DNA of 57,345 nucleotides, the filler included, from Bipalium vagum (Eukaryota): assembly GCA_037834085.1 (NCBI GenBank). It is 3 parts of 3 records of this genome, joined end to end, with 100 filler letters (N's around TTAATTAATTAA, not from the genome) between each part and the next. Parts side by side here need not be neighbours in the genome. Positions count along the whole stretch, not along the records: positions 37,415 to 57,345 come from JBBMKC010261223.1; 2 more parts are not named here. One strand, 5' to 3'. Positions 1 through 57,345 of the stretch are shown here, one piece after another. The notes under the pieces are model-generated. The model had not been told where the DNA came from. It worked only from the letters and a program-made list of their open reading frames with translations, and did no database searches. The translations under genes and the position numbers were made by a program. Position 1 is the first letter of the stretch, and each line of letters begins with the position of its first letter.

Positions 1-146
1 CACTTCAAACATGGCATAGAATTGTTGGAGAACAACTGGACTAAATGTGTTGAATTGCTAGGAGACTATGTTATATAGTAATATGAATTTAAATAAAAAA
101 TGTACGTTTTTTCTTTTTCGTTTTCAGAACTTTTCACAAAACCTAT
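1..146 (+). mobile_element. 3' end of a mariner element (transposase C-terminus and degenerate TIR), cut by the window start
   Basis: Frame 1 reads HFKHGIELLENNWTKCVELLGDYVI*, the typical mariner C-terminal GI..L..RW.KC....GDYV motif. A TIR-like AGAACTTTTCACAAAACCTA follows. Confidence 0.7.
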
Positions 147-163
147 ATAAAAGAAATCGCATT

Positions 164-1375
164 CACAAATTTACAGGCGTTTGAACAAATTTTGATAAAA
201 TATTAGAAAACTGTAATAAAATAATAAAACATTACAATAAAACTGGAAAACGAGATATTCCTCAAATTCCAAAACTTGATTCAAGTCCAATAAATAAGTT
301 GACCCAACCGCAATGAAACATGATGTAAAATATATTTTAAAAGATTTTAAAGACAGACATATTGCTGATGTATTAGAAATGATACATGAAATCAACAATA
401 TTCAAAATTCAATTCCAATAGAAAAACTTGAAAGAGCAATAGTAAAATTAATTATGAAAGGTAAAGTTTTATATGACGCGGCTTTGCCGCTAGCAATCCC
501 ATTGCGTCAGGGTTTACCAACAGCTTCTAAAAGTATTGCAAATGAAAAATTATTTGAAGGTAACGAAGAATTAAAACCAGTAAATAAAAAGAAATTATCA
601 AATGAACTTCATATAGGATTTAGCAAACCTAAACAATACCTTAAAGTTGAAGTTTTTAAAAAAGATGATATTTGGTCAGCAGACTTAACATTTGTACCAG
701 GAGAAAGAGAATATAAAATAATATTAACAGTTACTTATTTATTCACAAGATACGCTTTTGCTGTACCTTTAAAAAATGAACCAGGAGAATCTATAACAGA
801 GGCATTTGATGAAATATTTGGAGACTACCAAGGAAAACTATTAAAACTTTGGATTGTTAAAGGTACTGAATTTTACAATAAAACATTTGAAGAATTTTGT
901 GATGATAATGAGATTGAAATCTACTCAACAGAAGATGAAAGAACAGCTTTAGTAATTGAAAGATTTAGTAAAACTTTAAAGAATATGATGTTTAAAAAAT
1001 CTACAGAACAAGGAAACAAAAAATGATTAAACTTCTTTCCAAATTTTAAAAATATTATATTGTATAATAATAAAATTCATAGTGCAATTGGTATTTCTCC
1101 TAATGAAGCATTCAAAAACCCTGAAAAATTAAAAAGTGATGAAAATATTTTAGATTTAAGTTTAAAACTAAAACCTCAATATCATATCAAAGATCATGTA
1201 AGAATTTTTTAATATAAAAATAAATTTGAAAAAGGATACACAGCAAAATGGATTAATGAAATTCGTATTGAGATTTATTTTACAAATCCAATAGTTTATA
1301 GTATTAAATATAAAAATGATGAAAAAAATATTAGGAAAATTTTATGAAAATGAGCTTCAAAAAAGAAACTTTTAA
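164..1375 (+). pseudogene. Polinton/Maverick (adintovirus-like) relic: parvovirus-type PLA2 domain followed by a retroviral-like DDE integrase
   Basis: PLA2 motifs: HKFTGV*TNFDKIL (164-205), then SPINK/frameshift/VDPTAMKHDVKY...DRHIAD. Integrase motifs in ORF 313-1026: ELH...DDIWSADL...FTRYAFAVPLK...KLWIVKGTEFYNK...VIERFSKTLK. After TGA 1024 it continues YNNKIHSAIGISP...FEKGYTAKW...LGKFYENELQK. It has internal stops and frameshifts. Confidence 0.85.
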
Positions 1376-2068
1376 AAGGAAATGAATTGGTTTCGCTAAA
1401 TTAAAATAAAAACAATTATTAGATAAATATGAATCTTCCTTCAAACGACGAAATCATTTCAAATAATTGTAATTGTTATTTAACAAATTTAATTTATAAT
1501 TTATTATTTTTTAATAGAATTAAATAGACAAGAAATTAATAATATTAAAATATTAATAAATGATATAATTACGGGGGTTTCGTCTTCAATATATTGATAA
1601 GGAATCTCTTATTTATCTTGAAAATTTACAATTTAATATTTTTTAAGTAATAGATTGTGTACTTTTTTTAATTTTGAACTTTTGAAATTTTAAATCTGGT
1701 TCGAAATTATGTTGATTCTTTTGATAATCATTTTTTTTTAAAATTATTTAATATTTGATATATTTAAAATGAATAAGTAAAATAATTTAAGTTTGATCAG
1801 TTAGAATTTAAAGTATAACATTACTAGATATTAATTTTCTTTTTAAGATATTTAACATTTAAATTTTGATTGTATGAAATTTCCTATTGTTTAAATATCT
1901 AAGTTTTTTGAAAAAATTTTGATTTTCAATATTAAAGATTCCTGAATTTACATAACACATATTACCTGATGCCCAGTGATAAGCACGAAGAAGTTTGTAT
2001 ATTTTCAAAAGGAACTGAATTAGACAGTTTGATTTAAGTTTAATATAATGTGTCTTAAATTTAATTAG

Positions 2069-5000
2069 TTTTAGCCAAAAATTTAGTTGAATTTTCATAT
2101 GATGAAAATGAAGTTACTCGTGAAACAATGCAACAATCAATCATATCTCTTGGTATAAAGGAACCAAAATTAATATTGAGCCTGATACTTTCGTTTTTAA
2201 AAAAATCAAAGAATAAAGTTTTTCCTTATCTTAGTTTGCCTATTACAAATATATTTAGAAAATACCAGTTGGGCATAGAATACTGTTACTGATATGTATG
2301 AAAAATATATTAAAACAAAAGGATAACGAATTTAAGAATATGATTTCATTCGTATCTGAAATAATATCTCAAGTTATTGAAGAATTGACATTTTCAAAAG
2401 TATCTCATTGTTTTAATTTTTTTTGTTATTTTGATTCTGTAGGAAATATTACCGGACCTACAACTAGCTGCTAATGACATTTTAGTGACATTAAGTACAA
2501 ATTACTGTTCACTAATCATGAGTCCTTTAATTGAAAAATTCCAGCCCGGGGTTTTGCCTCACTATTTTATAATCCACGTTTTAGGAGCAATGGCAATTAA
2601 TAATCGTAAAATTTATTTCTTTTTACTTATTTATCATTGGATCAATCAGTCTATATCAACATGAAATTATATTTTTTCACGATCTTGAGATATATGTTAG
2701 AGAATTTAGTATTATTTTATAAAAAAAAGAATCAAGAATATAAATCATTTGAATCTTAGTCTTTGTAAAAAGGTTTATTTATCCATTTATTTTTATTAAA
2801 AAATTAGATAATCGATTTTTTTAAAGATATTGATCAAATTTGTTAAATTATCAGACCTAGATTATTAACATTCCAGTCCACTCTATTTTGATGACATCAA
2901 TATTTTTTAATATAACAAAGTTGTAATTCGATAATCTATATGCTGTCCAAAAATATCTCTTAATCATAACTTTTAAAACAATTTAGATAATCTAATATTT
3001 TATATATATATATATATATAAAATATATATATATAAAAATCAATATCAATATATTTAAAAGTCTTAATCAAATTGAATCAATGACTAGATCTGAAAAATT
3101 AAGGATCGTGCATAGTAATACACGTCTCCATATATTTGTTATTATCACGGACTTCTTTGAAAATAAAATTTGTTGTTGAAGAAACTACGACCTGAAATTA
3201 TTATTGTTCCATCTTTAATAGGATTTCAATTTAACACCAAAAAATAACTACAGGGTTTTTTCTCTCTTTGAAAATGTATACCTTTTGAATTTATGAACTT
3301 ATATTTTGAATATATGTAAATCAATTTTCAATTTATTAAGTCACATTTTTAAAAATAATTACAATACAAATGTATTATTTTGCATCTTGGTATGAAATTT
3401 ATTATAGGACGATGTACCAACATTATTTATAAGCTTAATTACAGTGTCTTCATCTGATGGGGACACGATTTTCTGATGCTATTTTTCCACTTTGTAAACT
3501 TATTTTCGCACGGGATAAGAAGCGATGATTATGTTGGAAATAAGAATAACGAATGACTGCTAATTTCAATTTTTCTTTTATTTGTTGCACCTTATGGAAT
3601 AGAACTACCAATATCAATATCCTCAATCAATAAAATGATATAAATAACAAATGTTTCGGTATTAAAAGGTGTTGATTGAACATTGATACTTAATAATATC
3701 TGTCTTTGTGATTGCACAGCACACGGAAAAATTCCTTGATCTCAAATTTGGCACAACATGCACTCCCTTAATGACACACCAAGAAGCACCAACCCTTGCT
3801 CGAAGCGTAGCATTAAATCCAACTTCGACAAAAATAGATTTCAGTCATCATATTTTGCCAATATTTCTAAAAAGCTTGGAATATTTTGATCTTTCCTCAA
3901 GTGATTTAAGATCATCCTGTCTAACCGGAATCAACGAGATTCCTTTAAATGAATAATTTAAACTTTTAATGTGATATCAATTGTTTTCGCGGAAAAGGTG
4001 ACATTCACATTAATTAAATGAAAGTGTAAATCATATCTGCTGAAATTCATGCAAAAAAAAAAGACGTAATAGCCACTTAAAATTAAAAATCTGATTAGTT
4101 ATGTAGATTTATGAAAACATCTTGTAAATATTAATAAACTTTATTTGAAAATACGAGCCTTTTTTTAGGGCATCATTTTTAATATAAATATTGTCAATAT
4201 TTTTATAGTATTTTTGGCCTATTATAATCTTTGGGATTTTTGGAAAATTGTTTGAGATCATCAACTCTTATATTTTAATATCTGATAATTCGAAATTATT
4301 TTCTGATGTCATATTTTAAGAACAACGAATGGAAACTATTTTATACCTGTTAACCTCATTCCTGTTGATTTTCACTTATTATTATTTTGTTTTTTGAATG
4401 AAATTGAGATGATTATTATTAATAACACGGAAAATTATCAAGATTCTTTTATCTTCAATGTAATGTATATCAGTGGTTGTAAATTGATTTTCAAAATTTC
4501 TTAAGTCTAATTTGAGATCTCAAATCATTTTATAGGTACTTTATTAGAATAGCGTTTCATTCATAATTGTTGGATATCATCATTTCAATATTAATTGATG
4601 TTCAATACAAAGGGTATCATCTTATCTAAATACAATGTGATCAGTGTAAAAATTTAATATGAATCAGCTGTCGAATGGTTGACAATATGATAATGACAAA
4701 TGTTAATAAATCAGAGGAAATTTAAACAATTTTATCACTTTTTTTCCATTAAAACATAAATATTCAGAAAATATTTTAAATTGAAAAATAAACTATTAAA
4801 TGAAACTACTTTTTGATTGATCGCAATATAAAACTGGTATAAATTTTAAACTTAAATGAAAGATTCGAATTGATAAAGGAACAGATCAATAATTAAAAAT
4901 TGATATTGATGATGATTTATAAAAATATCGGATTAAGTTTTTCACTTCCACAAAATCCAGAAAAAGTGTGTTTCTTAATGTGAAATGAAATAAACGGAAA

Positions 5001-8000
5001 TCTATTTTATAGTTGAGAAACGTTTCATCAATTTATAAATTTTTATTAAAAAATTCATTATGAAAGAAACATTTTTGTTTTTATTTTCGTTTTTTGATAT
5101 TCTTTTAATTAAACTTTGCTTGAAATTAAAAATTTTGTTTACAATTTTATCCAAACACATTTTTAGGTTAAGTATGACTGGAAAAACAAACTAGAGAATA
5201 CAATTAAGAATTACGTATAAACAAATTGGGATTCTTATCGGTTTTTATATCAAATAGATTTTATAGCTGTATCAGTATGTATTAACGGTTTGAACTAGTT
5301 ACAACGGAAAGTTTCAAAGATCAATTAGGTAGTTAATAGGCTAATGTATTCAGTTATCAGAGGTCAACTACAAGAATTTTATTTTGATTTTAATCATTTT
5401 CAAATATAATTTTAGATTAATACATAAATATAAAATTGAGATGATTAAGATTTTGATATATTTGTGATGTTGAACTTCGATATCACTGCTCTTTTGTCAA
5501 GGTTAATTTAATATTTCTGATGTTATCCAATTTTTTAGTATCGAGACTTACAGAGGGATTTTTTAATTAGCGGAGCGTTGTATGGGAGCGCAGCGAGAAT
5601 GGTGACCAATCTCGTTATAATTGATTAAAACATATACTTACAAAAGTAAAGCTAATCATTTAATTAATCATTTAAAACAAAAACAAAATGCTGCAGCTAT
5701 ATCGAATGAAATCAATTTGTAATATTAATTTCAAAAAAGAAAAAATTCTAGATTTTACCATGTTTTTAAATGCATTGTTGTCAATATGTGCTACATTTAA
5801 AAGGATGAGTTTTTTGATAATAAAAAATAGTTTTTATCTTCCAAATAACACCTAATATTTTCAGTTCAGTTAATGCAAAAATATATTAGAAGTGATTGGT
5901 AATAAATTCGTCAGAATATTTACTTAATCAAAACAAAATTTCCTCAAATTTTCTAGGCTTATTGTTGATTGGTCTTGGCTTAATCTAAAAATTTCGATTT
6001 TTAATTATAATTGTTTTCACACTATTATAGTTAAAATTGGATTTTTTGGAATATCAAAGAAATAGAACGAAATAATTATATTTATTTGGTTGAACGTAAA
6101 GTTCTTGCCAATTTTTTACTATTATTATGTTATAACTCAAATAACAAATGTCCTGATGCTTTACAATAAACTTATATATTATCATTTGATGAGTAATGTA
6201 TTAAATTATATTAATACAGAAATTATTTGTTTATGTGAATTATCTTTCTATTTTTTTAGCGCTAAAATGAATTATGACAAAGAAAATATAAGACTGTATC
6301 TTGTACAAATTTCAGAAGAAGAACAGTGCGACTGAGGCAACCAGAAATTTGCAAGAGGTATTCGGAAAGGAAATTGTCAAAGATAGAACAGTTCGGTTCT
6401 GGCTTCAAAAATCCAAAAATGAAAATTTCAGCTTGGAAGAAAAACCACGTTCAGACAGGCCTTCTATTGTTGATGAAGCCATTTTGAAGTCTGAATTAAG
6501 AGCAGACCCATTTTCTACTACAAGAGAATTAGCGAAGAGACTCCAGGTTTCACAAACAGCTATTACAACCAATATTCATAAACTAGAATTTATTCAAAAA
6601 TGGTCTAAATGGGTACCTCATGATCTCACAGAAAAAAAAGTATCGTTCTTCTCTCCTTTTACGATATGAAAACGAACCATTTTTTGACAGATTGATAACC
6701 GGAGACGAAAAATGGATTCGTCACAGCAATGTCACGCGTAAGAGAGCCTATTTCTTACCAGGTGAACCAGTTCCCAACACATCAAAACCGAATATTCATG
6801 CAAAAAAGACCATGATTTCTATTTGGTGGAATCGCAAGGGAATTGTACATTTCGAATTGTTACTTCCTGGTGAAACAATTACAGACGATCTGTACTGTGA
6901 ACAATTGATACGATTATCATATGAAATACGAAATAAATGTCCGAATTTAGCCAATCGAAAGGGTGTTATTCTACACCATGACAATGCAAGGCCACACATT
7001 GCAATCAAAACCCATCGGAAGGTACATGAACTGGTTTGGGAAGTTCTTAATCACCCTCCATATTCGCCTGACATTGCTCCTTCGGACTACTATTTATTTC
7101 GTACCTTGCAAAATTATCTGGACCAGAGATCATTCGTTGATTCGAGTGATGTTAAATCGGCTCTATGACTTGTCTCCGAGTCCAAATCCGAAGATTTTTT
7201 TGCTAGAGGTATCGATGGTTTACCAGATAGATGGAGATAAATTGTTGAAAATAATGGAAACTATACTTTGGATTAAATAAATATCTTTGTTAAAAATTTT
7301 TTGGTGTTTATTTTTGTTTAAAAAGAACTTTACGTTCAATCTGATAATACAATAAAAAATGATTTGTAATTTAAGATAAAAAAAAAATTGTTAAAGAATG
7401 AAATCGAAAATAAAAAAATAAAAATATTTATTTACTTATAAATTATTTAAGATAAAAAATATTCTATAATTAATGCAAGGAATTTGAGAAAATTTAAAAA
7501 CAATTTTAGATAAATTAAAAAAAATAATTTAGTTAAAGAATTTAATTATTTTGTTTTCTTTGTAAATTGTCTATAAAATTTTGATTCAAACTCAACATTT
7601 TCTGTTAATTGAAAAATTCCATAATATTAGTTACTGATAAATATAATTAAGTAGTTGGTTTAACAAAGTTAAATTATAGTGGCTTAGAAATTGTTACTGA
7701 AAGAAAATTGAAAAAATGGCGAAACTAATGTAAAGAGTAAATAATAAAATTATTCTTTTTATAAATAATTGAGTTTTGAAGGAATATATAATAAAGAAAT
7801 AATTTTAATGTAAATTGAAATAGATAATTATTATCGAGGGGTTTTTGTGATATTTATGATTTCACTTTCAGTATTTGTTAATTTCTATTTTCATTTTGCT
7901 CCTCTTTATTGCTGAATGTGTTCCATTAAAAAAAACTAAGAGAAGAATATAAATTAATTTGATATTTCGTTTGTGATTTATATCGATTAAAAAATTAATG

Positions 8001-11000
8001 AAAAACTATTTTGGTATTTTTATACGTTTGTTCCTCAACAGGTAAAATCAATTTAGTTTTGTTTATAATTTAGCATACGAGATGATATCACACTTGTGCA
8101 GCATCATTAGTCAATTACTGACATTGCTCTCACTGGCTAAGACAGATAATTTTCGATGGGTTATTGCAACAACCATAAGTCAATTTTGTGAAGCAATTCT
8201 GGAGTATATTGCAAATCCTGATCGGGCTCCTGACTCAAATGTTACAACTTCTACTTTTTCCACCTACATATTATCGGCATTTGACGTTTTTTTTGCCAAC
8301 TGGTTAAACACTAAAGAACCAAAGGTAAAGTATATTTTTATGTAATCATTTTTTCCCCATTCATTGAAAATTATATCTCAATCCATTTATTATTAGTTCG
8401 GTACAACAGAAATTACCGTTTTCAACATAAAACGACAAGACAAACAAAATATTGTTAATTAAAATAACAACCATTCGGTGAACACATTTTTCCTATTGTG
8501 ACACAAGTTTATTTATTTCAGTCAAGAAGTCTAGTTTTCTGGAGGCAATAAAATAGTTAAGTCATCGTTCTGATTCTTTAAGTTTTTTTCCAGAATAAAA
8601 GAAGTCAGAAAAAAAAATCACATCATATTTTCATGAATCACAGATCCTAAATATTCATACAATCATTCGATGGTATAAAAAAAATATTTATTTCAAAGAA
8701 AAGAGCTGGTGATTTAAGTTTAAAAACATTGAATTATAGACAAAAAATTCTAAAATTAGAAAATATTCTTGTCTAAGTACCTGGATATTATGTAGCTGAG
8801 GTTGAAATAAGTAAAAACCATTAGTAAATAAACAATAGTATTTAACAATAATTATTAATAATAAATAATTTAAAAAATAATAAAAGATAAACTTGACATT
8901 TTACATATTTGTATAATAGGTAAATGTCATTTATTTAGGACTACGAAAAAAATTTGTCAAGCGAAAAAAATTTGTTGATTTTACTCAACGAAAATTTTTT
9001 AATATTGAATTTTTAAATTGGTTTTCAAATTATTACAACGCACAACTGCATTTACTATTTTCCTATTCAGCCTTTTTGAAAAATATCAAAGTGTTATTCG
9101 TTTATCTTATCGTTCAATTATCGGTTTTATCAACTTTCTAGAAATTATTTTTATATTCCTCTTGTCTGATGAACATACTTTTTTGAAAACAGATCTCGGT
9201 GTGAAGTCTTTGACAGTTTTTTCATTTGAATGATTAGAAATTATTAAGGCTTTCTGAAAAAGAAAATATGCTATCAGTCCACAAAATGATTAATTAATCA
9301 TTACACGAATCTTTCTAAATGGTGAGAAAGAATTTTATGATAATTGTGGGGCTATTTGATTTGATATTGGAGAAGTTTTCGGAATCTGGTACTTTAAGTA
9401 ATATCAACATTTTTAACTTACATAATCATTAAATTCGATATTGAATTACTATAACTCATTAAAATAAGTCTAAATTTGTTTTAAATAAGTAAACATTTGC
9501 ATCATTAGTATAAATATAAAAAAATACCTTCAAAAATGGATTGATAGCCGGATTTCTTCAAAAGAACCAGAATTTTTTTCGTGGAATCCATTGTGTGCCT
9601 AAAAGTTAGTACAATGTCATATCTGTAAATGGAAAATATTTTTATTAAATGTTATTAAATAAAATTTTTTTAAAAACGTCTTTATTCTGGAATCATAATA
9701 ATACACCTAATAAGATATCAAAATTTCCGGGAAAATTATCATTTGACAATTTAATACGATTTTAAATATCGCCTTAGACCGAAGCAATATCTATATCGAC
9801 TTAATTTAGCTTTTCAGAATGAAGCACCATCAAAGAGCTTGTCTAAAAATCACATTTCATGGGGGTTGTTTATCAACGTCAGTTTTAGCCACTAATCTTC
9901 ATGATTTTGGTGAAATGATTGAAAGAGATTGACATCACATCTTGTAAAATTGAGACATTCGTTGGTATTGACTTGAGAAAGCAATTGAGACCATTTTGAA
10001 TCATGAAGGACGGAATCTTTGCCGCCTTTGGATCCTATAAAATTTGACATTTGAAAAAGAATGCTTTGTTAAATTTTGTCAAAAGATATTCCAGAAATTT
10101 AGCAGAGATCGTTCAAATTTATTTTACAACATCGTCACTGGTATATTAATTAATATTAATTAATTTACCAGGGTGATTCAAAATTTTTTCATTTTTTAGT
10201 TATTTTAGGTATGTGTTAATCACATTTAAATTTTGGATTTACATAAAAAATTTGGTATCATTTTAAAGCTACCGAAAAACTATATATATATACGCTTTAA
10301 AATATTTCTAAACTCTATTAAATTATTTTATAGTTTAGAATGATTGATGGAAAACCAGTAGTCCGATTATTATTAAGACATTACTGGAAAAAAGACATAA
10401 GAGCAGCAGCTGCAACTCGAAAAATCTGCGAAATGAAGAAAAGGATATTGTCAAGGAAAAAGCACATCGCAATGATGGTTTCGTCGTTTCTAATGATGAA
10501 AAACGAGTATTGAAGATCAGGAACTTCCAGGTCGACCATCAGTGGTGAATAAGTAGACATTTCGGGATCTAATAGAGTAACAGACTAGTAACAGTACTCG
10601 CAAGCTGTCAGAGGTGCTTGGCCATTCTCAAAGCACCATTGTGCGCCATCTGCATAACATGAGGTTTGTACATAGAAATCTACTTCGAGTTCCTGACTGG
10701 TATCGACATGGGATTTCTCAATTGGCAGAAAGATGTTATCGAAAATGATGGAATGTTTTTCGAGGAATAACAATTTGTTATAATGTTTTAAATAAAATTT
10801 TATCATAAAAACATGAAAGATTTGAATCACCCTGGAATTTGAATAAAACTTTTTAAAATTTAGTTTTTTCGAATAGTTTGATTATAAGTAAAAATTTAAT
10901 AAATTTATAACTTAAAAAATCAAAATAAAAACGATTTTTAGCAAGACAAGAGCTGAAATCGATTGTACGTTTCTGTTATTATTTTTGAGAGGATTTGGTT

Positions 11001-14000
11001 TTTATGGTAATATTTGATTTATGATTGTTATAATTGTTATTGAAAAATTAATTTTATTAACCTTATTTGACCAAAATAATGTGTGGAATATCGTCTTACA
11101 ATTAATGAGTCTGACTTTTTAAGTACTTAAATAGACATAATATGTAAAAGAAAGTATTATTTATATTTCAGTGATTTTAAAAAAGGTACGAGATTTTTAA
11201 TTGTTTCGGGTCATTCATTTTCTATAAATAAATCTTTTTAATCTAAAATTTTATTTTATTATTATTTATTAATATAATATAAAGAGAAATATATATATAG
11301 AAGAAATTACAAGTTTATTTATGACTTAATAAAAAATGTATTACTGACTTCCAATGGCTAACAAATTAACAAAAATCTCAATATTGACTAGAGATTTCGT
11401 TCAGATCGACCACTTGTTATTAACCTGGGTATTGCAAGCACTTAAGCAGTGGAGTCTGCTGCGATCTAATTCTACATTTGAAAGGATGCTCAATGTAGAT
11501 CACACAAATACTATTGATCATTTGCATCAAATTTGAAAAATAAGTTATGAAGTCTCGTAAATAAAATAAAAACATACTTTTTGCAATTTATTCTATGTAT
11601 AAAATTAGAAATATAAAAATTAAAAATGTTTTTAATTAATAACAAGCGATTTGTATTTAGTTACGTAAGGCCGTATTAGATGCCATTGGAAATATGGTTT
11701 TCATTCTTGAACGAAACAATTTTGAAACTATGCTTCCAAAGTTAATATCTGGGATAATCTTACAATACAAAAGACACAATGAATCTTACCATGTTACTAA
11801 AACCCTATCACAAATTTTACAAGCAGCCACGGGCCATTATATTGATTCCAATAAACCATCGTCATCCAATTTAGATTCACCAACAAGTCCGGAATCACCT
11901 TTGATAGTAGAATGTGCAACTCTAAATAATGAAATAGAGAACATCATCAATGTCTTATTTGTTCAGCTGCAACTTTGTCTTGATGCAAATTTAAGTACTA
12001 ATTTGACTGCCCATCCAGATTTGAATCCAGTGCGTAATCAAAATGAAGTTAAAAGATGTTTTACAACTATTTGCATGTCTTATTCAGACCAATTGATAAT
12101 GAATTGTTTACACAGATTGGAAGGTCCAGAAAAGCAAAAAGTTTCTTCATTAATTGTTTTGAGACATGTTATAAGCTCATGTGATAAAGTTCTTCACGAA
12201 AGAAGATCTCAAATTATTTCAAGTCTACGTAATTTAACCGGTGACAATGTATCATTGTCTAGCAGTAATTCTAGCAATTCAATAGTGACCAACAATGTTA
12301 AAATGCAGTTAGCTCATGTTATCATTGCCATGGGAGGTCAAGATTACCTGAGTGAAATCGGGGGTTTAAAATTTATTGAATTTATTGTACGGAACTGTGC
12401 CATTTCGACAAAAACTGAATTAAAGGTACCATTTATTTTTATTTCTTTCAAATTTCAAGTTTAGTAATAATCAATACTTATAAATAATAAATAGTTATTA
12501 ATATTATCATTAAACTGTAAAGAGCAAAAAGATATTTGGAAATGTGGAAAATCAAAACATTCAAACTGTTAGCAATTTGCAATTGCGAAATTTTTGTGAG
12601 AACGTTTTGAAATTGGGTAGCAGTACAGTGAAATCAATGAGATCTGTATTATGGCCTTATTTAATGGAATTGGTAATTCCTATCGAATTTACGGATGCCG
12701 TCGGAACAATTTGCTGTGCAATACACAATTTATTTTCCAGCGAGGTTTGGTATTTCATTCGTTAATTATCAGGATATCGCTTCTGTAGACAGGAGAAATA
12801 AGAGACGCTGAGATCGGGCAAAATGAAGAAATGACTCAAGAGCACGATGATATTGAATGCATAATCGATTATGACAAATACGGTTGGCATAGAAATATAT
12901 AATTTAATATTATATTATATTTAATTTTTCTTTGTTTAAAATATCAAGTATTTTTAAAAGGAAAATGAAACAACATTGATAGAAAATTTTATCGTAAGAT
13001 TTGTAGTAGGAAATTTTACACGTTTTTTAGAGAAGACATTTTTATGGTAATGGAACTTTTCCGAAAGAGATCAATATTCGACATGGGGTGTTGAATGAAT
13101 GAGGCAGTTGTATGCCTCCAGCAAGGGTGTTATATAGGATTTTAGAGCGATTTGCGATGTTTGGATGTAAGGAGTGAGAGGGATAATTAATAAAAAATAA
13201 TAATCATTATTTTTGACAATTTTCCAATTGCTCAATCGATTGTTCAGGGAAAATATTTTTTATGAAGATGTTGGAATTATTCTTGTCTTAACATTTATCT
13301 GCTCTCTTACAAAGGGATCGGTTGACAAATCAACGATAGACGACAATAGTGCTGAGTATGTCGTTGAATTTTTTGTGTCCATTTTAAAATTCTCCAAATC
13401 GTGACCTTTTTCAAATCAGTACCACCTAAAAATTTTCTAATTTGATCTACTGATATCTTTAAATCTTTTAATATATTCGCAATTGTTGATTGTTGATTTC
13501 TGTTGAACTTTTGTTTGAATTCTTTTTTCTTTTTAAGATCAATCAGTAAATTATTAATTAAAAAATTAATTAAACAAAATCACATTTAGTCAATATTCCG
13601 GGACCTCAGCCTCTCATGTCAAGATTAATTGTGAGCTTGGAAAATTGTGCAGCTATTTTATAATTATGGTTCGATAAATTAAGATTTTGACTGGTGTGCC
13701 AACTCGCTGCGACTTCCGAGCAGTTCATATCTTGAAGGCCATGAACGTTTTGGCGTACAATTTCCACGAAAATTTACCAGGAATATGGGAAGTCATTATT
13801 CCGAAATTAATTTCATATTTGGAAGGTTGGTCATTGAATTTTTTACAACGAAATTTTTATAAATGACACATTATTACATTTAAAGTCCGTGTAACAATTA
13901 TAAGAGAAAATAAACGAAAAACCTTTTCTATAGAACTTAACTAACATTGATTTAACAACCTTTAATTGAATAATATGATATATAAGATCAATTCAGACTT

Positions 14001-17000
14001 TTTGGTTTATTTTCCCGAAAACATTTCAAATGTAATTTTAATATTTTTATTTAATATTTTATTTTAAATTTATTAGAAAATATTAACCATGTATGACCAA
14101 TTATTCGTTGTTGGTATGGTTATGAATATTATTATGATGATGTTATCGAATTCATTGTTGTAAATAAATGGCCATTTAATTTCAAATGTTTGTTTATTTT
14201 AAGCTGATTCATAAAACTGGTCAATGCAAGTTTACATTTTCTTAAAACATTTTTCTGTTTATATGTTTAACTAAAAATTTCAGAGTATCATTCAAGTTAA
14301 AACAAAAATCAGTATTTTCGCTATTATGGCGAGAAATTTTTTAAAAATATTTTAAGACCTAAAATATGTCAACATTGATTGTTATGTATTGATGAAAAAG
14401 CACATTTTCATTTTTTACCGTCATATAATTTGGCTATTTACTTACCCTGGTTTTTGAATCTTGTATTCATCATTGCAATGTAGACTTTGAAACATAAGAG
14501 CTTAAATGGTTTGATAAATCTCGTAAATTTTTATTTTCTTCGGCAAGGTACAATGCAAATCTCGAATACCATTAGATTTCATTAAATGATAGTATTTGGA
14601 AATTCTTATAATAATATACCTATTGATTATTTGTTAAGGTTATTGTTAATAACATTTACCAAAATAAAATTGCAAAAATAGATTTCAAAAAATACAACAA
14701 AAATTAATTAATCAAGTGTCCCATTTATTTTAAGCCACCTGATATTTTCTTTGAAAATTAGTTGAAGACCAAGAATTCAGGAATGATTCAAACAACATTT
14801 TTCAATGTTGTCTTTAGAATTCTTCATTTATCCATAAAAATTAAACGAAAAATGTACTTATTCACAATGGGGAAATATTAATTCTTTTCAAAATTAAAAT
14901 TTGGTTTAGCATTTCAAAGGTTTATAAAATTTGGTATTTTTACAATCAAATAATATTTCAAGTTAAAAATCAAAATTTCAATTTTTTATCATTTTTATGC
15001 AGACATTTTTATTTATATTTTTGTATATTTATATTTTATTTTGATTTATTCATATATCGAAATAGATTTTAATGAGATTGATTATTTCAATTTTTTAATC
15101 ATAATTATCGAAGACTTTAGTGTTCGGAATTTTGAATTTCCCAAAAATAAGACCTTAAAGTTTATGAAAATCAATATACAGTGCTGGAAAAAGTCATGTC
15201 CACACCAAAATAATACTACATAATGCATATCATTAGTTTTTTATGATTAATGATTATTTTTATAAAAAATCGATAAAGAATTCGTTTAAACTAGCCTATT
15301 TTAGATTTTCTAATAAATTACAGGGGTGCATAAATTAACTGTTGATGAACGTAAAAAAGTGATGGTTATGACTAAACTTAAAATAAGCTATTGTCAAATT
15401 GCGAAAATACTCAAAGTTACTGTCAGAACAGTCACTAGAATTATGAAGGAAGTACGTGAAGTACTGTGAAAGAAAAATTTAGATCACTTAGACCAAAACA
15501 TTATTCGATTAAAATAGAACGTGCCTTAGTCCGCATGTCTCAAAAATCGGCGTCTAACATCCTCTGAACTAAAAATGGAGTTTAAAAATTAATATGGAGT
15601 TTTTGTAACAGTAGAAACCGTGAGAAATATTCAATTTAAAGTATGGATTGCGTGGCTGTGTGACTGTCAGAAAGCCATTGTTCTCAGTGACTAATCGCAA
15701 GAAGAGGATAGCTTTCGTTCTCGATCACTTCTCATGAACGTTAGACCAATAGAAGCACATTCTTTGTCGTTATGAGAGCTCGTTCAAATTATTTTGCGGA
15801 TGTAAAGGCATCTATGTACGAAGAAGAAAAAATGAAAAGCGAAATTTGGAGGAGGCCTTCTCATGTTGTGGGGGTGCGTGTCCTTGGCTGGAGTTGGTGG
15901 CCTCTTCCACTATACCGGGATTATGAATCAACGTTTGTATATTGATTTTCTGAAGAATCAAATGTTTCCATCGACAAGAGAATTATTTGGCCGTAATAAA
16001 CCATTTATCTTTCAGCACTACAATGCTCAAAGTCATGAGGCTAAACTGGTCAATGACTTTCTTGCTCGCACACATGTGGACGTTTTGGATTTGCCAGCCC
16101 AAAGCGGCGACTTAAATCCCATTAAGAACCTTTGGAATATTCTCTTTAGAAAGGTACAAGGAAAGAAACCAAAAAGTCTAGAGCAACTATTTAATGAGTT
16201 AAATAATACTTGGCAGATCATCACTTCAGAGGAAACCCGCAACTTAGTGTAGTCCATGCCACGGCGTGTACGAACAGTTATTGCATCCAAAAATCTGCAA
16301 ACAAAAGTATTGACGGTGCATGCGAAATTCCAGTTTTTATGTGTACTAATATTAAATTTGTTTGAATATTTTTGTATAAAAATAAATAAATATCAAGTTT
16401 TCTATTATTTTGTATATTTTTTGGGTGTGGATATGATTTTTTTCAGCACTGTAAGCCTAAAATATCTTTTATTGATTTGTAATCAGTATGTTGAGAAATC
16501 TTGCTTATATTAATTGTTTTTGATAATAATCTTTCATTAGTAATGCATATCTGCAGGTTGAATTCAAAATATTTTTAACAATGTGACAATTGATTAATTT
16601 GATGTAATCAATATTAGTATAGTTAATTAATTTAGAAAACAGTTTATTTATTTAATAATAGTTTTCCGGTAAAGAAAAAACAATTGAACTCACATTTTAG
16701 TTACAAGTTTAATCTTTAATAATATTATAATTTTTCATTAAGGAATAATTTATATTTGTTTCATACTATTATCGCGATTAAAGAATAAATATTTTTGAGT
16801 TATTTTTTATTATTATTATTACTTACTGAAGATTTTATCTTTCAAAATACATAATAATATTAATCATTAACTATAAGCACAGCAAAACTTGGAAATTTTT
16901 ATATTTTTTTGGACAATATAAGAATAATGTAATTTAATGGATGATATTGATTATTTATTTAGACTCATTGATTATTATTTTATTGATATTTAGAATCTAG

Positions 17001-19122
17001 TAACGATTATACGGAAAATGAAAGTGAAAATAAATTCGATATAATTCAGTGGGAAGAATTAATGTTAAAAGTTAAATCAAATTAATATTCGCATTATTAT
17101 CTCTTGATAAACATTTCAGTTAATTGCAAAGTCTATTGAACATATCAATGATGAAGAATGGACTTCAGATTTTGGTGAAGCAATGGGTAAACAAATTTCT
17201 CATTACGATAAATTACCAGAAGAAAGGGTATATGAATTTATATATTTTTTGCATTTCTTTTCATCATATTTTTAATCATCACATTTAAATTGAATCAAAA
17301 TCCAAAAGGAATTATTAAATAATTCAAATCAACTAACTAATTACTTAAGAATTCTGATACTAAAAAGGTCAATATTTATTTTTTTGTTTAAATCAGTGTT
17401 CTTAAAAATAAGGGAAGAGTGCGAGAAATTTCAAATTTATATTAAAGTATGCCAGAATATGCAAAAGAGTTGTTATTATTAAATATATTTAAATTTTTTT
17501 GTTAAAAAATATTTTTATCAAAATTGATTTTATTATTTTTATTTTATTCCCTCCTGGGTCACGAAAAATTGTACTTGTAAAGTGAGTGCAACGAAAAATT
17601 GTGAAGGTCACTTGCTTAAATTATATTTTGAAATACTGTATGTTATGACAGAATTTCTTTAGAAATAATTTTTAGAATAGTTACTAAGCCTGTTTATCAA
17701 TATGAAAATAAAAAATTGATTTTAATTATTGAATTGTTAATAAATAATAATAAATCAAAGTCGAAAAAAATTTGAACAACCAGATGAGTTCATTTAAAAC
17801 GCTTAAGATTTCATTTTTGATTTATAATATTGATCAAAGAATTATATTTCACATTTCTCTGTTTTATATATTCAGATAAAAACTGTTGTTAAATGTTATA
17901 AAGTAAATTGATTCACCATTTATAATAATAGAAATGCTAATATTCTCAATATATCGGTGACCTTTTGGAAAGTGTCCTTTTTGTGGAGGATATCGGAAAA
18001 TTTAGATCTATTGTAAATCAAGTTTCAGTTGAATTATGAGAATCAATAAAAACTATTTCTGACAGTGTGTATCGTCTACTGAGATTGATTAACCGAAAAT
18101 AATCTACATTATTTCATGGATCCGATTTCAATTTTCACATTTACTTTTTTGATAGTTTGCCATAAATTCATAGTTTTTGGTCTTAAACTACACTCTAAAA
18201 ATTTTCTAATATAAACGTCAAATACATTTGTTCATTTATTGGGAATTTAGAACTCAATGGATAAATAACAATCATCCATTCGATATTGATTTATTTTTTG
18301 TTGACAATGAAAATTAAATTGTATCTACAATTTCAAGTGTTGAAATTTCATTTTATTTACTGAAATTTTGTTTTCTTTGATAAAAAGTTTAATATATTTT
18401 AATTTCAATGGATTTTATTAATGTTACACTTATATTATTAATTATATCAACTTTCAATGATTTCCACTGAATCATTTTTCTATTTCAAAAAATTTGAAGT
18501 GTTGAATTATTATTAATGTCAATAAAATTATTGAATATTTTGATGAAAATTATGATCAGTAAATTTATAAACTCATTTGCACCATTGTTAATAATTATTA
18601 TTTCTCGCAGGACAAAATCAAATTTTCTTTTTATCTGTAAATAAAAATTTTTAATTATTTTAAATTAAAATTTCTAAATTGAATTTCTAGATCAAATATT
18701 TTTAATAAAAGAATTCATTTAAAAAATGCTTATGTTGAGAAAATAAATTATCCAGTGTAATATTTTTTAGAGAATCGTTTCATAAAAATCTAGGATTGTG
18801 ATTAGTTTTTGTTCAATTATATTTAAATTTCTTTTATTACTTTTTATGATTGATTTGTTGATAACGTCTTCTATTCTTTTATTAATTAAACATTTTATTT
18901 TTTGGTGCTTTTATAATAAATTTTATGAAAATTGAAAATATTTTATGACTTAAAATATTTTTGAATGTTTATTATTCATTGATATTGTTATTTTTACACA
19001 AGGCATTCCTTTTCAAATGTTTGGGAACAATTATGGCCAACTCGAACAAGAAAGCTTTTATTGACAAACATCTTGACCTTATTTTCCACTCCACACGTCA
19101 TTCTGACAGTACTGAACGCGTT
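2069..19122 (+). CDS. MROH1: Maestro HEAT-like repeat protein 1 orthologue, 5' portion, truncated by the contig end
   Basis: Phase-compatible GT-AG exons: 2069-2217, 2259-2399, 2443-2605, 8074-8324, 11661-12425, 12523-12744, 12789-12882, 13590-13630, 13684-13825, 16994-17070, 17120-17227, 19003-19122. A possible first exon is 1429-1468. The peptide is colinear with MROH1 as I recall it: FQPGVLPHY, LEYIANPDRAPD, WLNTKEPKLRKAVLDAIG, NQNEVKRCFT, VLWPYLMEL, QWEELMLK, AFLFKCLG. Confidence 0.9.
3400..4020 (-). mobile_element. Decayed IS630/Tc1-type transposase relic in an MROH1 intron
   Basis: Minus-strand translation gives LNYSFKGISLIPVRQ...IFVEVGFNATLR...VVPNLRSRNFSVCCAI and a degenerate FLFPT*SSLLIPCENKFTKWK (cf. 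FLPPYSPxLNPIE). It has many stops. Confidence 0.65.
6081..7347 (+). mobile_element. Near full-length DD34D mariner element with a disrupted transposase
   Basis: TIR cores TTGAACGTAAAGTTCTT and AAGAACTTTACGTTCAA, with TA flanks. The transposase from ATG 6267 is split over frames and has WVPHDL, ITGDEKW, HHDNARPH and YSPDIAPSDY, with 34 residues between D2 and D3. It has frameshifts and a premature TGA at 7166. Confidence 0.92.
8393..8620 (-). mobile_element. Mariner 3'-end relic (Hsmar1/cecropia-like C-terminus)
   Basis: Minus strand encodes a degenerate FIASRKLDF..TEINKLVSQ*EKCV...GCYFN* next to a TIR-like end near 8393. Confidence 0.55.
9520..10145 (+). mobile_element. Two adjacent mariner fragments (a C-terminal piece, then an N-terminal piece)
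   Basis: LQKWIDSRISSKEPEFF/RGIH...NGKYFY* near 9530-9650. Degenerate N-terminal-type sequence from about 9720 ends in YNIVTG. Confidence 0.5.
10168..10835 (+). mobile_element. Internally deleted non-autonomous mariner (668 bp)
   Basis: Perfect 15-bp TIRs CCAGGGTGATTCAAA and TTTGAATCACCCTGG, preceded by TA. The N-terminus MIDGKPVVRLLLRHYWKKDIRAAAATRKICE remains, but no catalytic domain is seen. Confidence 0.8.
15179..16451 (+). mobile_element. Full-length degenerate Tc1 (DD34E-type) element
   Basis: TIRs CAGTGCTGGAAAAAGTCATGTCCACACC and GGTGTGGATATGATTTTTTTCAGCACTG, with TA on both sides. Motifs MLWGC, FIFQHYNAQSH and PAQSGDLNPIKNLW show the catalytic D and E mutated. Confidence 0.9.
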
Positions 19123-19142
19123 GTTAGTAATTTTCAGTTATT

Positions 19143-19176
<34 letters not shown>

Positions 19177-20028
19177 CTTTTTTCATTGAAATATTTTTTA
19201 ATTTTGAATTGAATTTTTTTATCGCCTACAATTACCAGCTCCCATTCTAATACAACCGTATGTCTCAAATATTTATATTGGTGTCGGTATTATTTCCAAA
19301 AAGAAAAATAATGAAATTTTCTTCAATGTGTAAAAATATTAAATATTAAATTAAACGGTTTATTGATACTAAAAATTGCCCAAAGAAAATTGAATTTCTC
19401 ATGAATAAACATATCGTTTTTAAATTGATTTTTTACTTTCATTCACAGAAATTTAATTTTTAAATAATCAATATATTATATTAGGTTGGTCAAATATAAA
19501 AATCACCCATCATTTCGTCTTAAATTTCTGCTATTATGAAATATTAAGAAATCAAGATCAAAACAACGATAGCAAACTAGGAGTGTGATAGAGGTAGATA
19601 TTAATAAAGAAAAAGGAAGACCAAAGACTTTCATCGAGAATTTTTTATTTATAAGTGATTTTAGTTTAAAATACATTTTTATTATCAAACTTCGTTGGTT
19701 TTTATTACTAGAAAAACAAAATTTACTTTGGTATTTTAATCTGAAATATATTTATTGTTTATTTATTAACCGTATAGGTTTACTGCACGAGAATTGAAAA
19801 ATAATAATTACAAGTATTGGGAAGACATATGAGGTCGCCTTTTAAAGATTCGTGTAAATAATTTATTAATCTGTCACCTTGGAGTAAGCTCAAAAAGATA
19901 ATTGACTTAAAGAATTTAATTATGTCAAAGAAATCACATTGTTTAATTATAGAATATTAAAACGGTACTGAACAGTAATAAAAGAAAAAAATTGTTTATT
20001 CTTTAATGGAAAATTTATAATACTAGTA

Positions 20029-20030
<2 letters not shown>

Positions 20031-20100
<70 letters not shown>
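20031..20100. repeat. (AAT)n microsatellite at the contig end
   Basis: Perfect ATAATAATA... run of about 70 bp up to the gap. Confidence 0.95.
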
Positions 20101-20200
20101 NNNNNNNNNNNNNNNNNNNNNNNNNNNNNNNNNNNNNNNNNNNNTTAATTAATTAANNNNNNNNNNNNNNNNNNNNNNNNNNNNNNNNNNNNNNNNNNNN
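20101..20200. other. Artificial contig-join linker (44N + TTAATTAATTAA + 44N)
   Basis: A palindromic 12-mer giving stops in all six frames, centred in exactly 100 bp. Confidence 0.97.
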
Positions 20201-20439
20201 ACTTAATCACCCTCGCCCGTTTTGTGAAATCAATGTTTTTTGAATAAATATGTTCATGTCAATTTATTCTTCAAAATGTAATATTTTCAATTTTCAAAAA
20301 AATTAAATAATATTATATTAAAACAAAATGAGTTTTCTAGACCTATTAATAGTGAGAATTAATTATGCCAAATTTTATTGAAATATAAATATTTTTTCGG
20401 CTTCATTCTAAGGACTTATCAGCCAAACCATGTATGTCA

Positions 20440-21135
20440 GAAATAGTTGGAAAATCCTTGTGACGAGCATTTCTTAAGAAAAATAGTCGCTTGTGATGAA
20501 AATTAGATATATTTCTACAATGCTGACGGTCAAAAACAATGGTTGTATCTAAGCCAAACAACAAAGCATGTTCCAAAACGGAACAGGTTCTCAGAACCGG
20601 CTTTATTGTGCGTTTGGTGGAACTACGAAGGTAAAGACCATTTTGAGGTGCTTCCAAACAGAAAATTTTTCAACGCGGATGTCTATTGCGCTCAGCTTGC
20701 ACGAATATATTAGGTATTATGCAAGAAATACCCTTCAATGGTCAACTGAAAACGAACATATTTGCGGCAAATCAATACTGAACCACATATGCCCAGAAAG
20801 ACTAAGGGAAAAATCAAAGAACTACATGGAATTGAATTTTTACCGCACCAAGCTTAGAGTCCTGACCTCACATCATCTGACTTTTACCTGTTCCGGTCAA
20901 TGGCACATTTTTGCGAGGATGTTCTTTGAATGATCTAGAGGATATAAAAACTGGGTGTCTGGAGTTCTTCGACTCTAAGGACAATGGTTGGTACAAAAGT
21001 GGTATCTAACAACAATAGATGGATTAGGACAGTAGAATAAAAGTGGATTTATTTTGAAACTTGATTTGTTTATTTTTAAATATATGTTTAAAATTTGGTC
21101 TAAAAAACGCACTAATTTTTGGTTCACCGTACTAT
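20440..21135 (+). mobile_element. Decayed mariner transposase (catalytic half)
   Basis: Reads KQWLYLSQTTKHVPKRNRF...LLCVWWNYEG...HFEVL...NADVYCAQL and LPHQA*SPDLTSSDFYLFRSMAHF, with frameshifts. Confidence 0.75.
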
Positions 21136-21360
21136 AAATAATATTGTAAAAATTATCCATAACATCATGGTATTGGTTAATTAAATTATTTTGAAAAATA
21201 AAGATTTTTCTGTAATTTTGGATTAATAATTATTGGATTTTTAGTTTATTTTCATTTATTATTGTATTTAGATATATGATATGAATAATTTTTTATTTAT
21301 TATTCATTTTTTAATATTGATACTTAATTTAAAATAATTAACTAAGTATAATGATTCCAG

Positions 21361-36208
<14,848 letters not shown>

Positions 36209-37314
36209 GTATTGATTATTAACTAATTTTGAAATATATTTGACTATTTTGAGATTATTTAGAAATCTAATAATATTATTATTAAACTATTTTATCAAAG
36301 TTAACGAGATTAAGTAAGCTTACATCTTATTCTTAAACGGCTACAATCAGTCGGAATAATAATAATTATTATTATTATTAATACAAATAAAAATCGCACA
36401 AAAACTAGCCAGTTGTCTCTAACAACAGTTAAACGTGACCTCCTCTGATTTCACACTCGAGTTAAACATAAAAGAAAATGAATAATTATTTTATAATCAA
36501 TTAGATTATATTTAATTACAATTAATTAGATTATAATCAATGAAATAAAAGTTATCCTACCTACAAAGAAAATTATCAAGTTATTAAATTGCAAAAGGAT
36601 CAGTAAAATGTACCAAAATGAAATTAAATGAAAATATGACCATCTAATTATTCAAAAACAGTAAATCAACAGAAAGGATATGTTCAGTCAAATTGTTTCA
36701 CCAACAAGGTTACACTGATCCCTGGGCCTAGAGACCACCGAACTCAAAAGGTCAGTTGTTTATCATGGAAAAAACTGAAAATCATTCTTATTTGCAATTT
36801 AATATTTTTTGGATTTAGTTGACTCTCCTAAATACAATCTTTTTACTAAAGTTAAGAAAATTAAACATTCTTCCCAGTACCACTGTCAATAGAGTAACAG
36901 CACAGTAACAAACATGTCTGTCACAAAGGGATGCTTCTTAGCTAGTTTAATGGTATGTGTAGATTCTCTCTCCACGTGGTTTGTAGACTCTTGAAATTCT
37001 GACGATTGTCAATCAACCCACCGATCGGTTGTTAAATAACAGAAATTATGGGGAAAATACCACTTACTTTCAAAAATGACACTATCGTAGAGGATTATTT
37101 CCATAAATAATCCCAGTCCATTTTTGCAGTTGTATAATCCATTATTATTAGTATTATTAAATTTGTCAGATAAGTTACATTATCTAAATATCATTTACAA
37201 TGACATCAGTTATGTATATATTTTCATAAACTCTATTTACAGGGTGCGTGCGATATTTTCGGAAATAAAATGAAAGAAGAAAAACAAGTATAGCTTTTTT
37301 ATTTTTTATTATAT

Positions 37315-37414
37315 NNNNNNNNNNNNNNNNNNNNNNNNNNNNNNNNNNNNNNNNNNNNTTAATTAATTAANNNNNNNNNNNNNNNNNNNNNNNNNNNNNN
37401 NNNNNNNNNNNNNN
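37315..37414. other. Artificial contig-join linker (44N + TTAATTAATTAA + 44N)
   Basis: Identical in structure to the linker at 20101-20200. Confidence 0.97.
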
Positions 37415-38509
37415 ATAATATTATTATTTATTTACAAGACAAAGTGATTCAATAATAAATAAAAATATGAACCTTGGACAGATTTTTATACATTGATTAT
37501 CTAAAGAAATATTGAAAGAAATTCTGACGAAAAAAATGTTTTCTTTTCAGCGAGATAAAATCGAATTGAAAATCCTTCTTTGCCTTGGGTATATGGGCAA
37601 AGCACATCTGGAAAAAAAACATTTGGGGGTAGAATAATTATGAGTTTGAAACAAACGGGTGTTGGCATATCTGGAAATGTGACATCAGTTTTGTTTTATT
37701 TTTTATACATTAAAAACGAAGGGGCATTGCCAACAAAACCCTTCAGAATTCGCAGATTCCGTGACACTGCTATTTACCGGATAATGGCGAAGGAATATTT
37801 TAATATTAATTAATATTCATCATTTTATTACTGGTTTCACTTTTTTTTAACTATTACCAAAGTTTTATCTTTGGAATTTAATTTAAATTAATTTAAAGTT
37901 TAATTAAATTATTAAAACAAAAATTGAGTTTCAAAAAACCCAGCCACATCGATTTTCGTTATTTTAATTATTTGTTTTAATCAGATATTACAATTTTGGA
38001 ACTTGATCAGAAAATATTTTATTAATAATAATAATTGATACTTATTAAGCTGATTAAATTTCATAAAAATAATTCTAAATATCATTTCTGCAAAATTCAG
38101 TTGAGCAGCAAAGAGAATTTGAGAATATATTTATATATATTTATAATTTAACTATTTTTTATAATTTTATTTGAAAATATTAACATTTGTTTCTGCTTGG
38201 AAAATTAAGTGACATACTTAAAAATATTATAACATATTAAAATTAATCGATTATTTAGGTTTAATTAAAATAAATAAATTAAATAAAATAATTTGTTTTG
38301 AAATTTAATTAATATTGAAAAAAAATAATTTTATTTTATCTTATTATCATTTAATTTTTCATAAATGAAAAATTAAATCATATTGATTAAATAATATGAT
38401 AATATAGTCGATGGATTCAAAGTTCAATCAACAAATTAATTTTATGGATTGCTTTGATTGGTGTTTTATTTATCCTTTTTGGATCACTAAGAATATTTTT
38501 CTTCCCTTT

Positions 38510-39330
38510 TATCGGATTAAACGTGCAGTAGAAGCTGAAAAATGTACAAGGTGTATAAGAATGCATTAAAAGAACGCCGATGAAGAAACCGGTTTAAAAA
38601 ATTCCGAAAGGGTGATTCATTCAAAAATATAAAACGATCTCGTTGTTTACTAGATGTAAATAACGGCGAAATAAAAGACTTAATCAATGATATTTTTCAC
38701 AAAACAACGCTTAACGTTCTAAGGAATCTCACCATATCAAATGCAATCCTCAAAAACCATATCAAGCATATCAGTTACGCGAAAAACTCGATTTATGAGT
38801 TCTTTACCAACTTAAGGAAAATCAAATTTGTCAAAGGAATAAAAAAAACCTGAGATTTGCTTAATAAACATTATAAATAAAATAACCTACAAACAAATGG
38901 CAACGGAGAATCATAAATGGATTTGCTACAATAATGTTATTCGGAAAAATTATCATACAACTTTGTTGGGATTATCAAGGATTCATATATTTGGAACTTT
39001 CATTATATTAGTCAGTCAACAAAATTGCAAAAGTGCAGTGCACTCGGAATTCCTCACAAATGGACAAACAGTAAATAAAGAACATTGTTCAGGCATTATG
39101 AGAAGATTGTGATAGAATGTATGACGAAGACAATTCGATTTGTGGAAGGGAAATTAAAGAATTTTGCATCACGGTAATGCACGATCGCATAAATTCATCG
39201 TTGTGCAAGAACTTTTGAAAAAAAGAACCTAACAAGCGTCATCCAACAAGCACCCTATTCGTCTGATTTGACCCGTGAAATTTTTTTCTCGTGTCGAGGC
39301 AGATTTCATTACTTCGAGGAAAACGTTTCG
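38510..39330 (+). mobile_element. Composite of decayed mariner transposase fragments
   Basis: MATENHKWICYNNVIRK (a degenerate TGDEKW motif), then VHSEFLTNGQTVNKEH...ILHHGNARSH...QAPYSSDLT. Confidence 0.7.
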
Positions 39331-40629
39331 AATCAATTGACAAATGTTATTTCTTATTGACCAAATAAATTTTGATGAACAAATTATTTTATGTTCTATT
39401 ACAGAATTCCGAGTATCTTTCCCGAAGAGGGTATATAAATGAAACGATAACAGTTGGATTGTAACTGCTTTTCTCACTGACAATCAATTTTTATTTATTC
39501 CTGTGAAATAAAAATCTGCAATTCCGCATTTTCGGACACCTGGAAAAGGATATTTCTTTGAAAAAGGAAATTACCAAGGTCCCAGGAAAAATGGAAGTCT
39601 GTAGACGATATGTGGGGGATGCAAAAAGAATTAGGGGGCTCTTGAGTCAGTTCAAATGTTTCGAGAAATGCAATCTTATAATAGTGGTCAAAGATTTTTG
39701 AGATCAATAGTTATTTTATTAGGGTTATTCAACAAACCTTATTCAACTCTACCGTAACCTTCATTTTAATAACTCAGGTAACACCAAAATCATAAATTTA
39801 ACTGTTACAAAACTCTCAGTGTAATATTTGAACTTACAAGTGTTATTTTACTTTAGTATTTTAGTGAGTATTTTGTTTTATTAAATAGTTTAAGAAATCT
39901 TATACATATAAATCAATATTGTTTGGTAATGGTTGAAATAATTATTAATTTAAATATAAAAATAAATAAATAAACACAGAATAACACGAGATCTCCTAAA
40001 TAAAGAGGTGTCCATTATCAAAGAAAGTGATCCTTTCTCATTAGTTTCAGGTTTCGTTTCGAAACGAGCTTGAGTCGAGACTTCGGGGTCAATAATATTG
40101 AGGGCGAAAATTATTATCTACGCAATTAAAAAAAACGAAGACCCTAGCAAAAGGAGAAATAAAATACCTAATCAACATAAAAAATAATTAATAATTACAC
40201 TCATTGATATATTAAAAGTCGATGAGAAACAATTTTTCTCCTAATTCTGTTTCTGTTCTCAATTTTTTGTAAGAATTCAAATCAATTTACGAAGACTTCA
40301 ATTTACTTTTTTTCTTCTTCTACAAAATATTATTAAAGAAAATAATTGATTTCAGATGAATTTAATTTTTATTAATTAGAAATAATTGTAAAAGTAAATT
40401 TTGCAAAAATTTTATGTCAATTTCGGAAAAAAAATGACCTCAATTATTGCTTATTTTTTTAAATGTGTTTCAATCCATGAAAATGGTAAAATAAAAATCT
40501 ATTGAAAATAGTGTAATCAATTAAATTTTAAAAAATCAATAAACGGAATCAATTGATATATCAGTTCAAAGACCCGTGTTATATAGTTAAAAATTTTTAA
40601 ATCTTTTATAAAAAAAATTTAAAATATTA

Positions 40630-40840
40630 CAGTAGATTTGGCTTAAAGAGAACAAAATCGGGTAAAGAGAACTTTTTGGTTCAAAAATGGCATTTTCCCC
40701 AAATTTTCAGTGTAAAAGTTCTATTTACAAGATTTTTAAAAAATTATCCTTATAAAAAAAGTATCTGTTAAAGAGAAATATCGATTATAGAGAACATTTT
40801 TTCAAGTCCCAAAAATATTCTCTTTAAGCTGTATCTATTG
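40630..40840. mobile_element. 211-bp pogo/Tigger-type MITE
   Basis: Imperfect TIRs CAGTAGATTTGGCTTAAAGAGAA and TTCTCTTTAAGCTGTATCTATTG, with TA on both sides. A TAAAGAGAA-like motif repeats internally. Confidence 0.78.
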
Positions 40841-41040
40841 TATTGATAAATACAAATTAATAATCAATTGTGAACTATTTTTAATAAAAAAATGATTGTG
40901 CAATATATTATATTGATATTTATAGACAAAAAGATGACATAGGAAATATTAACGTAACCTAATTTATCTGATTCCAAAAATCTTATGATTGCTGAAGTAA
41001 CTCGAATAATAAGCTTGTAAATCTAAAAAGTTATTTAATA

Positions 41041-41240
41041 CTAGGTCGTCCAAAATGTTTCCGGGATGCAAAGCTTAAAAAATTTCAACAAACTTTATTT
41101 ACAAAATACATTTTAATTACACAAAATGATTGAAACCTTAGAACCATTCAGCAGCAGTAAACTTGCTTACTTTGCCATCCTCTTCAGTAATTCAAATTTC
41201 TGTAACAGCTTCCTGGTAGACAAACCTTCTTTTCCTGTAA
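41041..41240 (-). mobile_element. Mariner-type terminal fragment; a related inverted copy lies at 51035-51212
   Basis: Terminus TA|CTAGGTCGTCCAAAATGTTTCCGGGA. Its reverse complement shares GTTTGTCTACCAGG, AAAGTAAGCAAGT, TGTGTAATTAAAA and ATTTTGTAAATAA with 51035-51212. Confidence 0.6.
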
Positions 41241-42707
41241 TGGTGGAACAAAACTCAAATTGCATTTTTTTCATCTGACATTTTTATAAAAAAAAAAAAA
41301 TTTAAGGTAATTGCACAACACAGTCTTGTACCAGAATTGATCCAACAAAGTTTTACATATGGTACCGAATTTCAAGATTTACTTACGATAGCAAATTAAG
41401 GTGATGAAGTTGGATTTAGCTTCAGTTTATGATCAAAACACAGAAGAACTTTAAAAGAATAAATACCGGTAAGATGTGTATCCACCTTACGATCACGAAT
41501 CATGAGTATTGCTGCTCAAAAAATGGACATGGCGATATAAATTACTGAGCATTATGAAATTTCCGGTATCATTTTGTTATTGAAGTTTAAAAGTTTCTTG
41601 TTCAGTTCAAAACATTTGTCAATGAACTTAAAACCCTGTATATGATTATAAATAATATATAATTATATAATAAAAATAACATTTAAAATAAAATACTCTT
41701 TTAATTTTAATTGGTTATTATTTAATAATATTTCAACAATAATAATGCCAGGACATTATAAAATAAATATCATTATAAAATTAAAAATTCCCGTGATCCG
41801 ATCACCCTCGCCAAAGAGTGATAAAATAAATGCCCTCTATTGCAGACCCATTCCCAAATATTGCTGTCATCAAAGTTTGCAGATTTTATGGGGGAAATAT
41901 TTCGAAAGTATAACTTTAATTGCTTTAATAAAGTCGTATTAGTTTCAGTGATTTTATCAAACTGAAATAAGTCAGGCAATGAGAGACTGCGATTTCCCAA
42001 ATAATTTAATTCATAATTTCCAGATTAAGTGTTTAAATTTGCGTTTTATTTTTTATTGATAATCTTCGAGATTCGAGAGGGAAATATTTGAGGAAATAAT
42101 TTCAGATTTCCAGTGAAGAAAATAAAATCAATTTTTAACTTTTTCATTCGGGCGAATCATTAATTGTTTTAATTTTTCTTTCACTGTTTTTATAGTACAT
42201 TAAAAATTATTATTATCCTCATTAATTTATGCTTCAATATTTTTTACGATTAATTCTATGAGGGACAGGGGTTAATTATAAAGATTTTTTATTATCAGAT
42301 GAATAGTAGAGTAATTATCATCTTATCTCTTCAGTATTTCTTTTAACTGAATATTTTAATGGAACTCCAGTAGAAAATTATGAAAGGCCTCTGTTAGACG
42401 TAATTATGTAATATGAATTAAAACATTAAGGGAACGTCTATTATATGTTGATACATAAGATTTTGAGTCAATTAGAATTATGAGTAGTGACATTGTGACC
42501 TGTGTCTTAGGCATGTGCAACAGTTTTAGCCCCGGAATTAGATTTGGGAAAAAATATGTTGCGGGCCGGACTAAATATTAAAATTCAAAATGGTAAATAA
42601 AACACGTTTTTTTATGTGGTGAGAATCCTTCCTTCGAATAATTAATTATAAGTGTGAGATATCTTGAAAATTAGTCGGGGGAAGTAGCTCACTAATTTTC
42701 ACTAACA

Positions 42708-42725
42708 TGGCGACCACACCAGGAC
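42708..42725 (+). promoter_or_regulatory. Primer-binding site complementary to a tRNA 3' end (tRNA-Arg type)
   Basis: Parses as TGG (anti-CCA) + C + GACCACA + CCAGG + AC, i.e. discriminator, 7-bp acceptor strand, 5-bp T-stem strand and T-loop end. It directly abuts the LTR terminal CA. Confidence 0.85.
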
Positions 42726-42863
42726 ACCAACCAGCGGACGAGGTCTCGGAAGTAAAAAGATCAAGGAATTGAATAGAAATAGAAGTAAAGAGACTCGGGG
42801 CGGTTAAGGGTATGGATGTGAGGTTTAAAGGAGGCGGATGTGAGATATCTTGAAAATTAGTCG

Positions 42864-42935
42864 GGGGATGTAGCTCAGCGGTCAGAGCAGTGCATGCGCA
42901 TGTGAAGGTTCCGGGTTCGAATCCCGGTATCTCCG
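42864..42935 (+). tRNA. tRNA-Ala-derived sequence within the 3' LTR (probably a Pol III promoter, not a translational tRNA)
   Basis: Acceptor stem GGGGATG/TATCTCC with G3:U70. D arm GCTC..GAGC with A box TAGCTCAGCGG. T arm CCGGG-TTCGAAT-CCCGG (B box). The anticodon arm is aberrant and the discriminator is G. Confidence 0.8.
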
Positions 42936-45900
42936 ATTAATTTTCACTAACAATAAGTAAATGATACCATAAAATTATCATAATAAATGATGCGAAATAA
43001 TTATACCGCGTGCACCACTAATTATGTTTTAATATCTGATTCTTTATTCGTAGTAGGTATTTTTAACACAACCTCCACATGTAAATCATTCAATCAATAG
43101 TTTGTTGAACTTTTATTTAAATTCATTAAAGAAAGGGTTTGTTTAGAATGATATGGTGAAATAACGTTAAAAAATACTTTGATAAGGTTTTAAAACTTTC
43201 TTAATTTTCATAACCAAACTTCGTGTAAAAATTACAGATTCACTTGATCTTTTTGATATTTCTCATATGAACACTCATCATATTGTAAATTAATTAATTA
43301 TTTATAATTATATATCAACAGGTACGTCATCAATTTTGGACAAAATGAATTTCGAAAGATGAATAATTTTTTATTCATTTTTTGAAACATTCAAAATCTA
43401 TCATTAACAAAGAACATTTTAATATTCTTTAATGATTGAGTCTTTCCTTTTAAAATATCTGCTAATATTGTCTGTAACGTTGGAAAAGGATCAAACTTAC
43501 ATTTGACTTGATTTTTAGCAAAAACTCTAAACTTCTATTTATAAGATTAAATCAATTTTCCACTTTCATTCTTCATTAAAATTTCAACATTTTATGTTGA
43601 ATTTTTGAAAGCATCCTGGGGGCGAATATGTACCTTAAACAACATTTTGAAAATCAAAAACATAACATACCCTATTAATATCTAAATTATATCGTATCTA
43701 ATTGAAGCAATATTAAATTTAAATAAAGAAAGAGATCACTATATTATAAATAAAACAAATATTTCGTTTAAACAAAGTTTGTGTGTTAAATAACAACTAA
43801 CAATAAAAATCGATCGATAATTCAATAATAATCGGAAGTTAGATATTAATATTGAAAATTTTTTCGCGGGCTGTATGTTGGTCTTGCTAAACAGTTTCCA
43901 GGGAATAATTGACCATAAATCAAAACATATCGACGTCTGAAAATTGAAAGACAACCTTATTTAAACAAAAAAAAACACGGGTTTAAAAAAATATTTTTTT
44001 AAAATTATTGTAATATTGCAAAATTCATTATTAAATGATTTATAAAATCCTCAAATTTCATTAAATTTCTAAGAATATTTTTGAAAACTACTTTCGCAAA
44101 TGCAGTTTCACTTGTACAACTCCAAAAGAAATAATATATCGCTTTCTTAGAATCCAATCAAATAAAATAAATTTAATTATTTTTTTTTCATAATTTTCTC
44201 TGCGAAAATTTGTAAGCTGAATTTGGGCTGATGAGGAAAATTCCATATTGAATTAGTATTAATATCCATATTTTTGATGGAAATCAGTTCATTATGCTCA
44301 AAGTAGCTTTGAGAATTTATATTCACAAGGGCGGGTATTAAACAAGTAGTCCTTTCTGTTTTTCCCAATTACCTAAAGTTGACCTTTTCATCGAATGATT
44401 GTCCTTTGGGTAATTATCCTTCAGATTCGAACGGTTTTCTTATGTAATTCTTAAAATAATGTCGTTTTATCACACTAACTTTAAATAATAAATAATAAAG
44501 AAATATTAAGAAATATATTTATAAGGAATATAAATATTAAAAATAAATAAAAAAAGATTAATAATGATAATAATAATAAAAAAAGAAATAAAAAAAAAGA
44601 AAAATATTTCTAATTTTCTTAAAAAGAGTTTAATTAAAATCCGATTAATTCTGAACAGATGGGTTAAATATTTTTTTGCCTGATTAGGCCTAAAGTAAAT
44701 ACATTTTGGGTAAAATTATTGATTGAAGTAATTACCTTTTCTTTAAGGTGGTATTGGTGCCTAAAATAAATATTTTTTAAAATTTTAATAATTTTTTCTT
44801 TTGCTTCTGTCAAGCCAGTGATGTTCATAGGGAGCGCACATCAATGATGACAGGTGAAAAGTCGGTCCAGGCCATAAATGCAGCTCTTAATCTGAGGAAA
44901 GATTACAGAGACAGAATTTTATTGAAAGTTCAACCAAAGTGAAAACTTTTAAAACACGAATAGATTGTATTTCAATTAAATAAGGTTTAAATGTGTGCAG
45001 CTGATTTTTCAAAATGGATGCACAGATTTCTTAAAATGTTACACTAAGGGTTCGTTGTCCATCCAGGAACCAAAAGGAAACTACTTAGTGAGCTCGTTTG
45101 GCATTTTCGTGGGTACGTTTTGTTCTTTTAATTAGTTTTTTTTATTTTTCATTTTAACTGGAATTTGAGTCTGAATTATTAATAATTTTTTGAATTATTA
45201 TTATATTTTTTGGGTATATCGTAAGTCAGTTCAGCATATAGTGTGGACAGGAACTAATTGAAGTTATTATCTTATTGTGAGTTTGAGTTATTGAAAAACA
45301 AAAGCGAAGAAATTAGATAGAACAACTTGGTTAATAAAAATATTAGAATAATCTTCAATGTGTGGTCAATGTACGTAAAAATTTAACCTAAATTTCATTA
45401 ATGCGATTTTCTTTCTACTTCACACACTCACAAGATTGAGAACAATTTCCTATTTTCCAAATCTTGATTTTTCAATTTCCTCCGTATCCTCAAGTCTGTT
45501 TACTATTGATTATTATTACAATATTTCAGCTTCCCAAATAAGTCGTAACCTTGACTGACTGTTAAACCTGACTTTTTCTCACCAATCTCTGATATCGTCG
45601 CCACTGAATTATCGATAATAACCCCTTTCTAATCGTTAGTTATTAGGATATCCTTGAGTACATAAATTCGTTACTTAGAAATGAATATTCTAAAAATTGA
45701 CGAACATTAATGAATGTACTCTCTCTGATAAATCAGTATAGCATCATGGTATCATGGTCGTTGTTTTGCTTATTTGGTCGACTATTGTCTTCTTTGGAAT
45801 GTAAAATAAACTTTTTCTTCTTTTGTGGCCAGGACATCGTTGCCAGTCACAATGGAAACCCTGTCACACAAAATAAATCTCATAAAGAATGTCGGAATAA

Positions 45901-46597
45901 ATTTGACTTATTGATTCAACCGCTTCAAATAACGTTTCCGCAGAATGAAATCCGCCAATCACGTGATTTCCGTGTTTTTTATCCGGTATTTTATGTCACT
46001 TTGAAAATGTTATTAAAAATATTCAAGTACGAATTCGAACTTTATATAATTGCAAATATAATCAAAAATTTTCAAAAAGTTCCCTGCCTGAAAAAAAATA
46101 ACAAGAAGCAGCATATGGAAAGAGGGAAAATAATTTTCAGAAATCAACAAAATATCACCTTGAGACAGTTGAAAAGTCTGGAAACAAAATAAAATAAATA
46201 TTAAAAAGAATATTAATGTTGCATAATTGGCAAATTTTCGTTTTCTTAATTACCAGAATTCATCGAAATTAATTTTTATTCAAGTCGATTTGATTTTTGT
46301 AATTACTATATTTTATTTAAAACTAATAACAGTCACAAGGAAATTTAATTACATTAAAACGAAAAATTTTATATTTTTCCTCTGATATTTTTCATTTATG
46401 AGGACGATTATTGAGAAAATACTTTCGTTAAAAATGAAACATTCTCATTTATTTCTTTTTTCTTGATTAAATTATTTCTATCGACCTTTTACAATGATAT
46501 TAATTATAAAGTGCGTTTTAAGAAATATTATTGACAAATAAATTTTGGAATCAATAGAGAATTTTTTGTTAATAATTATTTTAAAAATTAATAACTC

Positions 46598-46765
46598 TGT
46601 GTTGTGAGATTTAACTAATTGTGTGACGGGGTTGTCAGATTTAACTGGTAGCATCATGGGGTTGTCAGATTAAATTGGTTGTATAACGGGATTGTGAGAT
46701 TAAATTGGTTATTTATCGGGGTTGTCAGATTTAGATGGTTGTAAAAAGTGGTTGTCAGATTTAGT
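46598..46765 (+). repeat. Six-unit tandem array with a 30-bp period (GGGGTTGTSAGATTWARHTGGTT-N7)
   Basis: Units start at 46601, 46631, 46661, 46691, 46721 and 46751. Confidence 0.9.
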
Positions 46766-47718
46766 TAAAGATAGTAGTAATAGTCAAATAATAAGGAAAA
46801 TGGATCCATCATTTTTAGATAAATTAGCAGTTTTCAGCAATCTTGATTTGTCTGTTTGGCTAAGAAGAAAAGAATTGATTCAATTTGAACAAATCTGTGC
46901 TGACTGCAAATTTACAATGTCATTTAAGAGTGTTAAAGTGACATCAGATGGTTTTGTATGGAGATGCGATAACAATACCTGTAGAAAATATAAGTCCAGT
47001 CTAAGTAAAAGAACAGGTTTTTGGATTTCTGGATTTAAAATCAATATAAAAATACTTATAAGGGTAATAATTATTAAAATAATATTTTTATATTATTTAT
47101 TTAGGCAATGTATTTGTGGATAGAATATTGGATAGCTAATTCTATAATATTAGGAGGCCCTGATCAGACAGTGCAATGTGATGAAACAAAAATAAATCAC
47201 ATTGTCAAAGTTCACAGAGGAAGAACACCAATTGCACTTGGGTTTTAACCACTGTTGACACTTCTTTTAAACCCGCGAGAGGATACGCCGAAATTATACC
47301 CGATAAAAGAAGTGTCACAATTTTGCCTATTATAGAAAAGTTGGTTAAATTTGAATCAATAATTTATACAGATTAAGCCCGTTCTTACAACGTCTTGAGT
47401 CAGAAAGATTCTGGGTACAAACATAATACGGTTGTACATAAATACAATTTTGTTGATCCAGATACTGGCGTCCATACGCAAAATGTAGAAAGCTACAATA
47501 ACAAGTTAAAAAGAAAAATAAAAGATTGTCAAGGAATCGATGAAGACAAAAGAGAAGATTTTATTAATGAATTTATGTTCTTAGACTTGTTCAAAGAAAA
47601 TTCATTTAATGAAATATTTTTATTGTTAAAATTTAATAAATTTCTGGTTTAATTAATTTTTTTCATTTATTTTATGAAATATTCTTTTTTTAGTGTTGTG
47701 TTAATTTGTCCAAAAATT

Positions 47719-47832
47719 TGGGGTTGTGAAATTAAATTGGTTATTTATCGGGTTGTCAGATTTAGCTGGTTGTAAAAAGGGGTTGTGAGATTTAACTGGT
47801 TGTGTAACGGGGTTGTCAGATTTAATTCGTCC
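47719..47832 (+). repeat. Four-unit array of the same 30-bp repeat, in the same orientation as the left array
   Basis: Units start at about 47723, 47752, 47782 and 47812. Confidence 0.9.
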
Positions 47833-49639
47833 ACAATTTCTTATTTGCATTTTTTGGAATATTATTTGAATTTCCGTCATTTGATTGAAATATTAAAACA
47901 AAAAATATGTATATGTTTATATTAATTAGCGATTATCTGCAATTTAAAATTTACTCAATAAAAAAAATTCATTTAGTTTCAGGCACTTTTTTAACTTCCG
48001 CACGCTTATAATAATATTAATAATAATTATTATAATAATTATAATAATAAATAAAAAATAATATTAATTTAAGGGACGTAAATTATAAATAAATAAATTA
48101 TAAATAATTTATGAAATATATAATTTTAATAATGCATCTGTGTAACTGAAATAAAATTAATTTATTAATTTAAATCACTAAAATCTGCCTACCTCTATAA
48201 TTAATGAGAATTAATCAATACACTAAGTTGCCCACACACTCATGTCACAAAAGAAAGAACACGTTAAGTGATTATTAATTAAATAATGAATATTTGGAAT
48301 AATGCAATTTTCATTTGGAAAATAATTTATTTTACCAAAAATAATTTATTTTACAATTATACAAAGTCACTGATGCGAACACCTTAGCTTGGCCGTTATG
48401 AATTAATCTTCACAAGGCTGTGCCCGTAGTGAATAAAATATTTATGTTCGCGATTCAACTAAGGAATTTGGCAAAAAAATTCTTTCAGAAGATGCTCAAA
48501 TTTTTTCTTTTTCAAAGAAAAAATGGTTGAAAAATTATTTTTGTTTTTCCCAACAATGGAAGAAAAACAAATCCATTATTCAAGGATGCCCAAGCAACCA
48601 ATTGGTTTCCCTGTTTTGCTTTATTTTTGAACCTGGAGAAAGTAAACAACGACGTCTGTTGAACATTTGAAGGAAAAAGACAGAACGGACATCTCCAGGA
48701 AAAGAAGACAAATAATAATTCGTAGAAATGAAAAAGAATTTCAACAGTTAACACATCTTTTCAAATGAAAATATTACTTTATGGTTACCCAATCGATTAA
48801 TTATTTTTATGATTTTAATTAATGAATGAAAGTAATTTTTTCAATAATTACCCGTCCATTAACTTTGAATTCAACCATTAAAACTGTTCAAATTTGGAAA
48901 AATCCTAGAACCGAAGGATTTTAAATCAAAGCAAAAATGATAAATTCTTACTAATTTTTGTTTATTTAAACCTGATAAAAATGGCGCGAAAATTAAGCGA
49001 TTTTGAAACAAGTACAGAATGTTTATGGAAAGTGATTTTAATTAATTTAATGACTTCGTGGAACTCCTTGAACAATAAAGCTCTATTGAAGAGTTCATCA
49101 TCAGCTTAGCCTAAAGCTGGTTATTAGGTAATAATTGACTTAAATCTGATATGGATTAGGTGATCTCATTAACCTTCTTTGGATGTTTACAGAAAAATAT
49201 AATCTGTGTTCAGAACCATTGCGTAATGTGTTTTAATATGGACAACATTTCATATGACATTGTCTAATCAGAACCATAACAAATTAATTAATCTCCTTTT
49301 TCCTCGCTCACTCCGTCGAATAATTATACATAATAAACCATTTCCGAATAAATGACAGCCCTAATTCAATGTGAACAATTGAATTATATAACATATATTG
49401 TGTGCATATGTTGAAAGTGACCTTTTGCCTAAATTAGCGGTTTTATTAAAACTAATTTACTTGTTTAAGCAAATCAATTTATTTTTATGTTGTGTGAATA
49501 TTGTTCGAAATTATTTTCAGTAAAAAATGTTCGATTAAGTGTAATATATTTTTTTCATATACATTGGGATGGTGGCATATGTACCAAATAATCACTTTTA
49601 TTATCAGGAAAATCTTTTTCCAAAGCCCACAGATTACTT

Positions 49640-50150
49640 AATGAGACTTATAGCCACAATGGACTTTATCTTTGGCACTTTCGAAAAGATATACAAAGTC
49701 TCAGACAATAGACTTAAAGATATAGATCTTGAAACATTTAATTTTTAAAATCCATGTCAAACTCAACATGAACTGGAAAATTCGATGTTTGTCGGTCATC
49801 AAATCGTGGACATTTACAAACCACGGGGAATATTTCACAAGACAGGAAGATGAATATATTCCGAATTAAAGCCAAAGAAGAACTGATTTTGAAAAAGATA
49901 AATTCAGAAAATTTTATCTACCCTTCGATGTAAAATTTTACTCCATGTGGCATACTCATCTGACTGAGCTAATACCGACTAACCTCTGTGTCGGTTGATG
50001 ATACATTACTTGTTCAGCAGCACTTCCAATTCTTTAAAGAGATTGAAAAATGGGTCACCAAGTATGACAATTTTTTTCAACTCGGAATTCATAAACTTCT
50101 TGAATTATAGACAAATGTAATGACTAAAGATGGTCATTAATTTGATTGAT
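49640..50150 (+). mobile_element. Highly decayed mariner (Mos1-like) transposase relic
   Basis: Reads ILLHVAYSSD*ANTD...QQHFQFFKEIEKWV...FFQLGIHKLLEL*TNVMTKDGH*FD*. Confidence 0.65.
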
Positions 50151-50399
50151 GTATATTTTTGTGTATTAATAAAACCATTCTTTTGTTCAGAAAGGCTCTC
50201 TTTCAACGCACACAATTAAAACGAAAAGACCAGGACATGTACGAAATGTGGGATATCTTATTAAAATATATAAATAAAATATTTAAAAATACAAAAAGAT
50301 TTATCGTTTAATACCGATTTTTGTAGAAATCCCAGTTACCTTTTACTTAACGGTAATTAAAACCAACAAAAGAATATCAGAGTTAATTTAATTAAACGC

Positions 50400-50851
50400 A
50401 TCAAAACATCCGTCGGATTCAATATCAGTGCAATGAAATAATTCCATGAGTTCCTCGAGAAATTCAAGTTGACTTTAATGACTTTCTTTTGATATTCCCA
50501 TCTTTTTTGAAAGTATGGCATCCTCTAATCATCCAATCTTCCCACAGATTTGGTTTTTTAAAGATTTGCTTACAGAAAGATTTATAGGCTTAAGAAATTT
50601 CGTTGGTTCTCCAAGTATAACAAGCGCCGAATGATTTATAACTTGTTTTCTGACTGTTTCGTAAGTAAGATTTGTCTGAGTGAAATGAATCTATGATTTT
50701 CTGCATATGCATCAATGTCAAATTTTTCTGGGATTTTTATAAATTTCATAATTTTTACATTTACATAAAAAAACCTTACCAAATAGTTTAATTTACGAAG
50801 AATGGGTAATAAAACAGAAGTAACATTTTTGAAATTTTGCATTGTCATCAC
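50400..50851 (-). mobile_element. pogo/Tigger DDE_1 transposase relic
   Basis: Minus-strand LVILGEPTKFLKPINLSVSKSLKNQI/WEDWMIRGCHTFKKDGNIKR resembles pogo VIPGGxTxxLQPLDVSVNKPFK...W..WM..G.H.FT..GN. Confidence 0.65.
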
Positions 50852-53800
50852 TCTAAGGATGTTATCATTTAATGTTATTATTAGTATCTATTATTAGCAT
50901 AACAAATATCTATTACTAACACAACATTTGACATGTTATTTATTAATCAATGAAATTATGAATCATCACTATACTTAGGTTTTATTTGAAATATCAAATG
51001 AAAAATTGAAATTTTAGTCTTGCTGCGCCATTATTGGAAGAAATGTTTGTCTACCAGGGAATTTATTACAAAAAAATTGTAGTGTGGAAGGCGAAGACAA
51101 AGTAAGCAAGTCTACTGAATGGGTCCAACTTTTCAACCGTTGTGTAATTAAAAATTATTTTGTAAATAATTTTTTTTAACACTTCAGTCAAGAAACTTTT
51201 TAGACTATCTAGTAGATAAAATTATTTTAAAAGAAAACTAAAAAGTGTTTAAGAAATGTTTGAGGAATCAAGCAATTTGTTAATTTGACAAGTTACTCTA
51301 GAAGGAGGCATCACTGAAAGCAGTTACTATAATGCTTTTTTCAAAGGTCATGGTTATCATTATGATTATGATTATCATTTTAAATTAACCTGTTTTTTAT
51401 AAAAGTAAATAAAATTTACATTACATGGTTGATATACGTTAACTGTAAATAACCGTTAAACTTTGGTGGGAAATATATTTTACACTTCCTTGAACTCGTA
51501 TCTTTGAACACCACACCTTGCAACTATTGAACCATAACGCATTGATCTTTCAACAAAAAAATTAATAAAATCAATTAACAATAATTATTAATTAATCAAA
51601 TAACACCATTTAATTATTGAAAATTGATAATTTCTTACAGAAAATAAATAATAATAAAATTACATAATTTTTTTATGACTGCTACATTTTATGGTTCTCT
51701 AATTTCAGATGATAACTGATAAAAGACAAATTTAGACAACCTAATTTACAGCGTCTAAGGTACTAAATAGATGTCTAGACATCCTTTGAAATTTATATTA
51801 AATAAAAGCTATATTTTGCAGCTGACGCAAAGTAATTAAGACTGAATAAATATAATGAGAGGGAGATTGTGAATTTGAAAGAAAGTAATGCATTCCACAG
51901 GCTCTTCCATTAACAATTTGTAAAATGTGTAATAAAATCTACAAAGCCCAACGATATATATCTCATCATCTCCCTCTGAACGCTGGTTGCTAAGCTTAAT
52001 TAAGCTTAACAGAAATTAATATTTAATTTATATTTTTATTGTTATTTTTCTTCATTGTAATATTTTAGGTGTTTTGTGGCAATGTTTACCTTTTCATATT
52101 GTGATTTTTAAAATTTATTTTATTAATTTTTTATTAATTCTTATCATAGTTCTTCAATCTAAAAAAATTCAATGTTTAAAGTAAGCATGCGATTTTAAAA
52201 TGTAATACCGTAAAGTTAATAATAGCACAAAACTGCAAATTATTGGTACTGTGACGTTAATTTATTAAAATTTAATGTCTGTCTACAGAATGACCATTAC
52301 CTTTAATAGACCCATGTTAGCGATTTTAAATGTTTATTTATAACATTTGGACACATTTCTGGTGATATGCATACGGTTATCTTTTATATCTATACAGTTT
52401 TTATGTTAATGACCAGGTTCCATTATTTAATAAATATTATCTAGGTACATTCTTATCTTCCACTTTTAATAACTAATTTGTTCAAAAATTTTATTTTATT
52501 AGAGAACGAATGATATTATTCTAAAATTTATTATTACAATTATTTTTAAAAATTATTATTTTTAAAAATTATTATTTTTTTTATTATTATTATTACTTCA
52601 AAAACTCTTCCTATCAATAGTTTATTTAATTTTATTTTAATAACACAATTATTAAAACTCTTTGAATGATTATAATTAATAATAATTTTTTATTTATTAC
52701 TTTGAATATTTTTTGAATATTTTTTGAATCTCTTCCTTAAATTGTTGAAAAGATAAAGCCTTAAATTATTTAATCATTCAAAAGTAATAAAAATTTTAAA
52801 ATAATGAAATATTTTAGTTTTATTAAATATAAAATAATTTTCAACATTATCCTATCGAAAATAATACAACACAATTTAGAAAAATCAATTATAAATATAT
52901 TGATAATTTTGAAAAATATAAAATTACTTTAGTTCCTATATAATTTTTTTCATATCACTTCTTCATTTTATATAAAACTATTTTATCCGTAATTAATTCT
53001 CCTTATTATTATTATAATTTAGTATAATACTGTTATTGTTATCAATATGTATTTAAGAATCATTACATGTATTCTATTAATCAATAAATTGTGTTTTTAA
53101 TTTTATCAAATGAAAATATTGATAAATGAGAATATTTTATGATGTAATAATAAATCATCTATTTTTTATTCATTTTAATGCTTGTTTTACCTATGTTCTT
53201 TACATTAATAATGATTTCATAAATCTCATCACTTTCATTAATTTTTAAAATTTTATATTACCCACGATATGTACAATTATACTAACCTTTTCCTAAATAA
53301 GGCTACTGCAGGACCTGGTTTAATAAAGAAGGAGCAGTTGAAAATCTAGACCGGATAAGATCCTTAATCGTCAGCCCACTTAGTAATTCAGGGTTCAGAT
53401 CTTCTGGAATGACAAAAATCTCCGAGACATGGGTAAAGATCAGAGGTTATGACACGTCATTATCCGAATGAGCATGGATATGATGATAAAACATATTCAC
53501 TATAAGGACAAGTCCACAGTAACACCTTAAATTCATAAATCCAGATAGTGAGTCAGTGTGGTACTGTTTGTCAAACCCTGTTGCTTTACCCACGTATACC
53601 CTTTGTGGGCAGCTGGTTTACTTTATCCGGTGCTTAGAAAACGAAACTCCAATCACCTCTTAATTGGATAAAAAGCCACCAAAGAGATACCTATGTACTC
53701 ATAGGTTTAGAATAAAGATTGTATGTTAAGTTAATTGGTTCCTATTGTTTTGTGGTTTCAAGGGAAAAAATATCCCATTATACATTATAGGATGTATTAT

Positions 53801-54183
53801 TATCCAATAAATTATTTACATAATACTATAATAAGTGTTTATGCACAAAGCTTTTATTAATTATTTCAAATCTAATAAAGATTGATATACATAAAAGTTA
53901 AAACTAAGCTTCGTTTTTTTAAAGATCCATGTGTCTAAAGGGTTGTAATTTCTTTTTTTTCAAAGCCTCACTTATTTTATCTATTCAAATAATACCATTT
54001 TAATCAAATTTATATGGCTGATTAAAATAGTTCTTAAGCGTTTGAAGAGCTAATCTTCTTTTGAGATAAAATGATCTGTTATATTACCTAATATTTATGC
54101 AAAATAAACCCAAAAGTCTATCCTTCAAAATTTAAAAGCCAGGACGTGTTGTTCGGCAGATACTCTTTCAAGGAATTAACTTA

Positions 54184-54669
54184 CAAGGTGTGCCATAAGT
54201 TCCCGCGAAAATTAAGCTAATATTTCTTAAGCAGATTGAAATATTTAATCGCTTTCTTTATAAAATTAAAGACAAATCTTTTAATTTTTATTTCATATAA
54301 AAATATTTACAACAATTGTCTGAAATGACCACCATTAACTGATATACATAAATTCATCCTTTTTACAATATTTAAAAATACGATATTCAAAGTTTCTGTG
54401 GTAAAACTTTGTATTTCTTTGGTGATTTTTGTTTTTAAATCGTCAATATTTTTGATTTCAGATTTGTATATCTTATTCTTTGGCCCCATAAATAGAAGTC
54501 AATAGGAGTTAAATCTGTGATTTTGAAGACCGCCGAATTGAATCATCTCTCTCACAATCCACCTGTTCGGAAAATGAGCGACAAGATATCGTCGTAGATT
54601 TTTGAAAAATGCTCAGGAGCTCCATCTTGCTGAAATACCAGAGACCGTACTTTGTACATTTTCCTCACT
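54184..54669 (-). mobile_element. Partial second copy (3' end) of the rosa-like family at 26419-27714
   Basis: Long near-identical stretches shared with 26419-26897, such as GTTTTTAAATCGTCAATATTTTTGATTTCAGATTTGTATATCTTATTCTTT. It retains VFQQDGAP. Confidence 0.88.
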
Positions 54670-55909
54670 CGTGTAAAATTTTAGAAATATTTCTTGAATA
54701 ATTATGAATGCATTCTTTTGTTAAAAAAGTCTTAGGTGAACATATTCATGAAACATGTACTCTTCTTTAAAAACCAGCTTTAAATAAGTACTCGTCCTTC
54801 AGCAAAATGAGATTAATATGGTATAAATTATTCTAATTTAAATTAAAACATTTTTCAGATCGCAGACTGCGTTGAGGAACTTTCTATTCTGAAACCATTT
54901 TATAAATCATATTAAATCATTAATTGTTATTAATTGAATTATGATTAAACGAAGAATAAAGTTCTGTCATCAATTTCCAATAATATTATCACTTTATATT
55001 TATTTATTTATCCCATATGGATATAATTCCGATGTCAAAAAACTTTACCAGCCATAATTATATTTGTGGATTAATTTCCGGAATGCCACAAAAGCTGCCA
55101 CAACAATTTTAATTATAATTAATACTTTTTTAATTTATTAATTAAATAATTTTAAATCTCCCTTGTGATTGGTGTTTGTTGGTTTATGGATTTTGTTAAA
55201 AATACTCATTTTTTGATTGAGTTAAAATTAAAAATAAAAAGATAATTTTAATTTTTCAAAAACATGTTTTATATCATAATTATTTTTTCATCAATGTAGC
55301 ATATTGTTTTTATCTTCTCATTCTTTTTCATTTTTTCATGTAAAATTATTAACAAAATCCAAGATCCAAAAACTTTCAAACTTTATGGCTCCTACCCTTC
55401 ATTTGTAATACCATCTTGGCATTCCGTGATGTCTCCTGAACCTTTTTTTGGTCAAATTGACTTTTTCTATATATTCTTTTATTTTTATGCCTTTTTATTA
55501 TGGTTTATCTAGGTGTGTGAAATATATTTATTTTTTAAAACTTTAAAATTTATTCAAATGTACTAAAAATTCTGAAGACTTATAATTTAGGAAGAGAAGG
55601 AAAATATTTAATAAAATAATCAATAGAAAAATTTATTTTAATTTCAATAATTATTATTTATATTACAATTTGAGAAGAAATTCTCTAATTTGTAAAAAAA
55701 CCTTAGAATTATTAGTTATATAATTAATTAATTAAGATTTCTGTCTCTCAAATAATTTATTTTCCATAATTTTTAAAACATTTTATATAAATTATAAATT
55801 TTTATATTTTTAGATTTTATATATTTATTAAATTTATAATTTAAAATATAATATATTATTATTTGTTATTAGATTTAATTTTTAACTTACCATTGATTAG
55901 TTTATGAAA

Positions 55910-56105
55910 AAATATTCATAATATAACTTTTATAAAATAATTAATTAAAACAAATTATCAACTAAATTAAATAATATTAAAAGTAAATATAATAATATCA
56001 AATAATATTCAAAGTAAATATAATAATATTAAAAAATATATTAAATAATATTCAAAATAAATATAATAATATTCAAAATATAACTTTTATAAAATAATTA
56101 ATTCA
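55910..56105. repeat. Degenerate AT-rich minisatellite or local duplication
   Basis: Repeated AAATAATATTCAAAGTAAATATAATAATATT-like units, and a duplicated AATATAACTTTTATAAAATAATTAATT near 55920 and 56077. Confidence 0.65.
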
Positions 56106-57345
56106 GACAAAATATTAATTTAAAAAAATCATCAATTAAATTACAGCTGGCAAATGCTCCACCAAAGACTGAGACCCGGAGGTTTTCATCCGTAAGTTTT
56201 CGCTGGACAGCATTGAAATATTTGCAGAGATTCTCGAAAATAATTACCATATATTATTTTATTTTATTCCAAAACTTGTTGATTATAAATTCCAAAAGCT
56301 TCGAAAAGCATTAAATATTTAACACGGTTGAAACTAAATTTAAATCATATCTCAAAAAAACTCTTTATAATTTTGACAATTTATTATCCTGGGAATCAGA
56401 TTTTGCAGTCATTTTTCATTCATCATTTTGACAATGGAATATTTCCCCAGCAAAATTCGTAAGGAGAAATATTGACGAGAATTAAATTAAATCACTTTTG
56501 ATTTCGGATAAATAAACTACAATAATTATATTAATTTTAATCAATACAATATTTTGTTTTATTCATGTAAAACAACTTTTATTTTATTATTTAATATTAT
56601 ATATTTTTTATATTTTTAATATATATTTATATTATATATTTTTTATAATAATAATAATAATAATAGTAATAAAATTTTTATTAAGTGTAATTACTATTTA
56701 TAATTATTTTAATTATTTTTATAATGATTCCTTTTGTTCACCTGTGTAAATAAAAAATATTATTATTTATTATTAATAATATTATTTTATTTATATTTCT
56801 AACTCATGTCACATGTAAAAATATATTCTCACTGGAAACGAAAGAAAGATTACTGTTTATTTTTTCCCGTTATTTTTATTCCATCAACAATAAAAGTATC
56901 TGAAAAGTTTACATTTATATAATATTTTGCGAAAGTTTTTTTAATATGCAACCGGCTTTTGTCAATATGAAACTTGACGTTGAAAAGCATCCTTTGCTCA
57001 ACATATTTTACATGTACATTTTGAGCAAAAGAGTCTGTTTCATCGTAACCTTCATTGTCTTTCATGAAGTCCAAACAATTACGAATGAATGCTGTTTATT
57101 GTTCAATAATTGAATAGACGTGTTTCAAAATGGAAGAGGGCATTTCGGAAATGTTCGATTTTATTTCTTTCATCTGTCGAAAAGCCATCGCCGTCGACTT
57201 AGATCGATCGTTCATGAGATTATCATATTTAATGAATTCACAACATTAAATTACCATATACATATTTATTGTTTTTTCGATACTTCTTTAATATTTTTCC
57301 TTACGGAACTCAGTTATTATTTTTTTAAACATATATACATCTTTT

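What the first reader, a model, noticed from the sequence alone, without database searches (positions are those of the whole stretch)
42648..42957. Complete miniature LTR retrotransposon whose LTR is built from a tRNA gene (Pol III-type TRIM)
Seen: ATAAG | 5' LTR (42653-42707, TG..CA) | 18-nt tRNA PBS | about 100 bp non-coding | PPT | 3' LTR (42839-42952, TG..CA) | ATAAG. Of the 114-bp intact LTR, 72 bp is a tRNA-Ala-like cassette with A and B boxes. Known: plant Cassandra TRIMs carry 5S rRNA in their LTRs. From memory, a tRNA-carrying TRIM group (Helenus) has been reported, with 4-bp TSDs in its animal members, so the general design may not be new. Inference: this is a SINE/LTR hybrid, transcribed by Pol III but packaged and integrated by an autonomous LTR partner. 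The 5-bp TSD, Ala cassette and Arg-type primer in an animal genome suggest an independent, possibly undescribed family. A tRNA scanner would likely report it only as a tRNA pseudogene.
Basis: partly seen in the sequence, partly recalled or inferred. Interest (0 to 1): 0.9.

Follow-up and report, generated by a model that had tools for sequence, protein, structure and literature searches.

The report
tRNA-carrying miniature LTR retrotransposon (Helenus type)
This is a real, dead copy of a very abundant 300-bp non-coding LTR retrotransposon whose repeats are built around a degenerate tRNA-Ala gene, a design already described in 2024 as "Helenus", so it is a new member of a known kind rather than a new kind of element.

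Summary
The layout is ATAAG, a 55-bp 5' LTR, an 18-nt TGG-initiated PBS, 131 bp of non-coding internal region ending in a purine tract, a 114-bp 3' LTR, then ATAAG. The 3' LTR holds a 72-nt tRNA-like cassette (Rfam tRNA 46.7 bits). It has intact A and B boxes, the Ala-type G3:U70 pair, a collapsed anticodon loop and a TTTT run just downstream. The 5' LTR is the same sequence minus 59 bp, including the B box.

In the one public run holding this locus, 4,534 contigs match the element at 80% or better. Summed depth rises from about 20 in the flanks to 10^4-3x10^5 inside, with sharp edges at the LTR ends. Hundreds of contigs leave the LTR ends into unrelated AT-rich flanks, and other copies join a full-length LTR to the PBS.

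Structurally it meets the definition of Helenus/TRIMp3 (Kojima 2024). None of its signature motifs occurs in that paper's consensus set.

- Pol III transcription is inferred, not shown.
- The 5-bp TSD rests on one copy. A 4-bp TSD plus one chance A is not excluded.
- The host could only be narrowed to a probable metazoan.

The parts
42648..42652 (+). left target-site duplication ATAAG
   Evidence: Identical to 42953-42957. Chance of a 5/5 match is about 0.003 at the piece's base composition. The length could be 4 bp (TAAG) plus one chance A.
42653..42707 (+). 5' LTR, internally deleted (55 bp). It keeps the first 39 nt and the last 15 nt of the LTR and lacks 59 bp, including most of the tRNA-like cassette and the B box.
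   Evidence: Alignment and BLAST against the 3' LTR. Other copies carry a full-length LTR in front of the PBS: joints 42946->42701 and the loose end at 42701.
42708..42725 (+). primer-binding site, 18 nt starting TGG directly after the LTR's CA
   Evidence: Sequence. No variant at 5% or more of depth across 42708-42730 among thousands of related contigs, and the highest depth of the internal region. The tRNA isotype (Arg-like from memory) is not verified.
42726..42826 (+). non-coding internal spacer, purine-rich (15% T), without any TTTT
   Evidence: Composition and T4 scan. No ORF of 45 aa or more on the sense strand. Most of the variable positions among copies lie here: 13 sites between 42731 and 42823.
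42827..42838 (+). polypurine tract abutting the 3' LTR (11 of 12 purines in this copy)
   Evidence: Sequence. At 42835 most related contigs read G where this copy has C, so the tract is uninterrupted purine in most copies.
42839..42952 (+). 3' LTR, full length (114 bp, TG..CA). It consists of a 25-nt upstream part, the tRNA-like cassette, a T4 run and an 8-nt tail.
   Evidence: Sharp depth edges, plus 180 contigs leaving leftwards at 42839 and 164+38 leaving rightwards at 42946/42952 into unrelated AT-rich sequence.
42864..42935 (+). tRNA-Ala-derived cassette. A box is 42871-42881, B box is 42914-42924, the acceptor stem has G3:U70, and the anticodon arm has collapsed to a 2-nt loop.
   Evidence: Rfam RF00005 46.7 bits over model positions 1-71. 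ARAGORN gives tRNA-??? with anticodon '(cg)'. No variant at 5% or more inside either box among related contigs.
42941..42944 (+). TTTT, a Pol III-type terminator 6 nt after the cassette. The same run sits at 42696-42699 in the 5' LTR.
   Evidence: Sequence. It is the only TTTT in the LTR, and there is none in the 241 nt between the two runs. Only 3% of 241-nt windows of the piece lack TTTT, but this is confounded by the element's higher GC.
42851..42863 (+). 5' arm of a 13-14-nt inverted repeat that brackets the cassette. Its partner is 42934-42946, which contains the T4 run.
   Evidence: BLAST self-hits. The MFE fold of the LTR RNA pairs the arms as a 14-bp stem, dG -37.9 kcal/mol, z -3.27, with 0 of 200 shuffles as stable. 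Both arms survive in the deleted 5' LTR as a perfect 11-nt pair.
42953..42957 (+). right target-site duplication ATAAG

Best explanation
The locus is one insertion of a non-autonomous LTR retrotransposon of the TRIM class whose LTR is built around a degenerate tRNA-Ala gene, that is, a Helenus-type 'TRIMp3' element. It encodes nothing. It carries only the cis signals an LTR element needs: TG..CA LTR ends for an integrase, a tRNA-complementary PBS for minus-strand priming, and a polypurine tract for plus-strand priming. It must therefore be copied and inserted by the proteins of an autonomous LTR retrotransposon in the same genome. The only recognisable promoter in the 114-bp LTR is the internal Pol III promoter (A and B boxes) of the tRNA-like cassette, which is followed by a T4 terminator. 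The likely genomic RNA starts at or just upstream of the cassette in the 5' LTR, reads through that LTR's weak T4 run, and ends at the T4 run of the 3' LTR. On that reading, the cassette plus trailer acts as the repeated R region (inferred, not shown). This copy is dead as a source element because its 5' LTR has lost 59 bp including the B box. Its 3' LTR could still give a short tRNA-like Pol III transcript. The family is very abundant in the host, with LTR sequence far more abundant than internal sequence. That pattern fits many solo LTRs and/or further families or SINEs sharing the cassette.
For: Anatomy: searches show the LTRs, TSD, PBS and PPT. tRNA origin: (Rfam 46.7 bits, full model). 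The acceptor stem with G3:U70 and the CGC-containing anticodon region are read directly from the sequence. Mobility and copy number: 4,534 contigs of run X1 match at 80% or better. Summed depth is 16-24 in the flanks against 6x10^3-3.4x10^5 inside, with edges at about 42650 and 42952. There are 180 loose ends to the left at 42839 and 202 to the right at 42946/42952, running into unlike AT-rich sequence (agreement 0.44-0.54). Joints link a full LTR end to the PBS. Constraint pattern among copies: no variant at 5% or more in the PBS, A box or B box, and the PPT is all-purine in most copies, whereas 13 variable sites lie in the internal spacer. There is no room for a Pol II promoter: only 25 nt lie upstream of the cassette. 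T4 runs occur only directly after the cassette. The design and dimensions match published Helenus families, whose LTRs are 104-323 bp, internal parts 43-621 bp and totals 311-1263 bp.
Against: There is no transcript evidence of any kind. Pol III would have to read through an identical T4 run in the 5' LTR. The autonomous partner is unknown and nothing like it lies in the 20-kb piece. The PBS could not be matched to a real host tRNA. The depth figures come from summed contig k-mer depths, which the tool warns are not copy numbers. The excess over the cassette may include unrelated tRNA-derived repeats.
Confidence: 0.85

Rival explanations
1. It is an ordinary Pol II-transcribed TRIM, or is read through from neighbouring genes. 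On this reading the tRNA-like cassette is a passenger, for example the relic of a SINE or tRNA retro-insertion into an ancestral LTR, and plays no promoter role.
For: No RNA data exist. A T4 terminator directly after the cassette in the 5' LTR would stop most Pol III transcripts before the PBS. Cassandra, the only validated TRIMp3 lineage, is the sole precedent for Pol III transcripts.
Against: Only 25 nt precede the cassette in the LTR, which leaves no room for a Pol II promoter plus R. The A and B boxes show no common variants among thousands of contigs, while the anticodon arm has decayed. The 241 nt between the two T4 runs are free of TTTT in a genome where 97% of such windows contain one.
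Confidence: 0.2
2. The high copy number comes mainly from tandem (LTR-internal)n arrays or satellite-like amplification rather than from dispersed retrotransposition.
For: The 'goes back about 246' joints would also be produced by LTR-internal-LTR-internal arrays. Tandem arrays are reported for the zebrafish Helenus LTR-11_DR.
Against: Hundreds of contigs leave both LTR ends into unlike AT-rich flanks. This copy is a single two-LTR unit with a TSD in single-copy DNA (flank depth 16-24).
Confidence: 0.05
3. It is a tRNA-Ala pseudogene with a chance or segmental local duplication, not a mobile element.
For: ARAGORN and Rfam on their own report only a tRNA.
Against: The reading is contradicted by the TG..CA repeats, PBS, PPT and TSD, by the 0 chance expectation for the repeat, and by thousands of related contigs bounded exactly at the LTR ends.
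Confidence: 0.01

Closest known systems
Helenus (TRIMp3), Kojima 2024, Biology 13:119 (PMC10886601)
   Same: It is a short non-coding LTR element whose LTR contains a tRNA-derived sequence with conserved A box (TRGCY..YGG) and B box (GGTTC). It has a PBS and PPT, TG..CA ends, and a tRNA that is unlikely to be functional. Its size (114/131/359 bp if both LTRs were full) is within the published range and closest to the smallest families.
   Different: None of its signature motifs is in the paper's consensus file: the Ala acceptor start, the LTR start and end, and the PBS decamer. No published family has a PBS with this decamer; the nearest listed share only TGGCGAC and are assigned to Ser-GCT. 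This copy shows a 5/5 flank repeat, whereas all animal families with a determined TSD length listed there make 4-bp TSDs. Abundance looks far higher than in the wasp families (9-170 LTRs) and is more like zebrafish LTR-11_DR. A 13-14-nt inverted repeat brackets the cassette.
Ajax (nemertean TRIMp3 with a 5S rRNA promoter), same paper
   Same: It is an animal TRIM with a small-RNA Pol III promoter in the LTR and 5-bp TSDs.
   Different: Ajax carries a 5S fragment, not a tRNA, and uses a tRNA-Leu PBS.
Cassandra (plant TRIM with 5S rRNA in the LTR)
   Same: The logic is the same: a Pol III small-RNA gene inside the LTR of a TRIM, with 5-bp TSDs as in plant TRIMs.
   Different: Cassandra carries 5S rRNA rather than tRNA, occurs only in plants, and is 565-860 bp long.
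PbTRIM (ant TRIM, Zhou and Cahan 2012, PMC3532108)
   Same: It is an animal, AT-rich-target TRIM with PBS, PPT and abundant solo LTRs.
   Different: No tRNA cassette is reported. It has 152-184-bp LTRs, a Leu PBS and 4-bp TSDs.
tRNA-derived SINEs (SINE2)
   Same: Both have a degenerate tRNA head with A and B boxes, a T-run terminator and high copy number.
   Different: SINEs have no LTRs, PBS or PPT and are mobilised by LINE target-primed reverse transcription. This element has all the LTR-element signals.

Membership tests
Helenus / TRIMp3 | Short non-autonomous LTR retrotransposon (TRIM) without coding capacity | tested here: met
   300 bp between the TSDs. No sense-strand ORF of 45 aa or more. 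The antisense 96-codon frame has no relatives.
Helenus / TRIMp3 | Two direct LTRs with TG..CA ends | tested here: met
   The 5' LTR carries a 59-bp internal deletion.
Helenus / TRIMp3 | tRNA-derived sequence inside the LTR with conserved A box (TRGCY, YGG) and B box (GGTTC) | tested here: met
   Rfam tRNA 46.7 bits and ARAGORN. The A box at 42871-42881 matches 10 of 11 consensus positions. The B box at 42914-42924 matches 11 of 11.
Helenus / TRIMp3 | PBS next to the 5' LTR, complementary to a cellular tRNA | tested here: inconclusive
   An 18-mer starting TGG lies directly after the LTR and is invariant among related contigs. No host tRNA was available for matching, so the Arg-type assignment rests on memory only.
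Helenus / TRIMp3 | Polypurine tract next to the 3' LTR | tested here: met
   42827-42838 has 11 of 12 purines. Most other copies read G at the one pyrimidine.
Helenus / TRIMp3 | Interspersed multi-copy family with target-site duplications | tested here: met
   4,534 related contigs, with loose ends at both LTR boundaries running into unlike flanks. This copy has a TSD. TSDs of other copies could not be read.
Helenus, animal lineages as published | 4-bp TSD (Gypsy-type partner) | tested here: inconclusive
   This copy shows a 5/5 repeat. A 4-bp TSD plus one chance A (p about 0.37) is not excluded. My estimate is about one in three that the family makes 5-bp TSDs.
Helenus, any catalogued family | Sequence similarity to a published consensus | tested here: not met
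   Ten of eleven signature motifs searched had no relevant hit in DataS1.fa, and the eleventh (the generic B-box/T-arm string) occurred only in bivalve families. Motifs split by a line break would be missed, and Repbase and Dfam are not available here. Helenus is defined by structure and is thought to be polyphyletic, so this does not exclude membership of the group.
TRIMp3 as a functional class | Transcription from the Pol III promoter in the LTR | not testable with these tools
   No RNA run holds the locus.
Cassandra / Ajax | 5S rRNA-derived sequence in the LTR | tested here: not met
   The Rfam scan of the piece finds tRNA only and no 5S.
SINE2 | tRNA head with a LINE-type tail, without LTRs, PBS or PPT | tested here: not met
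   LTRs, PBS and PPT are present.

The most novel reading that the evidence does not exclude
This may be an independently born animal Helenus lineage, derived from tRNA-Ala, that makes 5-bp TSDs. It would then be mobilised by a Copia, BEL/Pao or 5-bp-type Gypsy partner rather than by the 4-bp Gypsy partners inferred for all published animal Helenus. It would have reached 10^3-10^4 copies. It would use the leader-trailer stem around the cassette, which forms only when the upstream arm is transcribed (that is, in the 3' LTR), to tell the 3' terminator from the identical 5' one.
Probability: 0.25. Interest if true: 0.5.

Novelty: new member of a known kind. Interest (0 to 1): 0.3.

Why it matters
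The locus shows that tRNA-carrying TRIMs can reach very high copy number in another, very AT-rich, probably metazoan genome. Thousands of such cassettes would inflate tRNA pseudogene counts and scatter Pol III promoter and TFIIIC sites across that genome. If the 5-bp TSD holds for the family, it would be the first animal Helenus with a non-4-bp integrase partner. That would support repeated, independent births of the design. It does not open a new class of element, because Kojima (2024) already defined one.

Tried and rejected
- **Other copies for a TSD census:** Exact-pattern scans for the LTR/tRNA junction and for the collapsed anticodon signature found nothing in metagenome, viral or prokaryotic genome contigs. 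The antisense 96-codon frame across the element has no predicted-protein relatives. ORFs of the neighbouring transposon are not on record and have no close homologues. No further copy or solo LTR lies in the 20-kb piece. TSD length therefore rests on one copy.
- **Host identity:** The run's organism is coded.
  - The IS1595-like ORF has only distant relatives at 45% identity or less; the named ones come from a krill.
  - Atlas neighbours of two transposase relics are eukaryotic, mostly metazoan.
  - One exon-like ORF gives a weak, sub-threshold hit to a metazoan C2_SYDE domain.
  - Conclusion: probably a metazoan. The phylum could not be determined.
- **Recalled fact:** My recollection that the ant PbTRIM makes 5-bp TSDs was wrong. 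The paper says 4 bp.
- **Cloverleaf fold:** A free-energy fold of the cassette alone does not give a cloverleaf better than shuffles (z -0.92). The tRNA call rests on the covariance model instead.
- **Weak Rfam hits:** The hits mir-3747 and bxd_1 are far below gathering scores and were dismissed.
Full report
**Observation**

- ATAAG (42648-42652) precedes a 55-bp repeat that starts TG and ends CA (42653-42707).
- The next 18 bases start TGG (42708-42725).
- The internal region runs to 42838 and ends in a purine tract (42827-42838, 11 of 12 purines).
- A 114-bp repeat with the same TG..CA ends follows (42839-42952), and then ATAAG again (42953-42957).

The first 39 nt of the two repeats differ at one base and the last 15 nt are identical. 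The left repeat lacks 59 bp in between. The 30-nt repeat start occurs twice in the window, against none in 100 shuffles. The piece is 26% G+C, so a 5/5 flank match has a chance of about 0.003. The element stands out as a 46-51% G+C island.

**The tRNA-like cassette**

ARAGORN reports one tRNA in the piece, at 42864-42935, with no assignable anticodon. Rfam's tRNA model matches the same 72 nt over its full length at 46.7 bits (gathering score 29, E 2.5e-7).

Read directly from the sequence:
- The acceptor stem pairs G1-C72, G2-C71, G3-U70, G4-C69, A5-U68, U6-A67 and G7-U66. The G3:U70 pair is the established identity mark of tRNA-Ala.
- The A box (42871-42881) fits the consensus at 10 of 11 positions, and the B box (42914-42924) at 11 of 11.
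- The anticodon arm has collapsed into a 6-bp stem with a 2-nt loop, so the RNA cannot decode.
- A TTTT run follows 6 nt after the cassette (42941-42944).

In the 5' LTR the deletion removes everything after the first seven bases of the A box, including the B box.

**Is it mobile?**

One public run holds this stretch (0.94 of sampled words, organism coded). Laying its contigs on 42350-43249 at 80% likeness or better gave 4,534 matching contigs.
- Summed contig depth is 24 to the left and 17-34 in most bins to the right of the element, apart from a small unrelated bump at 43100-43159. Inside the element it is 6x10^3-4.6x10^4 over the internal part, about 9x10^4 over the start of the LTR, and 2.5-3.4x10^5 over the cassette.
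- The edges fall at the LTR ends.
- 180 contigs leave the LTR start (42839) leftwards, and 164+38 leave its end (42946/42952) rightwards. They run into AT-rich sequence with only 0.44-0.54 agreement, that is, into different flanks.
- Many contigs join the end of a full-length LTR to the PBS (joints 42946->42701, and the loose end at 42701 whose consensus is the missing LTR 3' part). The deletion in the 5' LTR is therefore private to this copy.

The tool warns that these depths are not copy numbers. I take them only as showing an abundant, dispersed family in which LTR sequence far outnumbers internal sequence. That fits solo LTRs, or other repeats sharing the cassette.

**Constraint among copies**

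In the same table, variants carried by 5% or more of depth cluster in the internal spacer: 13 sites between 42731 and 42823. There are none in the PBS (42708-42730), none in the A or B box, and only two within the cassette (42892 and 42910). At 42835, the one pyrimidine in this copy's purine tract, most other contigs read G. At 42848/42849 both LTRs of this copy share letters that most contigs do not, which marks a sub-family rather than decay after insertion. This pattern is what cis-acting signals would show, although alignment at 80% or better and master-copy dynamics can mimic it.

**How it most likely works**

Shown here: the element has the full set of cis signals of an LTR retrotransposon and no coding capacity. 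It therefore depends on an autonomous element for reverse transcriptase and integrase.

Inferred:
- The promoter is the internal Pol III promoter of the cassette, because only 25 nt lie upstream of it in the LTR.
- The T4 run sits where a tRNA gene's terminator would be.
- The 241 nt between the T4 runs of the two LTRs contain no TTTT. Only 3% of 241-nt windows of this piece lack one. This is weak evidence, because the element is richer in G+C.
- A genomic RNA would start at the cassette in the 5' LTR, read through that LTR's T4 run and stop at the 3' one. The cassette plus trailer would then be the repeated R region, and the last 8 nt would be U5.

This copy has lost the B box of its 5' LTR, so it cannot be a source copy under this model. 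No RNA run is on record for the locus, so the Pol III step is untested.

**An extra feature**

The cassette is bracketed inside the LTR by a 13-14-nt inverted repeat, 42851-42863 against 42934-42946.
- The minimum-energy fold of the LTR RNA pairs the two arms as a 14-bp stem extending the acceptor stem (dG -37.9 kcal/mol, z -3.27, 0 of 200 shuffles as stable).
- The 3' arm contains the T4 run.
- The two arms survive as a perfect 11-nt pair in the deleted 5' LTR.
- The C/T difference between the two LTRs in the arm, and the 42856 A>G variant, both keep pairing (G-C or G-U).
- A transcript starting at the cassette would lack the upstream arm in the 5' LTR but contain it in the 3' LTR. The stem could therefore distinguish the two otherwise identical terminators. 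This is speculation.

**Comparison with what is known**

Kojima (2024, PMC10886601) defined Helenus as TRIMs with a tRNA-derived sequence in the LTRs. That paper grouped Helenus with Cassandra and Ajax as TRIMp3.
- The definition is structural, and multiple origins by SINE insertion into an LTR are proposed.
- Published families span fungi, one lycophyte and six animal phyla. LTRs are 104-323 bp and internal parts 43-621 bp.
- This element (114 and 131 bp) fits, at the small end.
- Every animal Helenus with a determined TSD length in that table makes 4-bp TSDs, and Gypsy partners are inferred. Fungal and plant Helenus, and the nemertean Ajax, make 5 bp.

Eleven signature motifs of this element were searched in the paper's consensus FASTA and PBS figure. 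The generic B-box/T-arm string matched only bivalve families. The acceptor start, LTR start, LTR end and PBS decamer had no occurrence. The three shorter strings hit only unrelated sequence. The family is therefore not one of those published, within the limits of a line-wrapped text search and without Repbase or Dfam.

**TSD length**

One copy cannot separate a 5-bp TSD from a 4-bp TAAG plus a chance A. The chance of that A is about 0.37 in this genome. Given that animal TRIMs checked here make 4 bp (Helenus; the ant PbTRIM), I put about one in three on a true 5-bp family. I could not obtain other copies.

**Host**

The host could not be identified. The neighbouring transposase relics have only distant relatives. 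The named relatives are from a krill, and the atlas neighbours are eukaryotic and mostly metazoan. One exon-like ORF weakly resembles a metazoan C2_SYDE domain, below threshold. A metazoan host is likely. I could not test whether it lies in a lineage already known to carry Helenus.

**Verdict**

It is a member of an already described kind (Helenus/TRIMp3), probably an uncatalogued family. The Pol III mechanism, the Arg primer, the 5-bp TSD and the partner element remain inferences.

Noticed in passing
window 46569-47860: An ISXO2/IS1595-like (Merlin-type) transposase pseudogene lies here. Its ORFs are 46722-47123 (zinc-ribbon part) and 47395-47652 (Pfam PF12762, E 3e-4, below the cut-off). It is flanked on both sides by direct, not inverted, arrays of a 30-bp repeat (46599-46769 and 47720-47830). 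The nearest named relatives, at 30-35% identity, are from the krill Meganyctiphanes norvegica.
   Followed up: partly
window 38843-39357 (+) and 54310-54498 (-): Decayed Tc1/mariner-like transposase relics. The second ends in a '..NGGHF..LL' tail, and its atlas neighbours are Tc1-like DDE fragments from metazoans.
   Followed up: partly
window 44781-44939 (+): A short exon-like ORF gives a weak hit to the C2 domain of the synapse-defective Rho GAP family (PF25336, E 0.008, 16.7 bits against a cut-off of 27). It may be a host exon. If so, the TRIM lies about 1.8 kb upstream of it or in an intron of that gene.
   Followed up: no
window 42860-42949 versus 42839-42859: Summed contig depth over the tRNA-like cassette is about three times that over the upstream part of the same LTR. 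A second population of 92 contigs diverges at 42906 into a different tRNA 3' half. This suggests sister families or a SINE sharing the cassette.
   Followed up: no
window 42747: Five related contigs continue after 42747 into a long A-rich run instead of the rest of the internal region. They may be a variant with an expanded A tract.
   Followed up: no
window 43100-43159: A small depth bump (250-340 against about 20 in neighbouring bins) lies 150 bp to the right of the element. It marks another short repeat.
   Followed up: no
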